DNA from: Parcubacteria group bacterium Gr01-1014_31
Lineage (GTDB): Bacteria; Patescibacteriota; Patescibacteriia; Buchananbacterales; GWA2-38-13
Direction of reading: 5' to 3'
NCBI GenBank assembly: GCA_007376135.1
Contig: VMFR01000001.1
Span: forward strand, 452,360 to 516,359
DNA length: 64,000 bases
The notes below the pieces were generated by a model. The model was not told the origin of the DNA. It saw nothing but the letters and a program-made list of their open reading frames with translations, and made no database searches. How positions within the stretch are numbered: position 1 is the first letter of the stretch; each line of letters starts with the position of its first letter. A program made the position numbers and the translations under genes. Of this stretch, positions 1-64,000 are shown piece after piece.

Positions 1-44
1 GGCCACGACGGCGGAAGGCGGAACGAGGGACGTGCACATAGGGA

Positions 45-602
45 TCATTGCCGCAACGTGACGGTACTGGTCAAATCCAGCGACGCGTTACGGCTCGGGT
101 CGCCGCCGGGGTTCAAGGTCTGCATGGAGATCTCCAGCCGCACGCTCTCGGGGCTGCCGGGTCGCGTCATATCCGTGAACACCAGCGAAGTAACCGTTAC
201 CAGGTCACCGGTCAGAGCGACCGGGCTGCCGCCGCCGACCGCGGCGCGCAGAAAACGCACCTCCACATCGCCGCCGCCAATGCTTACCGTGGTGGTGGCC
301 GTGTCGAACAGGATATCGCGTGCCGTCCCCGGATAATCCAAGGACAGCACCCCGGGATGCACCCCGAACCTCGAGGCGCCGGTTTGCACGCCAGCTGCCC
401 CCCGCAGCTCCTCTTCCATCCTGCGCACTGCCAGATGCGCGTTCTGCTGGGCCTCCCGCAGGGCGGTGCTACTCACCTGTGCGGAAAGCACCTGCCACAG
501 CAGGTCGAACCCCGCGACCAAAACGACCGCCACCAAGGCAAGCGCCAGCGTCGCTTCCACCAGCGTGAACCCTGCACGCCGCGGCAATCGCTTAAAAATC
601 AT
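45..602 (-). CDS. type IV pilin-like / pseudopilin with prepilin-type N-terminal cleavage-methylation domain
   Basis: N-terminus RAGFTLVEATLALALVAVV (prepilin G-F-T-L-x-E motif plus hydrophobic helix). Overlaps the upstream gene by 11 nt. Confidence 0.6.
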   Translation of the reverse strand: MIFKRLPRRAGFTLVEATLALALVAVVLVAGFDLLWQVLSAQVSSTALREAQQNAHLAVRRMEEELRGAAGVQTGASRFGVHPGVLSLDYPGTARDILFDTATTTVSIGGGDVEVRFLRAAVGGGSPVALTGDLVTVTSLVFTDMTRPGSPESVRLEISMQTLNPGGDPSRNASLDLTSTVTLRQ

Positions 603-2478
603 AGAATACGCTCACGTCTTCAAGCACCGGGGCTACCGTCGGATCAAAGGTCTGCAGGTAGGCGCGTAACTGTATCCACCGCGCGCCGCTGGCTCCCGGG
701 TCAAGGGTGACGGTTTGCCCCGGGACGGTGTACGGCGCGCTGGCGGTCCCATCCACGCCGGCCCAGCGGGCGGCCGCAAGGTGGGCGGCGGTATCGGCGG
801 TGCGCAGCAGGAACTGCACCGTGCCGGTCCCTTGCCGGCTCCACTGCAGCGTGGTGTAGGCGGTCGTGCTGGTCTGGGTGTCGAACGGTGCCGACGTGAA
901 CGTGCCGCGCGGAGCAAAGGTCGCCGTCGCGCCCCCGCGGACGGCAGTTACTTCCGCCCCGTTGGCGCGCGAGATGGCGTAGGCGAACGCCCCATACGCG
1001 CATACGCTGTTGACCGTCGAAGAGCCGGCGAGATTGACGTTGCTTTGCGCCAGCGTGCCAAGATCGATGGCGACCAGTTCGCGGCTGCCAGCATCGGTCG
1101 CGACAAAGGCGTAACGCCCCTCCACCGCGACCTGCAGGGCGTTGGTGTCCAACTCCGCAACGCTCAACGGCGACGTCGGGATGGCGCCGGGCACCGTTGC
1201 ATCATAGACGTAAAACTCGGCGCCGCTGTCCTGGCGCTTGACGACGTACAACCGGTTGCCGACGGCCAGCACGTCGCTGGCATTCCCGTTGCCGCCGATG
1301 TTCAGCTGCTGCACCACGGCGTAGTCCGCCAAGCGTACGATCACGACCTCCTCGCTGTTCCCGTCGGTCGCCACATACGCGAAACGTCCGTCCGCAGAAA
1401 GCGCGACGGCGTTGCTATTAAACCCGATCTCGGCGGTACCCAATGGCGTTCCCGGCAGGCTGGCGGGTGTGGTGATATCAATGGCGAAGAATTCCGGGTC
1501 CCCGCCATCGGCATCGGTCACCAGGTAGGCGACCGTCCCGCTGGCAGTAACGTCGTTCGCATTCGCATTCGTGCCGGGCGTGTTCCAGGACGAAAGCTGA
1601 ACACCGTCGGACAACCGGGCGACCATCATTTCCTGCCCATTCTGGCTGGTCGCAAAGTAGGCGTGAGCCGCCTGCACCGCCAGTCCGTTGGCGTCCTCGC
1701 CGATCTCGGCGGTCGCCACGGCATACAGCGCGGTCGTGGTTGCGCTGATGTCGGCCAGGTCGTACCCATAGAGCTCCGGCCGACCGCTCCCGCGCGCGTC
1801 GGTCGCCACGTACAGCACGTCGGCAACCGGGTCAACGGTGCAGTCGCTGGCATCTTCGACGCCGCCGATATCGACGGTGTGCGCGCTGACTGCCGCAGCC
1901 CAGTTGCCCTCGGCCGCCAACTGTAATTCCCCGTCATCGGTGACGGTGACCTGCAGGCTGTTACGCCGGCCCGCCGTAAAATCCGCCGTAACGTCGTGCA
2001 GCCACCGCTTGAGCGACCACTGCGTCAGCAGGGTCGTGAGCGTTACCGACTGCGGCCCGCTCAGCGTCAACCAGCTGACCGCAGCGGTCACATACCGCGA
2101 CGAGGGATCTATGCTGGCGCCTGCGTCCGTCGCTTCGGCCAGCGCTCCGGTGCCGCCCGCAAGGCGGTAGACGGGCCCCACCTGGACCTTACGGGTGTAG
2201 CCGCCGACGGTTTCCTGGGTGCCGGAGAACGCCCACGCGCCGCCCCCGGCGGTCAATCCATGGTCGCCGACCGCGAGGTCGAGGAACCGATGGTCGCGGA
2301 TGCTCCGGGCCGCTTCCAACCCTTCCACGGCGAACGCCCGCGCCTGTAGCATCCTGCCCTGGCGCTGTTCATCGGTCGTTGCTCCAAGAGCGACGGTGAG
2401 AACCGCCGATGCGACCACGGTGAAAATGCCGAACGCCAGCAATGCCTCGATTGCGGAGAATCCCTTGCGCAGCGGCAT
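592..2478 (-). CDS. prepilin-type N-terminal domain protein fused to LVIVD-like repeat beta-propeller (putative pilus-associated adhesin)
   Basis: N-terminus KGFSAIEALLAFGIFTVV (prepilin-like). The body has about 7 repeats of [AL]Y[VL][AV]TDA..G...[VI].D[IL] resembling LVIVD repeats. Confidence 0.5.
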   Translation of the reverse strand: MPLRKGFSAIEALLAFGIFTVVASAVLTVALGATTDEQRQGRMLQARAFAVEGLEAARSIRDHRFLDLAVGDHGLTAGGGAWAFSGTQETVGGYTRKVQVGPVYRLAGGTGALAEATDAGASIDPSSRYVTAAVSWLTLSGPQSVTLTTLLTQWSLKRWLHDVTADFTAGRRNSLQVTVTDDGELQLAAEGNWAAAVSAHTVDIGGVEDASDCTVDPVADVLYVATDARGSGRPELYGYDLADISATTTALYAVATAEIGEDANGLAVQAAHAYFATSQNGQEMMVARLSDGVQLSSWNTPGTNANANDVTASGTVAYLVTDADGGDPEFFAIDITTPASLPGTPLGTAEIGFNSNAVALSADGRFAYVATDGNSEEVVIVRLADYAVVQQLNIGGNGNASDVLAVGNRLYVVKRQDSGAEFYVYDATVPGAIPTSPLSVAELDTNALQVAVEGRYAFVATDAGSRELVAIDLGTLAQSNVNLAGSSTVNSVCAYGAFAYAISRANGAEVTAVRGGATATFAPRGTFTSAPFDTQTSTTAYTTLQWSRQGTGTVQFLLRTADTAAHLAAARWAGVDGTASAPYTVPGQTVTLDPGASGARWIQLRAYLQTFDPTVAPVLEDVSVFYDF

Positions 2479-2488
2479 AGTCAGCAGG

Positions 2489-2971
2489 CTACGGCGCGTT
2501 GACCGCCCCGGCGGCGTTCACCCGCAGCTCAAAAGTCTTGCCCTCGCTACTACGCAGCGTGACGCTGCCGATGTTCCCGGTGGTTCCCCGGCCGCGCGAA
2601 AATACCACCGCATCGCCGCCCGCCACCAAAATGGCATCGTAGGCGACCGACGGCGGCAAAACCGTTACCTGGTCATACGCCGCGTCCCGGGTCGCGAAGC
2701 TCGCCCCGCGGAACAGTACGAAACGATCGCTGGCGGCATCATCAAAATGCACTCCCCAGGCGCTGGCGCCGTCGCCGGCCATGGCGCGCGCCTGCGCTTC
2801 CCGCACGACGGCGGCCAATTCCTGGGCGACGGTATCCAGCCCGCTTTGCGACTGCCAGTTGAAGAACAACGGGACGGCCAGGGCCGCCAAGGTGACCATC
2901 AGGCCCAGTACGACCAGCAGCTCAATGAAGGTAAAACCGAACGACGCTCGCAGCGGAGTCTTTGATTCCAT
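2489..2971 (-). CDS. type IV pilin (PilA/pseudopilin family)
   Basis: MESKTPLRASFGFTFIELLVVLGLM: canonical prepilin leader + GFTxIELLVV. Start trimmed to the internal ATG (the 43 upstream codons carry the promoter/terminator). Confidence 0.65.
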   Translation of the reverse strand: MESKTPLRASFGFTFIELLVVLGLMVTLAALAVPLFFNWQSQSGLDTVAQELAAVVREAQARAMAGDGASAWGVHFDDAASDRFVLFRGASFATRDAAYDQVTVLPPSVAYDAILVAGGDAVVFSRGRGTTGNIGSVTLRSSEGKTFELRVNAAGAVNAP

Positions 2972-2990
2972 AGCGACGAAAATCGATTTG

Positions 2991-2999
2991 ATTATACCA
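2991..2999 (-). promoter_or_regulatory. extended -10 element TGGTATAAT upstream of pilin gene
   Basis: Minus strand reads TTTGTGGTATAAT about 20 nt upstream of the pilin ATG. The same CGGTTTGTGGTATAAT motif recurs at 4951-4959 upstream of the FG-GAP gene. Confidence 0.45.
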
Positions 3000-3030
3000 C
3001 AAAACCGCTGCCGCGATCCGCGGCAGCGGT
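3000..3030 (-). terminator. rho-independent terminator after FG-GAP/dockerin gene
   Basis: Perfect 12-bp inverted repeat ACCGCTGCCGCG atc CGCGGCAGCGGT followed by TTTT on the minus strand. The T-tract runs into the -10 box of the next gene. Confidence 0.6.
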
Positions 3031-3059
3031 TCAAGAAAGGCTTCGCGTCCAAAAAACGG

Positions 3060-4925
3060 TCAGTAGGCTTCGCACCCCAGCCTGTCGCTGGTCGGGTCAA
3101 CCCCCAAGGATGCCCCGGGGTACGGCGGCCGTGCGCCCCCCAGCAGCTGGAAACGGTTGATGAAATCCGCGTCCTTGAGATCCTTGACCCCGTCGTCGTT
3201 GGCGTCCATCGCGTCGTCGCAGTTCGGATACACGTAGCACAGCCCCTGGTTGACCTTGCACTGGAGGGAATTTGGCTGCTCGCAGCCGGGCGCGGCCGAC
3301 AGGCACGTCACGTGGTCTTTCACCGACTGTCCGTCGGCAATATCCACGCGGCCGTCGTGGTTGGCGTCGCCGCGGATGAACGCCACATCGGTGTGATTGG
3401 TATTGCCGAGGGCATACCCCGGCTGTGCCGCCGGCATCGCGTTGACCGCCTTGCTGTACGGGAACGTATACACCTGAACATTAAGCCGTCCCCGGGTGGT
3501 TCCATAATCAGAACGGAAATAATCAACGACGACTTCAAGCGTGCGGTCGCGGTTTAAATCGGCCACGGCGACACCGACGAGCGCGGAGTAGACAGGTGAT
3601 TGCCAGATCGCCACGCCGCGCTGGTCGAAAATAACGACTCGGGTCTCATCCATGCTCCCGACCGATTTTCGCACGATTGCGATCACCTCTTCGGCCGGCC
3701 CATCATCCATGTTGTGCAGTCCAACAATGGACACTCTATCTGCGGCGCCGTAACGCACCGTCAGCTGCGGCTGGCCGCTCAAAGAGAACGACTTTACGGT
3801 ATTATGGCCATCAGTGACTACTATTGCGTTGTTATGGACGACTGGGCGGCCAATTACCTCATCGTAGGTCGGCGTAATAGCGGCGACCCATAACGGGGTG
3901 CCATCCTGATCGAGGGCAACAAGCCTCCCATCGTCGTCGACATAGACCAACTCGGTATACAAATCGCTGTCGACGTTCGCCACAGCAACCTCGGACGACG
4001 CACCGCTGCGGCTCCACAGTCTTTTCCCGTTACCATCAATGACAAAGAACGTTGAGAGATTATTCGCAACGATCTGATGCCGCCGGCTTTCCACATCCTG
4101 CAGCTGAGCGGCGACGGGGGCGATCGACCCGCCGGCAAACTCCCAGATCTGCGCTCCTTCAGGGCTGAACGCCACAGTTTTCTGACGTTCAGGGTTACCA
4201 TTGGTAGCGACAACTTCCAAACGGTCATCACCGTCTAAATCCATGACGACCGGTATCAGATACGAGCCCCCCGCCGACCAAAGTTTTCGCCCGCTGGCAC
4301 CGTCCAGCGCCACCAACCCGGCATTCGTAGTGCCAAATGCGGCGTACACCACCTCCTGCGTGCCATTGCGGTCAAGGTCGGCGACCACCGGAGAACGGTA
4401 CACGGCCCGGCCGATGGCGTCCGCACGCCACAACTCACGGCCATTGGAAGAGATCACCACGAGCTCATACTGGTCGGATTCGCCCGCCAGGAGCACTTCG
4501 AGCTGTCCATCGCCGTTCACATCCGCGACCACCGGGTGCGGGGAGTACACCGAGCTGCCATCGGCACCCTGGAAAGACCACAATGGCCGAGCCACTTCCT
4601 GGCAGCTCGCGGTGCAACCCACGCCCGGCGGGTCGCACTGCTCGCTTCCCTCCACCAGACCATTGCCGCACACGGCCGTGTTCACGTTGACGTTGGTATT
4701 GCCGAAGTTGGTGATGGTGCCGTAGTTCAGCCCGCTATTCACCGCGGTTCCAAGCGAAGCCATCCGGAAACGGCCGGGATATAAGCCCTTGGCCACGTTG
4801 ACACCCAGCAGCGCCGCATAAAATCCGCCGGCCACGGGCAGCACCGTCAACGCAACGAGGGTCAAAAATGCGGTTGCGACAACTGGCTTGGTGCCGGTCT
4901 GCGTTTCCAAGAATGGACGTAGCAT
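3060..4925 (-). CDS. secreted FG-GAP repeat protein with N-terminal Cys-rich repeat and C-terminal dockerin-like Ca-binding repeats
   Basis: Motifs DLDGDDRLEVV and DLNRDRTLEVVVD (FG-GAP). C-terminus has DANHDGRVDIADGQ and DANDDGVKDLKDAD (dockerin-like DxNxDGxxxxxD x2). VCGNGLVEGSEQCD is a Cys-rich repeat. The track start 4952 lies inside the putative -10 box, so the start is placed at the internal ATG at 4925. Confidence 0.5.
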   Translation of the reverse strand: MLRPFLETQTGTKPVVATAFLTLVALTVLPVAGGFYAALLGVNVAKGLYPGRFRMASLGTAVNSGLNYGTITNFGNTNVNVNTAVCGNGLVEGSEQCDPPGVGCTASCQEVARPLWSFQGADGSSVYSPHPVVADVNGDGQLEVLLAGESDQYELVVISSNGRELWRADAIGRAVYRSPVVADLDRNGTQEVVYAAFGTTNAGLVALDGASGRKLWSAGGSYLIPVVMDLDGDDRLEVVATNGNPERQKTVAFSPEGAQIWEFAGGSIAPVAAQLQDVESRRHQIVANNLSTFFVIDGNGKRLWSRSGASSEVAVANVDSDLYTELVYVDDDGRLVALDQDGTPLWVAAITPTYDEVIGRPVVHNNAIVVTDGHNTVKSFSLSGQPQLTVRYGAADRVSIVGLHNMDDGPAEEVIAIVRKSVGSMDETRVVIFDQRGVAIWQSPVYSALVGVAVADLNRDRTLEVVVDYFRSDYGTTRGRLNVQVYTFPYSKAVNAMPAAQPGYALGNTNHTDVAFIRGDANHDGRVDIADGQSVKDHVTCLSAAPGCEQPNSLQCKVNQGLCYVYPNCDDAMDANDDGVKDLKDADFINRFQLLGGARPPYPGASLGVDPTSDRLGCEAY

Positions 4926-4950
4926 AAACAAAATGGTTAACCTTGGCGAC

Positions 4951-4959
4951 ATTATACCA
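4951..4959 (-). promoter_or_regulatory. extended -10 element TGGTATAAT upstream of FG-GAP gene
   Basis: GGTTTGTGGTATAAT on the minus strand, about 25 nt upstream of ATG 4925. Shares the motif with the pilin promoter. Confidence 0.4.
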
Positions 4960-5023
4960 CAAACCGCACCCCCCCAACTACCCCCGCGATAAACGAAAAA
5001 GACCCGGCATCACTGGGTGCTTT

Positions 5024-5054
5024 TTCCATGGCGGGGGCGGTAGGAATCGAAGTC
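5024..5054 (-). pseudogene. 31-nt exact duplicate of the tRNA-Trp 3' end (T-loop/acceptor + 6-nt trailer); tRNA fragment
   Basis: tttttccatggcgggggcggtaggaatcgaa is identical to 5226-5256. The upstream T-stem partner is not conserved (ACGAC vs CCTAC), so it is not a functional tRNA. Confidence 0.6.
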
Positions 5055-5202
5055 GTCGATCCAATAGATCTTCTCCTCATAGGGGCTTCCGCCCCTCTGG
5101 CGTTCGTCCCGCAATAGGCGGAACGAACGGTCACCCCCGGCAATGCGAGGGAGCTACGCTCCCCCGCCACCCCCCTCGTTCGATCCCTCAATTCTTTCAC
5201 GC

Positions 5203-5231
5203 GAAAAAATATCCCTTCAGGGATATTTTTT
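5203..5231 (-). terminator. rho-independent terminator downstream of tRNA-Trp
   Basis: AAAAAATATCCCT tca GGGATATTTTTT: perfect 13-bp palindromic hairpin flanked by A/T runs. Confidence 0.7.
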
Positions 5232-5234
5232 CCA

Positions 5235-5308
5235 TGGCGGGGGCGGTAGGAATCGAACCCACGCAAACGGTTTTGGAGACCGCTGTACTACCATTATACG
5301 ACGCCCCC
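5235..5308 (-). tRNA. trnW: tRNA-Trp (anticodon CCA)
   Basis: Hand-folded. Acceptor GGGGGCG/CGCCCCC, D-stem GTAT/GTAC, anticodon stem GCGGT/ACCGT, loop CUCCAAA, T-arm GTGGG-TTCGATT-CCTAC, discriminator G, CCA encoded. Resembles E. coli tRNA-Trp. Confidence 0.85.
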
Positions 5309-5330
5309 GCGGCCGCTTACGCGGTCGTCC

Positions 5331-5486
5331 CTATTTGGTTTCCTTGTGCCCGGTGTGCTTGCGGCAGTGCTCGCAGTACTTGCGCAGCTGGAGACGGTTC
5401 TTCAGCGTCTTTTTGTTCTTGCGCGAGTAGTAGTTGACGCGACGACAGTCGACGCACTCGAGTTTGATGAGATTGTCTTGGCTCAT
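5331..5486 (-). CDS. rpmG: 50S ribosomal protein L33
   Basis: 51-aa ORF MSQDNLIKLECVDCRRVNYYSRKNKKTLKNRLQLRKYCEHCRKHTGHKETK, C4 zinc-ribbon L33 signature. Below the 60-aa cutoff of the ORF track. Confidence 0.85.
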   Translation of the reverse strand: MSQDNLIKLECVDCRRVNYYSRKNKKTLKNRLQLRKYCEHCRKHTGHKETK

Positions 5487-5500
5487 AAGAATCTTGGATC

Positions 5501-5572
5501 AGCTGGGGGTGGGGGTCGAACCCACAACCTATAGTTTACAAAACTATTGCTCTACCATTGAGCTACCCCAGC
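5501..5572 (-). tRNA. tRNA-Thr (anticodon TGT)
   Basis: Acceptor GCTGGGG/CCCCAGC, D-arm GCTC-AATGGTA-GAGC, anticodon stem ATAGT/ACTAT with loop TTTGTAA, T-arm GTGGG-TTCGACC-CCCAC. No encoded CCA. Confidence 0.8.
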
Positions 5573-5654
5573 AAACTCGTCTGGTGAGTGAATAGCGCGC
5601 CCGCAAGGCGTGGTTTCGTTTTGTTAAGTGCGTGTTGTGTTTACTCAAGAGGAC

Positions 5655-5741
5655 TGGTGGGCAGGCCAGGATTCGAACCTGGGTAGCCATTACGGCGCCT
5701 GATTTACAGTCAGGTGCAATTGACCGCTCTGCCACCTGCCC
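5655..5741 (-). tRNA. tRNA-Tyr (anticodon GTA), long variable arm
   Basis: GGGCAGG...GCAG-AGCGGTCAATT-GC, anticodon loop CTGTAAA, variable arm of 16 nt, T-arm CAGG-TTCGAAT-CCTGG, CCA encoded. Confidence 0.85.
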
Positions 5742-5744
5742 AAG

Positions 5745-5987
5745 TTAACCATGAACCGTCCTCCGGAATGCCTCGCCGCCCTTATAACTCTTTAACTGCA
5801 TTTCGCGACGGTACGCTGCGGCTTTTGTTTCAAAGAATTCCTTGTAGACCATGATCCACGGTCGCCAAGCCTTGGTCGACCGCACCTCGCCGCAGTTATG
5901 CTGACTGAGGCGTGTCCGCCAGTCTGCGGCATGACCGATGTAATGCCGGCCATTCTGGGAACTCTGCAACACATATACCCAGCTCAT
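5745..5987 (-). CDS. GIY-YIG nuclease family protein (UPF0213/YhbQ-like, stand-alone URI domain)
   Basis: MSWVYVLQSSQNGRHYIGHAADWRTRLSQHNCGE...WRPWIMVYKEFFETKAAAYRREMQLKSYKG matches the GIY-YIG core. GAGGGG Shine-Dalgarno sequence lies 6 nt upstream of the ATG. Confidence 0.7.
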   Translation of the reverse strand: MSWVYVLQSSQNGRHYIGHAADWRTRLSQHNCGEVRSTKAWRPWIMVYKEFFETKAAAYRREMQLKSYKGGEAFRRTVHG

Positions 5988-6078
5988 ATGGCCCCTCATC
6001 ATTGGGGAGGTCGGGTGCAATTTCCCGCCACCGAAATTTTCTTACCTAAGGTAGGCGGGACCCCGCCGAAGGCGGTGG

Positions 6079-6099
6079 GACCGCTCTGCCACCTGCCCA
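6079..6099 (-). pseudogene. 21-nt exact duplicate of the tRNA-Tyr 5' end (acceptor + D-stem); tRNA fragment
   Basis: gaccgctctgccacctgccca is identical to 5722-5742. Downstream sequence diverges into GC hairpins, so there is no complete cloverleaf. Confidence 0.6.
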
Positions 6100-6165
6100 C
6101 GGCGTGTGGTGGTAAAAGTACAGCGTCGGAGGGTTCCCCTCCGCCACTCGACTGAAGCCGTTGGT

Positions 6166-6220
6166 CGGATCTGAACCGGCGACCTACTCCTTACCCATAC
6201 TAGCACACCCCCCTGCCATC
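6166..6220 (-). pseudogene. degenerate copy of the 3' half of tRNA-Thr(GGT)
   Basis: About 45 nt matches tRNA-Thr(GGT) from the anticodon loop to the acceptor with 3-4 substitutions (TTCGAAT->TTCAGAT, GTCGG->GCCGG). The 5' half is unrelated. Confidence 0.5.
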
Positions 6221-6225
6221 GCCTT

Positions 6226-6298
6226 AGCCGTTGGTCGGATTCGAACCGACGACCTACTCCTTACCATGGAGTTGCTCTACCAACTGAGCTACAACGGC
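6226..6298 (-). tRNA. tRNA-Thr (anticodon GGT)
   Basis: Acceptor GCCGTTG/CAACGGC, D-arm AGCTCAGTTGGTAGAGC, anticodon stem ACTCC/GGAGT with loop ATGGTAA, T-arm GTCGG-TTCGAAT-CCGAC. Confidence 0.85.
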
Positions 6299-6305
6299 TT
6301 AGGTA

Positions 6306-6376
6306 ATGGCAGGGAGAGTTGTCTCCCTGCGGGAGATCACCCGAAGGGTGACTCTGCCAGCTGAGCTCCAACGGCA
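6306..6376 (-). ncRNA. tRNA-Thr 5'-half-like sequence fused to a GC-rich multi-hairpin element with mutually exclusive folds
   Basis: Minus strand starts GCCGTTGGAGCTCAGCTGGCAGAG (21/24 nt match to the tRNA-Thr 5' end), then CACCC-UUCG-GGUGA (UUCG tetraloop hairpin) and UCUCCC-GCA-GGGAGA. On the plus strand there is an alternative 9-bp hairpin GCAGGGAGA-GTTG-TCTCCCTGC. Confidence 0.35.
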
Positions 6377-6419
6377 CTGGACGACTGGCGGGGTCGGGAG
6401 GACAAAAAAGACTCCTGGA

Positions 6420-7256
6420 TTAGCGGAGCTCATCGATCTGCTGGCGCAAATCCTGGAGCTTGGCATTGTCCGGGTCGGCTGCCTTCAGCGCCTGCCAGGT
6501 CTTGTCGGCCAACGATCGGTCTTTCACTAGAATACTGATTTTTAGCAAAAAGTCAAGCATTCGCGGGTTGTCCGCATCGGCCGCCACGGCCTTCCTTGCA
6601 TTCTGCAGCGCCTGCGCCAGCTGCCCCAGTTCCTGGAACACCATGGCGAGATTCTGGTAGCACGCGGCCAGGCGCTGGGCCTGTCCCGCCTCCTTGGGCT
6701 GTACGGCCGCCAGGCGGCTGGCGCCGCGGCGCAGAAGTTTAACCAGGTAGGTGAACACCTCGCGCGCCTTGGCGAATTCCTTGGTCTCCAGATAAAGGTC
6801 GCCCAGCATTTCGTAGGCAGCAACATGGTGCTGGTTCAAGCCGATGGCCTTGATCAGGTGGTCTTCCGCCGCCGCGAAATCACCGCCTGAGCGCAGGCGC
6901 TGTGCATCCTGGATCAAGGCGGCAAGCGTACCGGTCAGGTCGCCGCTCGGCACCGGTTCGGGTTTGGGGCGCTGGTAACGCTGCTCCAGGTCCAATATCC
7001 GCCGGTACCTGCGCTTGACGAACCGCAGCAGGGCGGAAACGACCGGACGGCAAACGGCGGAAAGCCAGCGGCCAAACCCCTGCAACCGACGCCGCAGACG
7101 GTCGGCCAATAACCGCTGCTTCAGACGCAGTTCGCGTTCCGCCGGGATGGACGCGACATCCACACTCCTGGCCTGCGGGAGCTTGCGGCCCATGATCAAC
7201 AACACCACGGTCACGCTGACCAACAGCACGAAGATCGGAATGAGATCGTAGGCCAT
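6420..7256 (-). CDS. TPR repeat-containing membrane-anchored protein
   Basis: N-terminal TM helix. C-terminal half has TPR-like helical repeats (AYEMLGDLYLETKEFAKAREVF..., AACYQNLAMVFQELGQLAQALQNARKAV...). Confidence 0.5.
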   Translation of the reverse strand: MAYDLIPIFVLLVSVTVVLLIMGRKLPQARSVDVASIPAERELRLKQRLLADRLRRRLQGFGRWLSAVCRPVVSALLRFVKRRYRRILDLEQRYQRPKPEPVPSGDLTGTLAALIQDAQRLRSGGDFAAAEDHLIKAIGLNQHHVAAYEMLGDLYLETKEFAKAREVFTYLVKLLRRGASRLAAVQPKEAGQAQRLAACYQNLAMVFQELGQLAQALQNARKAVAADADNPRMLDFLLKISILVKDRSLADKTWQALKAADPDNAKLQDLRQQIDELR

Positions 7257-7315
7257 ACTTGCCGAAGTAACAAAATCGAGCGGCTCCCCTCCGCGCCGCC
7301 CCCAAGGGGCTTTCT

Positions 7316-8197
7316 CTAGCGGGATCTCGACACTGCCCGCCCGGCGCTGCCGAACACCTTTAATTTCCCTTCCACCACACGCTGCACGGCGAGCGTCGCC
7401 GGACCCAGGTAGGTACGAAGATCATACTGGCCGCGCTGCTTCCCCAGCGTGCGCCGCAACGACTGGGTAAACGCGATCCTCAACTCGGTATCCACGTTGA
7501 TGATGCGAATACCCCGCCGGACAGCGGCGCGGATCTGTACGGGCGCGACGCCCGATCCGCCGTGCAACACTAGGGGTACCTTGGCGACTTTAGCAATGGC
7601 CGAGATCCGCGGCAGGTCCAGCCGTTCACGGCCGCGGAACGCCCCGTGCAGGGTGCCCACCGACACCGCCAGTGTGTCCACGCCGGTCGCGCGCAGATAT
7701 TCGGCCACACCCGCGGGGTCGGTCAGATATTGGCGCGCTGCGGCAACGCCGCGCAATTTCGTCAGACCCTCCTTGCCGAAGATCACGCCCAGCTCGCCCT
7801 GCACCCACACCCCGGCCCGATGGGCGTAATCAACGGCCTGGTGGGTAGCGGCGATATTGTTCTCCAGCGGCTGCTCGCTGGCGTCGATATGCACGGAAGA
7901 AAACCCGGCATCCACGCACTCGCGTACCGCGGCGAAACTGCGGCCATGGTCGAAATGCAACGCTACCGGCACGTCCCCACCGACATGCCGAGAAACCGTC
8001 CGGATGACATCCGCGATCGGTTTGAGCTCGGCGTACTTGATGGTCTTTTCGGAGATCTGCACGATAACCGGCGACCGCAGATTGACGGCGGCGCGCACGA
8101 TCGCCAACGTCACCTCAAGGTTGACGGTATTGAACGCGCCCACGGCGTAGCGGCGCCGCACGGCGTCCTGCATGATGTCCTTAAGCGGTACCAGCAT
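7316..8197 (-). CDS. fbaA: class II fructose-1,6-bisphosphate aldolase
   Basis: Motifs VALHFDHG and LVLHGGSG, with GAFN at the N-terminus. Start trimmed to MLVPLKDIMQD (the ATG directly abuts an inverted-repeat element). Confidence 0.85.
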   Translation of the reverse strand: MLVPLKDIMQDAVRRRYAVGAFNTVNLEVTLAIVRAAVNLRSPVIVQISEKTIKYAELKPIADVIRTVSRHVGGDVPVALHFDHGRSFAAVRECVDAGFSSVHIDASEQPLENNIAATHQAVDYAHRAGVWVQGELGVIFGKEGLTKLRGVAAARQYLTDPAGVAEYLRATGVDTLAVSVGTLHGAFRGRERLDLPRISAIAKVAKVPLVLHGGSGVAPVQIRAAVRRGIRIINVDTELRIAFTQSLRRTLGKQRGQYDLRTYLGPATLAVQRVVEGKLKVFGSAGRAVSRSR

Positions 8198-8305
8198 ACC
8201 CAGTAAGACAACGGTCACCGCGTGACCTTTTCGTTATCTCTCGTAAAGTTATTCGCATATGGTTATATCACCGTGTTCGATCTGTCCGTTGTCCTACTGG
8301 GCATG
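8195..8305. repeat. IR-bracketed intergenic element E1 (terminal inverted repeats CATACCCAGTAAGACAAC / GTTGTCCTACTGGGCATG)
   Basis: 17/18-bp inverted repeats flank about 75 bp that contain the GGTCACGCGTGACC palindrome. The left repeat includes the fbaA ATG. The right repeat lies inside the 3' end of tpiA and encodes a C-terminal extension. Confidence 0.55.
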
Positions 8306-9069
8306 GGGTTGAGGGCGGCGGAAATGACCGCCAAGAACGTTGCGGCGTCCAAACTCGCGCTGCCCACCAGCACGCCGTGCAGGGTCGGCAGCTGCGTGAA
8401 CGACGCCACGTTGCTTGGATTGACGCTGCCGCCGTACACGATCTGCACCGAGCGCTGCAGCACGGCCGCGCCGTACAGGTCAATGATGATGTGCCGAATG
8501 ACCTCGGATGCGTACTGGACTTCGTCCGGGGTCGCCTCAATGCCGGTACCACCGGTGCTGATCGCCCACACCGGTTCGTAGGCGACCACCAACCGGTCGT
8601 CCGGCCCAAGCGTTACCCCTTGCAGCGCCGCCTGCAGTTGGCGGATGAGCACGTAATCTTTTTGGCTGCCGGAACGCTCCTGGTAATTTTCCCCAATACA
8701 CAGCACCGGCGTCAGCCCCGTACGCAGGGCCGCCTCCAGTTTCCGGTGCACCTGCCCGTCGGTTTCCTGCATGTGTTCCCGGCGCTCGGAATGCCCCAAA
8801 ATGACATACTGACAGTCCAGCTGGCGCAGATCGGCCGGCGAAACCTCGCCGGTGAATGCGCCCTGCGTTTCCCAAAAACAATCCTGCGCGCCAAGACGCA
8901 ACGTGCTGCCCTTCACGGCTGCCGCCACGTGCGCCAAGCTCAAGAACGTCGGGCACAAAACGACCTCAGTGCCCTGCGGCAAGTGCCGCGCGGACTTCAC
9001 CATCGCCTGCGCCAGCGCGACACTCTGCAGGACGTCCAATTTCATTTTCCAATTCGCGATGGCTAGCAT
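8263..9069 (-). CDS. tpiA: triosephosphate isomerase (about 15-aa C-terminal extension)
   Basis: Motifs NWKM, GHSERR, AYEPVWAISTG and YGGSV. Start trimmed to MLAIANWKMK. The last about 15 codons (NPMPSRTTDRSNTVI) are encoded by element E1. Confidence 0.85.
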   Translation of the reverse strand: MLAIANWKMKLDVLQSVALAQAMVKSARHLPQGTEVVLCPTFLSLAHVAAAVKGSTLRLGAQDCFWETQGAFTGEVSPADLRQLDCQYVILGHSERREHMQETDGQVHRKLEAALRTGLTPVLCIGENYQERSGSQKDYVLIRQLQAALQGVTLGPDDRLVVAYEPVWAISTGGTGIEATPDEVQYASEVIRHIIIDLYGAAVLQRSVQIVYGGSVNPSNVASFTQLPTLHGVLVGSASLDAATFLAVISAALNPMPSRTTDRSNTVI

Positions 9070-9071
9070 AC

Positions 9072-9605
9072 TCAATAGTATACACCGTCCGGAACAAACC
9101 AACCCAACAGGGCCGAACCGCTGTAGGTAACGGCCAGCATGATGCCGCCCGCGATCAGCAGCCCCAGCAGAATAAGCGGCAGCGCCCGGCGCGAAGGAAT
9201 GCCAAACAGCCAAGCGGCCAGCGACGCGGTCCACGCGCCGCTAAGCGGCAGTGGCAACGGGAAAGCGACGAACAGCAGCAGCGCGAATTCGCCGTACCGC
9301 TCATACTTCTGTGAGAACTTGCCGCGGGTCCGCGCAAACAGCCAGGAAAAGAAACGTTCGGCCAGCCTGGACCGGCGCTGTAGCCACCGTGAAACTGGTT
9401 CGGCCAAGGAAAGCACCAGCAGCGCGACCAGGAAACTCCCGGCGACCGCGCTCGAGAATGCCACGCCCGCCGGCAGCCGGTACTTCAGGATGGCGAATGG
9501 GATGGCGACGGACAGCTCCACCGATGGCACCATCGCGATAAGTGCGGTGCCCAACGGCGGCGGCAGCACGGCAACCCACGAGAAGAGGGCTTGGAAAAAA
9601 TTCAT
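9072..9605 (-). CDS. putative small multidrug export-family membrane protein (Sm_multidrug_ex/COG2426-like)
   Basis: Four predicted TM helices. ...VELSVAIPFAIL... and ...PLPLSGAWTASLAAWLFGI resemble PF06695. Start trimmed to MNFFQALF. Confidence 0.45.
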   Translation of the reverse strand: MNFFQALFSWVAVLPPPLGTALIAMVPSVELSVAIPFAILKYRLPAGVAFSSAVAGSFLVALLVLSLAEPVSRWLQRRSRLAERFFSWLFARTRGKFSQKYERYGEFALLLFVAFPLPLPLSGAWTASLAAWLFGIPSRRALPLILLGLLIAGGIMLAVTYSGSALLGWFVPDGVYY

Positions 9606-9633
9606 GCGGGAAAAGATCAGGTGAACACAAGGG

Positions 9634-9642
9634 AGTATACCA
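9634..9642 (-). promoter_or_regulatory. extended -10 TGGTATACT upstream of membrane protein gene
   Basis: Minus strand GCGTGGTATACTCCC about 30 nt upstream of ATG 9605. Confidence 0.3.
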
Positions 9643-9651
9643 CGCCCGTTG

Positions 9652-10560
9652 CTACCCGCCCAACGCCGGCCAACGGAAACTGGAAAACGTCCAGGCGGCG
9701 AGCTGCACGGCGTCCTGAAATCGGGCATCTGCGGACGGCGCACCCAGCACTGCCACGCTGACCTGGTGCCCCGCCTGCTCGAAGATCAACGCTACGTTGT
9801 ACCCGCTCTCGTCAAGATACCCGGTTTTGCCGCCGACGGGGAGCGGATTGCCGTTCTTGCGGCCCTGCTGGAGCAGAATGTTGGTGCTCTCCGCCGTCAC
9901 CCGCCGGCCGGTGTTGCGTATGGTCAAACGGTAGCCGGACAGCTGCACTGCCGCGGAAATCATCGGATCGCTGAATGCCGCGCGCACGAGTTTTGCCGCG
10001 TCGGCGGCATGCGCGACGTTGCCGGGCTCCAACCCCGCAGGATCGACGAATCGGGTATCCGCCAGACCGAGCGCCTTGGCTTTCTTATTCATGGCCGCAA
10101 CGAACGCCTGGGGGGTCAGGCCGCTGGAACGCGCCAAGGCAACGGCGGCTTCATTGGAGGATGCAACCAGCATGACCTCGAAAAGGTCACGCACGCTGAC
10201 CTGGTCGCCGACCGAAAGTATCACCCGCCCGCCGCTACGGACATCCTCGGCCCGTAGCGTAACCAGCGCTTCCCAGTTCGGCTTCCGGTCGATGGCCACC
10301 AGCGCGGTCATCAATTTGGTGATGCTGGCGAGCGGGTGCGGCGCAACGCCCTCCCGCCGGTACAGCACGGCTCCGGAAGCCAAATCCACGACCGCTACCG
10401 CCAGGGCGTCCATCGCCGGCGGCGCGGCGGCCGGAGCCACCGCTGCCGGCGGGGAAACGGCCGGACGCACGGTCACCGCCGGCGCGGGCGGCAGGCCGGC
10501 GGTTACCGGCACGAACGCCGCGACCATCGCCGCCAGCAGGCGGGAAAACCACTGCCCCAT
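9652..10560 (-). CDS. D-alanyl-D-alanine carboxypeptidase (serine-type, PBP5/DacA-like)
   Basis: Motifs SITKLMT (SxxK), SSN and KTG. N-terminal Pro/Ala-rich signal region. Confidence 0.75.
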   Translation of the reverse strand: MGQWFSRLLAAMVAAFVPVTAGLPPAPAVTVRPAVSPPAAVAPAAAPPAMDALAVAVVDLASGAVLYRREGVAPHPLASITKLMTALVAIDRKPNWEALVTLRAEDVRSGGRVILSVGDQVSVRDLFEVMLVASSNEAAVALARSSGLTPQAFVAAMNKKAKALGLADTRFVDPAGLEPGNVAHAADAAKLVRAAFSDPMISAAVQLSGYRLTIRNTGRRVTAESTNILLQQGRKNGNPLPVGGKTGYLDESGYNVALIFEQAGHQVSVAVLGAPSADARFQDAVQLAAWTFSSFRWPALGG

Positions 10561-10563
10561 ACA

Positions 10564-11124
10564 TTAGGCCGCCGGTTTCACCGCCTCCGCCTCCAAGAGA
10601 CGGCCGACGGTATCCAGCGTATGGAGCCGCTGGTAATCCGGCAGCTGTTCGACGGTGGCGTACCCCAAATGTTTGAGAAAATCCAAGCTGACGACGTAGC
10701 GGATGATACCGACCTGCCGGTCGGCCTGCGCCTCTATTAAGCCCCGCATCATCAGGTTGCGGAGGATAATGGCGCAGTTCACGCCGCGGATCTGCTCCAG
10801 CTCGGCGCGCGTGACCGGCCCGCGGTACGCAATGATGGTAAGGGTTTCCAGCTGCGCACGCGTCAGTTCACCCGTGGTCTCCTGTTTCAAGAACCGCTGC
10901 ACTGCAGGAGCGGCACCCCCGGCGGTGACCAGCTGCACCTGACCGCCAACCCGCTGCAACAGGATACCGCCGTCCTGGCGCTGATCGTACTGCTGGGTCA
11001 AAGCAATAACTGCCTGCTCGGTATCCTTCGGGCTGGCTTCGGCCAAAGTTGCCAGCTCGCGCACCGTCATCGGACGGTTCGAGACCAGTAGTAGCGCTTC
11101 AATGGTCGCGGAAAGATTGGCCAT
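10564..11124 (-). CDS. scpB: segregation and condensation protein B
   Basis: ScpB winged-helix pair (…LTRAQLETLTIIAYRGPVTRAELEQIRGVN…). Adjacent to scpA. Confidence 0.8.
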   Translation of the reverse strand: MANLSATIEALLLVSNRPMTVRELATLAEASPKDTEQAVIALTQQYDQRQDGGILLQRVGGQVQLVTAGGAAPAVQRFLKQETTGELTRAQLETLTIIAYRGPVTRAELEQIRGVNCAIILRNLMMRGLIEAQADRQVGIIRYVVSLDFLKHLGYATVEQLPDYQRLHTLDTVGRLLEAEAVKPAA

Positions 11125-11136
11125 ATGGGGTGAGCT

Positions 11137-11838
11137 CTAAATGCGTTCAATGACAATATCCTTGAACAGCTCGTCCTGGCGGACGCTGACAGTACGCTGC
11201 TTGGCCAGCTCCAACACCGCCAGAAAACTGACGATGACCTCCATCCGGCTCTTGCTGGTCTTCAGAAGTTCGGAGAAACGCAACTTGGTCTCCTTCCAGA
11301 TCAGCTCGCGCAGCTGAAGGATCCGCTCATGCACCGTGATCCCGTTGGCCAGAACGCCTTTTTGCAGCGGCAAAAGCGGCGGCAGCGCGGAAACGACCCC
11401 CAGGAACATCTGGTGCAGGCGCGCGGCGGTCAGGTTGGGCGGCGGTGTAAATTCGGTCGGTTCCATTGGAACGAGCAGCCGTTCACGGGCGAAGCCGAAC
11501 TGCTTTTTCCGCAGCCGCGCGTTGACCACCAACGCCGCCAGGGCGAATTCCCGGTACAGCTTCAATTGCCGTTCCAGCTCCTGCCCCTCATCGGCGTCGG
11601 GCGGCTGCAGGTACGGCAAGAGCGTCCGCGATTTGATGAGGAGTAGCCTGGCAGCAACCGCCAGAAAATCGGCCAGGTCATTGGCCGACATCTGGTCGCC
11701 GATCTGCTGCAGCGTCAGCAGGTACTGCTCGGTCACCGCCGCCAGCGACAGCTGCGTGATGTCCAGCTTGTGCTCTTCAATGAGCTGCAGCAGTAAATCC
11801 AGCGGCCCCTCGAATTGGGTCGTTTTAATGGAATGCAT
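11137..11838 (-). CDS. scpA: segregation and condensation protein A
   Basis: N-terminus FEGPLDLLLQLIEEHKLDITQLSLAAVTEQYL is the classic ScpA kleisin. Confidence 0.8.
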   Translation of the reverse strand: MHSIKTTQFEGPLDLLLQLIEEHKLDITQLSLAAVTEQYLLTLQQIGDQMSANDLADFLAVAARLLLIKSRTLLPYLQPPDADEGQELERQLKLYREFALAALVVNARLRKKQFGFARERLLVPMEPTEFTPPPNLTAARLHQMFLGVVSALPPLLPLQKGVLANGITVHERILQLRELIWKETKLRFSELLKTSKSRMEVIVSFLAVLELAKQRTVSVRQDELFKDIVIERI

Positions 11839-11841
11839 GTA

Positions 11842-12375
11842 TCACCACTTTGAGCCCCAACGTTCCTCCATGATTCCCCACGTAATCGATTCCCACAACG
11901 AAAGAGTAAACCACAATCCAAATAGTACGACAATGAAAAGAATGGCTGCACCAAGTCCATAAATCAATCGATACCGAACCCACGGAAACCGAGAGAGTCT
12001 GACCGCAACCACCCAGTACAAGACAGATGCTAAAACCATAAATACTGTTCCAACGAGATAGAACGTCCGATGATGGTAAATGTAATCATTGGGAATGACG
12101 CAAGCGTAAGCCAAGCCGGAAGGACCCGGAATGTTCGGTACCCAACTGACACGGTCAGGGGCGAACGGATTGAAGTAATTGTAGACTGCCTCACGGTGTA
12201 ACTGCCCACCGTTCTGATCAACGCAACCATCATACTCAACTGGCAAGAAGCTGAGCGGTATACTAAGCAAACCCAACACGCCAACAGCAACACTGAGCTT
12301 CAATAGCAAGGGCCTATTTGGACGACGCTGACCAGCTGTCTGTTTACTAACTTTAACCACTGCCATCATAGGCAC
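11842..12375 (-). CDS. hypothetical membrane protein (lower GC than surroundings)
   Basis: Four or five hydrophobic segments, no recognisable motif. GC is roughly 45% against a roughly 68% background. Confidence 0.35.
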   Translation of the reverse strand: MPMMAVVKVSKQTAGQRRPNRPLLLKLSVAVGVLGLLSIPLSFLPVEYDGCVDQNGGQLHREAVYNYFNPFAPDRVSWVPNIPGPSGLAYACVIPNDYIYHHRTFYLVGTVFMVLASVLYWVVAVRLSRFPWVRYRLIYGLGAAILFIVVLFGLWFTLSLWESITWGIMEERWGSKW

Positions 12376-12393
12376 GATCCGTCAACCGAGTTA

Positions 12394-12918
12394 CTACTTC
12401 CTGTTAATCTTACGCTTGGCCTTCTTCGCTTTGGCCTTGGGCGCCGTATACCCGGCCGCGCCGGAAATACTGGCAAGTTTTGCCTGCTCCATCGCCAGAA
12501 AATCCTTCACCTTCATCCGCACCGAATCGGTGAAACTGCCGGCCTGTAAAATGATCTCCTTGGTCTTGCCCAGCCCGCGGTCGGCAATGATCTCCAGTTT
12601 GTGCAGCCCGCCGAACGCCGTCAGCGCCCCGGGTTTCACCTTCAGCACTTTGACCATTACCTTTTCGGGCACCATCGCGACGTTCTTGGCCCGCAACGCT
12701 TTCTTCAATTTCTTAAAGTCAATGCGCGAGCTGGCCGGCACGACCACCAGCACATACGCCTTGTCGGCCTTGACCAGCAGAGTCTTGCCGATCTCCTTGA
12801 GGCCGCGTTTGAGCGTCTGCGCCAAGTCATAGGCGGTAAAGACCGTCTTGTGGGCGACCACGTCGAACTTTTTATTCGCTTTTTTCAAATACGTTTCCAC
12901 GCGTTTCGGGATGGGCAT
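12394..12918 (-). CDS. YbaK/ProX-type aminoacyl-tRNA deacylase domain protein with Lys-rich tail
   Basis: ...TLLVKADKAYVLVVVPASSRIDFKKLKKAL... fits YbaK/EbsC. The C-terminal KAKAKKAKRKINRK tail is unusual. Confidence 0.5.
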   Translation of the reverse strand: MPIPKRVETYLKKANKKFDVVAHKTVFTAYDLAQTLKRGLKEIGKTLLVKADKAYVLVVVPASSRIDFKKLKKALRAKNVAMVPEKVMVKVLKVKPGALTAFGGLHKLEIIADRGLGKTKEIILQAGSFTDSVRMKVKDFLAMEQAKLASISGAAGYTAPKAKAKKAKRKINRK

Positions 12919-12973
12919 AATAAATTAATTAAAAAAATTAAGATACAAAGGTCAATAAAGATTCTATTGTATG

Positions 12974-13288
12974 CTAAGGCAAAACAGTTAATGGTGCTTC
13001 AAAAAAATTTACAAAAAACAAGTATAACCCAATTACGATAACGACGGCGGTGACGGAAATGGCGGTTAACCAAACTCCAACTTTATATATTTTTTTATCA
13101 TTACGACTACGAATCCGAAGTACAATTCCTACTGGTAACAACAATATCGCCAACAGCAGCCCAAGAATAAGTATGATATTGATAACGAACACCGTGAACC
13201 CCGTAGAACCTGAAATTAGGGTATAGGTTATCAGGGCTGCGAGAGAAATGATGAGTGACCAAACAAATATTTTTGTAAATTTTGACAT
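12974..13288 (-). CDS. hypothetical small membrane protein encoded in an AT-rich islet
   Basis: Three TM helices (Ile/Leu-rich). The surrounding 12919-13330 is about 30% GC, far below the genome background. Confidence 0.35.
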   Translation of the reverse strand: MSKFTKIFVWSLIISLAALITYTLISGSTGFTVFVINIILILGLLLAILLLPVGIVLRIRSRNDKKIYKVGVWLTAISVTAVVIVIGLYLFFVNFFEAPLTVLP

Positions 13289-13321
13289 AGATACTGAGAG
13301 TTAACGGCCGCAGATACTTTA

Positions 13322-13660
13322 TTAAATTTGGTTTGCACTTTTACCAGCTATCTTTTGTCGGACTTTCAACGGCAGTGTCTGCTGCACCCCGAGCAGCTTC
13401 CGGGCCATTCTCCTTCCCTTCGGGGTCAGGCGCACGTGGTCAAAGAACCACTTCTGCGCCGTCTTCCTGCCAAACCCAACGACCAGTTCCTTGGCAATCA
13501 GCCGCTCCACGCTGCGGGCAACGATAGTGGAAAGATCGCGCGGTTTGGGCTTGCGCGAAACGCTGTCGTAGTAACGAACGATTGCCTGGCGCCGCACTGT
13601 GCCCTGCGCGCTGCTGGCGGCCTGTTTCAGGATATAGCGTTGGAGCGCGGAGAGCGTCAT
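13322..13660 (-). CDS. hypothetical protein (basic, possibly DNA-binding)
   Basis: No recognised motif. Arg/Lys-rich. Confidence 0.3.
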   Translation of the reverse strand: MTLSALQRYILKQAASSAQGTVRRQAIVRYYDSVSRKPKPRDLSTIVARSVERLIAKELVVGFGRKTAQKWFFDHVRLTPKGRRMARKLLGVQQTLPLKVRQKIAGKSANQI

Positions 13661-13678
13661 ATGCCCCGCAACGCGGCC

Positions 13679-15505
13679 TCATTTCTTGGCCTTTTTCGCG
13701 GTAATTTCCGGGTCCAGCCGCAGCTTCAGCTCTTTCAACTGCTTGGGGTCCACCTCGGACGGCGCATTCATCATCGCATCCTCGGCGCGGCCGTTCTTGG
13801 GGAATGCGGTCACCTCGCGGATGTTGTGCTCCTCGCGCAGTATCATCACCATTCGCTCGATGCCGGGGGCAAAGCCGCAGTGCGGCGGCGCGCCATAACG
13901 GAATGCCGCGATCATATGGCCGAATTTCTTGTCCACGGCCTCTTGTCCGTAACCAGCAATTCGGAACGCCTCGTACATGATCTCGGGCACGTTGTTGCGC
14001 ACGGCGCCCGAGGACAATTCAATACCGTTGCAGACGATGTCGTACTGATAGGCCAGGACCTCCTGAGGATCCTTGTTCTTCAGCGCATGCATGCCGCCCT
14101 GGGGCATGGAGAACGGGTTGTGGCAAAAATCTATCTTTTTTTCCTGTTCGTTGTACTCGTACATCGGGAAATCCACGATCCAGCAGAAGGCGAGCTTCCC
14201 CTGGTCGACCAGTTCCAATCGCTTACCAAGGGTCAAGCGCGTAGCGCCCAGCGACGCAGCGACAATTTTTGGCGTATCGGCGCCGAAAAACAGGACGTCG
14301 CCGGGCTTTCCGCCCAATTGCGTAATGATCGTTGCCGCCAGTGCATCGCCCAAGAACTTCACGATAGGCGACTGCAGCGTGCCATCCGCTTTCACGATGA
14401 TGTAGGCCAGCCCCTTGGCGCCGAGTTTCTTTACCTCCTCGGTCATCTTTTCGATCTCCGTGCGCGAGAGTTTCGCCGCCCCCGGGGCGCACAGTGCCCG
14501 CACCACGCCGCGGTTCTTCACGGCATTGGAAAACACCGAAAACCCGCAATTCTTCACGAGCGCGGTGATATCCTCAATCTCCATCCCGAACCGTAGGTCG
14601 GGCTTGTCGGTGCCGTACTTCAGCAGCGCGTCCGCGAAGGTCAAGCGCGGCAAACGGCCGTTGACCAACGGCACGGTTTTGTTCGTGAACTCCTTGGCCA
14701 AGTCCAAAAACAGCGGCTCCATCAGGTTGAAAAACTCGTCCTGCTCCAGGAAGCTGGTCTCCACGTCCAGCTGGTAGAACTCGCCGGGACTGCGGTCGGC
14801 TCGTGCGTCCTCGTCGCGCATGCATGGCGCGATCTGGAAATATTTATCAATACCGCCGACCATCAAAAGCTGCTTGTATTGCTGGGGCGCCTGCGGCAGC
14901 GCGTAGAACTTGCCGGGATGCAGCCGAGACGGCACCAGAAAATCGCGCGCCCCCTCCGGCGAGGACGCCGTCAAGAGCGGCGTTTCCACTTCCAGGAAAC
15001 CGCGGCTGTGCATCCAGTCGCGCAGGAATTTGATGACCCGGGCGCGGAATTCCAGATTTTCCAGCATCCGATGCCGCCGCAAATCCAGGAAGCGGTACTT
15101 CAACCGCAGGTCTTCGTTGACGTCCTGCGTACTGGCCGCCCCCTCGCCTTCCGGCATCCACGTCAGCGAAAATGGCGGCGTTTTCGCGGGGTTGAGGATC
15201 TCAATGCCCGTAGCAAAAATCTCCACCTCTCCCGTGGAAAGCTTGGGGTTGATCATTTCCGCCGGCCTGCGCTCCACCGTGCCGGTCACCTTGATGACGT
15301 ATTCGTCGCGCACCTTGTCTGCGACTGCCCAAGCGTCCTTGGCTCGCGTCGGGTTGAAGGTTACCTGGGTCAGGCCGTACCGGTCGCGCAGGTCGATAAA
15401 AATCACTCCGCCGTGGTCGCGGCGGCTGTTCACCCATCCGGAAAGCGTTATCGTTGTGCCCGCAGCAGAAGCGCGCAGCTCCCCGCAGGTGTGCGTGCGA
15501 AACAT
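13679..15505 (-). CDS. aspS: aspartate--tRNA ligase
   Basis: Class II aaRS motifs and an N-terminal OB fold (…GWVNSRRDHGGVIFIDLRDRYG…). The C-terminus has the GGIDRMVM-like GIERMVMIL. Confidence 0.9.
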   Translation of the reverse strand: MFRTHTCGELRASAAGTTITLSGWVNSRRDHGGVIFIDLRDRYGLTQVTFNPTRAKDAWAVADKVRDEYVIKVTGTVERRPAEMINPKLSTGEVEIFATGIEILNPAKTPPFSLTWMPEGEGAASTQDVNEDLRLKYRFLDLRRHRMLENLEFRARVIKFLRDWMHSRGFLEVETPLLTASSPEGARDFLVPSRLHPGKFYALPQAPQQYKQLLMVGGIDKYFQIAPCMRDEDARADRSPGEFYQLDVETSFLEQDEFFNLMEPLFLDLAKEFTNKTVPLVNGRLPRLTFADALLKYGTDKPDLRFGMEIEDITALVKNCGFSVFSNAVKNRGVVRALCAPGAAKLSRTEIEKMTEEVKKLGAKGLAYIIVKADGTLQSPIVKFLGDALAATIITQLGGKPGDVLFFGADTPKIVAASLGATRLTLGKRLELVDQGKLAFCWIVDFPMYEYNEQEKKIDFCHNPFSMPQGGMHALKNKDPQEVLAYQYDIVCNGIELSSGAVRNNVPEIMYEAFRIAGYGQEAVDKKFGHMIAAFRYGAPPHCGFAPGIERMVMILREEHNIREVTAFPKNGRAEDAMMNAPSEVDPKQLKELKLRLDPEITAKKAKK

Positions 15506-15585
15506 AGAGAGATTGTCGCATTTATTATAGTTGAAAAAGCACGGTATTTCAAGCGCGCAAACTTGATATTTTTTGGCTTAACCTA

Positions 15586-15618
15586 AACAAAAAATGAGCC
15601 TCGGTCGCTGGCTCATTG
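15586..15618 (-). terminator. rho-independent terminator after recO
   Basis: Minus strand AATGAGCCAGCGACCGAGGCTCATTTTTT: 6-bp stem + T6. Confidence 0.5.
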
Positions 15619-15636
15619 CCCCGGTCATAAAAAAAT

Positions 15637-16359
15637 TCACGCGCTCTTTGCAGTTGCGTGATACGCCACCAAGTCATTGGCCATCTGTTTCGCGGTACGA
15701 CGGGTGTCCGCGGACGCCGGAACGGCTGCTGCCGCGGGCAACGGATCTTTCAGCACGCTGCGCAGGTACTGTACGGTCTCGATCCCCAGTGCCGCCGCAC
15801 CGGAAACGCTCCGGGCGCAGGACACGCACAGCAGCGCACCGGCGGGCAGGTCGAACGAACCGCTGGCAACGCCAGCATTGCACCGGCCGCACCGGTCCAA
15901 CTGCGGCCGCCATCCCAGTAGCGACGACAGTTGCAATGCAAAGACGGTGGGGACCGCATCGCGTACCTCGGGTGCAGCACCATCATCAAGCGCCGTTAAG
16001 GCGTCACGAAGCAGCGCGTACGGCTGCGGGTCATCCTGGCCAACCCCGATCAGCTCCCGGCACAGCCGCAGGCACGCGCCGGCCGCCTGCATCCGTTCCA
16101 CGGTCCGCGCGATATTCAAAAAACGACGCCGGCACACCGCGCCGGTCAGCTTAGTGGTGGTCCCGCGCTGAACCAGCGTTACCACAGCCTCTGAGAACGG
16201 CTCCAGGTGGCCGGCCAACTTGCTCAAAATTTTCCCGCTCCCATCGGCGATGGCCTCGAGCCGACCGCCGTTCGCCGCCAGGAGCGTATACACGCGGTCA
16301 CCCTCGCCCCGCCGCTGGTGGCAGATGGTGATGGCCGCGGTCGTGAAATACGTGGACAC
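15637..16359 (-). CDS. recO: DNA repair protein RecO
   Basis: N-terminal OB-fold region and a C4 zinc motif CGRC…CVSC. Next to ruvX. Confidence 0.7.
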   Translation of the reverse strand: MSTYFTTAAITICHQRRGEGDRVYTLLAANGGRLEAIADGSGKILSKLAGHLEPFSEAVVTLVQRGTTTKLTGAVCRRRFLNIARTVERMQAAGACLRLCRELIGVGQDDPQPYALLRDALTALDDGAAPEVRDAVPTVFALQLSSLLGWRPQLDRCGRCNAGVASGSFDLPAGALLCVSCARSVSGAAALGIETVQYLRSVLKDPLPAAAAVPASADTRRTAKQMANDLVAYHATAKSA

Positions 16360-16469
16360 AACGAAAAAAAATCAAAATTCAAAAGGCAAAATTCAAAAAG
16401 ATGGTGGCAGGTATTCCGGCCCGAAATACTTTCAGGCCTCCAAACTTTTGAGTTTTGGCTTTTGACTTT

Positions 16470-16862
16470 TTACTTCGCCGCCTCGGCGTCCAGCCATCCC
16501 TGCAGGATGAGCATGGCTGCGGTGGCGTCATCCCGCCCGCGCATGCCGCGCTGTAAACGCTGTGCCATTTTGGTGCTCAATCGCTCGTCGGAAACGTGCA
16601 CCGGCAGCCTGGTCGTTGCCGCCAATTCCTGGGCAAATAATTTTATCGCCGCGGCCGAACTGCCTGCGAAGCCGCCAACGGAGATCGGCAAACCGACCAC
16701 GATCTCCTCGATCCCCTCATCCTGGCAGAGCGCAAAGATCCGCGCCAATAATCCTCGCTGGCCGCGGTTCTCCCAAATGGCCAACGGCACGGCGGGAGTG
16801 CCGGCGGCGGCCTTGGCCAAACCTACCTTGCGCTTGCCGTAGTCAATGCCAAGAATGGCCAT
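16470..16862 (-). CDS. ruvX: Holliday junction resolvase-like RuvX/YqgF
   Basis: MAILGIDYGKRKVGLA… is the YqgF N-terminus, with a conserved Asp/Glu pattern. Confidence 0.8.
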   Translation of the reverse strand: MAILGIDYGKRKVGLAKAAAGTPAVPLAIWENRGQRGLLARIFALCQDEGIEEIVVGLPISVGGFAGSSAAAIKLFAQELAATTRLPVHVSDERLSTKMAQRLQRGMRGRDDATAAMLILQGWLDAEAAK

Positions 16863-16868
16863 GCTGGT

Positions 16869-17648
16869 CTACATTCGCGTCAGTACCTCGTGCCCGGTTT
16901 CCGTCACGGCCACGGTGTGCTCAAAATGCGCCGACAGCGTCCCATCCTCGGTCACCATGGTCCAGCCGTCCGGCAACGTCTTGACCCGCCAATCGCCGAC
17001 ATTCACCATCGGCTCGATGGCAATGACCAAGCCGGGCTTCAAGACCACATCTTTATGCGACGGCGTGAAGTAATTCGGCACCTGCGGCTCCTCGTGCACG
17101 GCGTAGCCGACCCCGTGGCCGACCAGCTGGCGTACGATCGAGTACCCCGCCGCTTCCACGCGGCGTTGAATTGCCCGGCTGATGTCCGAGACGCGCTTGC
17201 CCGGCTCAACCTCGGCTATGCCGAGATTGAGCGCCTCTTCGGTCGCGGTGAGCAGGCGCCGCGAAGTTCGGGTGATCCCGCCGATACCCACCGTGCGGGC
17301 GGCGTCCACGTACAGCCAACGGTCGCGCGGCTTGGTCGCCAAACCCAGGTCCAATCCGACGATGTCGCCTTCCTTGAGGACGCGGTCGGACGCCGGAGCG
17401 TGCACGACCTCGTTATTGACCGAAGCGCACAGCGTGCAGGGAAACGGCGTTCCGGCATGGGACGGCCGATAGCCTAAAAAGGCCGGCTTTGCCCCGGCCT
17501 CGCGGATGAGCTGTTCGGCGAGCTGGTCCAGCTGGCGGGTGGTGACGCCCGGCCTGGCAGCCTTTGCCAATGCCTCAAGCACGCGGGCCAGCAGCTGCCC
17601 GGCTTCCCGCAGGCTGGCGATATCCTCGGGGGTTTTCGTTGTTATCAT
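16869..17648 (-). CDS. map: type I methionine aminopeptidase
   Basis: Pita-bread metal ligands (D…D…H…E…E) and …HGVGYAVHEEPQV… The 4-bp overlap with adk conserves the usual adk-map order. Confidence 0.9.
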   Translation of the reverse strand: MITTKTPEDIASLREAGQLLARVLEALAKAARPGVTTRQLDQLAEQLIREAGAKPAFLGYRPSHAGTPFPCTLCASVNNEVVHAPASDRVLKEGDIVGLDLGLATKPRDRWLYVDAARTVGIGGITRTSRRLLTATEEALNLGIAEVEPGKRVSDISRAIQRRVEAAGYSIVRQLVGHGVGYAVHEEPQVPNYFTPSHKDVVLKPGLVIAIEPMVNVGDWRVKTLPDGWTMVTEDGTLSAHFEHTVAVTETGHEVLTRM

Positions 17649-18412
17649 ATTCGGGTCTTGGCGCCAAGCGTTTTCCGTAAACGCGAAACCACGCTGCGGA
17701 AAACCACCGAAATTGCCGGACGGCCGTCGACGCGCAACAGCACGCCCTGGCGGCGATAGTGGGACAACAGCGGCGCGGTTTCACGGTGGTAGATGCGGAT
17801 GCGGCGCCGCACCGGCGCGGGCCGGTCGTCATTGCGCACGAACAGCGCGCGGCCGCAGGAATCGCAGATATTGCGCCGCCGCGGCGGATTATGGTCCACG
17901 TGGTAGCTGGCCCCGCAGACGCAGTTGAGGCGTCCGCCGATGCGCCGCACCGCCTCGCGGTCCGGCAACGCGATCTCAATGGCATGGGTCACCCCGCCCA
18001 GACGCTCCAAGGCTTTGAGCTGGCTGTGATTGCGGGGGTACCCGTCCAGGATGAACCCGCGGCGGCGCGCCGCGGCGGTCTTGAGGTACTTGCCCACCAT
18101 GGCGTTGGTCACCGCATCGGGCACGAGCTTTCCGGAAGCCAAAAACCGCATCGCCCGCTTGCCCAGCGCGGTCTTTTTGGATATTTCCGAGCGGAAAATG
18201 TTGCCGGTGGAAACGTGGGAAACTCCGTAACGCTTGGCGATCAGTTCGGCCTGCGTCCCCTTGCCCGACCCCTGCACGCCAAAAATAACCATCCGCGGTG
18301 GCCCCGAATCTTCGGCAGGGTTCAATGGTTTTCGTTTCGCCATACGTGCAACCATGGATGGTACGGCATCTTGAGAAAAAACGCAACGGACAAACAAAAA
18401 CGAGGGCTTCAA
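17645..18412 (-). CDS. adk: adenylate kinase (zinc-lid type)
   Basis: P-loop GVQGSGKGTQ, a CxxC…CxxC lid, and GFILDGYPRN. Confidence 0.85.
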   Translation of the reverse strand: MKPSFLFVRCVFSQDAVPSMVARMAKRKPLNPAEDSGPPRMVIFGVQGSGKGTQAELIAKRYGVSHVSTGNIFRSEISKKTALGKRAMRFLASGKLVPDAVTNAMVGKYLKTAAARRRGFILDGYPRNHSQLKALERLGGVTHAIEIALPDREAVRRIGGRLNCVCGASYHVDHNPPRRRNICDSCGRALFVRNDDRPAPVRRRIRIYHRETAPLLSHYRRQGVLLRVDGRPAISVVFRSVVSRLRKTLGAKTRI

Positions 18413-18438
18413 CCCCCGTGCGACACCTGCCCCATGTT

Positions 18439-18611
18439 ACAGCCGCCCCAGCGGAGCGCCGGAGATGCCGATCGCGAACATCGCCGAGAACAACCCCAAC
18501 AATACCGGCAGCACGCCGATGGCAACGATGACGTACACCGCAACACCCAGCAGGATGCCAATGGAAACGGCCGGATGAATGTGGACTTGCAACGGTTTAG
18601 GAACTGCCATA
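18439..18611 (-). CDS. possible small hydrophobic protein (57 aa)
   Basis: Hand-translated MAVPKPLQVHIHPAVSIGILLGVAVYVIVAIGVLPVLLGLFSAMFAIGISGAPLGRL. Two TM-like segments. Below the ORF-track cutoff and could be spurious. Confidence 0.2.
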
Positions 18612-18667
18612 CTCGCCTCTACTATACCCTACCCCAAGGAAGACAAGCCAGCCCAGATATCCACTGG

Positions 18668-20074
18668 CTACTGCTGGCCCCGTACATCCGTCAATAGCAA
18701 GAACACTCCTGGCCGCAACAGGAACGGCTGCCGGGGCGCGGCGGGCGGCAAACTCTTCCAGGCGTCACCTTTGGCCGCGGCAATGATAAAATCGTAGCGC
18801 GCCAACGGCGGGAGGGGTTGCTTGATGGACCAATACTCCACCTGGTGCTGCCGCAGATAGAACGGCATCGGCCAATATTCGTCCGCCCACACCAACACCC
18901 GCGCGCGCGGGAGTATCCGCGTCAACGCCTGCGCCGCCGTAACAACGGAACGGTCCGTATGCTCATACGCATAAGGATTGCCGACCTGCCAGGACTGCAG
19001 CCATGAGAACTGCACCGCGAACACCGCCAGGAACGCGATGCTGGCAACGCCGCCGCCGTAGCGCAGCGCGCGGCTTTTCACATGCGCAAATCCCCAAGCG
19101 CCCAAGAGCGCCAACGGCGCGACCAGATTGATGACCAGCCACGGCGTTTTGTAATCGATGGCGCTGTAGACCACCAAGGCAAAGATCGCCCAGAGCGCGA
19201 TGCTGCGTCCCGCCACCTCGCGCCAAGCGTACCGCAGCCCAACGGCCGCCCACAGCAAAAGGGGCAACTCGAAGCGCGAGATCAGCAGCAGGTAGTAGGT
19301 CCAAGGCTTGTTGTGCCCGGCGCCTTCAAATCCCCGCGACAGCCAGGGAGCAAACCCCTGCAGCGAGTCGGCCAGTCCCGGGAGGTAGCGGAAAAAGCTG
19401 GAAAACAGGCTGACGTAGACGAGCACCAGCAGCGCGGAGGCGAGGGCAAGGTATTCCCACTTGTGGGGTTGCCGCAAAGCCGCCAGGCCGCGCCGCCAGT
19501 GGACGATGCAAATCAGCCCCATAACGGCCAGCACGATGACGGCGGTTTCCTTGGTGGTCACCAGCAGTGCCACGGCCGCCGCCAGCATCGGCAGGAACGC
19601 CAGATCGCGACGCTGCAGCAGGGTGACCGTGAGCATGACCGCCGCCAGCGAGAACAGCACCAACGACGATTCATGGATGGAATATCGCGAGTAATAGGTC
19701 ATGGATGGCGACAGCAGCAAGGCAACGGCGGCCGGCAGCGCGAAACGCGGCTCCCTCCGCCACCACACCAGCGGTATGGCAACCAATGCGATCCCCGAGA
19801 TCATTGCCGGCAGCCGCAGCGACAGCTCCGACACGCCGAACGCCAGGAATGAAAAAAAGACCGCGAAAAAATACAGCGGTCCGTGGTAGTTGTTCGGGTC
19901 GTAGCGGAACTGCCCGCTCTCGCTGATGCGCTGGGCAAACCAATAATTCACGCCCTCGTCGTGGTGCAGCGGCCGCAAGGCCGGCAGGGCCAGACGCGAA
20001 ATGATGGCCAAGGCCAGCACTGCGGCACCCGCCACGACCACCCACCGCCTTCGCACGATCGCTTGTTTATCCAT
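18668..20074 (-). CDS. membrane glycosyltransferase, GT-C fold (GT39/ArnT/PMT-like)
   Basis: At least 10 TM helices. The hydrophobic pattern and N-terminal loop resemble ArnT/PMT-family transferases. Start trimmed to MDKQAIV. It sits between secY and adk, which is unusual. Confidence 0.45.
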   Translation of the reverse strand: MDKQAIVRRRWVVVAGAAVLALAIISRLALPALRPLHHDEGVNYWFAQRISESGQFRYDPNNYHGPLYFFAVFFSFLAFGVSELSLRLPAMISGIALVAIPLVWWRREPRFALPAAVALLLSPSMTYYSRYSIHESSLVLFSLAAVMLTVTLLQRRDLAFLPMLAAAVALLVTTKETAVIVLAVMGLICIVHWRRGLAALRQPHKWEYLALASALLVLVYVSLFSSFFRYLPGLADSLQGFAPWLSRGFEGAGHNKPWTYYLLLISRFELPLLLWAAVGLRYAWREVAGRSIALWAIFALVVYSAIDYKTPWLVINLVAPLALLGAWGFAHVKSRALRYGGGVASIAFLAVFAVQFSWLQSWQVGNPYAYEHTDRSVVTAAQALTRILPRARVLVWADEYWPMPFYLRQHQVEYWSIKQPLPPLARYDFIIAAAKGDAWKSLPPAAPRQPFLLRPGVFLLLTDVRGQQ

Positions 20075-20082
20075 GGGAAAAG

Positions 20083-20193
20083 TATACCCGGTAGGACAAC
20101 TTCCGGGAATATCACTGTACCGGACAACGATGCACACACTCCCCCCGACGACCGAACGGAGCAGTCACCCGGCAGGTTGTACTACCGGGTATA
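20083..20193. repeat. IR-bracketed intergenic element E2 (TIRs TATACCCGGTAGGACAAC / GTTGTACTACCGGGTATA)
   Basis: 17/18-bp inverted repeats 8 nt upstream of the GT39-like ATG. Same terminal inverted repeat family as E1 and E3. Confidence 0.5.
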
Positions 20194-20196
20194 GCA

Positions 20197-20235
20197 CACG
20201 CAAAAAAAACCGCCCGCCGGCGGCGCGGACCGCAA
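20197..20235 (-). terminator. rho-independent terminator after secY
   Basis: GC-rich hairpin (CCGCGCCGCCGGCGGGCGG) followed by T8 on the minus strand. Confidence 0.45.
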
Positions 20236-20244
20236 CAAGCCGGT

Positions 20245-21567
20245 CTACCACCCCTCGTAGTCGCGCATCGTCAGCTGCGACTCGATCTGTTTGGTCGTCT
20301 CAATGACCACCGACACCACGATCAGCAGACTCGAACCCGATAAGGTCAGCGTCTGCAGCCCGGTAAAATACTGTAACGCGATGGGCAACACGGCGATGAG
20401 TGCCAGGAACAGCGCGCCGGCCAGCACAATGCGGTTGGACACCTGCCCCAGATACTCCGCGGTCGGTCGGCCCGGCCGGATGCCCGGGATGAACCCGCCC
20501 TGCTTCTGGAGGTTCTCGGCCACCTGCTCGGGATGGAAGACGACTTCGGTGTAAAAGTAGGTGAAGCCGAACACCAGCAGGAAGAACATGACGCCGTAGC
20601 CCAAGGGGTTGGCCTGGAGATTGAAAAAGCCGTAGACGGCGTTGGCCGCCCGCGCGACCGTGGTGTTGGTCGCCTGGATGAAGAACTGCGCGATCATCGG
20701 CGGGAACAGCACGACGGAGATGGCGAAGATGATAGGGATCATGCCCGCCTGGTTGACGCGCAGCGGCAGGTGCGTGTTGACCCCGCCGTAGAGCTTGATG
20801 CCGCGTACCCGCCGAGCGTAGGACACCGGCACGTTGCGCTGGGCCTCGGTGATGAACACGGTCGCCGCGGTCACCACGACCGCGACGGCCAGGAACGTCA
20901 CCACACTGATGAGTTGCGAGGTATCAAAGACGGACAACGTCTGCTGGATGGCGGTCGGAATGCTGGTCACAATGCCGGCAAAGATGAGCAAACTGATGCC
21001 GTTGCCGACCTTCTTCTCCGAGATGAGCTCACCCAGCCACATCAGGAAAATGGTGCCGGCCGTCAAGGTAACAATGGTGCCGGCCAGCTGCAGGGAGGTC
21101 ATGGCGGCGATCAGCCGCACGCCCCCGGCCTGCTGCTGCTGGAGCAACGCGATCAGCCCGTAGCCCGACAACACCGCCAACGGCACGGTCAGCATCCGCG
21201 TCCACTGATTGAGCTTATGGCGGCCCTGCTCCCCTTCCTTGCTCAAGGCCTCCATCTTGGGGATGATCATGGTCAGCAGCTGGATGATGATGGACGCGGT
21301 AATGTACGGCCCAACCCCCAGCGCGACCACGGAGAAGTTCTCCATCGCCCCGCCGGAAAAAATGTTGAGCAAACCGAACAGCTGGTTGCGCTGGAAAAAG
21401 TCGCGCAGCGCCGTCACGTCGACGTTCGGCAGCGGAATGTGGGCGGCCAGCCGGAAGACGACCAAAAGCGCCAACACGTAGAGGATACTGTTGCGCAGGT
21501 CCTTGGACTTCCAGATTTTCCGCAATGGGTCAAGCAGCATGGTCGGCAATTTAGCGGTTCCCTCCAC
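20245..21567 (-). CDS. secY: preprotein translocase subunit SecY
   Basis: 10-TM SecY with conserved GGxxxxF…P and plug regions. Follows rplO. Confidence 0.9.
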   Translation of the reverse strand: MEGTAKLPTMLLDPLRKIWKSKDLRNSILYVLALLVVFRLAAHIPLPNVDVTALRDFFQRNQLFGLLNIFSGGAMENFSVVALGVGPYITASIIIQLLTMIIPKMEALSKEGEQGRHKLNQWTRMLTVPLAVLSGYGLIALLQQQQAGGVRLIAAMTSLQLAGTIVTLTAGTIFLMWLGELISEKKVGNGISLLIFAGIVTSIPTAIQQTLSVFDTSQLISVVTFLAVAVVVTAATVFITEAQRNVPVSYARRVRGIKLYGGVNTHLPLRVNQAGMIPIIFAISVVLFPPMIAQFFIQATNTTVARAANAVYGFFNLQANPLGYGVMFFLLVFGFTYFYTEVVFHPEQVAENLQKQGGFIPGIRPGRPTAEYLGQVSNRIVLAGALFLALIAVLPIALQYFTGLQTLTLSGSSLLIVVSVVIETTKQIESQLTMRDYEGW

Positions 21568-21582
21568 GGCCGCCGCGGCGTC

Positions 21583-22062
21583 CTATCCTTTCTTTCGCGT
21601 ACTCGCCACGAGCAACGCAACGGTTGCTGTTCCGCCGGCCGCTTCGATCATCTTTTTGGCGCCGGCGGAGAACGCGTCGGCCTGGACGGTCAAGGCCTTG
21701 GTCATCGGCTTGCCCCCGGCCAGCACCTTGATGCCCTGACGGTCGGTATCCACCAGACGGGCGGCGACCAGCGTGTGGCCGGAAACCGTCGCGCCGGCGG
21801 GAAACTTCCGCTCCAGCTGGTCGGTGGTCACGGTCCGCTCTTTGGGGGCATTCGGCTTCTGCCCCTTGAACTTGGGCAGGTGCATGATGAGGTGTTTGAG
21901 CGAACGGCGGGCGATGCCTTTGGCGCCGCCGGTACGGGCGCGCTGGCCCTTCACGCCGCGCGTCGAAAATGCGCCGTGGCCGGACCCCAAGCCGCGGCCG
22001 ACCCGCTTGCGGGGACGGACCGAGTTGGGGAAACGCTGCAAATTGTGCAATCCAACGGTCAT
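21583..22062 (-). CDS. rplO: 50S ribosomal protein L15
   Basis: …RVGRGLGSGHGAFSTRGVKGQRARTGG… The gene is directly adjacent to rpsE, so there is no L30 gene between them. Confidence 0.85.
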   Translation of the reverse strand: MTVGLHNLQRFPNSVRPRKRVGRGLGSGHGAFSTRGVKGQRARTGGAKGIARRSLKHLIMHLPKFKGQKPNAPKERTVTTDQLERKFPAGATVSGHTLVAARLVDTDRQGIKVLAGGKPMTKALTVQADAFSAGAKKMIEAAGGTATVALLVASTRKKG

Positions 22063-22097
22063 AGAGGTGATAGCGGCATCCTTATCCTAGCACGCGA

Positions 22098-22652
22098 TTA
22101 TACCGACGTCTCGGTCGAAAGCTCCGTTTCTGCGGGCCGCGGCAGCTGCTGCAGCCGGCGGAACGCCTCCAGCGTCGCGCGGACATTACTGATCTTATTG
22201 CTGGAGCCGAGGTTCTTGCCGACGACATTGGACACCTGCGCCAGTTTCAACATGGTGCGCACGGCGCCGCCCACCTTCACGCCGGTACCGGCAGGCGCGG
22301 GTTTCAATAGGATATGAGCGCCCTTATACTTCACTTCGACGGGGCACGGGATGCTTTCGCGGTACACCGGAACCGCCACCAGGTGCTTGCGTGCCTGGGT
22401 AACGGCCTTATTCACTGCGCCGGTCACGTCCGCGCCTTTGGCAATACCGACGCCGACGCGATGGCCCTGGGGCATGCCGATGGCAACACAGGCGCGGAAC
22501 CGCATGCGCTTGCCGCCCGCCATCACGCGGGTAACGCGGTCAACGGCGATTATCTCCTGGGCAAAATCGGTCTCGGGCTGTGGCGCACCGCCACCGCGGC
22601 CGCCTCGGCGCCCTCCCCCGCCCCCCTTCGAGTTCATCTTGGGTCTCGGCAT
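22098..22652 (-). CDS. rpsE: 30S ribosomal protein S5
   Basis: S5 double-domain fold with a Gly/Arg-rich N-terminal extension. Confidence 0.85.
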   Translation of the reverse strand: MPRPKMNSKGGGGGRRGGRGGGAPQPETDFAQEIIAVDRVTRVMAGGKRMRFRACVAIGMPQGHRVGVGIAKGADVTGAVNKAVTQARKHLVAVPVYRESIPCPVEVKYKGAHILLKPAPAGTGVKVGGAVRTMLKLAQVSNVVGKNLGSSNKISNVRATLEAFRRLQQLPRPAETELSTETSV

Positions 22653-22661
22653 ACAAGAATC

Positions 22662-23018
22662 TTAAAACTTCAAACCGGCTTTACGCGCGCCCTCGGCCAC
22701 GGCCTTGACGCGGCCATGGTAACGGTACGCGCCGCGATCAAATACCACCGCGTCGATCTTTTTCGCTTTGGCGCCGTCAGCCGCCAGCGCGCCCAACTTT
22801 TCGGCGGCCGCGATCTTGCCCTTCGCGCCCTTGATACCAATCGTCGAACCCGCCCACAGCGTCACCCCGGCCGCATCATCGATGAGCTGGGCGTAGGTGA
22901 AGCGCAGGCTGCGGAAGACCGACAAACGCGGCCGTTGAGCGGTACCAAACAGCGTGGCGCGCGTGCGCAGGGCGCGGCGCTCTCGGCGTTGCTGGGTGGC
23001 GGTTTCACGATTTGCCAT
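22662..23018 (-). CDS. rplR: 50S ribosomal protein L18
   Basis: L18 motif …GAYRYHGRVKAVAEGARKAGL…. Confidence 0.85.
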   Translation of the reverse strand: MANRETATQQRRERRALRTRATLFGTAQRPRLSVFRSLRFTYAQLIDDAAGVTLWAGSTIGIKGAKGKIAAAEKLGALAADGAKAKKIDAVVFDRGAYRYHGRVKAVAEGARKAGLKF

Positions 23019-23038
23019 AACACTCAGGAATACGAAGA

Positions 23039-23584
23039 TTATTCGGTCTTGGTCGCCTGCTTACCGGCCTTGCGGCGGATGACCTCGCCGACGTACTTGA
23101 TACCCTTGCCCTTGTAGGGTTCGGGCGGCATGACGTGGCGGATCTCGGCGGCCACCTGGCCGACCTGCTGCTTGTCGGCGCCTGCCACGGTAATGATGTT
23201 CTTTTCCACCGTCACGGTGACACCGGCGGGCACCTGGTAAGCGACCGGGTGCGAATACCCGACGTTGAGCGTGAGCGTGCTGCCGGAAATGGCCGCCTTA
23301 AAGCCGATGCCGGAGATCTCCAGTTGCTTGGAGAATCCCTCGGTCACGCCGCGCACCATGTTGGCGATCAGGCTGCGGAACACCCCCCACAGCGCCGCCT
23401 GCTTGTGGTTGGCGGGATTCTTGACGCTGACGGACACGATGCCGTCCACGACCGACACGCCGACCAACGGATGCAGCAACGTGGTTAGTTTACCTTTCGG
23501 CCCCTGCGCGGACACCATCGGACCGTCAATGGCGATGGTGGTGCCGGCCGGCACGGGAATCGGTTGTTTACCAATCCTGGACAT
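23039..23584 (-). CDS. rplF: 50S ribosomal protein L6
   Basis: Two L6 alpha/beta domains and a conserved C-terminus. Confidence 0.85.
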   Translation of the reverse strand: MSRIGKQPIPVPAGTTIAIDGPMVSAQGPKGKLTTLLHPLVGVSVVDGIVSVSVKNPANHKQAALWGVFRSLIANMVRGVTEGFSKQLEISGIGFKAAISGSTLTLNVGYSHPVAYQVPAGVTVTVEKNIITVAGADKQQVGQVAAEIRHVMPPEPYKGKGIKYVGEVIRRKAGKQATKTE

Positions 23585-23590
23585 AACAGC

Positions 23591-23620
23591 AATTTCGATA
23601 TATCGATATTTCGAAATCTT
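23591..23620. repeat. AT-rich TCGA-containing 9-nt repeat block filling the rplF-rpsH spacer
   Basis: aatttcgatatatcgatatttcgaaatctt. 26 of its nt (1 mismatch) recur inside the fusA coding sequence at about 34956-34981. Confidence 0.6.
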
Positions 23621-24020
23621 AGTAGACTTCGCAGATCAATTCTCCACCGAGCCGGCGTTTGCGGGCTTCGCGGTTGGTCATCAGGCCGGCGGACGTGGAA
23701 ACGACGGCGATACCAAGGTCATTGAGCACGCGCGGCAGATCTTGACTGGTGACGTACACGCGGCGTCCCGGCTTGCTGATGCGCTTCACGCTGGCGATCG
23801 CGGGCACTCCCGGCTGACGATAGCGCAGACCCAGCGTCAGCTGCTGGCGCGCCGCCTGTTGCGGGTGCGGGGCAACCGCCACGGATGCCAAATACCCCTG
23901 CTGCTCCAGCACTTTGGCGATGGACAATTTCATTTTGGAGTACGGCATCACCACCTGGCGGTGACCCACGGCCAGGGCGTTGCGGATACGGGTGAGCATG
24001 TCGGCGATAGGATCGGTCAT
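23619..24020 (-). CDS. rpsH: 30S ribosomal protein S8
   Basis: MTDPIADMLTRIRNA… is the canonical S8 N-terminus. Confidence 0.85.
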   Translation of the reverse strand: MTDPIADMLTRIRNALAVGHRQVVMPYSKMKLSIAKVLEQQGYLASVAVAPHPQQAARQQLTLGLRYRQPGVPAIASVKRISKPGRRVYVTSQDLPRVLNDLGIAVVSTSAGLMTNREARKRRLGGELICEVY

Positions 24021-24030
24021 AGCAGGTACA

Positions 24031-24216
24031 TTACCAGGACGACTTGCGGACGCCGGGCAGCGCGCCTTTCAGCGCCAATTCGCGGAAACAAATGCGACAG
24101 ATCTGGAAATCCCGCATGTAGCCGCGACGCCGGCCGCACCGCCAGCAACGCCGCACAATGCGCGTGGAAAACTTGGACGGACGGGCGGATTTCAATCGTT
24201 GTGCTTTGACGGCCAT
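24031..24216 (-). CDS. rpsZ: 30S ribosomal protein S14 type Z (zinc-binding, 61 aa)
   Basis: [61 protein letters not shown]. Start trimmed to the internal M. Confidence 0.85.
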
Positions 24217-24226
24217 AGGGGAAACG

Positions 24227-24766
24227 CTAGCTGCGGAATGGGAAGCCCAGCTGTCGCAGCAAGGCCAGCCCTTCATCACGGTTGCGGGCGCTGGTGACGA
24301 CCGTCACCTCGACGCCGTGCAGCCGCTCCACCTCGTCGGCGGAGATCTCCGGGAACGGCAGGTTCTCTTTAAAGCCAAGGGACAGGTTGCCGTTGCGGTC
24401 GACGCCCTTGGGGTCCAACCCGCGGAAATCGCGCACGCGAGGCAACGTCACGTGCACCAATTTTTGCAAAAAGCTGAACATCCGTTCGCCACGCAGGGTC
24501 GCCTTCAACCCGATGACCTGGCCCTGGCGGATCTTAAAGTTGGAGATGGACTGCTTGGACTGCGTTTCCACCGGCTTCTGCCCGGTGATACGCCGCATGG
24601 TGCTGGCCGCAGCCTCGACGAACTTGGGGTCCTTGAGCCCGGGGCCCAGACCGATATTGACCACGACCTTCTGCAGACGCGGTACCTGCCAGACGTTGCG
24701 GTACCCGAGCTGCTGCTGGAGCGCCGCGGAGATCTGCTGCTGAAATTTGTTCTTCATGGTTTCCAT
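24227..24766 (-). CDS. rplE: 50S ribosomal protein L5
   Basis: L5 N-terminal and C-terminal domains. Confidence 0.85.
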
Positions 24767-24770
24767 AGGT

Positions 24771-25082
24771 CTAGCGGAAAGTTGCCTGACAGTGATGGCA
24801 GCGGCGCTCGTGGCGGCCGTTCTCCTGCACGGCCACGCCGACGCGTGTCGGCTTGCCGCACTGGGGACAAACCAGCATCACCTTGGCCGCCGGCATCGGC
24901 GCCGGGAATTGCACTTTCTGGCCTTGCTCGCCCGAACGGCGCGGGCGCAGGTGTTTGACCGCCAGGTTCATGCCTTCGATCGACAGCACCCCAAGCCGCG
25001 GGAACGCCTGCAGCACTTTGCCGGTCTTGCCGCGGTCCTTGCCGCGAATGACCATCACTTTGTCGCCGGTTTTGATCTTCAT
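24771..25082 (-). CDS. rplX: 50S ribosomal protein L24 (variant with C-terminal CxxC…CxxC)
   Basis: N-terminus MKIKTGDKVMVIRGKDRGKTGKVL (KOW domain). The C-terminus carries CPQCGKP…CHHC. Confidence 0.8.
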   Translation of the reverse strand: MKIKTGDKVMVIRGKDRGKTGKVLQAFPRLGVLSIEGMNLAVKHLRPRRSGEQGQKVQFPAPMPAAKVMLVCPQCGKPTRVGVAVQENGRHERRCHHCQATFR

Positions 25083-25087
25083 AGGGT

Positions 25088-25459
25088 CTACAGTACTTCC
25101 TCCGCGAGCGAAATGATCTTCGCAAACCCGCGGTTGCGCAGCTCGCGCGCCACGGGGCCGAAGATGCGCGTGCCCTTGGGTTCCTTGGTCTCCTTATCCA
25201 CCAGCACAATGGCGTTGTCGTCGAAGCGGATGAAGCTGCCGTCGGCCCGGCGCACTTCCTTGCGGGTGCGCACGATCACCCCGTGGTGGACCTCGCCTTT
25301 CTTGACCATGGCATGCGGTACGGCTTCCTTGATGGTCACCGTCACGATGTCGCCGACCGTCGCCACACGGCGCTTGTAGCCGCCCAAAACACGGATCACC
25401 TGGATGCGGCGAGCTCCGGTGTTATCGGCGGGCGTCATCATGGTGCGATGTTGGACCAT
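25088..25459 (-). CDS. rplN: 50S ribosomal protein L14
   Basis: [24 protein letters not shown]…. Confidence 0.85.
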
Positions 25460-25486
25460 AGGAATGCAGTACGAGGCGTGCCGGGC

Positions 25487-25741
25487 TTAAGATTTCGGGT
25501 ACACCACCAGCCAACGCTTGGTGCGCGAGATCGGCCGGCAGGCGACGAATTCGACCGTGTCGCCGGCGCGAAACTTGCCCAACGGGTCGTGCACGTGGAA
25601 CCGGCGGTGGGTGGTGTAGATCTTGTGATACTTGGGGTGCTCAACCGAACGCGCCACCTCGACCACCAGCGTTTTGGGGGTCTTGGCCGAGAGCACCTGG
25701 CCCTGGAATCGACGGATGCGGAGCGGTTGAGTGGTGGTCAT
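25487..25741 (-). CDS. rpsQ: 30S ribosomal protein S17
   Basis: OB fold; …GQVLSAKTPKTLVVEVAR…. Confidence 0.85.
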   Translation of the reverse strand: MTTTQPLRIRRFQGQVLSAKTPKTLVVEVARSVEHPKYHKIYTTHRRFHVHDPLGKFRAGDTVEFVACRPISRTKRWLVVYPKS

Positions 25742-25750
25742 AACAGTCTG

Positions 25751-25978
25751 TTACTTGGCCGTAATGGCGGGCGCGGATGCCGCGGGCTTGACGACGGGAG
25801 GATGCCGCAACGCGGTCTCCAGCTGGGCAATTGCCCGGCGGGCGGCGCGCACCTCGCGGACGTCCTTGTGTATGCCTTCGGCAACCTGCACGCGTAGCTG
25901 CTCCAGGCGGCGCTGCTCTTCCCGCAGCATCGTCTGCAGCTCTTCGCGATTTTTTCCGGCCAATGCAGCGAACTTCAT
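25751..25978 (-). CDS. rpmC: 50S ribosomal protein L29
   Basis: KELQTMLREEQRRLEQLRVQ coiled-coil. Confidence 0.8.
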   Translation of the reverse strand: MKFAALAGKNREELQTMLREEQRRLEQLRVQVAEGIHKDVREVRAARRAIAQLETALRHPPVVKPAASAPAITAK

Positions 25979-25981
25979 AGG

Positions 25982-26398
25982 TTATTTGAAACGCGTCAGA
26001 AATCTACTGCGCACCGGTAACTTGTGGGATGCCAAGAGCATCGCCTGTCGCGCCACGGTCTCCTCGACGCCATCCAGCTCGAACATGACAATACCCGGCC
26101 GGACGACCGCCACGTAGTGGTCCACGGCGCCCTTGCCCGAGCCCATCGTCGACTGCGTCCCCTTCATCGTCACCGGCTTATCGGGGAAAATGCGGATCCA
26201 GAGCTTGCCGCCCCGCTTCAGTTCACGCGTCATTGCGCGGCGCGCCGCCTCGATCTGGCGCGACGTCACCCAGGCGCCGGTCATTGCCTGCAAGCCGAAA
26301 TGGCCGTAGCCCAAAGCCGTCCCGGCGGTTGCCGCTTGACGGCGGCGCCGGCGTCCCTTGTGCCACTTGCGATGTTTGACTTTCTTCGGCATTAACAT
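25982..26398 (-). CDS. rplP: 50S ribosomal protein L16
   Basis: [17 protein letters not shown]…. Confidence 0.85.
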
Positions 26399-26423
26399 AC
26401 GTTCCTGGGTCGTTGATCAAGCA

Positions 26424-27116
26424 TTAGCGTCCGCGCGGATTGGCCCGGGCCGGAGCCGGGGCGGCCGCTGCCGGCTGCTCTTCCTTGGCGAATTTCTCAC
26501 CCTTATAGATCCAAACCTTGACCCCGATAGCGCCATAGGTCGTGAACGCGGCGCCGCGGCAGTAGTCGATGTTGGCGCGCAGCGTGTGCAACGGCATCTT
26601 GCCCGACACTAATTTTTCGGTCCGCGCGATCTCGGCGCCGTTGAGACGACCCGACAACATCACCTTGCAACCCAAAGCTCCTGCCCGATCGGCCCGCATA
26701 ACGGCCTGCTTCATGACCCGACGGAACGGCAGGCGCTTCTCCAGATCGGTGATCATCGCCTGCATCACGAGCGCGGCCGACTGATTAGCATTGGATACTT
26801 CCTGAATATTGATGGTCAAATTGGTCTTGGGTGGCAGGAGCTGCAGGATATCTTTCTTCAATTGCTCCACGCCCTGGCCGCCGCGGCCAATGATCATGCC
26901 CGGCTTGGCGGCATGTAAAATGACCGTCCACGCGGCGGGCGTGCGTTCGATCTCCACGCTTGCCAATCCGGCATCCCGAAGCTTGACCGCCAAGAACTTG
27001 CGGACCTGTACGTCCTGACGCAGCAGCACCGGGTAATCGCGCTTGCCGAACCACTTCGAATTCCACGGCATCATGACGCCGATGCGGATCGCAATGGGAT
27101 TGATCTTATGGCCCAT
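26424..27116 (-). CDS. rpsC: 30S ribosomal protein S3
   Basis: MGHKINPIAIRIGV… with KH domain and a basic C-terminal tail. Confidence 0.85.
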   Translation of the reverse strand: MGHKINPIAIRIGVMMPWNSKWFGKRDYPVLLRQDVQVRKFLAVKLRDAGLASVEIERTPAAWTVILHAAKPGMIIGRGGQGVEQLKKDILQLLPPKTNLTINIQEVSNANQSAALVMQAMITDLEKRLPFRRVMKQAVMRADRAGALGCKVMLSGRLNGAEIARTEKLVSGKMPLHTLRANIDYCRGAAFTTYGAIGVKVWIYKGEKFAKEEQPAAAAPAPARANPRGR

Positions 27117-27122
27117 ACCGAA

Positions 27123-27695
27123 TTAACCAGCTTTGCGGTTGAATAATTTGCGGGTAAAACCCTTCCCTCCCGAACGCCCGGATTCACCCGGCTTGCCGTC
27201 CTTGCCGGCTTCGCCGGCCGCGGCACCCATGCCGCGCTTCAACTCATCGAGCGTTACCGTCTTGATGGGCTCTGCAGGTTTGGCCGCCGCGGCTGACGGC
27301 TTGCGAGCCGCGCCCGGCCGTTCCGCCAGGATCACCGTGACGTGGCTGGAACGCTTGCGGATCATACCGGCGCGGCCGAATGCGCGCGGCCGCCAGCGTT
27401 TCAGGGTCGGTCCCTGGTTGACCAGGATCTCGCGCACCACCAGGTCTTCTTTGGCGATCTGAAAATTATGCGAGGCGTTGGCCACGGCCGAAGCGATGAG
27501 TTTGGCCAGCGGCACGGCCGGAGCCTTACGCAGCATCTTCAACCGGTCAATGGCAGAAGCCGCCGGCTGGCGCACGACCGTCTGGGCGACGACGCGCATC
27601 TTGCGCGGTGACATCCGGCAGTTGCGCAAAAACGCCGTCACCAACCGCGGGGACGCGGCGGGCTTGGCGGCTTTCGTTTTTTGCGCTGTGGCCAT
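27123..27695 (-). CDS. rplV: 50S ribosomal protein L22 (with long Ala/Gly/Lys-rich C-terminal extension)
   Basis: L22 core …CRMSPRKMRVVAQTV… plus an extension of about 70 aa. Confidence 0.85.
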   Translation of the reverse strand: MATAQKTKAAKPAASPRLVTAFLRNCRMSPRKMRVVAQTVVRQPAASAIDRLKMLRKAPAVPLAKLIASAVANASHNFQIAKEDLVVREILVNQGPTLKRWRPRAFGRAGMIRKRSSHVTVILAERPGAARKPSAAAAKPAEPIKTVTLDELKRGMGAAAGEAGKDGKPGESGRSGGKGFTRKLFNRKAG

Positions 27696-27724
27696 AGGAT
27701 AATGCTCCGATGAAAGTCCGGGAA

Positions 27725-28087
27725 TTATTTACCGGCGGGTTTACCTCCTGCGGCCGGGGCGGGAGCGCCAACGGCTGCCTTGCGAGCCGCTTCCTCCTTG
27801 GCCAACTGGGCGGCTTGCTGCTCTTTCGCCATGCGGCCGCCGTGGGTCGTGAACTTGCGGGTCTGCGCGAACTCGCCCAACCGGTGGCCGACCATGTTTT
27901 CCACGACCTGCACCGGCACGTGGGCACGGCCGTTATGCACGCCGATCGTGAACCCTACCATGGCAGGAGTGATGGTGCAAGCGCGGTCCCAGGTCTTTAC
28001 GACCGTGCGGTCGCCCGGTTTGCGCTTGACGAGTTTCGCCAGTAAACGCTGGTTAATATAGGGGCCTTTTTTGAGCGATCGTGCCAT
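27725..28087 (-). CDS. rpsS: 30S ribosomal protein S19
   Basis: [16 protein letters not shown]…[13 protein letters not shown]…. Confidence 0.85.
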
Positions 28088-28094
28088 AAAAGTA

Positions 28095-28934
28095 TTACTT
28101 GGCCAGCTTGCGACGCTGGATGATCAGGCGGTTGGAGTATTTCTTCGGCTTGCGGGTCTTGACCCCCAGCGCCAGCTTGCCCCACTTGGTCTTGGGCGCC
28201 TTCAAACCGATCGGTTGATTGCCTTCACCGCCGCCGTGCGGGTGGTCCACCGGGTTTTGCGCCTTGCCGCGCACCGTCGGACGCCAGCCCATGTGGCGCT
28301 TGCGGCCGGCTTTGCCAACGCGCACGTGCATGGCATCGGGGTTGGAAACCTGCCCGACCGTGGCCAGGCACTGTTTGGCGATCAGACGCACTTCCTTGGA
28401 GGGCAGAACCAGCTGCGCGAACGGCCCGTCGATGGCCAACAGCTTGATGGTTGTTCCGGCCGCGCGGGCCAGTTCGCCACCCTTGCCGGGCAAGAGCTCC
28501 ACGTTGCAGATCGGGGTTCCCGGCGGCACCATTTCCAGCGGCATGCGATTGCCAACCTTGATGTCCACACGGCCGCGGGACGTCACGATCTTCTGTCCGA
28601 CCTGCAAACCGTCGGGTGCCAAAATGTAGCTCTTCACGCCGTCGGCGTAATACACTAAGGCGATCCGCGCGCGACGCGCCGGGTCGTACTCGATGGTCCT
28701 GACCACGGCGGGAATGTCAAAACGATTCTGCTGGAAATCCACCATGCGAATAAAGCGCTTGGCGCCGCCCCCGCGGTGGCGCACGGTGATCTTGCCCGCC
28801 GCGTTGCGACCGGAGTGTTCCTTGCGGATGAACAACAGCGGCTTGTGCGGCCGATCGGTGGTCAGCTCGCTGAACGTGCTGACCGACGACAGCCGACGGC
28901 CGGGGCTGGTGGGACGATACTGTTTCACTGGCAT
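28095..28934 (-). CDS. rplB: 50S ribosomal protein L2
   Basis: [14 protein letters not shown]… and …[10 protein letters not shown]… Start trimmed to the internal ATG. Confidence 0.85.
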
Positions 28935-28948
28935 ACGATAGGCAAAAA

Positions 28949-29341
28949 CTAGGCGGTGGTCTTTTCCGCGTCGATCTTGGCGTTGGCAGGGAATGTGGCG
29001 ATCGCCTTCTTCCAAGCTTTCGTCTTCCCCTGCGTGCGTCCGAACCGCATCCCGCGGCCGCGGAGGTTAACGATGCGCACCTTTTCGGGAGCCACGCCGT
29101 ACCGCTGTTGCAAAGCGCGCTTGATGGTGATCTTATTGGCATCCGGGGCGACCTCGAACACGTACTGCGAGCGCGGCGCGCCCGCGGCGGCCTTCTCGGT
29201 CACCAGCCGTCGCAAAACGATGCCCGAAAGGTGCGGCGCCCGGCCCCCGAGCTTGGCGGAATGCGCTGGCGTCGCGACGGACTTCACCGCCGCTGCCGCC
29301 GGTTTTCCGTCCTGTTTTTTAAAAGCTTTGAGGAATCCCAT
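28949..29341 (-). CDS. rplW: 50S ribosomal protein L23 (N-terminal extended)
   Basis: …IVLRRLVTEKAAAGAPRSQYVFEVAPDANKITIKRALQQRYGV…. Confidence 0.8.
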   Translation of the reverse strand: MGFLKAFKKQDGKPAAAAVKSVATPAHSAKLGGRAPHLSGIVLRRLVTEKAAAGAPRSQYVFEVAPDANKITIKRALQQRYGVAPEKVRIVNLRGRGMRFGRTQGKTKAWKKAIATFPANAKIDAEKTTA

Positions 29342-29345
29342 AGAT

Positions 29346-30053
29346 CTAGGCCTTGGCGGTGGAACCGTACACTTCCATCATCCGGTCCAAACCGGCGAGC
29401 GGCAGCACCAGCACCTGGTGGGACAGAACGTCGGCAACGTTCAAACTGTCAGCGGCAATCGTCGACACGCGGCGCAGATTACGGAAGGCCAACACCTGGT
29501 CGTCGGATTTCGGGGGTAACACCACCAAGACGCGCGGCCAAGATTTGGCTGCGGGAACTGCCGCTGCTTTCTTTTTCAATTCCGTAGCGGCCGGCTTGAC
29601 CGCTTTGCCGGGACGGAGCTTCAACGCGGTCAACAGCTGGAACGCGACCTTGGCCTTGCCGCCCAATGGTTTGATGTCATCCACCAAATGCACGGCTTCG
29701 GCCTTAGACGACAATGCCATACGCAGCGCCTGACGGCGCACCTTGCGGTTCATCTTCAGTGTAAAATTGCGGTTCGAGCGCGGACCGAACGTGATACCGC
29801 CGCCGATCCAGATGGGCGAACGGATGGAGCCGTGGCGGGCGCGCCCGGTCCCCTTCTGCTTCCAGGGCTTACGGCCGCCGCCGCGCACTTCACCGCGGGT
29901 CTTGGTATGCGCCAACACTTGGCGGGCATTGGCCTGCTGGGCGACGACCGCCAGCTGCAACAATCCCGGTTTCACGGGGACGCCAAACAGCGCGGCGGGG
30001 AGCTCACGCTCGCCGACCGCCTGACCGCTGACGTTGTAGACCTTCACTTTCAT
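29346..30053 (-). CDS. rplD: 50S ribosomal protein L4
   Basis: L4 family; …KTRGEVRGGGRKPWKQKGTGRARHGS…. Confidence 0.85.
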   Translation of the reverse strand: MKVKVYNVSGQAVGERELPAALFGVPVKPGLLQLAVVAQQANARQVLAHTKTRGEVRGGGRKPWKQKGTGRARHGSIRSPIWIGGGITFGPRSNRNFTLKMNRKVRRQALRMALSSKAEAVHLVDDIKPLGGKAKVAFQLLTALKLRPGKAVKPAATELKKKAAAVPAAKSWPRVLVVLPPKSDDQVLAFRNLRRVSTIAADSLNVADVLSHQVLVLPLAGLDRMMEVYGSTAKA

Positions 30054-30056
30054 ATC

Positions 30057-30797
30057 CTACTGGGTGGTGGTTGCCGCGGGCACGGCCGGGGCTTCCGATA
30101 TCGCGGGAACGGCTGCCGGCTCAACCGGTGCGGCCGCTTTCGCGGTCGTGAGGTCGCCCTTCCCCTGGATCACGAGCAATCCGTTGCGGCTGCCCGGGAT
30201 CGCACCTTGCACATACAAGGTATGCTCCGGGACATCCACCGCGATGATCTCCAAATTGGCGACCGTGATCTGCTCGTTGCCCATGCGGCCGGGCATACGC
30301 TTGCCAGGTCGCACCCGCTGCACGCCGCCCGCGCCGCTCGAGCCAGGCATGCGTAGCTGGTCCTTATGACCGTGGGTTTTCGGCGAACCCTTGAATCCAT
30401 GGCGCTTCACAACCCCCTGGAAACCGCGGCCCTTGGACCACCCCGTTACTTTTACCACGTCGCCGGGGACAAAGGTTTCCACCGTAATGCGGTCGCCCAC
30501 CGCCAGTGGCTTTGCCTCCTCGGGCGTCAAGCGGATCTCACGCAAGACGGCAACCGGACCGATACCCTTGAGGTGGCCGGCCTGGGGCTTGGCAACGCGC
30601 TTCCGCTTGCCGCTCGCCACCTGCACGGCGGTGTACCCGTCGCGCGATACCGATTTGATCTGCGCCACCACGCACGGCTCGGCGACCACTTTGGTCACCA
30701 CAACCGCGCTGCCGTCGGGACGGTAGCGCTGGGTCATTTCCGATTTTCGGCCGAGGATGAACTTCATACCGCGGATAAACAAAAACTGCCTCAACAA
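30057..30797 (-). CDS. rplC: 50S ribosomal protein L3
   Basis: …GFKGSPKTHGHKDQLRMPGS…. Confidence 0.85.
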   Translation of the reverse strand: MLRQFLFIRGMKFILGRKSEMTQRYRPDGSAVVVTKVVAEPCVVAQIKSVSRDGYTAVQVASGKRKRVAKPQAGHLKGIGPVAVLREIRLTPEEAKPLAVGDRITVETFVPGDVVKVTGWSKGRGFQGVVKRHGFKGSPKTHGHKDQLRMPGSSGAGGVQRVRPGKRMPGRMGNEQITVANLEIIAVDVPEHTLYVQGAIPGSRNGLLVIQGKGDLTTAKAAAPVEPAAVPAISEAPAVPAATTTQ

Positions 30798-30998
30798 TGA
30801 GCCAGCTCCAAGAGCTTTTGGCAGATTGTCGGTCGGGCTGTTAGGTCGGGTTGTCAGTGCTCCATGCGCCTCGCCGTTCGGGGCCGGGGATGCCCCGCAT
30901 CTTTGGTTGAATCGCTTCCACCAAAGGTGCGGGGCCGCATCCGGCGCTTTCCGGAGGGGCTGGGCTCCGCCGCCGCAGGTGCGGACGGCGGGGCGAGC

Positions 30999-31370
30999 TT
31001 ACATCTTGATTTCAATGTCGACGCCCGCGGGCAAGCTCAGGTTGGTTAGGGCGTCAACGGTCTTGGCGGTCGGGTCCAGGATATCCAGCAGCCGCTTGTG
31101 GATGCGCATCTCATACTGGTCGCGGCTGTTCTTGTGGACGAATGTCGAACGGTTGACGGTATACTTCTTCTTTTCGGTCGGCAGCGGCACCGGACCGATG
31201 ACCTTGGCCCCGCTGCGGTTGGCCGTCTCAATGATGGTGCGCAGCGACTGGTCCGCGATCTTGTGGTCGTACGCGCGGATCTTGATGCGGATCCGCTGAC
31301 GGCCCTCCTCCTGTTCCGGAGCGGCCGGAGCGGCCGCCACCGTCTTTGTGCGCGCTGCGATTGCGGTCAT
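30999..31370 (-). CDS. rpsJ: 30S ribosomal protein S10
   Basis: …[41 protein letters not shown]… The annotated N-terminal extension is possibly upstream of the true start. Confidence 0.85.
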
Positions 31371-31396
31371 GGGAAAGATCGTGCCGACGAATGGCG

Positions 31397-32587
31397 TTAC
31401 TTAATGATCTTGATGACCGCACCGGCGCCCACGGTATGGCCGCCTTCGCGGATGGCAAACCGCTGCTTCTCTTCCAGTGCGATCGGCCCGATCAGCTTGA
31501 TCTTGATCTTCACGGTGTCACCGGGCATGACCATTTCCGTGCCTTCCGGCAACTCGATCTCACCCGTCACGTCCGCGGTGCCGATGAAAAACTGAGGCTT
31601 GTACCCCTTGAAGAACGGCTTATGGCGGCCACCTTCCTCTTTCGTCAAGATATACGTCTGGCCCTCGAACTCCGTGTGCGGGGTGATGCTACCGCTCTTG
31701 GCGAGCACCATGCCGCGGTCGACTTCCTCTTTCTTGATACCGCGCAACAGGATGCCGGCGTTGTCGCCCGCCTCACCCTGATCCAGCGACTTGTTGAACA
31801 TTTCAATGCCGGTCACGGTGGTCTTCTTGGTGTCGCGGATGCCGACCAGCTCGACTTCGTCGTTCAGTTTGACCATCCCGCGCTCGATGCGGCCGGTCAC
31901 GACGGTGCCGCGGCCTTCGATGGAGAAGATGTCCTCGATCGGCATCAGGAACGGCTTATCCTTCTGGCGCACCGGCTCCGGAATGTAGGTGTCCAGCGCA
32001 TTGACCAGATCATCCATTGGTTTGATCCACTCGGCATCGCCGGGGTTCTCCAAGACCTTGAGGGCCGAACCGCGGATGACCGGAATGGTGTCGCCGGGGA
32101 ATTCGTACTTCTTGAGCAGCTCGCGAACCTCTTCCTCCACCAGGTCCACCAGTTCCTTGTCCTTGACCTGGTCGACTTTATTGATGAATACGACGATATG
32201 GGGCACCCCTACCTGGCGGGCCAGGAGGATGTGCTCGCGCGTCTGCGGCATCGGTCCGTCGGTCGCCGCCACCACCAGGATGGCGCCGTCCATTTGGGCC
32301 GCACCCGTCACCATGTTCTTGACGTAGTCGGCGTGCCCGGGACAGTCGATGTGCGCGTAGTGGCGGTTGGCGGATTCGTACTCGACGTGCGAAGTATTGA
32401 TGGTGATACCGCGCGCCTTCTCTTCCGGCGCGTTGTCGATCTGATCGACCGACTTCTGCTGGGCCTTGAGGCCTTTTTTATTCAAATACGTCAAAAGCGC
32501 CGCCGTCAACGTGGTCTTACCGTGGTCGACGTGGCCGATGGTGCCGACATTCAAGTGCGGCTTCGTGCGTTCAAATTTACCGGTCAT
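31397..32587 (-). CDS. tuf: elongation factor Tu
   Basis: [22 protein letters not shown] and the full EF-Tu length. Confidence 0.95.
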
Positions 32588-32680
32588 GGGAGACTCCTTA
32601 CGGCGCAGCCAACCGCGAGGCGCGGGTGGCCGGACGCGCGGGTTAATTAATTTAAATCAAGCTATTTTTTACGTTCCCCA

Positions 32681-32709
32681 ATTATAGAGAGAATGAGCCA
32701 AAATGTCAA
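32681..32709 (-). promoter_or_regulatory. consensus sigma70-type promoter for tuf (TTGACA-17-TATAAT)
   Basis: Minus strand TTGACATTTTGGCTCATTCTCTCTATAAT, with a GGAG Shine-Dalgarno sequence before the tuf ATG. Confidence 0.6.
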
Positions 32710-32752
32710 ATCGACGCTCCGCACAGCCTATCCACACGGTTTTTTTGCTGGG

Positions 32753-33100
32753 TTACTCGATCGGTTCAAAAAAATACTGGTCCGATGCGTTTTCTGCGGC
32801 GGTTGCCTCCGGCGCGGCTGGGGATGGCTCTTCTGGACCCCATGGCTGGGGTGCCCCGATGCCGCGGGATTCGGCGTCACGGGAAATATCGGCGGCGAGA
32901 TCTTTCGGCATGGCGAGCGGACGACGCTCCGCCAAGCGTTCGTACTCGTTGAGCGGCAGGATGACGTAGGCGGGGTTGCCCTCGTGATCCAGCACGATAC
33001 AGCGGTCGCCGGTGCGCTTGATGAACGCGATGATCTTTTCCAAACCCGTGGTCATAGGCGGCTTAGCGGCCCTTGGCGCGCTCGGTGTCATACTCGCCAA
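32753..33100 (-). CDS. hypothetical small protein between fusA and tuf
   Basis: 115-aa ORF (…[37 protein letters not shown]…) with an acidic Pro-rich tail. No recognised family. Overlaps the fusA 3' end by 38 nt. Confidence 0.3.
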
Positions 33101-35219
33101 TAAGCTTTTCGGCGACCTGGCGCGGAACGGGCTGGTATTCGTGGAACTCCATTGTGGAAGCGGCGCGACCCTGAGTCAGCGAACGCAGCTCGGTGGCGTA
33201 GCCGAACATCTCGGCCAGCGGCACCTCGCCGTCCACCACCTTGGTCTTGCCGCGGTCGCGCATTTCGGTGATCTTGGTGCGCTTGCTGTTGAGGTTGCCG
33301 ATGACCTCGCCCATGAACTGTTCCGGCGTGATGACCTGGATCTTCATGATAGGCTCGAGGATGACCGGGTTGGCCTTGCGGACGGCGGCCTGGAACGCCA
33401 TGCTGCCGGCGATCTTGAAAGCCGCTTCCGACGAGTCAACGTCGTGATAGGAACCGTCAAAAACAGCGGCCGCCACATCCACCACCGGGTAGCCGGCAAT
33501 GACCCCCCGAGTCATGGCCTCGGTAACGCCCTTCTCAATGGCGGGCAAAAATTCGCGCGGGATCAAGCCACCCTTGATCTCGTCCAAAAATTCGAATTCG
33601 CCGCCCCGCGGGCGCGGCTCCACCCGCAGCCAGCAGTGGCCATACTGGCCGCGGCCGCCGGACTGCCGGATATACTTGCCTTCAGCTTCGGCGCTGGCCA
33701 GAATGGTTTCCTTGTAGGCAACCTGCGGCTTGCCGACGGTCGCTTCCACCTTGAACTCGCGCTTCATCCGGTCGACGATGATCTCCAGGTGCAACTCGCC
33801 CATCCCCTCAATGATGGTTTGCATCGTTTCCTCGTCGGTATGCACCTTGAACGTCGGGTCTTCTTCCGAGAGTTTCTGCAATGCCACGCCCATCTTTTCC
33901 TGATCGGCCTTGGTCTTCGGTTCAATGGCCTGGGCAATGACCGGGTCGGGGAAGCTGATGGATTCTAGCAGGAGCGGGCTGCCCGGATCGCACAAGGTGT
34001 GGCCGGTAAAGGTATTTTTCAACCCGACAATGGCGGCGATCTCCCCGGCAAAAACCTCAGTCACATCTTCGCGGAGGTTCGCGTGCAGCCGCACAATGCG
34101 GCCGACGCGCTCCTGGTTGCCGGTGGTCGCGTTCAGCACGTAGGAACCGGCCTTGATGGAACCGGAATAGACGCGGAAGAAGCACAGCTTGCCCACGAAC
34201 GGGTCAGCAGCGATCTTGAATGCCAGCGCCGAGAACGGCTCAGTGTCGGACGCGTGGCGCTCCAAGGACTTGTTCTTGTCGTTGAGGTCGTGGCCCTGGA
34301 TGGACGGAACATCCAGCGGGGACGGCAGGTACGCGACCACGGCGTCCAGCAACAGCTGCACGCCCTTGTTCTTAAGCGCCGAACCGCAGAATACCGGCAG
34401 GATCTTGGAGGCAATGACGGCCTTGCGCAGCACGGGCTTGAGCTCCTCCACGGACGGCTCGTCGCCCGCCAGGTAGCGGTTCATCAATTTTTCATCGTGC
34501 TCGACGATGGCTTCCACCAGCTTGGCGCGCCACTTCTCGGCGGTCGCCTTGAGGTCCTCGGGAATGGCGATAACCTCCATATCTTTGCCCAGGTCGTCCT
34601 TCCAGATGAGGGCGGTCCGATCCAGCAGGTTCACGACGCCCTGAAATTTTTCCTCGGTGCCAATGGGGAGCTGCATCGGGTAGGCCGCTTCGGTCAGCCG
34701 CTCGTGGATGGAGGCCAGGTCCGCGAAGAAATCCGCCCCCATGCGGTCGAGCTTGTTGACGAACGCGACCAGGGGGACTTTGAACTTTTCGGCCTGGTGG
34801 TAGACGGTCTCGGACTGCGGCTCCACACCCGCCACGCCGTCAAAGACGACCACCCCGCCGTCCAGCACGCGCAAGCTGCGCTGCACCTCGGCGGTAAAGT
34901 CGATGTGGCCGGGGGTGTCGATGATGTTGATCTGGCAGGTCTCGATTTTTTGAGATTTCGATATGTCGATATTTCGAAATGTCGAAATTTCGTCCGGCCG
35001 CGGCCAAAAGCAGGTCACCGCGGCGGCCGTGATGGTGATGCCGCGCTCGCGCTCCTGCTCCATCCAGTCGGTGGTGGTATCGCCCTCGTGAACCTCGCCG
35101 ATCTTGTGCTTCTTTCCCGTGTAAAACAAAACGCGCTCGGTGACCGTGGTCTTACCGGCGTCAATGTGAGCGATGATCCCGATATTGCGGACGCGCTCGA
35201 TCGGATAGGAGCGGGGCAT
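33063..35219 (-). CDS. fusA: elongation factor G (with about 20-aa AT-rich in-frame insert between the G2 and G3 motifs)
   Basis: [18 protein letters not shown] and domains II-V. The insert [24 protein letters not shown] is encoded by AT-rich 9-nt repeats. Confidence 0.9.
34941..34992. repeat. AT-rich in-frame 9-nt tandem repeat block (TCGA-containing) inside fusA
   Basis: ctcgattttttgagatttcgatatgtcgatatttcgaaatgtcgaaatttcg. 26/27 nt match the rplF-rpsH spacer repeat. Confidence 0.6.
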
Positions 35220-35231
35220 TCGGCTACAGCG

Positions 35232-35711
35232 TTACTTCCGGCGGTTGAAGCGGGCAAAGTGCGCGAACGCGCGGTTGGCTTCGGCCATCCGGTAGACATC
35301 CTCGCGCTTCTTGAAGGCGGAGCCGACCTTGTTGGCGGCATCGGTCAGCTCAGCGGACAACTTCTGCCACATCGGCTGGCCCTTGCGGGTGTGGGCGGCC
35401 GCCAGGATCCAGCGGAACGCCAGCGCCTGCCGGCGCTCAGGGGAGACGGGCGTGGGGATCTGGTAATTGGCGCCGCCGACCCGGCGTGAGCGCACCTCAA
35501 CCTCGGGGCCGACGTTGCGCACGGCCGCGTCGAACACCTCGCGCGGATCGTGCTTGGTTTTTTCTGCAATGTCCTCAAAACTCTGGTAAAGAATGGATCG
35601 GGCAATGGACTTCTTGCCCTTGCGCATGATGTAGTTGATGAACTTTGTGACCGTCGCGCTGCCGTACTTGGCATCCGGCACCATCTTCCGTTTCGGGGAT
35701 TTTCCGCGCAT
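35232..35711 (-). CDS. rpsG: 30S ribosomal protein S7
   Basis: …KFINYIMRKGKKSIARSILYQSF…. Confidence 0.85.
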   Translation of the reverse strand: MRGKSPKRKMVPDAKYGSATVTKFINYIMRKGKKSIARSILYQSFEDIAEKTKHDPREVFDAAVRNVGPEVEVRSRRVGGANYQIPTPVSPERRQALAFRWILAAAHTRKGQPMWQKLSAELTDAANKVGSAFKKREDVYRMAEANRAFAHFARFNRRK

Positions 35712-35726
35712 ACCAAAAACTTCCGA

Positions 35727-36155
35727 TTAAGCGGCTTTCGCCTGGGTCTTCTTCACGCCGTACATCGAGCGGCTCTGCTTGCGGCCTTCCACGCCAGCGG
35801 TGTCGTACACGCCGCGGACAATATGGTAGCGCACGCCGGGCAAGTCTTTGACGCGGCCGCCGCGCACCAACACAATGGAGTGCTCCTGCAAATTGTGGCC
35901 CTCGCCGGGGATGTAGGCGGTCACTTCCAAACCGTTGGACAGCCGAACGCGAGCGATCTTGCGCAGCGCGGAGTTGGGCTTCTTCGGGGTGGTCGTGGTG
36001 ACCTTCAGACACACGCCGCGCTTGAACGGCGAACCTCCCGGCAGCTCGTAGCGACGGCGGCGCAAGGTATTATTGACCGACTGCAACGCCGGCGTTTTGG
36101 CTTTGCTCCGCTGCTGCTTTCGGCTTTTGCGGAGTAGTTGGTTGATGGTGGACAT
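35727..36155 (-). CDS. rpsL: 30S ribosomal protein S12
   Basis: [13 protein letters not shown]…[10 protein letters not shown]…. Start trimmed to the internal ATG. Confidence 0.9.
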
Positions 36156-36185
36156 GGGGGTGCGAGCGTATGCGGCGTACCGGAA

Positions 36186-36210
36186 GAAAAACCCTGCCCG
36201 AAGGACAGGG
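36186..36210 (-). promoter_or_regulatory. terminator-like hairpin + T-run in the rpsL leader (possible attenuator)
   Basis: Minus strand GCCCTGTCC-UUCG-GGCAGGG-UUUUU, located 3' of a TTGACG-17-TATACT candidate promoter (36225-36252). Confidence 0.35.
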
Positions 36211-36271
36211 CAACAGAATGAAACGAGTATATCGGGGAACGCGGCTCCCGTCAAGTCAGCAGGCCCGCGTC

Positions 36272-36910
36272 CTACCAGTAGGCGCCAACCAACAGCGCGT
36301 AGACGAACTGGAGTATCGGCGACAGCAACGGACCGGCGACAAAAATGAGCGGCAGCAGCAGCCACAAGCCGTAGGCCTGCAGGAACACCTCCACATTATG
36401 CAGCCGGTCGGGCAACAATGAGAACAGCACCTTGGAACCGTCCAGTGGAGGAATGGGCACCAGGTTGAAGACCGCCAAGAGCACGTTGGCGAACACCGCG
36501 ATGGATAAAAGGTCGGTGAACGAGGACGGCGGCGCGAACTGCACCACCACCCCGAGCACCATCGCCAGCAGCAGGTTGGATAACGGCCCGGCCAGCGCCA
36601 CCACCCCGCCATCGCGTTTCGGATTGCGTAAATTGTACGGATTGACCGGTACGGGCTTGGCGTACGCGAACAACACGCTGTTGCCCGGCAGCGCCAAGAG
36701 CAGCAGTGGCAGCAGCAGTGTGCCGATGGGGTCGATGTGCGGCAGTGGGTTGAGTGTTAGCCGGCCGGCCAGCCGGGCGGTCGGGTCGCCCAAACGATCG
36801 GCCATCCAGCCGTGACAGTACTCGTGGACGATCGCGAACACGGCGACCGCCAGGAGAAAAAATATCCGTTCAAGTTCGAACATAGCGCTGTCGCTTGCCA
36901 GAGCGCGCAC
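36272..36910 (-). CDS. site-2 protease family (peptidase M50) membrane metalloprotease
   Basis: HEYCHG (HExxH) inside a TM helix plus the LDG motif ([13 protein letters not shown]). Confidence 0.6.
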
Positions 36911-36947
36911 AATGTGCTACGCTCAAGGCCACGGTAATTTGCATGCT

Positions 36948-37139
36948 ATGGCAAAAGTTTGTGATTCCTGCGGCCGACGCGCCCTGCGCGGCAATTCCCG
37001 CAGCCACTCCAATATCGCGACCGTCCGGCACCAGCAGATCAACCTACAGTGGCGCCGGTTGCCCGGCGGACGCCGTCGGCTGTGCGTCAACTGCATCAAA
37101 ACGATGCACCGCGACGCTCCGCGTCCCAAAACAGCATAA
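36948..37139 (+). CDS. rpmB: 50S ribosomal protein L28 (zinc-binding form)
   Basis: MAKVCDSCGRRALRGNSRSHSNIATVRHQQINL…CVNCIK. Start trimmed to the internal ATG. Confidence 0.8.
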   Translation: MAKVCDSCGRRALRGNSRSHSNIATVRHQQINLQWRRLPGGRRRLCVNCIKTMHRDAPRPKTA

Positions 37140-37158
37140 CACCCATTCCGCCGCTGGT

Positions 37159-37183
37159 AAACGGCCCTTGGGCCGTTTTTTCG
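37159..37183 (+). terminator. rho-independent terminator after rpmB
   Basis: AAACGGCCC-ttg-GGCCGTTTTTT. Confidence 0.65.
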
Positions 37184-37270
37184 TTTCCCGCGATTTGACC
37201 CGCGAGAAAGAGCGATGCTAGGGTTTCCCCGACCGTCCTAAACTCATCGCCCTTTTTCAAGGAGGCCGAC

Positions 37271-37519
37271 GTGCAAGGGATCATTTGCACCCACTGCCGT
37301 GAAGAAAACTCCCCCGAGGACCTGTACTGTGCCCAATGCGGCACGCCGCTGCCCGTCTTTTGCGTCCACTGCGAAAAGGACAACGACCGGTTGCTGGACG
37401 CCTGCGAATGCTGCGGGCAACAGCGCGAAACCCGCCCGCTCACTACTTGCCGCTTCTGCGGCCAGCCATTAGAGGATCCGCTCGCGCAACGCGCGGCCAC
37501 GCCTGCAAAACCGAAATAA
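37271..37519 (+). CDS. double zinc-ribbon small protein
   Basis: Four CxxC pairs (CTHC…CAQC…CVHC…CECC…CRFC). AAGGAGG Shine-Dalgarno sequence 9 nt upstream of a GTG start. Confidence 0.5.
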   Translation: MQGIICTHCREENSPEDLYCAQCGTPLPVFCVHCEKDNDRLLDACECCGQQRETRPLTTCRFCGQPLEDPLAQRAATPAKPK

Positions 37520-37548
37520 CGTCCGCCCGCAACGGCCGACGCCTTTCC

Positions 37549-37570
37549 CCCGCCCTCCCGCGGGGCTTTT
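37549..37570. terminator. bidirectional terminator between convergent genes
   Basis: CCCTCCCGCGGGG palindrome followed by T7. Confidence 0.4.
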
Positions 37571-37571
37571 T

Positions 37572-39185
37572 TTAGTTCACGTGCGGCTCCAATTTTCCCT
37601 GCAATCCATTGGCGCGCAGGATCTGCTCCGGCGTCACGGTCAAGAGTTTCGGGTCGCGCTGGTCCACCGGGTACAGCACCGTATACATCTCCGGCAGCAT
37701 CGGCTCCATCATCTCGGACATCGTGACGGTACGCGCCAACCGCGCGAACGCCCCGAAGGTGGTGTCCTCACCCTCCAGGGCCATATCAATGCCGGTCGCC
37801 GGCACCAGCGACCCCGTCACGGTCTTGAGGTACGACAGCACCATGCCGTCGCCGCCCAATTCCTTGGTCTGCACGGGTTCCAGCGCTGCGGCCTCGTCGG
37901 ACCGCCCGACCGCCGCCAAGAGCTTGCGCCAGGCCTCCTTGGTCAACGTCAGGTCGTGTACCTGGCAGAATCCGCCCAGACATTTGAACCCGTAATACAA
38001 CGCGACGGTCAGGTAGCACAGCAGCATGCTGGGGAAGATCTTTTTCTGCCGTAACGCTTCGGCAATGTCCTCGGGCGTGAACGGCAACACATACTGGCTG
38101 GTTTTTGTTCGCAGGGTTCGATGGTCCAGCAGCATGCGCATGCGGTGTAATTTTTCGTCCACCGCCCAAAAAAAGAAGGACCCCCAATCCCCTTGGCGTG
38201 AAAACCCGCCGGGAATGCCGTCGAACAGCTCCAGCGCCAAGCGCTGGTAGTCGGGCACAAACAGCACTTGGTACAGGAGCGAGGACGGGTCGTTCAGGTG
38301 GCGGCGCAAAAGCAGCTCCGTCACCAGGGTCTCGATATCCAGGTACACCAGGTCGGGGATCTTCGGTCCGCCGGTCTGCGGGACATTGGCCGCCGGGTGG
38401 AAGAAGGTCGGCCATAACCGGTAGTTGATGGCCGAGATCTGGGATGCGAAATCGGGCTTCGCCAGCACTTGCGGCGTTGCGAAATACGCTTCCAACAGCG
38501 CGCGGATCTTTTGCCCGCGGCCGTCGGCGATCTCGCCCTTCTTCTCTTTCTTCACCAGCTCGGCTTCCGCTTTGGTCAGATCCTCGCGCGTGAACGGCCG
38601 CATGCCGTAGACGACCCCCATCTTGACGCGGTCGGGCAGGATGGGCAGCCGGATGAAATTCCCCGAGCCGTTAATGCCGCCGTGGAACTCGATACCTCGC
38701 GGATACGCCGAGGCGTTGTTGACCGAAACCGACGCAAATGAAAAAACCACCAGGTACCGGAGCTCCGGAATGGTGGCAGTCACGTACGGCAGCGCGGAGA
38801 TGATGTTGGCGTTGATGAAGAAGGGATGGTCGATGGGACCGTGATGGTCGGTGGTGGAGACCAGCGGCAAACGGGCCAGTTGCGTCGCGACGCCGGCGGC
38901 TACTTCCTCGCCCAAGCGCTTGGCGATCAGCTCGCGCGCGACGGCGATCAACTCGGGCTTGCGCGCATCCAACCGCGGCGCGGGATTCACATCCAGAAAA
39001 TCCTGGGCGTAGTCGTGCAGGATCAACGATCCGTGCTTGGCCATGATCTCGCCCAGCACCGGCCGGCGCTTCCAGATGGCTTCCCGTAACACGGAAAGAT
39101 TGCCCGCAACGGTGTGAGCCGGCGGTCTACCCTCGGTCTCGGGGGTAAAGGAAGCCATAAACTGGCTTGCCGGGAACACTACCAC
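37572..39185 (-). CDS. hypothetical protein, 537 aa
   Basis: Long ORF with no recognisable catalytic motif. Mixed alpha-helical. Preceded by an AT-rich promoter region. Confidence 0.4.
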   Translation of the reverse strand: MVVFPASQFMASFTPETEGRPPAHTVAGNLSVLREAIWKRRPVLGEIMAKHGSLILHDYAQDFLDVNPAPRLDARKPELIAVARELIAKRLGEEVAAGVATQLARLPLVSTTDHHGPIDHPFFINANIISALPYVTATIPELRYLVVFSFASVSVNNASAYPRGIEFHGGINGSGNFIRLPILPDRVKMGVVYGMRPFTREDLTKAEAELVKKEKKGEIADGRGQKIRALLEAYFATPQVLAKPDFASQISAINYRLWPTFFHPAANVPQTGGPKIPDLVYLDIETLVTELLLRRHLNDPSSLLYQVLFVPDYQRLALELFDGIPGGFSRQGDWGSFFFWAVDEKLHRMRMLLDHRTLRTKTSQYVLPFTPEDIAEALRQKKIFPSMLLCYLTVALYYGFKCLGGFCQVHDLTLTKEAWRKLLAAVGRSDEAAALEPVQTKELGGDGMVLSYLKTVTGSLVPATGIDMALEGEDTTFGAFARLARTVTMSEMMEPMLPEMYTVLYPVDQRDPKLLTVTPEQILRANGLQGKLEPHVN

Positions 39186-39313
39186 CAGCCCGAAAATAAA
39201 TCAATCCTCCCAAAATCATACGAAATCATAAAAAATATATTTTCTACTGATCTCGGCCAAAAAAAATATGCCACCCCGGAGAGCGGCGAAAAAATTACGG
39301 CGCGTAATTATCG

Positions 39314-40549
39314 CTATTCGTAGCGCAACGCTTCGATGGGGTTTTTGCGCGCAGCCTGCGACGCCGGGTACAAGCCGAACACCACGCCCACCAGCGTTGA
39401 GACTCCGACGCCCAGCATCACCGCCGAGAGCGGCAGCGCGTAGCCCCACTGCAAGCCCATGGCATACCGCAATACCAGCGACGCGATCCCGGAAAACATT
39501 GCGCCTAAAGCGATGCCGACCACCCCGCCGGTCCCCGTCAGCAGGATGGATTCAAGCAGGAACTGCTGCATGATGTCGCCGCCCGTCGCGCCCACGGCCT
39601 TGCGCAGCCCGATCTCGCGCGTGCGTTCGGTCACGGCCACCAGCATGATGTTCATGATGCCAATACCGCCCACCACCAGCGAGATGGCGGCGACCGACGT
39701 GAGCAGCACCGTCAGGATGGTGGACACGATGCCGATGGACGCCATGGCGTCGGCTTGCGTCGTGACGTGGAAATCGTCCTTGTCCGGGTCGGTAATGTTG
39801 TGCGATTCGCGCAGCGTCAGCTCGATATCGCGGGCCACGCGCGGCACTAAGGCCTCGGTCTGCGCCTGCACCATGATGGCATGGAAATGGTTGATGCCCA
39901 GCAGGTACTCCTGCGCCGTCGTGTACGGCACGAACGCCATCTGGTCGATGTCGATGAGACCGGCGCCCTTTTCCTTGAGCACGCCCACAACCCGGAAGGT
40001 CTTGCCCTTGATCTTCACCTTCTGGCCGACCGCGGCATCCGCACCGAACAGCTCCTCCCCCACCTTCGTGCCGATGACCACGACGCTGGCGCGCCGCCGC
40101 ACATCCTCATCCGTGAAGAAACTGCCCTCCGCGACCGCCAAATTCATGATCTCGCTGATGAACGGGTCGGTGCCGCGCATCGTGATGCGCTTGGTCTCGG
40201 TGCCGTAGACAATGGTCGCGGCGACCGCCACGGCCGGCGAAACGCGCGCGACCCCCTGGACATTGGCCGGCTGGAGGATGGCCGCAACGTCGCGCGGCTT
40301 GAGCGAGTCCGTGAAGATCTCGACGAAATCCGACGGCCCTTTCGGCTGGCGGCCCGGCTCCACGATAATGGTGCGTGATCCCAGGCCGCGGATCTGATCC
40401 AAGATGAGCTGCTCGGCGCCCTCGCCCACCGACATGACCAAAATGATGGCGGTGATGCCGATGACGATACCCAGAATCGTCAGCGCGGAACGCGACTTGT
40501 TGGCACGCAGGCCCCGGAAGGCGGTTTTCAGCGTAAAGCGCAGTCGCAT
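39314..40549 (-). CDS. ABC transporter permease (FtsX/MacB family)
   Basis: N-terminal TM helix, a large periplasmic domain, and three C-terminal TM helices typical of MacB/LolCE permeases. Confidence 0.75.
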   Translation of the reverse strand: MRLRFTLKTAFRGLRANKSRSALTILGIVIGITAIILVMSVGEGAEQLILDQIRGLGSRTIIVEPGRQPKGPSDFVEIFTDSLKPRDVAAILQPANVQGVARVSPAVAVAATIVYGTETKRITMRGTDPFISEIMNLAVAEGSFFTDEDVRRRASVVVIGTKVGEELFGADAAVGQKVKIKGKTFRVVGVLKEKGAGLIDIDQMAFVPYTTAQEYLLGINHFHAIMVQAQTEALVPRVARDIELTLRESHNITDPDKDDFHVTTQADAMASIGIVSTILTVLLTSVAAISLVVGGIGIMNIMLVAVTERTREIGLRKAVGATGGDIMQQFLLESILLTGTGGVVGIALGAMFSGIASLVLRYAMGLQWGYALPLSAVMLGVGVSTLVGVVFGLYPASQAARKNPIEALRYE

Positions 40550-40784
40550 ACCCAGTAGGACAACTTTGAAAAGATACTATTTTAAAACCGCGAAAAAAGT
40601 GGTGATCGCTGTCATTGCGAGGAGTCCCGAGCCAGTCGAGGGACAACGTGGCGATCTCGTTTTTGGTTTGACACCGAGATTGCTTCGTTTCACTCGCAAT
40701 GACGAAAGGTACCGCTCACCGCCCTGGAGGCATTGCAGAATATGGACGTAGTGGGATTCTGTCGAAGTTGTCCTACTGGGCATA
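40547..40784. repeat. IR-bracketed intergenic element E3 (TIRs CATACCCAGTAGGACAAC / GTTGTCCTACTGGGCATA)
   Basis: Perfect 15-bp inverted repeats (17 including flanks) bracket about 200 bp between the ABC ATPase stop and the permease ATG. The left repeat contains the permease start codon. Confidence 0.55.
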
Positions 40785-40787
40785 CCC

Positions 40788-41507
40788 TTATTTGACGAAA
40801 TCCGACGACGCGTGCAGCCGTTTGGCAACGGCCTGGTCGGATTCTATTAGGCCGTCGCGGACCCGAATAATGCGCCCCGCGTGTTCGGCGGTATAGGTTT
40901 CGTGGGTAATGAGGACGACCGTGTGGTTGTCGTGTTCGTTGAGCTTCTGCAAAATTTCCATCACGGCTTTACCCGACTGGGAATCCAGGTTGCCGGTCGG
41001 CTCATCCGCGAAGATCACTCGCGGCTTGTTCACCAGCGCCCGCGCGATGGCGACCCGCTGGCGTTCGCCCCCCGATAGTTTCGCCACATCAAAACCGGCG
41101 CGGTGGGACAGCCCGACCGCATCAATGGCAATTCTCGCGCGCTCGTCCCACTCGGCCGGCGGCACCGAAGAATACAAAAGCGGCAGCCGCACGTTATCCA
41201 TCACGCTGGTGCGCGGCAGCAGGTTGAACGACTGGAACACGAACCCCATTTGTTCGTTGCGCACCCGTGCCAACTCGCGATCGGTATGCTCGCCGATCTC
41301 GCGACCATCGAACCGGTAGGTGCCGGCGGTCTGGCGGTCCAAGAACCCCAGGATATGCAGCAAGGTGGATTTGCCGGACCCCGACGGCCCCATGATGGCA
41401 ACGAATTCCCCTGCGGCGATGGTAAAACTTACGCCGTGGAGTACCGGGGTCTGCAGCTCGTCGCTACTATAGACCTTGGTCAGCGCGTTGACCTCAATGA
41501 GTGCCAT
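40788..41507 (-). CDS. ABC transporter ATP-binding protein (MacB/LolD-like)
   Basis: Walker A GPSGSGKST, Q-loop, signature LSGGERQRVAIARAL, and Walker B IFADEPTGNLD. Confidence 0.85.
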   Translation of the reverse strand: MALIEVNALTKVYSSDELQTPVLHGVSFTIAAGEFVAIMGPSGSGKSTLLHILGFLDRQTAGTYRFDGREIGEHTDRELARVRNEQMGFVFQSFNLLPRTSVMDNVRLPLLYSSVPPAEWDERARIAIDAVGLSHRAGFDVAKLSGGERQRVAIARALVNKPRVIFADEPTGNLDSQSGKAVMEILQKLNEHDNHTVVLITHETYTAEHAGRIIRVRDGLIESDQAVAKRLHASSDFVK

Positions 41508-41524
41508 AGCACGCCGCGCGATGG

Positions 41525-43171
41525 TTACGGTTTTGGGACTTCGATAAGCACGCGGTCCCCCTCACTCAATCCGGTCGTGATCTCGATATTACCGTCCGAA
41601 CCGCGCAGGCCGACTCCCACCGTCACCTCCACCACTTCATTGCCGCCGGTCTGAGAGCGCAATTTGCGGACGAATTTATCGCCATTGCGGCCGAACACCG
41701 CCCGCAGTGGGACCACGATGACGTTGGTGCGTTCCGCGGCCCGGATGTCCAGGTCGGCAGTCATGCCCGAGCGGATGCGTTCGTCCGGCTGGTCAAATAG
41801 AACGGTCACGACGTAGGTCGGCACCCCCTCCACCACCGTTTCCGCCGGGTCGATCTTTGCCACATGCGTACGAAACGTCACATCGTTGCCGTAGGCGTCC
41901 AGCGTGGCGACGCCGGCATCGCCGATCTTGAGCTTGGCGATATCCGCTTCCGGGACGTTGGCCTCGATCTCATAGCCCGCATCGGAAATGATGGACACGA
42001 GCGACACATTGGCGGCGATGATCTCGCCGACCTCAAGGTCGACTTTGGTGACCACGCCATCGAACGGCGAGCGCAACACGGCCTTATCCAGCTGCGCGCG
42101 GATGTTGGCGGCGCTGGCTTCCATCTGCCGGATCTGGGCCAGCTGGCCGGCAAGCGTCGCCTCGGCCTGGGCGACCAACGCCTCCTGCGCGGCCACCTGC
42201 GAGGACGTACTGCCCGCCTGCTTGAGCTTGAGCTCCTCCTCCACGCGGGCGACGATGCGCTGATTGGCGGAAATGTCCTGCTGCAGATCGGCGACCGCTG
42301 CCAGCTGCGCCGCAATGTTCACCCGCGCGGTATTGACATCATCGCGACGGGTATCCAGCGCGTCGTCCTGGAGCGAGCACTCGGTCACCAGCGCCTGGTT
42401 AAGCCGATCAAGGAACTGCTGGTACAGCATGAGCTCCTTGGCGGCATCGCTCAACGCCAGATCCAGCACGTCTCGCGCCGTCCCCGCCCCGATCGCCGTC
42501 AAAGAGGTCTGCCACGCCTGGAGCGAACGCTCGCTGGAAGCGCGCAGAAAGGTCACATCATTCTCCAGCGGATCGTTGCAGGCCCGGAACAACAGCAAAT
42601 AGCCACTCGAAAGGTTGCCGGAGAACAGCGCGGTGGTCTTGACGCGCACGGCGTCATCGGCCTTGGTGGACGCGGTCCGCAGCGTATCCACGACATCCTT
42701 GTAGGCATTCGCGAGATCCTGCTGAGCCGTGTCCAACTCCGCCTGCTTGACGGCAATCTCCTCCGGCCGGGTGCCGCGCCGCACCTCATCCAATCTGGCT
42801 TGCTGGTTGCGCAGAGCGGCCGCATACTGGTCCGATTGCGCTTTCGCGGAATCAACCCTCGCCAGCGCCTCGCTCAATTGCGCGACCAGATCCGCGCTGT
42901 TGAGGCCGGCGAGCAGCGCGCCCTTGTTGACCCGATCGCCGACGGCGACGGGGATGACGGCAACCCTTCCACTCCGCTCAAACGCCAGGTCCACCGCGTG
43001 GGTCGGCTTGACGCGACCGGTGACGCTGACCTCTTGCACCAGATCGGCGCGAACGGCGGTCGCCGTTTCGTACTCGACTGGCTTAGGCCGGGTGGCGGCG
43101 TACCCCAACGCGGCGGCAGCGATCACGATCGTCCCTGCGATCCCCACGGTTACTTTCGTGCGCGTGCGCAT
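41525..43171 (-). CDS. efflux transporter periplasmic adaptor (HlyD/MacA-like, long coiled-coil)
   Basis: N-terminal TM helix, a long Ala/Gln/Leu-rich coiled coil, and a C-terminal beta-barrel/MP domain. Confidence 0.55.
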   Translation of the reverse strand: MRTRTKVTVGIAGTIVIAAAALGYAATRPKPVEYETATAVRADLVQEVSVTGRVKPTHAVDLAFERSGRVAVIPVAVGDRVNKGALLAGLNSADLVAQLSEALARVDSAKAQSDQYAAALRNQQARLDEVRRGTRPEEIAVKQAELDTAQQDLANAYKDVVDTLRTASTKADDAVRVKTTALFSGNLSSGYLLLFRACNDPLENDVTFLRASSERSLQAWQTSLTAIGAGTARDVLDLALSDAAKELMLYQQFLDRLNQALVTECSLQDDALDTRRDDVNTARVNIAAQLAAVADLQQDISANQRIVARVEEELKLKQAGSTSSQVAAQEALVAQAEATLAGQLAQIRQMEASAANIRAQLDKAVLRSPFDGVVTKVDLEVGEIIAANVSLVSIISDAGYEIEANVPEADIAKLKIGDAGVATLDAYGNDVTFRTHVAKIDPAETVVEGVPTYVVTVLFDQPDERIRSGMTADLDIRAAERTNVIVVPLRAVFGRNGDKFVRKLRSQTGGNEVVEVTVGVGLRGSDGNIEITTGLSEGDRVLIEVPKP

Positions 43172-43258
43172 ACGTGGTAAATGAAAGCGCTATGAATCAA
43201 ATCGTAGTGATGCGGAACTCACCCATCTGGTTCACCCGCCCTTTTTCGGGGTGCGGGC

Positions 43259-43358
43259 CCCGTTAGAAAATTACTGTTCCGCTGGTCAAACGCTCCAACG
43301 ATTTCCAGCATCCAGAAATATTACAGAACACATTATTCGCAAAGTTTTCTAACGGGGC
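43259..43358. mobile_element. MITE-like 100-bp element with perfect 13-bp terminal inverted repeats (CCCCGTTAGAAAA) and a 4-bp CGGG target duplication
   Basis: Removing the element and one CGGG restores TCGGGGTGCGGGGAGTCGAACC, identical to the 3' end of the adjacent tRNA-Pro. The element interior is AT-rich. Confidence 0.5.
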
Positions 43359-43407
43359 GGGGAGTCGAACCGCCGCCGCATGCACCCTTCACCCCACACC
43401 TTTCCTC
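43359..43407 (-). pseudogene. degenerate tRNA-Pro-like copy (acceptor/T-arm retained, D/anticodon region deleted), disrupted by the MITE-like element
   Basis: Shares GGGGAGTCGAACC and GGGTGCATG with tRNA-Pro. The T-stem is mispaired (GGCGG vs CCCCG). Confidence 0.45.
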
Positions 43408-43478
43408 TCGGGGTGCGGGGAGTCGAACCCCGTCTCCATGCACCCCATGCACGTGTACTGCCGGTATACTACACCCCG
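43408..43478 (-). tRNA. tRNA-Pro (anticodon GGG)
   Basis: Acceptor CGGGGTG/CACCCCG, D-arm GTAT-ACCGGCA-GTAC, anticodon stem CGTGC/GCATG with loop ATGGGGT (G37), T-arm CGGGG-TTCGACT-CCCCG, discriminator A. Confidence 0.8.
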
Positions 43479-43648
43479 AAAGGAAAGGTGTGGGGCAATC
43501 GCACGTGGACTACCACTACCCCATACCCCGAAAAAAGGCGGGTGAAAAACGAACTTGCCCGCGATGCCGCACACCTGTGAAGTAAAAACGTGAAATGTAC
43601 GAATACCCACTCTACCGCATCGGTGCGCTCCCGGCAAGGCGTCCGGCG

Positions 43649-44272
43649 TCACCCGAGCAGCGCCGCCCGCAACGGTGCCCCATCCAACCCCATAAACTTC
43701 AACGGCAGCCCGATGAACACGTAACGCCCGGGCCGAACTTTTGACAAGTCCAATCCCTCCACGATGGGAATGCCGCGTGAAAGCAGGGCCGTATGCGGCC
43801 GGTTGTCAGGACTGCCGCGCTGCTTGACCGAGAGCGAATCAATGCCGACCAGACTGACGCGCCGCTGCGCGAGCCAAGCAGCCGCCTCCCCAGTAAGCCA
43901 GACATAATCGTCCCACCAGCGGGAAAACCCACGACGCGAATTGCGCGTTTTCAAAAGAACGCGCTCCCCCGCCCGGATACGGTATCCGGCAAGGTCGGTG
44001 GTCGTAATGGCGCCAGCCAAACGAGTCAAATCCAGCACGCGGCACGGCCCGTAGAATGCTTGCAGCGGTAAGCGGTCCACGCCGCCGCCATCCCGGAACG
44101 CATGACGCGGCGCGTCCACGTGCGTGCCCGTGTGCGATCCAAGTACTACCTCCGAATGCCAAGAGGTTTTGCCGCGCAGCGTGCGAATTTTCACGCGCGG
44201 GTTGCCGGGGTACACCACGGTCTTGCCGTGCAGCGGGAGTGAAATATCAACTAGGCGTAATCGTCGAGCCAT
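43649..44272 (-). CDS. cyclase family protein (kynurenine formamidase-like fold)
   Basis: HTGTHVDAPRH motif. Start trimmed to MARRLRLVDISL. Confidence 0.6.
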   Translation of the reverse strand: MARRLRLVDISLPLHGKTVVYPGNPRVKIRTLRGKTSWHSEVVLGSHTGTHVDAPRHAFRDGGGVDRLPLQAFYGPCRVLDLTRLAGAITTTDLAGYRIRAGERVLLKTRNSRRGFSRWWDDYVWLTGEAAAWLAQRRVSLVGIDSLSVKQRGSPDNRPHTALLSRGIPIVEGLDLSKVRPGRYVFIGLPLKFMGLDGAPLRAALLG

Positions 44273-44274
44273 AG

Positions 44275-45219
44275 CTAGAGGGTCGTAATTGGTCGCGACT
44301 GGACAATGAAAAATTTCTTCTTCGCGAACGCCCACTCGATATCCTGCGGCTTACTGTAATGACGCTCAATGTCAGTGCAGAGCTTCGCCAGTTCAACGAT
44401 CTGGCGGCCGGTCAATTTTTGCACCTCTCGTTTCTCTGCGGACACGGACCGCCACACGTTGCCGCCGCTAGATTTTCGTACCAGCATTTTTTCCTGCGCG
44501 GCAATGTTGATGTCGACCAGATGGAGGTCGCGCTTATCGATGACGTAGCTGTCGGGCGTGATCTGGCCGGAAACGATAGCTTCGCCCAGGCCGAACCCGG
44601 CCTCAATGATCATCTGGTTATAGTCCTTGGTCACCGGATGCACGGTGAAGGCGATGCCAGCAACCTCGGCCTGGATCATCTGCTGCACCACCACCGCGAC
44701 CGACACTTTTGACCGTCTCATTCCTTTCTCGTTGCGGTAAACAATGGCCCGCGGCGTGAACAGTGACGACCAGCACTTCTTGACATTGCCGAGCAAAATC
44801 TTTGCCGTTGTGTTCAGATAGCTCTCTAATTCTCCCGCCCAAGAGGCAACCGAGGAATCTTCGGCGGTTGCCGAGCTTCGGACCGCGACCAGCGGGCTCT
44901 TGAGCTGGCGGAAGCGGCCCAGCACGGCCGCACTGAGATCCTTAGGAAACGCTGCGTCGTGGATAAGGTCGCGGATGATTACTGACGCCCGCTCAACGGA
45001 ATGGACGTCGCGATAGTTGACCTTAGCCAACGCGGCCCTAATCTCTTGGACCAAGTCAGCGCCCTTCAAAAACTGTTCAAACGCGGCTGCCGTGACCACA
45101 AAACCTGGCGGCACCGGAATGCCCGCGCGCGTCATTTCCCCCAACGATGCCCCCTTGCCGCCGGCCAGATGCGCGTCGGTCTTTTTTAACTGTTCAAAAT
45201 CTAGGAGATAATCCACCAT
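44275..45219 (-). CDS. stand-alone PPDK_N-type ATP-grasp nucleotide-binding domain protein (PEP synthase / rifampin phosphotransferase N-terminal domain homolog)
   Basis: GGKGASLGEM, VPPGFVVT, VRSSATAEDS…SWAG, VAVVVQQMIQ, GFGLGEAIVSG, and QDIEWA. 314 aa, ending where a fused dikinase would continue. Confidence 0.75.
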   Translation of the reverse strand: MVDYLLDFEQLKKTDAHLAGGKGASLGEMTRAGIPVPPGFVVTAAAFEQFLKGADLVQEIRAALAKVNYRDVHSVERASVIIRDLIHDAAFPKDLSAAVLGRFRQLKSPLVAVRSSATAEDSSVASWAGELESYLNTTAKILLGNVKKCWSSLFTPRAIVYRNEKGMRRSKVSVAVVVQQMIQAEVAGIAFTVHPVTKDYNQMIIEAGFGLGEAIVSGQITPDSYVIDKRDLHLVDINIAAQEKMLVRKSSGGNVWRSVSAEKREVQKLTGRQIVELAKLCTDIERHYSKPQDIEWAFAKKKFFIVQSRPITTL

Positions 45220-45228
45220 ACCGTCAGC

Positions 45229-46710
45229 CTATCGTTTTTTCACCAATTTGACCACGCCGCGATTTGCATCCACCTCAACCTCATCGCCATCCTGGAACAC
45301 CCTCGTCGCAATCTTGGTACCGATGATGCAGGGTTTGCCGAGCTCTCGCGCGATAATCGCAGCGTGGCTGGTTACACCGCCGACTTCAGCAATAATCGCT
45401 GAAGCCAATTTCATCGCCGTGACAAGTCGGGGGTTTGTCGTATGGGCGACGAGCACATCACCTTTCTCCATTTTTGTAATATCTTGCACTGTATCCACAA
45501 TTTTTACTAGCCCCCTTGCTTTTCCCGGCGAACCCGTAGCACCTTTCAATTCTTTTATATTCCTCTCAATAACTGAAGTTTGGGCAAGCAGCCAATCAAA
45601 CAAATGTTGGGCGATCTGGCCTTGATATTCATCAATTATTCCATCATGAAAATAGAGGGCAAACATTTTCTTTCTTTGGCTGAGCAAGTTGGCGTTCACT
45701 GACGCGCCTTTTAAGGTCTTGATCATTTCAAGCGGCTTGAGAAATTGCACTTGTGTAAGCGACAGAAAATGTTCTCGGGCAATTTTACAAAGGAGCGGCT
45801 CCAAAGACCAATACAACAACCAAGAGGCATCAACGCGTAAGGCTTTCATGGTAGCGATCTCTTCAAGCAATTTCGCGATTCTCGTGGCTTCCTTTGATAA
45901 TTTATATTTTTTTACCATCTCTTTTTTCCGGCGGCGGATTTCCTGTCGATATTTCGTTTCAGGTTTTATATATTTTTTGGAATTTTTTTCTTTTCTGATG
46001 AGCTTCACTCGCTCTTCAAAATAGCCAACATCATACGCCGGCCCTTGCCAATTGTATCCCAACCATGCGTATTTCTGCCAGTGTTGCTTTATTTTCTTCC
46101 CTGGCGGCCTCCCTTCGATTAAACCCAAAAGGTCTTGCTCTTCTTTCTGCAAAAAACTGTATTGCTCGGGAGTGGTGATAACGGTAAATATTTCTCCAAG
46201 AGATGACCGAGACACGCTGTTTCCTTCCAAAATTTTCTTTAATTTATCTCCGAGCAACGAACGACCCATTTCCAACAAGTTAATTGCTTGTCCCCGAAAC
46301 CACAGATGATCGTGAATTTCATACAATTTGAAGTACATTTTAGCAAGCTTTCCATTTGCAATCTTATTAACATCAAGGCGTTGTAGGCGGCGGGATTCAA
46401 CCATGAGTTTTTGGCTTAAACTCCTGATCTCATCTAAAATGTTTTTTATAAAACCGGGTTTTTTTATATCCTGTGCAAGTATTTTTTTGCCAGCAATCTC
46501 CAATTCATCATCGAGATGGTACATGAAAATATCATTATTTTTAAAAACCCAAATCCCACGAAATATGCCGGTTTTGTACATTTTATTGAGCATGTACGCA
46601 TAGGCGATTAAGGCTGACTGGACTATCCAGAGCGGGCAATTCGGAATTTTCTCAAAAAGATCCCAGCGGTAAGATTGTATTTGTTTTTTTATATCCTTTA
46701 TCGTGTTCAT
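45229..46710 (-). CDS. PEP-utilising-enzyme mobile (phospho-His swivel) domain protein, paralog 1; AT-rich gene
   Basis: C-terminus GDVLVAHTTNPRLVTAMKLASAIIAEVGGVTSHAAIIARELGKPCIIGTKIA (phospho-histidine domain). The N-terminal 380 aa are uncharacterised and Lys-rich. About 38% GC against about 68% for neighbours. Confidence 0.6.
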   Translation of the reverse strand: MNTIKDIKKQIQSYRWDLFEKIPNCPLWIVQSALIAYAYMLNKMYKTGIFRGIWVFKNNDIFMYHLDDELEIAGKKILAQDIKKPGFIKNILDEIRSLSQKLMVESRRLQRLDVNKIANGKLAKMYFKLYEIHDHLWFRGQAINLLEMGRSLLGDKLKKILEGNSVSRSSLGEIFTVITTPEQYSFLQKEEQDLLGLIEGRPPGKKIKQHWQKYAWLGYNWQGPAYDVGYFEERVKLIRKEKNSKKYIKPETKYRQEIRRRKKEMVKKYKLSKEATRIAKLLEEIATMKALRVDASWLLYWSLEPLLCKIAREHFLSLTQVQFLKPLEMIKTLKGASVNANLLSQRKKMFALYFHDGIIDEYQGQIAQHLFDWLLAQTSVIERNIKELKGATGSPGKARGLVKIVDTVQDITKMEKGDVLVAHTTNPRLVTAMKLASAIIAEVGGVTSHAAIIARELGKPCIIGTKIATRVFQDGDEVEVDANRGVVKLVKKR

Positions 46711-48239
46711 GGTAGCAATGTTACAACTCCTCTGTTTGCATCTACCTCGACCTCATCGCCGTCCTTAAACACCTTCGTGGCGATCTTCGTGCCGATCACG
46801 CATGGGATATTCAACTCGCGGCTGACAATCGCCGCGTGTGAGGTAACGCCACCTTGCTCGGTGACGATCGCAGCGGCCTTTTTCATCGCCGACACAATGT
46901 CTGGGTCAGTGGCAATAGACACGAGGATATCACCCTGCTTCATCTTGGCCATATCCGAAGCGCGAATGATAATCTTGACCGTCCCCCGCGCATGGCCCAG
47001 ACAGGCTGGCTGGCCCCTGATCTCACGCACGTCAGTATCAACTATCCGTTCCACTGTCGAGAGATATTCCCTCGCGGTATCGCCGATCATGAGCTTATCG
47101 CACCCGCGTTCAGCGTAGTAAACCATGAGCTTCGTCCGCTCCTCCAGGACAGCGGGGTGGCAGATGCGCCGCAGCAGCATGGCCTTCATTTCTTCCGGCA
47201 AGACGCAGCGCACCTGCGCCTCGCTGATGCCGCGGCGGCGGGCGATCTCGCGGAGGATCGCCCCCATGTGATGCACGGCGAGCAGTTGCGCGTAACGCCG
47301 ATAAATTTTTGTCACCATGAAGTCGCCAAAAGACCCAAAGACCGCCGCCCATTGGCCATTGATCTTGAGCCGACGAAATAATTGCCGGCGTCGGCTCCGC
47401 GCCCTTACAAGCTCGCGGGTTTGGAGCCGCAGCTGTTCCTGCGGCGATTGGTCCTTGTCAAAAATCTCTTTGAGTTGGCGGAGGTAGTCCGCGATCGTGT
47501 ACTCCCCGCTCACCCAGAGGTGCTTCGTGTAGTAGTACTTGCGGCGGTGCGTCTCTAGCGACCGACGAATAGCGGGGGGAAACTTCGCCATTACAACTTG
47601 AGTATCCTTGTGTTTCAACGCCGCTTGCGCCGACTGATCACCCACAATCTTAGCCGCAATCTTAAGAAGCTGCTCATGCTCGATGTAGATGAGCGACTTC
47701 TTGGTCGGTTGTGTCAGAATGAGAAATGACTCAGTGATTCGCTCGTCGCTCACCCCTTTAGCCCGTAGGTACTCCTTCACCTTATCCGTGAGGTTGTTAT
47801 GGAACATGTCCGCGCCCACGGGAATCCAGCACCAAGTGTAATACGTCGAGTGAATTTCATTATGGCGCCGGTAGACGGCCCACAGCTGACGATCGGTTAG
47901 GCGATCGAGATTACGCTGCGGAATTTTATCGCAAAAGCGTCGCAGCTTGTCCGCCTCAACGATGATGTGACGGTTCACCCGAGCCGCATAACCAGGCTCG
48001 CCGACAATGCGCCGAGCGATATTTTCTCCCACGGCAAATGAATCCTGCTGGCCGAAATAAAACCACAAATGGTAGCCAACGTACTTGCTGACGATTTTAG
48101 CGTACGCCCGACCGGTGTGCTTGGCAAAGTCGTTGACGAACCCGTGCAGCCAAACGTTAGAGAAGAACAGATCGGCGTTGGGGATGTCTTCGCCCAGCAT
48201 CCAGGGATCTTTGTCGTGGTAGTGTTGAAGTGACTTCAT
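46707..48239 (-). CDS. PEP-utilising-enzyme mobile domain protein, paralog 2
   Basis: C-terminus GDILVSIATDPDIVSAMKKAAAIVTEQGGVTSHAAIVSRELNIPCVIGTKIA. 4-bp overlaps with both neighbours. Confidence 0.6.
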   Translation of the reverse strand: MKSLQHYHDKDPWMLGEDIPNADLFFSNVWLHGFVNDFAKHTGRAYAKIVSKYVGYHLWFYFGQQDSFAVGENIARRIVGEPGYAARVNRHIIVEADKLRRFCDKIPQRNLDRLTDRQLWAVYRRHNEIHSTYYTWCWIPVGADMFHNNLTDKVKEYLRAKGVSDERITESFLILTQPTKKSLIYIEHEQLLKIAAKIVGDQSAQAALKHKDTQVVMAKFPPAIRRSLETHRRKYYYTKHLWVSGEYTIADYLRQLKEIFDKDQSPQEQLRLQTRELVRARSRRRQLFRRLKINGQWAAVFGSFGDFMVTKIYRRYAQLLAVHHMGAILREIARRRGISEAQVRCVLPEEMKAMLLRRICHPAVLEERTKLMVYYAERGCDKLMIGDTAREYLSTVERIVDTDVREIRGQPACLGHARGTVKIIIRASDMAKMKQGDILVSIATDPDIVSAMKKAAAIVTEQGGVTSHAAIVSRELNIPCVIGTKIATKVFKDGDEVEVDANRGVVTLLP

Positions 48240-49753
48240 ACTTTCCTCACCACTCCCCTCTCCGCATCCACCTCGACCCGGTCTCCATCACGAAATACTG
48301 ACGTTGCGATTTTCGTACCCACAACACATGGGATCAGGAGCTCGCGCGAAACAATCGCCGCATGGCAGGTCAAGCCGCCTTCATCGGTCACGATCGCCGA
48401 CGCCTGGCGAATTGCCGGCATCAGATTCGGGCTGGTCGCCCGTGATACGAGAATATCCCCACGTTTCATTTTTCCCATCTCCGATGGCGCAGAGATGAGC
48501 TTGACCGTACCACGGACCTTACCGGTGCAGGCGGTAGTTCCATGAATTTCATTGACTTCTACGACAGCATTTTTCTCGGCATTCGCCTGCAGAAAATCCG
48601 CCGCCGGCTTTCCCACCAATAACCACTGCCGCTTGCCCTGCCGTCCATAGACAACACAACGGAGACGATTTCGAATCTCTGACCGATCAACGCCTCCATA
48701 CCGTAGTAGAATTTCTACCTCCGAAGGCAGCAGCATACGTATCTCTGGTATGGTCAACCCCGCACGACGAGCCATCTCGGCAAGTAACGGTTCCAACAGA
48801 TAATACGACCATGTTTGCAATTCCCGGCGGTAGGGTTTAAAAAATACGCTCGCCCGAGCAAGCTCAAGGATGGCCCGTTCATTACGGTCGAGCTGCAGCT
48901 TCTTCACGACTGCATGTTGCCGCAGCGCCAATGTCTTTCGTTCCTGTTCGTATTGGCGGAGCTGCGCCTCCGGCGAGATACCCTGATCGACCAAATCTTT
49001 CAAGGCGGATACGAAATACGCCGGACCCGCCGCCGGACCTTGATAGACATAATTCACCCAGGCAAACGTTTGTGCATGTGATCGGATCTTCCGCCAAACC
49101 GTCGGATAGTTGCCGGAAATGATAGTGACCAAACGATCCGGAGGCAAAGTTTTAAACTGTTGGACCAGTCGCGACTGCCGGCGAATCGTGGCAAGAATGT
49201 GTAATAATGCAATTTCGGCGCGTTTGTTGTAGGTGGCTCGCCGCGGCGTCGTGAGCAGGGTGGTGTGCGCAGCGGCATTATGCCCCTGCAGAATGCGGTT
49301 GATCTCATCGGTTATAAAAGTCGTGGTCTGGAAATCAAGGAGTGGAATCACGGCGCTCAAACCGTACAATGTTGTGTTCATCACAACGTACCGCTGGTAG
49401 CACCGATTGAGCTGCGCAGCCGTGAGCGTCCGCAAAAATGACGGAGATAATGTTTTCGCGTACGCGATCAACTTTTTCCCCCGCTCTTCACAGGTTCGGA
49501 AGTTTTGCGCCAGAAAGCGCGGGTATAGCTGGATCTTCGCCACCAGCCGCCGGTGCGCGATCTCCCAATTTTTTGGCTGACAAAACCACGTCAAATCTTC
49601 ACCGTGAATCGCAACGGCAATGGACACCGGATGTTGTAGAATGCCGAGCTTCGATAACCTCGCCCACCCGTCCGGCAGCATGAAGGCCGGAAAGAGCGAG
49701 GCGACGTACTCTTTGGCAATGATGGACCAAGCCGCTTGCTTTGCCATACTCAT
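48236..49753 (-). CDS. PEP-utilising-enzyme mobile domain protein, paralog 3
   Basis: C-terminus GDILVSRATSPNLMPAIRQASAIVTDEGGLTCHAAIVSRELLIPCVVGTKIA. Shares the LEPLLAEMARR motif with paralog 1. Confidence 0.6.
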   Translation of the reverse strand: MSMAKQAAWSIIAKEYVASLFPAFMLPDGWARLSKLGILQHPVSIAVAIHGEDLTWFCQPKNWEIAHRRLVAKIQLYPRFLAQNFRTCEERGKKLIAYAKTLSPSFLRTLTAAQLNRCYQRYVVMNTTLYGLSAVIPLLDFQTTTFITDEINRILQGHNAAAHTTLLTTPRRATYNKRAEIALLHILATIRRQSRLVQQFKTLPPDRLVTIISGNYPTVWRKIRSHAQTFAWVNYVYQGPAAGPAYFVSALKDLVDQGISPEAQLRQYEQERKTLALRQHAVVKKLQLDRNERAILELARASVFFKPYRRELQTWSYYLLEPLLAEMARRAGLTIPEIRMLLPSEVEILLRYGGVDRSEIRNRLRCVVYGRQGKRQWLLVGKPAADFLQANAEKNAVVEVNEIHGTTACTGKVRGTVKLISAPSEMGKMKRGDILVSRATSPNLMPAIRQASAIVTDEGGLTCHAAIVSRELLIPCVVGTKIATSVFRDGDRVEVDAERGVVRKV

Positions 49754-51120
49754 CTACGAGACAATCTCCGCACAGTCCCCTTCTCAGCGTCCACTTCCAC
49801 ACGGTCGCCGTCTTTGAGTGCTTGGGTGGCGATCTTGGTACCCATCACGCACGGAATTTTATATTCCCGCGCCACGATCGCGGCGTGCGCGGTAATACCG
49901 CCTTCGTCCGTCACGATGGCCTTCACTCTTTTCAAAAAAGGTACAATCTCGGGCGTGGTCATTCCCGTCACAATGATATCGCCGCGCCGGATGCGGTCGT
50001 AGGAGTACGGATTGACCTTGCGGACGCGACCGCGAACGTTGCCAGGGTAGGCCGCCAAGCCACGTAAGAATTTCTCCTTCTGCCCCCCACCCTCGTTCGC
50101 CATAGCCCGAAACCAACGACCGGTGAAGAGATACCCCTGGCCACCCAGCACGACGTAGCCCATACCACGCTGACGCTGACGAATGACGGCACGCGAAATG
50201 CGCTGCTGCAATATCTCGTCGGCGGTCAGCTGGATGATCTCGTTGAAAGTCAAACCATACCGCCGCGCCAGCTCGCTCATGAACGGCTGCTGGGCATAAA
50301 AAAATTTCGTCACGGCCAGCAGGCGCGTATCGCGAAATGCTACCAAGCGCTGCGCAACGTAAAATAATTTCCGATGACGCCGCAACGACGCTGGCAGGAT
50401 TTTATGGCGAGACGGGGTTGATGTACGCGCCTCGCGCATTTCGCGCCGTAATACCGCCGGAGTGTAGTGCCGAATATGAAAAAGATAGGAATTCGACCAG
50501 CCGTAACGTTCAATAAAATCGGCAGCAACCTTGGCCGGCAGGCGTGTGCCATACCGGCGGCGCAACGTCACCAATGCCTGCTGTTTCCGTTGCAGTTCCG
50601 TCAACCCATGAGGTGCCGAATAGCGTACAATGGCGTCAGCGTCCACACCTCGAGCCGTCAACCGGTCTTTCACGACCTGGTCGGCAAACATCGGAAAATA
50701 GGCCGACGCCCATACCCGGTCGCAATGCTCGACAAATTTCAAAAAATGGCGCTGCAACTCCTGTAGGGTCCAGGTGCGAAACGGCACATGGCGCTGACCC
50801 TCGCCCCAGCGTATGGCCCGATCGAGGATCCGCTGGAGGACGTCGACGCGCTGGATGACGAGGTCCGGACGACGCGTGAGCCAGCCGCGGATGGTCCGGT
50901 GGACCGCGGCCAGTTCGCGCCGATGGAAAAAGGACGCCTCGCCGTAGCGTTTCCAGTATTGAAGATTCGGTAAACCTAAAATCGGCCGCAGCTGCGACCG
51001 ATTGCATCGTCGGATGGTATCTACAACGAGAACGGGATGGCCTCCGCGGGCGACGAAACGCTCCCAAGGAATTTGCCGCTGTTGCCGCAACGCGCTTGCC
51101 AAGGACAGCCGTTTCGCCAT
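49750..51120 (-). CDS. PEP-utilising-enzyme mobile domain protein, paralog 4
   Basis: C-terminus GDIIVTGMTTPEIVPFLKRVKAIVTDEGGITAHAAIVAREYKIPCVMGTKIA. Confidence 0.6.
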   Translation of the reverse strand: MAKRLSLASALRQQRQIPWERFVARGGHPVLVVDTIRRCNRSQLRPILGLPNLQYWKRYGEASFFHRRELAAVHRTIRGWLTRRPDLVIQRVDVLQRILDRAIRWGEGQRHVPFRTWTLQELQRHFLKFVEHCDRVWASAYFPMFADQVVKDRLTARGVDADAIVRYSAPHGLTELQRKQQALVTLRRRYGTRLPAKVAADFIERYGWSNSYLFHIRHYTPAVLRREMREARTSTPSRHKILPASLRRHRKLFYVAQRLVAFRDTRLLAVTKFFYAQQPFMSELARRYGLTFNEIIQLTADEILQQRISRAVIRQRQRGMGYVVLGGQGYLFTGRWFRAMANEGGGQKEKFLRGLAAYPGNVRGRVRKVNPYSYDRIRRGDIIVTGMTTPEIVPFLKRVKAIVTDEGGITAHAAIVAREYKIPCVMGTKIATQALKDGDRVEVDAEKGTVRRLSRR

Positions 51121-51133
51121 AACACCATGTTTC

Positions 51134-52444
51134 TCACCGCCCCAAAATCCGACGCGTTTCTACTTTGTAGGCCTCGACGTTCGGCTGGTCAAAGGCGTTC
51201 ACGTTCATCAGCTTGCCCAGGTACATCATCTCCATCATTTTGAATTGCATAAATTCGCCCAGGCTGCGTTCCGACACGTCATCAAGTATCACCTCCATGA
51301 ACGGCAGGCCGCGCTTGCCGTAGGCGATCTTTACGCCGGACAGTATCGCGTCCATGACGCCCACAGCAGTTTTCCCCGCGATGCCGGAGACCAAGCCCGC
51401 CAACGCCAGTTTGGACGGGATTTTCACGCTTGCGCTTTTCGCGGTGGTAACGAACGTCGTTACCACCGCCTTGGGCCCGCCTAGATACAGCTGCCCGACC
51501 GAATGCAGGTCCGTGGAACCGACCGACACGGTCGGGAACATCCCGGCGTTGACGGTCTTTCCGCCAACATCCTGCTCTTTGCCGATGCTTTCGCCCATCA
51601 GCTGCCGGTACCACTTCCCCAGCGACTCCAGTTCCGGATGGAACACGAACGTGTCGTGGATGAGAAATCCGCGCTGCCGCTGCTGATATAAAATACAAGC
51701 CGAAAGCATTGCCGGGTTGTCTTCCAAACGTTGGGCCAGGCAACGCTCAAGCATTGCCGCTGCACCCCCGCGCAGTGCCTTGATATTGTATCCAGCCGCG
51801 GCCAGCGGGAAGAGGCCGACTGCCGACAGCACCGAGTAGCGTCCGCCCACGGACTTGGGAATGGGCAGGCGTCGTAGCCCGAGCGTCACGGCCAGCTGCC
51901 AAAGTTTCGAGCCCTCGTCGGTGGTCACCACCAGGCGGTGGGCGGCGTCCGGAAAGCGACGGGAAAGGTGGCGGTACAAAATTTCAAAGTTGGCGACCGG
52001 TTCCGTGTTGCTCCCGGATTTGCTGATGATGTTGACCACGACCTCACTCGACCGCTTGACCTCGGTTTCCATTAGGCGGCCCAACCGCTGCAGCCACTCC
52101 GGGTCAACGGTATCGGCGAACAACAGCTTGGGAAAACGGCGCGGTTCCAGGACATCAAATCCTCCGGAGATCGCGTCGTAGATGGCCTTGGTACCTAGAT
52201 TGGAACCGCCGATGCCAACGACCACCAGGTACTTGAGCGATTTGGTTGCCGTCGCCTTCACCGCCGCCGTAACATTATTGGACAGCACGGCATCCGACGC
52301 CAAACACAACGAGCTTTCCGCCGCTTCATAGCCGCCGCGGGTCGTGGCTGTGCGCAGTTGCTGCCGGTACGCGACCAGCTCCTGCCCGCACTGCTGCAGT
52401 TCGATCGGCGTCAAACGGCAGGTCTCTCGATAGCGCAGTTCCAT
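51134..52444 (-). CDS. pgi: glucose-6-phosphate isomerase
   Basis: SIS-domain motifs (…VVVGIGGSNLGTKAI…) and a catalytic Glu/His region. 436 aa. Confidence 0.8.
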   Translation of the reverse strand: MELRYRETCRLTPIELQQCGQELVAYRQQLRTATTRGGYEAAESSLCLASDAVLSNNVTAAVKATATKSLKYLVVVGIGGSNLGTKAIYDAISGGFDVLEPRRFPKLLFADTVDPEWLQRLGRLMETEVKRSSEVVVNIISKSGSNTEPVANFEILYRHLSRRFPDAAHRLVVTTDEGSKLWQLAVTLGLRRLPIPKSVGGRYSVLSAVGLFPLAAAGYNIKALRGGAAAMLERCLAQRLEDNPAMLSACILYQQRQRGFLIHDTFVFHPELESLGKWYRQLMGESIGKEQDVGGKTVNAGMFPTVSVGSTDLHSVGQLYLGGPKAVVTTFVTTAKSASVKIPSKLALAGLVSGIAGKTAVGVMDAILSGVKIAYGKRGLPFMEVILDDVSERSLGEFMQFKMMEMMYLGKLMNVNAFDQPNVEAYKVETRRILGR

Positions 52445-52457
52445 ACCGTCAGGCCAC

Positions 52458-54287
52458 CTACAATATTTTTTTCACCATCTCGACGATGGCCGGCGCCGAG
52501 ATCTCTTCGTAGTCCAGCAATTCTTGCGGGGTGCCGGACTTCGGCTGCTTGCGAACTGCCAGACTGTACACGCGCACCGGAATTTCAGCCACGGCTTCCC
52601 GCACCGCGTCGCCGATCCCGCCCTCCGCCACATGGTCTTCCACCGTGATGATGGCTTTCGTATCGTGCGCGGCGCGCTGCAAGGTCGCGCGGTCCACCGG
52701 TTTGACGCTGTAACAGTCAATAACTCGCGCGTCAATCCCCTGTTCCTTGAGCTGGTCGGCGGCTTTGAGCGCCTCAAATACCGTGACCCCTGCACCGACG
52801 ATGGCAACCTGGTCGGCCGCGGTTGCCCGCAGCACCTTGCTGCCGCCGATAGCAAGCTTCTCGCCGGGACTATACAGCAGGGGCGTTGCCATGCGCGTGG
52901 TGCGCACGTACACGATCCCGCGATGTTTGACCGCCTCCTCCACCAGGGCTTCGGTACTATACGCATCGCACGGGTACAGCACGACGCTGTTGAGGACCGT
53001 CCGAAACATCGCCAGATCCTCCAACCCCATCTGCGACGGCCCGTCCTGCCCGATGGACACGCCAGCGTGCGAACCGCAAAACTTGATGTTGCCGCCGGAA
53101 TACTGGCTCATGCGGATCTGGTCAAACGCGCGGGTGAAGAATGCCGCGAAAGTGGAGACGAACGGGATCTTGCCGCGTCGCGCCATCCCCAAAGCCGCGC
53201 CGACCATGTTCTGCTCGGCAATGTACATTTCCACGTAGCGTTCCGGATACACCTGCCGCATCTTCTCAGCAAAGGTGGAATTGGAGGTCTCGCCGTCCAT
53301 GGCGACCAGCGACGGGAACAGCGGCGCCAATCGGACGAGCGCATGCCCGTACGCTTCGCGGGTGGCCACCGGCTTTCCCGCCGGATAGGACGGGGCCTTG
53401 CTCACGCCAACCACGAATGACCGCGGCCGCTGCTCTTCCGGCAGGGCGATTTGCCCCCGCACCGACGCATCCACCGGCCCCAGCTCGGCCAGCGCCCCTT
53501 TCAGTTCGTCCTGGCTCAAGGCCTTACCGTGCCAACCCGGTTTATTCTCCAGCAGCGAGACGCCCCTCCCCTTCATCGTCTTGGCAACGACCATCACGGG
53601 CTTGCCTTTGACGCGCGCAGCGGCGCGGTAGGCGGCAATGACCTTGGGCAAGCTGTGGCCATTCACGACGATGCACTTCCACCCGAAAGACTCGACGCGC
53701 TTGGCGTACGCCTTCACATCGTGGCCGTACATCGTCGGACCGGTCTGGCCCAAGCGGTTGACGTCCAGGATGCCGACCAAATTGTCCAATTGGTAGTGGG
53801 CAGCCAGCTGGATCGCTTCCCAGATCGAACCCTCGGCCATCTCGCTGTCGCCCAGCAGGACGTACGTGCGATAGGGCAGCTGGTCGAAGTACTTGGCGTT
53901 GTAGGCCATGCCGACGCCGATGGACAGCCCTTGGCCCAGCGACCCGGTGGCCGCCTCCGCGAACGGGAACGCCGGGACCGGATGGCCTTCGAGCACGCTC
54001 CCGAATTTCCGCAACGTTACCAGCTCATTTTCGCTGACGCGGCCCGCGGCCGCCCAGAGCGCGTACAGCAGCGGCGAAGCGTGACCTTTGGAAAAAATGA
54101 GCCGGTCGTTGTTGGGCCGAGCGGGGTGGTCGGCGTCAAAACGGAACACGCCGGAAAACAGCAGCCCGACGGTGAGCTCCACCGCCGACAGCGACGAGCT
54201 CGGATGCCCCGACCCGGCCGCGGTCGTCGATTTCAAAATGTAATACCGGACCAATTGGGTGAGTTGCCGTAAAGAGTCTTTCGCCAT
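52458..54287 (-). CDS. tkt: transketolase
   Basis: TPP-binding GSGHPSSS…, GDSEMAEGS, a pyrimidine domain and a C-terminal domain. 609 aa. Confidence 0.9.
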   Translation of the reverse strand: MAKDSLRQLTQLVRYYILKSTTAAGSGHPSSSLSAVELTVGLLFSGVFRFDADHPARPNNDRLIFSKGHASPLLYALWAAAGRVSENELVTLRKFGSVLEGHPVPAFPFAEAATGSLGQGLSIGVGMAYNAKYFDQLPYRTYVLLGDSEMAEGSIWEAIQLAAHYQLDNLVGILDVNRLGQTGPTMYGHDVKAYAKRVESFGWKCIVVNGHSLPKVIAAYRAAARVKGKPVMVVAKTMKGRGVSLLENKPGWHGKALSQDELKGALAELGPVDASVRGQIALPEEQRPRSFVVGVSKAPSYPAGKPVATREAYGHALVRLAPLFPSLVAMDGETSNSTFAEKMRQVYPERYVEMYIAEQNMVGAALGMARRGKIPFVSTFAAFFTRAFDQIRMSQYSGGNIKFCGSHAGVSIGQDGPSQMGLEDLAMFRTVLNSVVLYPCDAYSTEALVEEAVKHRGIVYVRTTRMATPLLYSPGEKLAIGGSKVLRATAADQVAIVGAGVTVFEALKAADQLKEQGIDARVIDCYSVKPVDRATLQRAAHDTKAIITVEDHVAEGGIGDAVREAVAEIPVRVYSLAVRKQPKSGTPQELLDYEEISAPAIVEMVKKIL

Positions 54288-54296
54288 GGAAGTTTC

Positions 54297-54650
54297 CTAC
54301 AGGCTTATGAACAGTGCGGAGACCAGGTTCACAATGCCGCCGACCAGCAGGCCCGTGCCGATCCCCAGGTGTTTTTTTTGGACTTTCAATACGGCCAGCA
54401 AGACCGCCCCGCCGACCACCAGCACGAACGGCGAGACCAGATAAAAGAAGAACGCGTAGTAGGCGGCGCCGATCTCGGCGTCCGGCTGCCGCATTCCCAG
54501 GTAGCCGACGATAGAGGAAACCACGCCGGGCATCAGACCGAGGATGAACGGCAAACTCTTGGCGAACCGCCCCGGCAGCATGGGCATCGGCGGTATAGGT
54601 ACGGGTACGTTTTCCATAGGCAAAAAAATTTCTGTTATTCTACTTAACAT
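54297..54650 (-). CDS. hypothetical small membrane protein
   Basis: Three hydrophobic helices. No motif recognised. Confidence 0.3.
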   Translation of the reverse strand: MLSRITEIFLPMENVPVPIPPMPMLPGRFAKSLPFILGLMPGVVSSIVGYLGMRQPDAEIGAAYYAFFFYLVSPFVLVVGGAVLLAVLKVQKKHLGIGTGLLVGGIVNLVSALFISL

Positions 54651-54657
54651 TTCATCA

Positions 54658-54686
54658 TTGACATACTACCAGATTCAGCGTATATT
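54658..54686 (+). promoter_or_regulatory. sigma70-type promoter TTGACA-17-TATATT for the alpha-CTD-like gene
   Basis: Followed by an AGGAGG Shine-Dalgarno sequence at 54729-54734 and a TTG start at 54740. Confidence 0.5.
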
Positions 54687-54739
54687 ATCCTTTCGCAATT
54701 CTTGCACTTTCGACAACCACATTTTGATAGGAGGCTCCC

Positions 54740-55177
54740 TTGGCGAATAGTCGACTTGAGCGGGTCTTTGACGAATTCCGAGCGTTGATTCAAGGTGGCC
54801 GACTGGATGAGGCGAGCGTCTACTGGTGGCTTCTTGAAGCCTCAGGGATTGCCAGCACGCGGCCAATCAAGAAACGCAGGGAGAGCGTCACGGGTCTCGA
54901 AGAATACGATGTCGATGTGCTACGCACCCCCGCCATTCAAATCCCATCCTTCCGATGGTCAGGACGGGCGCAGACCCTGCTCGCCTCCATCGAACGAGAA
55001 CAGGGACAGCCACTCCTCCTCCACCACCTCATCCAATACACCGAAATGGAGCTGATGAGCTTCCGCGGGACGGGCATGACCACAATCAACGAAGTCAGGA
55101 CCAACCTTGCAACCCTCGGGCTAAGCCTCGGTTCCATTATCGGGATCGAACTCGCCAAACGAATCCTCTCCATGTAG
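54740..55177 (+). CDS. stand-alone protein with an RNA polymerase alpha-subunit C-terminal-domain-like (HhH) module
   Basis: C-terminus LIQYTEMELMSFRGTGMTTINEVRTNLATLGLSLGS is close to the RpoA alpha-CTD [35 protein letters not shown]. The N-terminal 90 aa are unrelated. Confidence 0.45.
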   Translation: MANSRLERVFDEFRALIQGGRLDEASVYWWLLEASGIASTRPIKKRRESVTGLEEYDVDVLRTPAIQIPSFRWSGRAQTLLASIEREQGQPLLLHHLIQYTEMELMSFRGTGMTTINEVRTNLATLGLSLGSIIGIELAKRILSM

Positions 55178-55244
55178 CGGTAGCCCCCGAACCTAAGGGC
55201 CGACAGCTACGAACCAGCCGCCACACACAAGTGGCGGTTTTATT

Positions 55245-57653
<2,409 letters not shown>

Positions 57654-57749
57654 AGCAATAAACTACCCGCCGTCTCCTGCCGGCGTTCCTGCTCATTTTA
57701 GCACTGTCTGACCCAGCGGCGCCAACCAATCGTTTCGCTGCTCACTGCG

Positions 57750-57841
57750 GCCGCCAGGTTGAAAATCCGCCGAAAGAAAGCTCCGGGATCGGTTGGAAGT
57801 AGGGTTCGGCAATCAAAATCTTGGGCCACCGGGTAGCCTAT
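57750..57841 (-). pseudogene. remnant copy of the 3' end (last about 30 codons + stop) of the GT-C membrane protein gene
   Basis: Minus strand encodes (AT)RWPKILIAEPYFQPIPELSFGGFSTWRPQ*. The current gene end at 59783-59875 encodes (VI)RWPKRLIAEPYFRQVPELSFGGFSTWRVR*. Differences are mostly synonymous third positions. Confidence 0.55.
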
Positions 57842-58819
57842 TCAGGCGGAACGAATCTGGCCCTGGTAGCGCTGATATGCTTGTTTTTTGAGCAGAAGTC
57901 GTCGCGCCCTTGTTGGGCTATACGCACCTCTTTTTTTTAGTAAATTTATTACGCTATCTCTCCTTGAACGGCTTTTACTCCCCATCGCCAATTTATTTCT
58001 CCCTAATTTCAAGCCGAGATGCTCGGCCCCGCTAGCGTAGGTGCGTATTTTCGTTTTTGCAGGGTTTACTGGAAGTCTCTGATTATTATCAAAATCAGAA
58101 AGGATTTTTTCCACTATTTTTACGACTGCCGAAATTTTTTCCTGGCTCACTCTGCTTGCGCTGATACCTATGTCGTCTATAAAAATCGCCACTCGAGGAT
58201 CATATTTTTTAAGGAGCTTTTTTACTTCCCGATCAAGGTGAATAAAGGTATCTAAATTACACCACACGGCTAATCGAGTAGAGGTTGCGAAACCTCGAGC
58301 AAGAGTTTTTTCTGTAGACATAGAACCCTTTTGGCCAACGGGAACGCAACATAGACTGGCCAATAGCCGTGATGCTCGGGGGCTACAGCCGCATTTTCTA
58401 TAGAAGAAAAAAAATACTCTCTGTTCACGAATCTGTTCAAAAAAATGCGTGATGTCGAGACTAGCTAAAATCCTCCCTCTCTCTTGCCCCAGTAGACTAC
58501 GGGCTGCTTGTATATGACTTCTGCCTGTCATGCCGCCAAAAATATAATTGGGTACGAGACGATCATGAGGTGCAAGAACCTTCTTATCAATCCGTTCGAG
58601 AAGCACGCCCAATGGAGTGCGGGCCGCACTACGCACAAACTTTCCTCTGTTAGGTTGAGAATTCTCGCTATTATCGCGCCAGTAATAATCAAAGTTACGA
58701 ATCACATCATTAATGAGTGTCAGTGCCTGCGGATAAGGTAAGGCGCTATCGCTAATCGTTTTTGCCAACTCATTCTTGCTACCAATCCTCAATCGCGGGT
58801 ATCGCGGACGGCTAAACAT
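57842..58819 (-). CDS. reverse transcriptase (retron/defence-associated RT-like, 325 aa), AT-rich
   Basis: RT motifs: IFGGMTGRSHIQAARSLL (2a), LDITHFFEQI (3), CVPVGQKGSMS (4, LPQGxxxSP-like), RVAIFIDDIGIS (5, xxDD), and NPAKTKI (6). No maturase or endonuclease domain. Confidence 0.7.
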   Translation of the reverse strand: MFSRPRYPRLRIGSKNELAKTISDSALPYPQALTLINDVIRNFDYYWRDNSENSQPNRGKFVRSAARTPLGVLLERIDKKVLAPHDRLVPNYIFGGMTGRSHIQAARSLLGQERGRILASLDITHFFEQIREQRVFFFFYRKCGCSPRASRLLASLCCVPVGQKGSMSTEKTLARGFATSTRLAVWCNLDTFIHLDREVKKLLKKYDPRVAIFIDDIGISASRVSQEKISAVVKIVEKILSDFDNNQRLPVNPAKTKIRTYASGAEHLGLKLGRNKLAMGSKSRSRRDSVINLLKKRGAYSPTRARRLLLKKQAYQRYQGQIRSA

Positions 58820-59135
58820 AGCGCTTTAAATATTTTGCCCTCACATCGATCAGATACAGCTGTAGTTGACTACCAACGTCAATCAGCGATTTTTCTAGCT
58901 GGGATAATTTTTTTGTGGATGAGGGACTATCGAGCAACAAGAACGGCGTAATCGAACTGGGTTGTACACCCAATTTGTCAGCAAGTTTGATGATAAAATT
59001 TTTGGATACCTCTTTTTGACCCGATTCGATCATCGCAACAAGGACAGTTGATACACCTAAAACATTGGCAAATTCACTCTGCGTTAAATCACTTTCATCC
59101 CGAATTTTTTTTATCAACTCCGGTAGAGTATACAT
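58812..59135 (-). CDS. XRE-family helix-turn-helix protein
   Basis: LTQSEFANVLGVSTVLVAMIESGQK is the Cro/C1-type HTH. Overlaps the RT start by 8 nt. Confidence 0.7.
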   Translation of the reverse strand: MYTLPELIKKIRDESDLTQSEFANVLGVSTVLVAMIESGQKEVSKNFIIKLADKLGVQPSSITPFLLLDSPSSTKKLSQLEKSLIDVGSQLQLYLIDVRAKYLKRYV

Positions 59136-59149
59136 AATGTAAATATGAC

Positions 59150-59600
59150 TAAGGGGTGGCTACATGAACCGCATGATGTCCATCACGATGCGAATGATCC
59201 AGATAATGATCCGAATGATTCGCAGAATGTAGACCAGCATACGTGCTAGCCACCCCTACACACGGAACGCCCAGACTAGAGTTTAGATTGGAGAAATGAG
59301 TTGCATTCATAGATAAGGGGTTTATTAATTAACCGACCTTTACCCAGGTGACTGATTACTCCAAAGCTTATGGCCATTTATTCCGAAATGCGGCGTTCCG
59401 GCGGAACTCACGGCCATAAGCTGTGAGCAATCATTAGACATCGACCTAATATCTTACAAGCACTTCCCTGCCCCTCGTCCTCCCCATCATCTCCTACACA
59501 TCTACTGGTTGTTTTTTTGAGGCAGATACTTTCGCTTGAGACAGCACCCGGGATTCCCCGGGGCAATAATTCATCCCCCCTACGGCACTAGCAGGAGAGA
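59150..59600 (-). ncRNA. candidate structured non-coding RNA region upstream of the HTH-RT operon (retron msr/msd-like or RT-associated ncRNA)
   Basis: 11-bp inverted repeat AGGGGTGGCTA…TAGCCACCCCT (59151-61 and 59247-57) brackets GGATCATT repeats. Further hairpins: GCTTATGGCC…GGCCATAAGC with an inner GTTCC-GGC-GGAAC; CCCGGG-attc-CCCGGG; AGACAC-ttaac-GTGTCT. No ORF of at least 60 aa with a plausible start. Confidence 0.35.
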
Positions 59601-59782
59601 GATCCAGACACTTAACGTGTCTAAAATCATCGGATTCAACGGCCATCACTCTACTCCGTTTTCAATGTACCGTGATTGAATCATATACTTTTCGTATATG
59701 AATGTCAACTGACTTATCCACAGAGCAAAACACGAGCTAGGGTGCCGCGAAGAGTAAAAATATTGACTTTGGTAAGAACATT

Positions 59783-61537
59783 TTACCTCACCCGCCAGGT
59801 AGAAAACCCACCAAAGGAAAGCTCGGGTACTTGCCGGAAGTACGGTTCAGCGATCAACCGCTTCGGCCAGCGGATGACCTCTTCGCGGCCGCCGTTCGGA
59901 TAGTCGTCGAGCCACAGGTACAGGAGGTAGTCGTCCCCGTCGCCGTACAGGATGAGTTGTTCGATGGGATCAAATACGTTCTTGCGGTGGAACCACTCGG
60001 AAAATTGCGCCGGGGTTTTCGCCAGCGCGAGTATGCGCAGATAGCGGAGGCGCTCGGAGAATCGGGCGGCCGGATGCGAGTAGTGCTGATTGTAGGAAAT
60101 GAACTGTGGCAGCGCAACCTGCGCCTGGAGCGGCGGGAAGAAACTCAAGGCCGTCCTCTTGGCGTCCTCCGGATGCGTGCGGAAATAGTCAGCAAAACGG
60201 GCGGCGGTAACGCTCCCCTGCCGCACTGCTGCTAAGCGCACGGCGGTGGACTCCTGGTCCAGCCACAGGCCGAACGGCAGCGATACGGCAATCGCGATCC
60301 AGGCGAGCAAAAATTTCGTCGCCCCCGTCTGCGGAACGGCGGCCGAAAATCGTTCCCGCAAGACCGCGGCAACGCGGGTGAAACCCTGGGCGGGTGCGCT
60401 TCCCGCGATCCAGACGGTCAGTCCATAGGCGGCGCCGTACGCCAGAATAATCTCCCCGAAAAACGTAAAGCCGCGCGCGCCCTGGAACGGCGCGTCGCCA
60501 AACATCGTCGCTACCAGCGTAACGGCCTGCCAGACGTAACACCCCAACAGCAGCTGCAGCGCGGGACGGATCAGCGGCCGCCGGCGATACGCGACCAACG
60601 CGACCAGCCCGACCCAGAGCCAGGCGCTGCGGGGCGTGAACTCCACGGGCGGAAAAAAATTGAGATCCGAGGCGATAAAGAACGCCGGCTGCCAATTCTC
60701 CATCCCATGCCGGACGTAGCTTGCCGCCAACGGCCACCAGTACCAGAGGGACCCCAAGGCGACAACACCCCCGATCGCTCCCCAGGAAACAAGCTCGCGC
60801 GCCAGCGACCGCGGATTCCGCCAGGGCAAGAACGTCAGCACCGCGATGCCGACCATCACAAACCACAGGTAGTACGTCGTGAACAACGCCGCCCCCAGTA
60901 CCCCGATGGCTAGCATGTGCAGCAACTGCCGCTCGCTGCCCGCCAAAAAACGCCGCACCACGGTGAACCACAAGAGAACCCCCAAAGCGGAGGCAAACTC
61001 ATACGGTTTGGCCAGCACCGACGGAAAATCCACGGCCAGGAACGGGGTGAGCGTCAACAGCAGCGGAAAGAGCGGATTGGCGATGGGCCCGTCCGAGTCA
61101 CGCCGGACCGTGCGCCAAAACCACCAGGAAAGCAGCGGAATGACGAGGGACGCAATGACCCCGGCAAGCTTGGCCGCCCCAACCCCCGTCAGACCAAACA
61201 TTCGGGCGATGCCGCCGATCGAATAAAACCACAGCGGCGGATAAAACGCCGGCAATTTGGCATACGTAAGATCATGCCCGATGCCGTCGGTAATGACCCG
61301 CTGGTAGAACGCCGTGGTCAACGCTTCGTCCCCCTGCAAGCCGCCGAACGGCAGAGGGGTTTGCCAGAGTATGACCACCTGCAGGGTAACGATGGCAGCG
61401 ATCACCGCACCCGCCGCCAGCAGGCATCGCCGCGCGATCTTGCGATTCGTCCATAGGCCCACCCCAAGCACAGCAAACAACAGCATCTTGCCGAACGCGA
61501 GGATATGAATCGTGGACGGCTGGAACGGTGGCAGCAT
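59783..61537 (-). CDS. polytopic membrane protein, GT-C-fold glycosyl/arabinofuranosyltransferase-like
   Basis: About 12 TM helices then a soluble C-terminal domain. Weak resemblance to AftA/GT39-type transferases. Its 3' end is duplicated downstream of the RT cassette. Confidence 0.4.
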   Translation of the reverse strand: MLPPFQPSTIHILAFGKMLLFAVLGVGLWTNRKIARRCLLAAGAVIAAIVTLQVVILWQTPLPFGGLQGDEALTTAFYQRVITDGIGHDLTYAKLPAFYPPLWFYSIGGIARMFGLTGVGAAKLAGVIASLVIPLLSWWFWRTVRRDSDGPIANPLFPLLLTLTPFLAVDFPSVLAKPYEFASALGVLLWFTVVRRFLAGSERQLLHMLAIGVLGAALFTTYYLWFVMVGIAVLTFLPWRNPRSLARELVSWGAIGGVVALGSLWYWWPLAASYVRHGMENWQPAFFIASDLNFFPPVEFTPRSAWLWVGLVALVAYRRRPLIRPALQLLLGCYVWQAVTLVATMFGDAPFQGARGFTFFGEIILAYGAAYGLTVWIAGSAPAQGFTRVAAVLRERFSAAVPQTGATKFLLAWIAIAVSLPFGLWLDQESTAVRLAAVRQGSVTAARFADYFRTHPEDAKRTALSFFPPLQAQVALPQFISYNQHYSHPAARFSERLRYLRILALAKTPAQFSEWFHRKNVFDPIEQLILYGDGDDYLLYLWLDDYPNGGREEVIRWPKRLIAEPYFRQVPELSFGGFSTWRVR

Positions 61538-61539
61538 TA

Positions 61540-62058
61540 TTATTTTTCTGACGGGTAAAAACGCGCTTGATTGGCGTAGAGCCAGGAAAAACAGGGTGGC
61601 ACCTGGGGATGGACCCGAAAGCCGCCCTCCACCAGTGCACGGGCTGATTCTAGGTCATAGAACTCCCCGTACGCAACTTCGCCGTCTGCGAATTGAAATC
61701 CCTCACCCGCAAAGGCAACAAAAAGCTGGACAAAGCGCTGGTGGCCCTGGTCTGAATAGACGAATGCATGAGCCGCCGACAGCGGGACCGTGAGGCCTAA
61801 TTCTTCACGCAACTCTCTGGCCGCGGCCGCAGCATACGATTCGCCGCTGCGCACATGGCCGCCGGCGGATGTGCACCAGTAGCCGGGGAGGTAGGATTTT
61901 GTTTCCGCGCGGCGCTGCAGATAGACCGCACGACGTTCCGGATGCAAGACGAGCACATGCACGACACGGTGCCCAAGTTTACGGCGGTATACCTCCCCCA
62001 TCTCGGCCTGGCCGATGACCACGTCGCGCGCATCCACAATATCCAAGACTTCCGGCAT
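61540..62058 (-). CDS. NUDIX hydrolase
   Basis: Nudix box GGHVRSGESYAAAAARELREELGL. Confidence 0.75.
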   Translation of the reverse strand: MPEVLDIVDARDVVIGQAEMGEVYRRKLGHRVVHVLVLHPERRAVYLQRRAETKSYLPGYWCTSAGGHVRSGESYAAAAARELREELGLTVPLSAAHAFVYSDQGHQRFVQLFVAFAGEGFQFADGEVAYGEFYDLESARALVEGGFRVHPQVPPCFSWLYANQARFYPSEK

Positions 62059-62069
62059 ACGACTCCGGG

Positions 62070-62639
62070 TCAGCGGGTAGCCTCGTAGACCGACAGCGGC
62101 GGCAGGTTGGGCCAGACCCGCCGGGCAACGACCCGCGGGAACACCACCCGCAAATGCGCGCCCACCTGCGGCGAGAATTGGTACACGATGAACACCCCGC
62201 CGGGCTTCAGGGCGGCAGCGACCTGGCGCATGATGGCTTCCTGCCGATGCCCGGGGAAAAAACTGAACGGAATGCCCGAGATGGCCGCATCCGCCGGCGG
62301 AAATCCGCGGGCGGAAAGCAGCTCGGACAGATGCTCGGCGGAATCCTGCACGACCGTGAGGCGCGGGTCATGCCACGCGTTGAGCGTCGCGACAAACGTC
62401 GGGTTCAGATCGACGGCCAGCACCCGGCTGTCGGCAGTCATTTGAGACAGCAGGTAACGGGTGAACGCCCCGTTGCCCGGACCCAGCTCGACCACGTTGA
62501 GCGGACGCGAAAAGTCGAGCGGACGGCAGACTTGGACGACGGCACGGGGCGAGGTCGGCACCACCGACGCGATCTTGCCGTCACGCAAAAACGTTCGAAA
62601 AAATTGCCAGCGGCTAGGGTTACTGGGCGTCGCACTCAT
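62070..62639 (-). CDS. class I SAM-dependent methyltransferase
   Basis: Motif I VVELGPGNGAFT and motif II region. Start trimmed to avoid a long overlap with ribD. Confidence 0.55.
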   Translation of the reverse strand: MSATPSNPSRWQFFRTFLRDGKIASVVPTSPRAVVQVCRPLDFSRPLNVVELGPGNGAFTRYLLSQMTADSRVLAVDLNPTFVATLNAWHDPRLTVVQDSAEHLSELLSARGFPPADAAISGIPFSFFPGHRQEAIMRQVAAALKPGGVFIVYQFSPQVGAHLRVVFPRVVARRVWPNLPPLSVYEATR

Positions 62640-63675
62640 ATAAGGCGTCAGGTCCGAAAAATTGCGGGTTGGTACGGTCCAGGCAGCGGTGCAACGGTAC
62701 AAGGTCGGTCAGGGCGTCCACGCCGGTATGGCCGAGCGGGCGCGAGGCGACAAAGATGTACCAACGGCGGATGAGGCCGGCGCGGGTAAAACTGTCGAGC
62801 ACTTCCCTGCCCCCCTCCACCAAAAGACTAGAAATTTCGTGCTGGGCGCACCACGTCAGAACTTCCGCGACGTTGACCCGCCCTTCCTGACGGTCGGTCA
62901 CCAGCACCGGGATACCGGACTGGCGCAGGCCGGCAAGCACGGCCGGGTCGGCATCCTGGGTCGTTGCAACGAGCACGTTCTGGTCGGCCAGCGCCTTGGA
63001 ACCGAGCGGCAACTTGAGCGTGCTGTCCAAAATGATGCGGCGCGGGTCGCGCGGGCGTTCCGGATAGTGGCGGACCGTCAACGCGGGGTCGTCGGTGATG
63101 ACCGTGCCGGCGCCGACCAGGATGGCATCATGGGTCTGGCGCAATTCGTGGGCCTTGCGCTGCGCCTCCTCCCCCGTGATGTGCGTGCGCACGCCGGGCG
63201 CGGCGGCGATCTTCCAATCGCTGCCGATGGCAATTTTGGCGGCGATGTAGGGCGTGCCCGTGGTGATCCAGTGGATAAAGATGCGGTTGAGGGCGCGGCA
63301 TTCTGCCTCGCGCACGCCGACCGTCACGCGGATGCCCGCTTGGCGCAATTTGGCAATGCCCCGGCCCGAAACCTTCGGATTGGGGTCCACCATGCCGACC
63401 ACCACCCGCTTGATGCCGGCGGCAATGATCGCGTCGGTGCAGGGCGGCGTTCTGCCCTGATGGTCGCAGGGCTCCAAATTGACGTACAGGGTCGCCCCGC
63501 GGACCGGCGTTTTCGCGCGCGTAAACGCTGCGGCTTCCGCGTGCGCGCCGCCGAGCTTTTCATGGAAACCATCGGCAATGACGGTCCTGCCGCGCGCGAT
63601 CACCGCCCCCACCAGGGGGTTGGGCGACACCCAGCCCAAACCGCGACGCGCCAATAGCAGGCAGCGCCCCATCAT
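62620..63675 (-). CDS. ribD: bifunctional riboflavin biosynthesis protein RibD (deaminase/reductase)
   Basis: CMP/dCMP deaminase motif HAEAAA…LEPCDHQGRTPPC and a C-terminal RibD reductase domain. Start trimmed to MMGRCLLLARRG. Confidence 0.8.
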   Translation of the reverse strand: MMGRCLLLARRGLGWVSPNPLVGAVIARGRTVIADGFHEKLGGAHAEAAAFTRAKTPVRGATLYVNLEPCDHQGRTPPCTDAIIAAGIKRVVVGMVDPNPKVSGRGIAKLRQAGIRVTVGVREAECRALNRIFIHWITTGTPYIAAKIAIGSDWKIAAAPGVRTHITGEEAQRKAHELRQTHDAILVGAGTVITDDPALTVRHYPERPRDPRRIILDSTLKLPLGSKALADQNVLVATTQDADPAVLAGLRQSGIPVLVTDRQEGRVNVAEVLTWCAQHEISSLLVEGGREVLDSFTRAGLIRRWYIFVASRPLGHTGVDALTDLVPLHRCLDRTNPQFFGPDALYECDAQ

Positions 63676-63719
63676 CCGCTTGTCTTGTGCACCGTGGAAC
63701 AACATTCTAGGATGGTTAC

Positions 63720-64000
63720 ATGCGCTTGTTTCCTCCGGTGCGCGCGATGCTGTTCGACTGGAACGGTACGCTGCTAGCCGACCTTCCGGCGGCCTACCGC
63801 GCCTGGATGGCGTGTTTTAGGCTACTCGGTCGGCCGGAAATCACGCTCGCGGAATTCCGCCGCACCTACGCACTGCCCTGGCAGGCATTCTACCGCCGCC
63901 ATGGGGTCTCCGCCAGGCAACTGCGGCGCGAAGGGAAACGGCTTGCCGCGCGCCATCGGCTCGCGTACGGCACCCCGCCCTTCGCTCCCGGCGCACGGCA
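63720..64000 (+). CDS. HAD-superfamily hydrolase (partial, runs off the window end)
   Basis: MRLFPPVRAMLFDWNGTLLADL (DxDGTL-type motif I). Open to the window end. Confidence 0.45.
   Translation, partial: MRLFPPVRAMLFDWNGTLLADLPAAYRAWMACFRLLGRPEITLAEFRRTYALPWQAFYRRHGVSARQLRREGKRLAARHRLAYGTPPFAPGAR

Follow-up and report, generated by a model that had tools for sequence, protein, structure and literature searches.

A divergent Type VI retron in a Parcubacteria genome, flanked by two diverged copies of a glycosyltransferase gene end

What is an AT-rich block encoding a reverse transcriptase (RT) and a helix-turn-helix (HTH) protein, and how did it come to lie between two diverged copies of the end of one gene? 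The block is found in a 64,000-nucleotide stretch of a Parcubacteria genome (the window), at the 3' end of a GT-C/AftA_N-like glycosyltransferase gene (GT, 59783..61537, minus strand). An earlier note had described this AT-rich RT and HTH cassette and read it as an eroded island or a new RT-containing integrative module, with a resemblance to retrons or defence-associated RT (DRT) systems. All the features that it described are present, and the block, judged by its sequence, is a Type VI retron of a divergent CPR branch, complete from approximately 59723 to 57842 (-) in this Parcubacteria (CPR) genome. Type VI retrons are known anti-phage systems in which an HTH protein and an RT are combined with a structured RNA and a tiny toxin peptide. 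This one has probably arrived together with a foreign GT end through homology-anchored recombination, a C-terminal displacement that left the native end orphaned. The features are listed in Table 1.

Table 1. Features of the retron and of the gene ends that flank it, in window coordinates (asterisk, stop codon).
Feature	Position	Strand	Basis
Live GT 3' end, foreign-type repeat copy, ...EEVIRWPKRLIAEPYFRQVPELSFGGFSTWR(VR*)	59792..59884	-	repeat family D1
Non-conserved spacer, ~60 nt, GT stop codon to retron unit	59723..59782	-	conservation profile
Consensus DnaA box TGTGGATAA (-) / TTATCCACA (+)	59714..59722	-	sole perfect match in the 64-kb window
Promoter TTGACA-17-TATGAT, sigma-70-like	59680..59708	-	promoter scan, 11/12 positions
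5' domain of the retron RNA: leader, H1 and H2	59574..59673	-	covariation, invariant bases
Variable RNA segment	59445..59573	-	low conservation, high gap fraction
Conserved hairpin H3, CUUAUGGCC ... GGCCAUAAG	59367..59420	-	RNAalifold
Leader ORF ('frame A'), 53 codons	59149..59310	-	overlaps the SP ORF in the -1 frame
Long-range stem H4	59152..59257	-	RNAalifold, covariation
Small protein (SP) ORF, 26 aa, MLVYILRIIRIIIWIIRIVMDIMRFM*	59160..59240	-	codon-phase entropy, 36 loci
Cro/C1 (XRE)-type HTH protein, 107 aa	58812..59135	-	Pfam HTH_3, PADLOC HTH_VI
Retron RT, 325 aa	57842..58819	-	PADLOC RT_VI, Pfam RVT_1
Orphan repeat, displaced native GT 3' end, RWPKILIAEPYFQPIPELSFGGFSTWRPQ*	57742..57843	-	collinear with the L005 empty site

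The cassette has a GC content of 0.442 against 0.62 in its flanks, the biggest GC deficit among 55 related loci; along the block GC stays at 0.40-0.47 and the flanks are at 0.60 or more (44% for the cassette versus 62% for the genome). The GT C-terminus is encoded twice, in direct repeats at 57751-57843 and 59792-59884, as the earlier note had recognized. The repeats are 93 nt long and 74% identical, and a BLAST of flank against flank aligns them with E = 1.7e-13. The live copy reads RWPKRLIAEPYFRQVPELSFGGFSTWRVR*, while the orphan starts at the RT stop codon and has an in-frame stop upstream (E*ATRWPK). Over an 81-nt core the two differ at 20 positions, of which 15 are third codon positions, with four amino-acid changes and no stop, in keeping with the mainly synonymous differences that had been claimed. 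Twenty random substitutions would give at most four amino-acid changes with a probability under 1e-5, and because of this substitution pattern we conclude that both copies evolved as coding ends.

The retron is absent in three syntenic relatives. At the L005 site the GT is followed by 170 nt and then by zwf-gnd, with no insert, and L005 is collinear with the window from 57815 through the spacer and into zwf-gnd, i.e., it represents the empty site. Other small inserts occupy the same spot in L002 and L003. L002 also joins a live-type tail, GTGAGGTAAAAT (VR*TAAAAT), with other cargo behind it, to an orphan-type body, a combination that no single simple event explains. The orphan differs from this sister genome at 10 of 81 positions (8 of them third positions), whereas the live end differs from it at 17/81, and from L005 at 16 positions. 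Since relatives lack the retron, the orphan fits the empty site, and the orphan is the closer of the two ends to L002, the retron came with a foreign gene end. The comparison of genomes thus shows the block to be an insertion, the live gene end to be foreign and the orphan to be native, and it bears out the earlier proposal that the insert brought its own homologous gene end.

Most likely the retron arrived by homology-anchored recombination, and not as an RT-driven or integrase-driven module. Specifically, the incoming DNA would be a tract that carried the GT gene end and the retron, and possibly the whole MTase-NUDIX-GT block, and that came from a Parcubacteria lineage related to this one but distinct from it. 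The join would have been made by homologous recombination on the GT side and by an illegitimate or short-homology event at the RT stop codon, leaving the native GT 3' end downstream as the 93-nt orphan (homology-facilitated illegitimate recombination), and such an acquisition would require neither an integrase nor RT activity. Synonymous-codon identity to L002 is ~0.62 from the 3' end of RibD through the GT and 0.72-0.76 on either side (Fisher P = 3e-5), and four-fold-site identity is 0.55-0.63 in the suspected tract versus 0.66-0.73. On its left, the tract ends where L002 and L005 have a 123-aa ORF that the window lacks. Lower synonymous identity to the left of the retron could also reflect gene-specific rates, and the same genome pairs are mosaic elsewhere (pgi 0.54-0.69, PEP-utilizer 0.87-0.95). 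No donor genome was found, and the nearest of 420 RT homologues is 66% identical.

The strongest competing explanation, which we nevertheless regard as unlikely, is that a single crossover within the GT 3' end integrated a 2,041-bp circle made up of one GT end and the retron, and was carried out either by a recombinase working in trans or by RecA through the 93-nt homology. In that case the repeats would be attL and attR, and the cassette would be able to excise and re-integrate. In favour of this, the repeats flank the cassette exactly, the right one beginning at the RT stop codon; the L002 tail with its different cargo looks like a reusable attachment site; and diverged flanking repeats recur at three other loci (L013, L048 and L019), a recurrence that counts for the displacement reading as well. 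In ~9 of ~60 loci, large serine recombinase genes are found no more than 5 kb from the retron, and at L019, where a recombinase gene end is present three times, it is the recombinase's 3' terminus itself that has been duplicated. However, no recombinase is present in the 64-kb window or among the neighbouring genes, the window has no tRNA, and no relatives occur on IMG/VR viral contigs. A common att site is absent, because the duplicated sequences of the window (GT) and of the other loci are unrelated, and a crossover within 93 nt does not predict the elevated synonymous divergence across GT, NUDIX and MTase. The comparison with integrative islands at tRNA genes or gene 3' ends leads to a similar result: insertion at a 3' end, restoration by an element-borne end and flanking direct repeats are shared, but neither the cassette nor the surrounding 64 kb holds an integrase, and the repeats lack an identical core, with 26% divergence along their full extent. 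The earlier note was right that no integrase is present; its eroded island and its integrative module are both unsupported, as no finding ties the RT to integration.

Far less probable still is that the GT 3' end was duplicated locally in tandem, with the retron then inserted between the copies and the downstream copy decaying. The copies are indeed in direct orientation and just 2 kb apart, but the pattern of substitutions described above is that of purifying selection in the two lineages alike, as opposed to decay (P < 1e-5), the orphan has fewer differences from the sister genome (10/81) than from its own neighbour copy (20/81), and it shares the derived KIL with L002 while the live copy retains the ancestral KRL.

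Homology-anchored displacement of a C-terminus, or illegitimate recombination facilitated by homology, was put forward for T6SS effector-immunity arrays and for Rhs/CDI loci (PMC5361080; PMC3240628). The likeness lies in a homology anchor in a conserved upstream gene, a new 3' end that comes with cargo, and a resident 3' end that is pushed downstream as an orphan; orphan arrays are possible, as at L019. The differences are that the end displaced here belongs to a housekeeping-type membrane glycosyltransferase, that the old and new peptides are nearly the same, and that the cargo is a retron and not a toxin/immunity pair.

The assignment of the cargo starts from its two proteins. RVT_1 is the only Pfam domain in the RT ORF (E = 3.7e-11), without a maturase or endonuclease domain, as had been stated; the catalytic FIDD is intact (58183-58172), and all invariant columns of a 26-sequence family alignment are retained. 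Among the PADLOC profiles RT_VI scores best (8.4e-30), followed by RT_III-A (3.8e-16), with a modest 102 bits for RT_VI here versus 346 for a canonical member. In the PDB the only relatives are the retron Ec86/Ec83 RTs, and the Yersinia Type VI RT is 27% identical (E = 5e-18), including the N-terminal SKNxLA motif. The HTH ORF matches Pfam HTH_3 (E = 3.7e-12) and, as its top PADLOC profile, HTH_VI (3.6e-13), and is 33% identical to the canonical Type VI retron HTH. Its end overlaps the start of the RT, as previously described, by 8 nt.

That the RT belongs to another class, as a degenerate group II intron protein or an Abi or DRT (UG) enzyme with an unrelated HTH neighbour, is hardly credible. 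There is weak generic similarity to NCBIfam Drt3a (3.7e-6) and group_II_RT_mat (5.3e-6) and to PADLOC RT_UG17 (9.8e-7), but these scores are far under their own cut-offs and far under that of RT_VI, and an HTH homologue lies directly 5' of the RT in ~60 of 67 loci, i.e., the pair is conserved as a unit. No group II ribozyme was detected with Rfam, the best match (E = 4.1, 14.7 bits against a threshold of 49 bits) lying outside the block. The retron half of the earlier comparison stands, on the RT_VI and HTH_VI matches and the canonical Type VI architecture, and the DRT half does not. Diversity-generating retroelements (DGRs) are known in Patescibacteria genomes, and an RT does lie here beside a pair of ~90-nt repeats, one of them forming the 3' end of a surface-related gene; but a DGR with the GT 3' end as variable repeat, the orphan as template repeat and the RT mutagenizing the GT C-terminus is almost certainly wrong, since the mismatches are not adenine-specific (orphan C9 T6 A6 G3, live G9 T6 C6 A3) and mostly synonymous, the orphan is a native gene end found in an RT-less relative, and the RT is classified as a retron RT. 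The group II intron, Abi, DRT and DGR readings are all rejected.

The 67 related loci are almost all from CPR, as are most of the RT homologues that bear a source name (annotated Patescibacteria/CPR). Common to the loci are the HTH-RT pair, the promoter with a palindrome, covarying RNA helices and a small ORF. In the window a sigma-70-like promoter with DnaA box and palindrome is followed by ~540 nt of structured 'hybrid' RNA, whose 3' portion contains the hydrophobic 26-aa SP ORF, and then by HTH and RT. The Type VI retrons (classification of Mestre et al. 2020; Retron-Vpa2, Retron-Eco12, Retron-Sen3, and likewise the retron of Yersinia phage vB_YenM_56.17) share the order structured RNA, SP, Cro/C1 HTH and RT with an HTH/RT overlap, as well as an SP, hydrophobic and helical, that is encoded inside the structured transcript and has its ribosome-binding site sequestered in a stem; the inverted repeat that flanks the SP ORF here resembles IR1-IR2 in Sen3. 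For the Yersinia phage (RT_VI 2.6e-104, HTH_VI 6e-36) the SP-HTH-RT order and overlap are those of the window, and the proteins align with the window proteins. In contrast to these systems, the SP of CPR loci has 20-29 aa instead of 54-79 and is essentially the hydrophobic helix only, and it sits within a longer overlapping leader ORF.

The 647 nt upstream of the HTH gene (59136-59782) had been called a structured non-coding region. The structure is confirmed: the RNA (546 nt) folds with -204.7 kcal/mol (z = -6.5, 0/100 shuffles as good). The region is not non-coding, since it holds the SP ORF (59240..59160) and the leader ORF (59310..59149). Conservation across 51 loci climbs only from about 59730, and nucleotide similarity to the nearest relative, L075, starts at 59723. 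The RNA opens with the leader ACGGUAC (59673-59667); G59670 and UU59665-59664 are invariant in 32/32 sequences. Hairpin H1 (59623-59617 / 59611-59605) has compensatory changes in 6 pairs, and the loop of H2 (59602-59593 / 59581-59574), GUGCCGU at 59588-59582, is complementary to the leader, a match that is specific to each locus (permutation P = 0.006). This 5' domain is a candidate msr-msd-like region, which may serve as the template for reverse transcription. Beyond it the variable segment ranges from 18 to 222 nt in relatives.

By RNAalifold, compensatory changes occur in 8 of the 9 pairs of H3 and in all nine consensus pairs of H4. Together, H3 and H4 pair at 92.9%, versus 75.2% for shuffled and 25-51% for slid alignments, with 143 double-change cells where 39 are expected (0/500 shuffles as high). 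H4 wholly encloses the SP ORF: its 5' arm AGGGGUGGCUA (59257-59247) is the Shine-Dalgarno (SD) sequence of SP, and its 3' arm UAGCCACCCCU (59162-59152) consists of the SP stop codon and the next 8 nt. Across 36 loci the codon-phase entropy is 1.24, 0.59 and 1.57 for positions 1, 2 and 3, and because of this pattern we take the SP frame as the coding frame. An ATG lies 5-11 nt past the SD arm in 32/36 loci, giving peptides of 20-29 aa, and the hidden hydrophobic ORF has ~23 aa across relatives. Such peptides have a Kyte-Doolittle hydropathy of ~1.35 and a hydrophobic moment of ~0.65, with an acidic residue conserved close to the C-terminus, and the SP, a putative toxic effector, is similar to the hydrophobic helix at the C-terminus of the 54-aa SP of vB_YenM_56.17.

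The leader frame is the one annotated by gene callers. It forms an ATG-started ORF of 47-74 codons in 35/36 loci, with the stop always 11 nt past the SP stop, and the 22 codons 5' of H4 are free of stops in this frame in 27/36 loci, against 4/36 for each other frame. The peptide is not under selection, because third codon positions are its most conserved; the ORF may be coupled to SP or HTH translation. In the hok/mok/sok type I modules a hydrophobic toxin ORF is likewise overlapped by a longer leader ORF, and long-range RNA pairing sequesters the toxin ribosome-binding site. The short hydrophobic ORF, the overlapping leader and the sequestered site are all found here, and because of that sequestration toxin translation would be controlled by RNA refolding. 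Unlike in hok/mok/sok, no antisense RNA is evident at this locus, and the controlling factors are expected to be the RT, its ssDNA and the HTH protein.

Nowhere in the upstream region is conservation higher than over the promoter and palindrome (0.69-0.75). The palindrome, TATAC-N5-GTATA at 59698-59684, lies between and over the promoter hexamers and is probably the operator of the HTH protein; allowing up to two substitutions it is called in 50/56 loci, with ~6 of the calls off-position or degenerate. The distance from promoter to HTH is steady across loci (roughly 570-700 nt). The DnaA box abuts the -35 hexamer on its upstream side, and the conserved retron unit has its left boundary there. 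With at most one mismatch, a box is located 23-29 nt 5' of the palindrome in 22 of the 50 palindrome loci (~1 expected), in either orientation, and one further locus matches at -57. Among perfect boxes in all fetched loci, ~17/22 are at the promoter position. The box is absent at the promoters of the Yersinia and Pasteurella retrons and goes without mention in the two Type VI papers.

If the element works as its homologues Retron-Vpa2 and Retron-Sen3 do, its RT, HTH protein and RNA would assemble into a complex. In the uninfected cell SP would stay silent with its ribosome-binding site sequestered, and the HTH protein may add an antitoxin or repressor role. Phage infection would then alter the accumulation of RT-made ssDNA or lift HTH control, so that the stem opens and SP is produced, halting the infected cell (abortive infection). 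Two different mechanisms have been published for Type VI retrons, and according to the Sen3 preprint the one CPR Type VI retron examined in a census that it cites yielded no detectable ssDNA in E. coli. Less expected for a retron of this type are the consensus DnaA box at the promoter, which recurs in about half of the CPR relatives, and the conserved leader ORF that overlaps the putative toxin ORF.

The region comes from a bacterium of the candidate phyla radiation (CPR), Parcubacteria group bacterium Gr01-1014_31, and all of its genes are on the minus strand. Between the genes for a membrane glycosyltransferase (GT) and a fused zwf-gnd protein, a block with 40–47% GC, compared with approximately 60–62% for the genome, carries a helix-turn-helix (HTH) gene and a reverse transcriptase (RT) gene that overlap by 8 nt, as the earlier note had described. 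The block is bracketed by direct repeats that lack a long identical core and both encode the GT C-terminus: the GT gene has its live 3′ end in the upstream copy, and the downstream copy, the orphan, begins at the RT stop codon and encodes a near-identical peptide, preceded by an in-frame stop.

To classify the two proteins we compared them with PADLOC, Pfam and NCBIfam models. The best PADLOC model for the RT is RT_VI (8.4e-30, 102 bits, profile positions 4–267 of 279), with RT_III-A as runner-up (3.8e-16), and the HTH protein is best matched by HTH_VI (3.6e-13). Pfam reports RVT_1 and HTH_3 as the only domains, so that the RT has neither a maturase nor an endonuclease domain. NCBIfam gives only sub-threshold matches of the RT to retron, Drt3a and group II models, and the solved structures (PDB) matched by the RT-family profile are those of the retron Ec86 and Ec83 RTs only. 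The same order and overlap of genes are found in the P2-like Yersinia phage vB_YenM_56.17 (a 54-aa ORF, a 105-aa regulator and a 'retron-type' RT), a textbook Type VI system by its scores (RT_VI 2.6e-104, HTH_VI 6e-36), to which the present locus is 33% identical in the HTH protein and 27% in the RT (E 5e-18), where an N-terminal SKNxLA motif is shared as well. Two recent preprints describe a Type VI retron as having four parts: a structured RNA, a toxic small protein (SP), a Cro/C1 HTH protein and the RT. Judged by profile and architecture, the RT belongs to the Type VI clade; a Cro/C1-type gene lies directly upstream of and overlaps it, and the upstream RNA is predicted to be structured with the ribosome-binding site of the SP sequestered. 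The block is a complete and apparently intact Type VI retron of a CPR-specific branch.

Coordinates of the locus (window positions, unless a related locus is named)
Feature	Position	Strand	Remark
GT, membrane glycosyltransferase, 584 aa	61537..59783	-	Pfam AftA_N
Segment without long ORF, 647 nt	between GT and HTH gene	-	
HTH gene, 107 aa	59135..58812	-	Pfam HTH_3
RT gene, 325 aa	58819..57842	-	Pfam RVT_1
Fused zwf-gnd	57653..55245	-	802-aa ORF
Direct repeat pair, 93 nt, 74% identity	57751–57843 and 59792–59884	-	brackets the block
Perfect DnaA box, TTATCCACA / TGTGGATAA	59722–59714	-	directly upstream of -35
Promoter TTGACA-17-TATGAT	59708..59680	-	11/12 consensus positions
Stem H1	59623–59617 / 59611–59605	-	5′ domain, conserved with covariation
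Stem H2, pyrimidine/purine hairpin	59602–59593 / 59581–59574	-	after H1 in most loci
Stem H3	59420–59412 / 59375–59367	-	RNAalifold
Stem H4	59257–59247 / 59162–59152	-	RNAalifold
Leader ORF (frame A), 53 codons	59310..59149	-	frame chosen by gene callers
Candidate SP ORF, 26 aa, MLVYILRIIRIIIWIIRIVMDIMRFM	59240..59160	-	hydrophobic, coding signature
Other cargo at the GT/zwf-gnd spot	L002 9756–10464; L003 7083–8220		
Flanking repeats at other loci	L013; L048; L019		64 nt, 81%; ~120 nt, 79–82%; ~195 nt, 72%
Diverged recombinase-end copies in L019	3845–3995; 6408–6572; 9254–9370		one live, two orphans

The earlier note had left open a retron or a defence-associated RT; the first stands, as Type VI, and the second does not, because the relevant models are weaker by orders of magnitude (RT_UG17 9.8e-7; Drt3a 26.5 bits against a cut-off of 200), which also disposes of UG and Abi RTs. 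A degenerate group II intron protein is contradicted from both sides: TIGR04416 reaches 25.8 bits against a cut-off of 300 with no maturase domain, and the best Rfam match (group-II-D1D4-4, E = 4.1, 14.7 bits against a threshold of 49) lies in zwf-gnd, outside the block. The Rfam scan of 57000–60500 (E up to 5) gave only noise, with neither retron msr nor group II intron families. A diversity-generating element does not fit, since the repeat mismatches involve all four bases rather than adenine specifically and are mostly synonymous.

In Retron-Vpa2 the SP coding sequence lies within a 'hybrid RNA' with its ribosome-binding site sequestered, and phage-induced msDNA derepresses SP translation; in Retron-Sen3 the HTH protein is the antitoxin and the trigger is loss of RecBCD activity. 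By analogy with these two systems only, we infer that the present retron would synthesize msDNA and defend against phage, acting through SP toxicity under HTH/RT control. The Sen3 preprint reports no ssDNA for the CPR Type VI representative assayed in E. coli.

We found 420 RT homologues, of which the best 120 are 50–66% identical; most have no source name, and the named ones are mostly annotated as Patescibacteria or CPR. Scanning one genome per species gave 67 loci, almost all from CPR, and in about 60 of these the gene immediately preceding the RT is a homologue of the HTH gene. The locus is part of a large coherent Type VI clade. A scan of IMG/VR with the RT alignment returned no relatives of this clade, and hence no evidence for its carriage by phages, and tblastn against phages and plasmids found only distant Proteobacterial and Bacteroides retron RTs (25–30% identity). 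The nearest RT relatives, L075 and L076, are on contigs too short to show a donor context. Some members of the clade are on contigs binned outside CPR, in MAGs of Micrarchaeota (L015), Planctomycetota (L019), Gammaproteobacteria (L029, L039, L040 and L043) and Bdellovibrionales/Bacteriovorax (L045, L048 and L049); these are either mis-binned CPR contigs or genuine transfers to hosts or neighbours.

Aligning 51 loci shows that conservation begins at 59730–59723, about 60 nt past the GT stop, and, with a variable segment in between, extends as far as the HTH gene. The most conserved stretch is the promoter, whose distance to the HTH gene is near-constant. Between and over its hexamers lies a palindrome, TATAC-N5-GTATA, called with at most two substitutions in 50 of 56 loci (about six of these off-position or degenerate), which is likely to be the operator of an HTH dimer. 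The DnaA box beside this promoter is the only perfect one in the 64-kb window, and the nucleotide similarity to the nearest relative starts exactly there. A box with at most one mismatch is found 23–29 nt upstream of the palindrome, in either orientation, in 22 of the 50 palindrome-called loci, where about one is expected, and at -57 in one further locus; the DNA fetched for all loci contains 22 perfect boxes, approximately 17 of them at the promoter position. Overall about half of the CPR Type VI loci have a promoter box, among them L007, L012, L014, L020, L026, L028–L030, L034, L036, L039, L051, L054, L058, L069 and L075. The two Type VI papers make no mention of DnaA. If functional, the box would tie a defence system to the replication initiator.

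The earlier note had called the upstream region, of about 650 nt, structured and non-coding. Structured it is: as RNA, the 546 nt between the predicted start and the HTH gene have a folding energy of -204.7 kcal/mol, with a z-score of -6.5. But it also contains a small ORF with a coding signature. The stems H3 and H4 covary: 17 of their 18 consensus pairs have compensatory changes, 92.9% of cells are paired compared with 75.2% after shuffling and 25–51% with the partner slid along the same alignment, and 143 double-change cells are observed where 39 are expected, values reached in none of 500 shuffles. The most informative element is H4. Of its two arms, the 5′ one is the Shine-Dalgarno sequence of the SP and the 3′ one consists of the SP stop codon and the eight bases after it, so that the putative toxin ORF is exactly enclosed. 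There are two copies of the motif ACCCCUUA on the minus strand, one just upstream of the leader ATG (59314–59321, only partially conserved) and one as the end of the H4 3′ arm (59150–59157). Both copies, members of repeat family D6, are complementary to the Shine-Dalgarno arm, which suggests alternative pairings.

The 5′ part varies too much in length for RNAalifold to return a consensus from the MAFFT alignment, and a re-cut alignment recovered H1 alone; H2 and its pairings were therefore assessed sequence by sequence. By eye, the H2 loop is complementary to the first transcript bases over 6–12 nt in about 15–17 loci, with locus-specific sequences. The energies of these self-duplexes beat those of non-self pairings (permutation P = 0.006), although a simple longest-match test is weak (26% compared with 14% with at least 6 nt). 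G 59670 and UU 59665–59664 are invariant in 32 of 32 sequences. We propose 59673–59574 as a candidate msr-msd-like part, in which the start of the transcript and the H2 loop would serve as a1/a2-like repeats. The variable segment was also considered as one long msd hairpin, but it closes in only 3 of 36 loci and shrinks to 18–39 nt in some, which makes it unlikely to be an essential template.

Two overlapping small frames lie directly 5′ of the HTH gene in nearly all loci. The longer one was first taken as the SP and then dropped, since conservation in it is highest at third codon positions. In the shorter frame the column entropy over 36 aligned loci has a period of three (1.24, 0.59 and 1.57 at codon positions 1, 2 and 3), and this minimum at the second and maximum at the third position identify the shorter hydrophobic peptide as the selected product. 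In 32 of the 36 loci an ATG 5–11 nt past a G-rich Shine-Dalgarno-like motif opens a peptide of 20–29 aa that is amphipathic and highly hydrophobic and in which an acidic residue is conserved close to the C-terminal end. This candidate toxin resembles the hydrophobic C-terminal helix of the Yersinia SP, but is much shorter than known SPs. In L036 (SP region ~4560–4660) the toxin ORF is interrupted, with only 14 open codons ahead of the conserved stop, and L023 lacks the ATG where it usually stands; the toxin of both retrons may have been inactivated.

The overlapping frame is itself conserved as an ORF: it has an ATG followed by 47–74 codons in 35 of 36 loci, starts 41–71 nt upstream of the Shine-Dalgarno motif in 34 of those 35 (110 nt in the other), overlaps the toxin ORF in the -1 frame and always stops 11 nt past the stop codon of the SP. 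In 27 of 36 loci no stop interrupts its upstream part, whereas each other frame is open there in 4 of 36. We read it as a leader that would be translated but whose peptide is immaterial, a layout like that of mok/hok, with a leader ORF over a toxin ORF. No Shine-Dalgarno sequence is obvious for the HTH gene itself, which starts a few nucleotides after the SP and leader stops; this makes translational coupling from leader to HTH to RT plausible.

That the retron was inserted here can be read from three syntenic relatives, found via the GT protein, all of which lack it at the GT/zwf-gnd spot. In L005 (61% GT identity) only 170 nt separate the two genes, and the alignment runs uninterrupted from the orphan (57815) through the spacer into zwf-gnd, so the orphan is the original gene end, still in place. 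This is the empty site that the earlier note had suggested looking for, and it contradicts an ancestral arrangement. In the sister genome L002 (82% GT identity, 88% nucleotide identity in zwf-gnd) the spot is instead occupied by about 700 nt of unrelated sequence that includes a 118-aa ORF, and in L003 by two small ORFs, of 99 and 105 aa; none of these ORFs matches a family in Pfam or PADLOC.

The polarity of the repeats was determined in their 81-nt coding core. The orphan differs from L002 at 10 positions (8 third-position, 2 amino acids) and the live end at 17; the live end has 16 differences from L005 and 20 from the orphan, 15 of them third-position, with four amino acids changed. Twenty random substitutions would leave only four amino-acid changes with P < 1e-5, so both copies evolved as functional gene ends in separate lineages before they met, and local duplication and decay of the GT end is contradicted by the same pattern. 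At one site the live end reads KRL, as do most other homologues, and the orphan reads KIL, a derived state found in L002 as well. By these comparisons the live end is the foreign copy, and the retron was acquired horizontally together with it, much as the earlier note had supposed in saying that the insert brought its own homologous gene end. L002 combines an orphan-type body with a live-type tail, GTGAGGTAAAAT, followed by its different cargo, which suggests repeated exchange here, and the spot behaves like a hotspot of variation. Alignment gave no support for an orphan remnant in L002.

The foreign sequence appears to extend beyond the repeat. At amino-acid-conserved codons the identity to L002 is about 0.62 from the RibD 3′ end through the MTase, NUDIX and GT genes, compared with 0.72–0.76 for the neighbouring genes to the left and right (Fisher P = 3e-5), a drop to be read in the knowledge that synonymous rates vary among genes and that the two genomes are mosaic in other places too; four-fold-site identities agree. 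By the same measure the orphan is at the 'vertical' level (19/25) and the live end at the 'block' level (13/22). The low-identity span is from about 62,900 to 57,500, and its left edge coincides with a 123/124-aa ORF that is present in L002 and L005 and missing in the window. The simplest reading is arrival by homology-facilitated illegitimate recombination: the MTase, NUDIX and GT genes of a related lineage, together with the retron, would have replaced the resident genes as one tract of approximately 5.6 kb, by homologous recombination on the left and by an illegitimate or micro-homology join at the RT stop on the right, leaving the final 93 nt of the resident GT gene stranded. An outcome of this kind has been termed 'C-terminal displacement' at Rhs, CDI and T6SS loci (PMC5361080, PMC3240628).

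A Campbell-type single crossover of a 2,041-bp circle, whose junction would read ...CGTTCCGCCT|GAAGAGGTCATCC, is a less likely alternative, because it does not predict the raised divergence upstream of the repeat. An integrase-borne element, whether the eroded island or the new RT-containing integrative module of the earlier note, is unsupported, since the repeats are only 74% identical with no long identical core. In agreement with that note, the cassette and its surroundings proved free of integrases, transposases and tRNAs; the called neighbours include no Pfam recombinase family, and tblastn with a large serine recombinase had no match in the 64-kb window. A scan for tRNA and tmRNA in the window region and seven loci was likewise empty, which leaves no tRNA attachment site.

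Homology-anchored displacement may have left traces elsewhere. Of 56 loci tested, L013, L048 and L019 also have diverged direct repeats around the cassette. Those of L019 are copies of the 3′ end of a gene for a large serine recombinase (Pfam Resolvase, Recombinase and Zn_ribbon_recom), with the retron between the first and second copies and other small ORFs between the second and third; the locus is an array of displaced gene ends. The window has no serine recombinase homologue, but about nine loci have one no further than 5 kb from the retron. We found no common motif at the cassette junctions across loci; the recurrent GTTCGAAC in the flanks of L019, L048 and L075 is apparently no att site but the coding sequence for a conserved peptide, (I/V)RT(F/L), at recombinase 3′ ends.

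The PEP-utilizer gene (~51,100–49,800) is 0.87–0.95 identical to that of L002 at synonymous codons, and the two genomes are recombination mosaics. The zwf-gnd ORF joins zwf to a short gnd (G6PD_N, G6PD_C, NAD_binding_2 and part of 6PGD), a fusion kept in L002 (810 aa) and L003 (801 aa). Between it and the next gene is a segment of about 600 nt with lower GC (54650–55245; 0.48–0.56), containing a 145-aa ORF on the opposite strand (54740..55177, +) that is missing at the equivalent place in L002 and has no match in Pfam and PADLOC scans.

Retrons are a major anti-phage family and a source of genome-editing tools, and Type VI is the least understood type, its two studied members differing in mechanism. 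To our knowledge, very few defence systems have been described in the ultra-small CPR bacteria. Type VI retrons as a kind were already known; what is added here is a CPR-specific member with a foreign gene end. It is possible, though on balance we doubt it, that the CPR members form a distinct streamlined sub-type, in which a ~23-aa toxin would be made only once the stem pairing its Shine-Dalgarno sequence with its own stop codon opens, a conserved overlapping leader ORF would couple translation in the manner of mok/hok, a consensus DnaA box would wire the promoter to the replication initiator beside the HTH operator, and the cassette would spread without an integrase by homology-anchored displacement of gene 3′ ends. 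The comparison yields a compact design that can be tested, with its box and putative operator at the promoter, its covarying helices and its stem-enclosed candidate toxin, and the locus offers a clean natural case of a defence cassette entering a streamlined genome without an integrase while the flanking gene is kept intact.

Follow-up and report, generated by a model that had tools for sequence, protein, structure and literature searches.

A divergent Type VI-like retron of the Patescibacteria with a predicted hybrid RNA leader and a candidate mini-protein effector

Introduction

Type VI retrons are the one class of retrons in which the cDNA turns a toxin on and not off. Retron-Vpa2 of Vibrio parahaemolyticus, for which a link between cDNA synthesis and toxin translation has been shown genetically, is organised in the order structured RNA, small toxic ORF, Cro/C1-type HTH gene and reverse transcriptase (RT) gene (10.1101/2025.10.22.683967). 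[quoted passage not shown] Inverted repeats that flank the gene of the small protein (SP) and sequester its RBS have been reported in the Type VI hybrid RNAs (bioRxiv 10.1101/2025.10.22.683967; 10.64898/2026.04.27.721009), are said by the authors to 'resemble' a1/a2, and the coupling between reverse transcription and toxin translation is named as an open question in the same two reports.

In Retron-Sen3 and the SP cluster cl2075, a conserved inverted repeat surrounds the SP gene with the SP RBS in the basal stem, selection on RNA structure acts on the SP coding sequence, and an internal long stem-loop (SL3 in Retron-Sen3) has a non-conserved centre (10.64898/2026.04.27.721009). A clustered SP occurs in only about 27% of the HTH-bearing Type VI entries and is therefore non-obligatory (10.64898/2026.04.27.721009). 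Canonical msr-msd RNAs consist of a conserved 5' part with small hairpins followed by a variable long hairpin, and the retron RTs carry the signature motifs NAxxH (region X) and VTG (region Y) (PMC7736814).

The present analysis concerns positions 59136-59780 of a 64,000-nucleotide stretch of the genome of Parcubacteria group bacterium Gr01-1014_31 (hereafter the window), compared with 45-47 homologous loci, mostly from Patescibacteria, for the leader features. We consider it likely that the minus strand of this region carries the promoter and the approximately 520-nt structured 'hybrid RNA' leader of a Type VI-like retron, with a 26-aa reading frame, F2, as the effector; by analogy, the region fits the published Type VI hybrid RNA, with new features. 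A sequence-only reading had described it as a structured non-coding leader of an HTH-RT operon, of which the structured RNA partner is upheld and the non-coding character is not, F2 being coding and a second frame, F1, being open.

The locus resembles Retron-Vpa2 in each point of organisation listed above, with a predicted leader of about 520 nt and GUUCCG as the shared direct repeat. It differs in the length of the proposed effector (20-31 aa among the loci), which has no sequence similarity to that of Retron-Vpa2; in F1, which overlaps the whole effector, ends at the HTH start and is absent from the canonical Type VI locus; in its upstream link, a loop-to-strand RNA-RNA helix (P-LR) with very strong covariation; in an RT without NAxxH and VTG; and in its hosts, which are Patescibacteria. 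The likeness to Retron-Sen3 extends to the repeat around the proposed effector gene, to the place of its RBS in the basal stem, to structural selection on the coding sequence (hairpin HP-B here) and to the long stem-loop (the variable region here). In Retron-Sen3, however, the IR1 arm lies within SL3 and IR2 after the SP stop codon, the repeat stem is without significant covariation, and the SP has 79 aa with a helical-bundle core in Proteobacteria, whereas here both arms flank the ORF closely, 11 of 11 pairs covary and the hosts belong to the CPR.

Results and discussion

Gene organisation and family assignment

The operon lies on the minus strand in the order leader RNA, mini-ORFs, HTH gene and RT gene (Table 1). 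The HTH protein matches Pfam HTH_3 (3.7e-12) and PADLOC HTH_VI (3.6e-13), its gene is kept in 61 of 67 loci, and its size and position (91-110 aa; upstream of or overlapping the RT gene) are as expected for a Type VI retron. For the RT, the top PADLOC model is RT_VI (8.4e-30; 102 bits), followed by RT_III-A (3.8e-16). Since the top PADLOC matches are RT_VI and HTH_VI, the retron is assigned, from profile scores, as a divergent Type VI-like retron of Patescibacteria type. Canonical Type VI RTs reach 279-335 bits on RT_VI, far above the score obtained here, and share 24-26% identity with this RT. An Aeromonas plasmid carries a canonical Type VI retron (RT_VI 8e-101, HTH_VI 2e-34) with an identical gene order and HTH/RT overlap.

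Table 1. Features of the Type VI-like locus and its predicted leader (positions in the window)
Feature	Position	Strand	Remarks
RT gene	57842..58819	-	325 aa; 8-nt overlap with HTH gene; RVT_1 and RT_VI matches
HTH gene	58812..59135	-	107 aa, Cro/C1 type; own Shine-Dalgarno absent
ORF F1	59149..59310	-	53 aa, MNATHFSNLNSSLGVPCVGVASTYAGLHSANHSDHYLDHSHRDGHHAVHVATP; -1 phase overlap with F2; proposed leader/coupling ORF
ACCCCUUA	59150..59157	-	direct copy at 59314-59321, just before F1 AUG
HP-B	59152..59257	-	106-nt hairpin; basal stem is the 11-bp inverted repeat
ORF F2	59160..59240	-	26 aa, MLVYILRIIRIIIWIIRIVMDIMRFM; within HP-B; unannotated, cationic amphipathic
P-LR 3' strand	59263..59271	-	GGCGUUCCG; within ORF F1, 5 nt upstream of HP-B
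HP-A	59354..59434	-	long conserved hairpin (GCTTATGGCC stem); apical loop GUUCC..CGGAACGCC..CGGAA
Segment Y	59370..59386	-	UCGGAAUAAAUGGCCAU; HP-A 3' arm, alternative partner of X; candidate a1-like strand
P-LR 5' strand	59392..59400	-	CGGAACGCC; in HP-A apical loop; 9 bp perfect
Variable region (VR)	59440..59560	-	candidate msd-like template
5' domain	59556..59673	-	msr-like; hairpin and two further helices
Segment X	59630..59646	-	AUGGCCGUUGAAUCCGA; direct repeat of HP-A 5' arm; complementary to Y; candidate a2-like strand
Sigma-70-type promoter	59680..59708	-	-35 TTGACA 59708-59703, 17-nt spacer, -10 TATGAT 59685-59680
Operator-like palindrome	59681..59701	.	TCATATAC-N5-GTATATGA; 8 bp perfect; overlaps spacer and -10
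DnaA-box-like 9-mer	59714..59722	-	TGTGGATAA (plus strand: TTATCCACA); 5 nt upstream of -35 hexamer

In alignment with the canonical Type VI RTs, region X reads SHIQAARSL here against SHVTNANAH, without NAxxH, and region Y reads HLGL against VTGV, in which G alone of the VTG triplet is retained. The catalytic motif is FIDD in place of the canonical YADD and takes the form F[IV]DD throughout the family. IMG/VR viral contigs contained no relatives, so that a phage origin is unsupported.

The low RT_VI score could also indicate a Type VI-related RT-HTH-toxin module that is not strictly a retron, in which msDNA synthesis has been lost or changed and the RNA serves as riboregulator and scaffold; such a module would allow for a different cDNA product or a non-catalytic RT. 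This is in keeping with the lack of msDNA in six Type VI retrons, including one from Candidatus Levybacteria, assayed in E. coli under basal conditions (10.64898/2026.04.27.721009), but msDNA of Retron-Vpa2 is likewise absent until triggered (10.1101/2025.10.22.683967), the RNA of the present locus retains an msr-like domain, a variable hairpin and an a2/a1-like layout, and the catalytic F[IV]DD and the other RT blocks are invariant over the RT family, which suggests that the polymerase activity is under selection. We therefore regard such a module as unlikely and retain the Type VI-like retron as the preferred reading.

The structured leader RNA

The promoter agrees with the consensus at 11 of 12 positions and places the predicted transcription start near 59673; TTGACA-like and TAnnnT elements occur at an equal relative position in most of the homologous loci. 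Folding of the entire 647-nt spacer gives z = -5.1, and nucleotide homology reaches about 59742 in 8-10 loci. When the tested structure is taken as a whole, 69% of its cells are paired as against 59% in shuffles, and its covariation score is 0.345 as against 0.186, with none of the 500 shuffles as high, although the phylogenetic relatedness of the loci means that such shuffle statistics overstate independence. The three hairpins proposed earlier (the GCTTATGGCC stem with GTTCC..GGAAC, CCCGGG and AGACAC) were all found in place, and a covariance check over 45 homologous loci found them conserved with compensatory changes, far above chance. A search with Rfam family models (cmscan, 57500-60100, E <= 10), of the kind suggested in the sequence-only reading, returned no family match, retron msr and group II or DRT-related models included, its three listed matches being at chance level and all far below the gathering scores.

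In the 5' domain, the hairpin AGACAC-GUUAA-GUGUCU (59622-59606) has z = -5.4, is 94% paired among the loci and shows compensatory changes at 4 of 6 pairs. The helix AUCUCUCUCC / GGGGGGA (59603-59594 with 59580-59573) is moderately supported with 78% paired, and the helix at the 5' end, ACGGUAC / GUGCCGU (59673-59667 with 59588-59582), weakly, with 64%; RNAalifold applied to the 5' domain found the small hairpin alone, the other two helices having been tested by hand. The CCCGGG-attc-CCCGGG hairpin is present at about 59547-59563. Also considered was a helix between the very 5' end and the stretch just 3' of the VR (59662-59678 / 59428-59444); it was set aside, as it was not conserved by eye in loci L014 and L009.

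The VR, about 107-221 nt long, differs in length and sequence among the loci and tends to form a long hairpin with imperfect pairing; in the window it is rich in purines, and its folding z ranges from -0.5 to -5.8 over 12 loci (-1.6 in the window). It is a candidate for the template by analogy with the layout of retrons (PMC7736814) and with SL3 of Retron-Sen3 (10.64898/2026.04.27.721009). On sequence grounds there are two candidates for the msd template, the VR and/or HP-A. The latter is the long conserved hairpin of the leader (-43.8 kcal/mol on the minus strand, z = -8.4), for which RNAalifold finds 19 pairs and compensatory changes at 10 of these, and whose stems are 72-82% paired in 45 loci, again with compensatory changes.

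Segments X and Y, each 17 nt, are 82% complementary and 243 nt apart. In a register-free search for the best complement in each locus, X fell between +61 and +76 relative to the -35 element in 14 of 34 loci, the sequences there being unrelated. Since a fixed-column covariation count on the 12-locus alignment was not significant and the per-locus search is its sole support, the X/Y helix is provisional; on the same terms it appears a better a2/a1-like candidate than the 11-bp repeat. Like a canonical msr-msd (PMC7736814), the leader has a conserved 5' part with small hairpins followed by a variable long hairpin, which the candidate X/Y helix would enclose. It differs in that the 11-bp repeat is not the enclosing helix, that no conserved branching G could be pinned down and that X/Y competes with the conserved local hairpin HP-A, an arrangement foreign to classical retrons.

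The helix P-LR joins the apical loop of HP-A to a strand ahead of HP-B. It is present in nearly all of the 45 loci at a constant separation of 117-143 nt, in more than 20 sequence variants, with 93-99% of the cells paired and compensatory changes at 9 of 9 pairs. Its 3' strand carries one copy of the GUUCCG repeat, the other copy being located at 59409-59404. P-LR joins the putative template/priming region to the proposed toxin riboregulator.

The overlapping reading frames F1 and F2

F2 homologues have 20-31 aa in about 46 of the 47 loci, with forms of 39-48 aa in some lineages. The start AUG and the stop codon are conserved, the AUG lying 9-23 nt (mostly 12-19) inside the hairpin, past its G-rich arm. 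The 5' arm of HP-B provides an SD-like sequence and its 3' arm overlaps the F2 stop codon; in loci L055-L060, AGGAGG stands 4-6 nt ahead of the AUG. The codon-position entropies in the F2 frame are 1.61, 1.15 and 1.79, the third position being the most variable, the BLOSUM62 score is +0.83 per residue against about -0.3 in the other frames, and the share of synonymous differences is 42%, compared with 14% and 24% for the two remaining frames. Among the closest loci, indels in the hairpin-enclosed sequence are multiples of 3. Judged by these substitution patterns, F2 is protein-coding and under purifying selection at the amino-acid level.

The short direct repeats noticed earlier were confirmed (AATGATCCA / AATGATCCG / AATGATTCG at 59193-59222), and those of ATGAT type correspond to the R-I-I codon repeats of F2 on the opposite strand. 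A plus-strand mini-ORF had been taken for a by-product of these repeats, which agrees with its being open in 41 of 45 loci against 38.6 expected from the composition of the sense gene; the detail needs correction in that the frame is antisense to the operon.

F1 overlaps F2 in a phase that is constant over the loci and is open in 46 of 47 of them, against 9.8 expected; in the 60 nt 5' of the hairpin, its frame is open in 42 of 45 loci, the other two frames in 9 and 6. In most loci, 43-67 nt separate the F1 ATG from the hairpin on its 5' side; where the first in-frame ATG is more remote, the distance reaches as much as 137 nt. AAGGAGG-type SDs occur in the Saccharibacteria-type loci. Its stop codon precedes the HTH AUG by 13 nt in the window and by 1-16 nt in most loci. 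Amino-acid conservation is absent from F1 (BLOSUM62 -0.36 per residue, 14% synonymous differences), and within the overlap its third codon position is the least variable and the first the most. F1 is, from these comparisons, predicted to be translated with an unconstrained sequence.

F1 might itself be the true small-protein effector, with F2 a passive result of the hairpin and the F1 codons. It is F1 that gene callers report, in some genomes under the label of hypothetical protein; at 47-61 aa it fits the published SPs (Vpa2, 55 aa) in length, and its open frame is accompanied by clear SDs in one subclade. The codon-position and substitution patterns given above nevertheless point the other way, the conserved F1 'motifs' LGVPx and VAAL coincide with covarying RNA helices, the F2 frame stays open in all of 46 loci where the F1 peptide would predict 17.8, and it is the F2 frame that is extended to an SP-like protein of 39-56 aa in L061 and several other loci. 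An effector role of F1 is thus very improbable, and F2 is preferred as the effector.

The single-frame 56-aa SP of L061 had suggested a programmed +1 frameshift from F1 to F2. This was judged less likely because a conserved AUG and an SD-like sequence belong to F2 itself, because F1 is open to the HTH start and because, in the window, the F2 frame is interrupted by a UAG 6 codons ahead of its AUG.

F2 is proposed as a toxic effector, the equivalent of the Type VI SP, its toxicity being suggested by analogy. In architecture only, it corresponds to an SP-like gene that follows the structured RNA, precedes the HTH gene and has its RBS and start codon sequestered. Neither F1 nor F2 matched a family in Pfam or PADLOC, and the F2 sequence is absent from the public protein sets. 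No similarity of F2 to the known SP clusters was detectable: it is far shorter than the published SPs (55-79 aa), falls outside clusters cl2075, cl2760, cl3272 and cl3897 (75-79 aa, three-helix bundle) and is unlike the 55-aa Vpa2 SP. By eye, its LLD near the C-terminus is suggestive of the C-terminal helix of the canonical Aeromonas SP, though at so short a length homology is not claimed.

In type I toxin-antitoxin loci of the hok and tisB type, the toxin is a very small hydrophobic or amphipathic helical peptide, such as the 29-aa TisB with its polar stripe. The toxin SD is locked in a long mRNA structure, the antitoxin is an antisense RNA encoded in cis or in trans, and mok is an overlapping upstream frame whose translation permits that of the toxin. 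F2 resembles the toxins of hok/mok/sok and tisB/istR-1 in its amphipathic character (mean hydrophobic moment 0.55, charges within a 100-degree arc) and its sequestered SD, and a mok-like role is proposed for F1. It differs from them in that Pfam yields no toxin family match, in that the module lies within an RT operon, tied to an upstream structured RNA, and in the want of an antisense promoter above chance: the sole plus-strand promoter-like match for a Sok-like RNA (59111-59138, 9/12) is within chance expectation. The resemblance to type I toxin-antitoxin systems is functional and not one of membership.

In the public annotation, the putative effector gene is missing and a non-conserved overlapping ORF is annotated instead. 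This gap matters for the censuses of defence systems in the CPR and for the discovery of mini-proteins inside "non-coding" retron RNAs.

The inverted repeat and hairpin HP-B

The 11-bp inverted repeat reported upstream of the HTH gene on the operon strand is confirmed: the arms (5' arm 59257-59247, AGGGGUGGCUA, SD-like; 3' arm 59162-59152) are 11 nt each, 100% complementary and 84 nt apart, and the hairpin is found in 46 of 47 loci. When 59136-59780 was shuffled 300 times with dinucleotides preserved, a single shuffle yielded a perfect inverted repeat of at least 11 nt with a loop of at most 120 nt. Pairing in the basal stem reaches 91-92%, and each of its 11 pairs shows compensatory changes. 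HP-B folds with -52.6 kcal/mol (z = -6.6) on the minus strand, that of the operon, and with -41.3 kcal/mol on the plus strand; the operon strand is the stabler one in 41 of 45 loci, and in 45 of 45 the hairpin is stabler than synonymous recodings of F2 (mean z = -2.8). By comparison with the published systems, the repeat is the counterpart of the SP-flanking, RBS-sequestering inverted repeats of the Type VI hybrid RNAs.

Were HP-B mainly an attenuator, a terminator or an RNA-stability element that separates an abundant leader from the HTH-RT message, the small ORFs would be irrelevant. The stem has a GC-rich base, with UUUAG or UUUAAUUUUU after it in several loci, and Type VI hyRNA is far more abundant than the downstream mRNA (10.1101/2025.10.22.683967). 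A scan of the window, however, found no terminator-like site, its tail is not U-rich, and two open frames in constant phase, with AUG, SD, stop and selection on amino acids, would be left unexplained, so that this function as the main one is likewise very improbable. A terminator role of HP-B is compatible with its role in encoding F2.

Least probable of all, and scarcely tenable, is the earlier proposal that the repeat is an a1/a2 pair around a short msr-msd with the enclosed 84 nt as the msDNA template: the repeat pairs perfectly, is conserved with covariation, stands immediately before HTH-RT on the operon strand, encloses a long msd-like hairpin and has relatives likened to a1/a2 by the authors of the Vpa2 study (10.1101/2025.10.22.683967), but the enclosed 84 nt bear the protein-coding signature of F2 (AUG, stop, codon-position variability and 42% synonymous differences) and are too short for msr plus msd (layout: PMC7736814), and the conserved structured domain of more than 400 nt, which lies outside the repeat on its 5' side, would be left unexplained.

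Both copies of ACCCCUUA precede a start codon and are complementary to the SD-like AGGGGU of F2, and a AACCCUUA-type motif recurs ahead of the F1 ATG among the loci.

A proposed mechanism

In the preferred reading, F2 would be a toxic effector kept translationally silent because its RBS is locked in HP-B. F1 would act as a leader ORF, by which ribosomes are taken through HP-B to the HTH gene and then the RT gene by coupling, and may also gate F2 initiation in a mok/hok-like manner. The RT would copy the upstream template (VR and/or HP-A), probably primed beside the X/Y helix. As the 5' strand of P-LR is only about 5 nt from the putative priming site, early reverse transcription could break P-LR and remodel the region ahead of HP-B, and such breakage would tie cDNA synthesis to toxin translation.

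The most specific form of this scheme envisages a dual-coded pair, in which a TisB-like F2 resides in the hairpin, a 'translate-through' F1 that overlaps it completely, with no other task than to take ribosomes over the hairpin, both gates F2 and feeds HTH/RT, and P-LR is the switch; it is offered tentatively, as possible but rather doubtful. If true, the dual-coded F1/F2 and the P-LR switch would provide a mutationally testable structural account of the msDNA-driven toxin derepression in Type VI. The lineage offers a compact form of the system with unusually clear comparative signals, and the P-LR variants, the fully compensatory RBS stem and the minimal 20-31-aa putative effector indicate the exact bases to mutate.

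Putative upstream regulatory elements

The core of the promoter palindrome, TATAC-N5-GTATA, is kept in the 12 closest loci. The palindrome is a candidate operator for the Cro/C1-type HTH protein, to which it may bind, and this protein would probably act as a repressor of the promoter and as an antitoxin or RT repressor. DnaA-box-like 9-mers of either orientation, with at most 1 mismatch, occur 14-19 nt upstream of the -35 element (start to start) in about 25 of 55 homologous loci and number 40 in total among the homologous loci as against 13.6 expected from shuffles. The putative DnaA box stands beside the promoter, a hint that retron expression may be connected with replication status.

Operon and homologous loci

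The stretch at 59136-59780, which holds promoter and leader, constitutes the entire spacer between the start of the HTH gene and a glycosyltransferase-like gene lying upstream of it (stop at 59783); the minus strand is the one to read. The HTH and RT genes downstream are joined by an 8-nt overlap. The second-best PADLOC family for the RT is RT_III-A (3.8e-16); the protein is 100% identical to one of 'Parcubacteria group bacterium Gr01-1014_31' and shares 50-66% identity with hundreds of relatives, nearly all in Patescibacteria bins. The cassette forms a low-GC island (GC 0.40-0.47 vs ~0.62 in the flanks), inside which no integrase gene was found. An imperfect 57-nt direct repeat (57751-57807 and 59792-59848; 77% identity, 2041 nt apart) brackets it. 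Of its two copies, the one at 59792-59848 forms the 3' end of the AftA-like glycosyltransferase gene (…EPYFRQVPELSFGGFSTWRVR-stop), and the one at 57751-57807, lying downstream of the RT gene, codes for an alternative end that has been displaced (EPYFQPIPELSFGGFSTWRPQ-stop), so that the cassette appears to have been inserted into the 3' end of this gene, restoring the gene end. An 802-aa ORF at 55245-57653 (minus) is presumably, judged by eye from its translation, a fusion of a glucose-6-phosphate dehydrogenase N-terminal part and a 6-phosphogluconate-dehydrogenase-like NAD-binding C-terminal part.

A genome scan with RT alignment yielded 67 loci, 61 of them with an HTH gene directly upstream, and the 800 nt upstream of every HTH start served as the comparison sample. 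Features of published Type VI retrons were used as templates for testing the locus. Cassettes closely related to this CPR-type one (L010, L014, L024, L034, L035, L038, L040, L043 and L044) occur in bins assigned to Micrarchaeota, Planctomycetota, Gammaproteobacteria, Bacteriovorax and Bdellovibrionales, which reflects either horizontal spread or mis-binning.

Features of the retron operon and its leader
Feature	Coordinates	Strand	Description
RT gene	57842-58819	minus	325 aa; Pfam RVT_1; PADLOC RT_VI 8.4e-30
HTH gene	58812-59135	minus	107 aa; Pfam HTH_3; PADLOC HTH_VI 3.6e-13
F1, overlapping ORF, proposed leader	59149-59310	minus	47-61 aa in most loci
F2, mini-protein ORF	59160-59240	minus	MLVYILRIIRIIIWIIRIVMDIMRFM; 20-31 aa across loci
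Inverted repeat	59152-59162 / 59247-59257		11 bp, perfect
P-LR, long-range helix	59400-59392 / 59271-59263		CGGAACGCC (HP-A loop) pairs with GGCGUUCCG, 5 nt before HP-B
HP-A, leader hairpin	59354-59434	minus	'GCTTATGGCC' hairpin; z = -8.4
Segment Y	59386-59370		HP-A 3' arm
Segment X	59646-59630		5' domain
Promoter	-35 59708-59703; -10 59685-59680	minus	predicted; TTGACA, 17-nt spacer, TATGAT; alignment and promoter scan
Palindrome	59681-59701		TCATATAC-N5-GTATATGA; overlaps promoter spacer and -10
DnaA-box consensus	59722-59714	minus	TGTGGATAA; adjoins -35

The hairpin HP-B and the overlapping ORFs

The sequence-only reading had likened the 11-bp inverted repeat to the a1/a2 pair of a retron. 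All the elements it listed were found in the region, and the repeat is real; of 300 dinucleotide shuffles, only one equalled it. Its arms belong to one long hairpin, HP-B, of 106 nt arm to arm, which is present in 46 of 47 loci. Its folding energy is -52.6 kcal/mol (z = -6.6) for the operon strand, as against -41.3 kcal/mol for the opposite strand; of the two strands, the sense one gives the more stable fold in 41/45 loci. At the base of HP-B, the 5' arm has a G-rich, SD-like sequence (AGGGGUGG in the window, AGGAGG in L055-L060), the F2 AUG follows it 9-23 nt (mostly 12-19) within the hairpin, and the stop of F2 overlaps with the 3' arm, the F1 stop coming next. In the 45-locus alignment, 91-92% of basal-stem cells pair and 11/11 pairs carry compensatory changes; in all 45 loci, synonymous recoding of F2 gives an inner hairpin less stable than the native one (native mean z = -2.8). 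Because of the SD-like arm, the enclosed AUG, the stop at the 3' arm, the covariation and the stability against recoding, the repeat is, on these comparative grounds, an RBS-sequestering stem around a putative effector ORF and not an msr-msd boundary. The reading of the region as a retron RNA held up; calling the repeat a1/a2 and placing the mini-ORF on the plus strand did not. The short direct repeats noted earlier are present, as R-I-I codon repeats of F2, and the plus-strand ORF exists as an antisense frame, its openness being a by-product of F2 composition; as a gene it was rejected, being open in 41/45 loci with 38.6 expected from that composition.

F1 and F2 lie on the same strand in constant phase in nearly every locus, F2 in phase +1 of F1, with the F1 stop 11, 14, 17, 20 or 23 nt beyond that of F2. 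Over the same 60 nt, the mean pairwise BLOSUM62 score per residue is +0.83 for F2, -0.36 for F1 and -0.28 for frame 3, and the synonymous share of nucleotide differences (79 closer pairs) is 42%, 14% and 24%, respectively. When synonymous codons were resampled with the peptide of the other frame held fixed, 17.8 loci were expected to be open across the overlap for F2 (46/46 observed) and 9.8 for F1 (46/47); frame 3 is open in 0/47. Entropies at codon positions 1, 2 and 3 of the last 20 F2 codons are 1.61, 1.15 and 1.79, so that the third position of F1 is the least variable; T occupies 64% of F2 second positions in these codons. Amino-acid (purifying) selection on F2 is demonstrated by this comparison of frames. 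A nonsense codon lies inside F2 in L031; in L044 F1 is broken, with F2 and the hairpin retained.

F2 peptides are predicted to form cationic amphipathic helices (mean hydrophobic moment 0.55, net charge ~+3), their charges covering a median arc of 100 degrees vs 200 degrees in shuffled peptides, and we take them to be TisB-like in style. None of five queried F2 sequences is present in public protein sets, and Pfam and PADLOC scans gave no match to F1 or F2; the locus thus exposes an unannotated gene with a probable effector role. The F2 frame reaches 39-48 aa in L030, L034, L038 and L049, which links F2, rather than F1, to the canonical SP, the small toxic protein of published Type VI retrons. 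Upstream of the HTH gene in L061 (Peribacteria, ~2480-2650) lies a single-frame 56-aa protein (SP) with an F2-like helix at its C-terminus.

In the 60 nt 5' of the hairpin the F1 frame is open in 42/45 loci, the two remaining frames in 9 and 6, and the alignment shows that F1 is kept open. Most loci have its ATG 43-67 nt from the hairpin, textbook AAGGAGG sites precede it in Saccharibacteria-type loci, and several F1 sequences occur in public protein sets as 'hypothetical protein'. No SD was found before HTH or RT in the window. The direct repeat ACCCCUUA (minus) stands just before the F1 AUG (59314-59321) and just before the HTH AUG (59150-59157); either copy could sequester the F2 SD-like AGGGGU, because both are complementary to it. 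Many loci carry a AACCCUUA-type motif before the F1 ATG.

Upstream RNA structure

Rfam gave no match to the leader. A conserved 5' domain extends from the predicted start near 59673, with a small hairpin (AGACAC/GTGTCT, z = -5.4) 94% paired with covariation and two other helices 78% and 64% paired. The variable region that follows differs in length and sequence and tends to fold into a single long hairpin with imperfect pairing (z as low as -5.8, in L013, and -1.6 in the window). Its centre (~59455-59510, minus) is strongly purine-rich and C-poor (GUAGAUGUGUAGGAGAUGAUGGGGAGGACGAGGGGCAGGGAAGUG), and comparable A/G-rich stretches occur in L001, L003, L005 and L014.

HP-A carries compensatory changes at 10/19 pairs (12 loci), its stems being 72-82% paired (45 loci). 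Nearly all 45 loci have P-LR; its two strands keep a constant distance (117-143 nt) and come in more than 20 different sequence pairs. Its cells are 93-99% paired, with compensatory changes at 9/9 pairs. For the whole tested structure the observed covariation was reached by 0/500 shuffles, and sliding the partners by 1-3 columns about halved the pairing. The alignments show conservation and covariation of HP-A, P-LR and HP-B.

Segment Y is complementary to segment X, which itself repeats the HP-A 5' arm in direct orientation. In a register-free search, X fell +61 to +76 from the -35 in 14/34 loci with unrelated sequences (~2 expected by position). The X/Y pair is treated as a provisional a2/a1 helix, because its fixed-column pair count was not significant. 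If formed, it would enclose the msr-like hairpins, the variable hairpin and the 5' half of HP-A, an arrangement of hairpins within an a2/a1 helix that is the classical retron layout (PMC7736814). The template start would then lie ~5 nt from the P-LR 5' strand, and the predicted cDNA 5' end would be the GTTCC/GGAAC stem-loop carrying the GUUCCG repeat.

Promoter region

Nucleotide homology with the closest loci extends to ~59742. The palindrome core TATAC-N5-GTATA is kept in these loci, and the palindrome is likely to be an operator for the Cro/C1-type HTH protein. A DnaA-box 9-mer (TTATCCACA, <=1 mismatch) occurs next to the -35, in either orientation, in ~25/55 loci (14-19 nt start to start), among them L002, L005, L007, L009, L013, L015, L017, L021, L023-L025, L029, L031, L034, L046, L049, L051, L053 and L066; in total 40 boxes were seen vs 13.6 expected. 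No box adjoins the -35 in Saccharibacteria-type loci. This recurrence beside the -35 suggests that the retron promoter is regulated by DnaA or a protein of the same specificity.

Comparison with Type VI retrons and proposed mechanism

[quoted passage not shown] The msDNA 5' stem-loop, essential in Vpa2, would have its parallel here in the predicted cDNA 5' stem-loop.

In the proposed mechanism, F2 would be a toxin silenced by HP-B. F1, as a leader ORF, would bring ribosomes across HP-B as far as HTH and RT, and may gate F2 in the manner of mok/hok. Reverse transcription begun next to Y would break P-LR and remodel the riboregulator. The HTH protein would autoregulate at the palindrome, and may also act as antitoxin or RT repressor, as in Vpa2 and Sen3. 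For a mechanistic question that is still open, the locus supplies structural elements that are precise and can be tested.

The best RT match, the type and position of the HTH gene and the hyRNA-like architecture agree with Type VI. However, the RT shares only 24-26% identity with canonical Type VI RTs and has distinct motifs, with QAARSL in region X (NAxxH in the retron signature), HLG in region Y (VTG), FIDD instead of YADD (F[IV]DD across the RT family) and a Cys-rich ~10-residue insertion (invariant C145, C157 and C158) absent from canonical Type VI RTs; the Aeromonas plasmid comparator has a single 49-aa SP ORF with no F1-like overlapping frame. Because Type VI features are combined with these departures in RT and SP, the system is filed as a divergent Type VI-like lineage that probably works like a Type VI retron. 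The Type VI census already holds one CPR entry, Candidatus Levybacteria (10.64898/2026.04.27.721009), and beyond that mention the literature search found retrons in Patescibacteria discussed nowhere. The comparator, L069, is a canonical Type VI retron on the Aeromonas caviae IncU resistance plasmid LC735978.1 (1058-2481 and 2934-3086; RT_VI 8e-101, HTH_VI 2e-34), with an unannotated SP-like ORF (MNTKPNHNQQALSKTKSKKWKGYVWKGIKWILKLGVWMYRINQLLDGDS) and a Hok/Gef toxin gene ~450 bp downstream.
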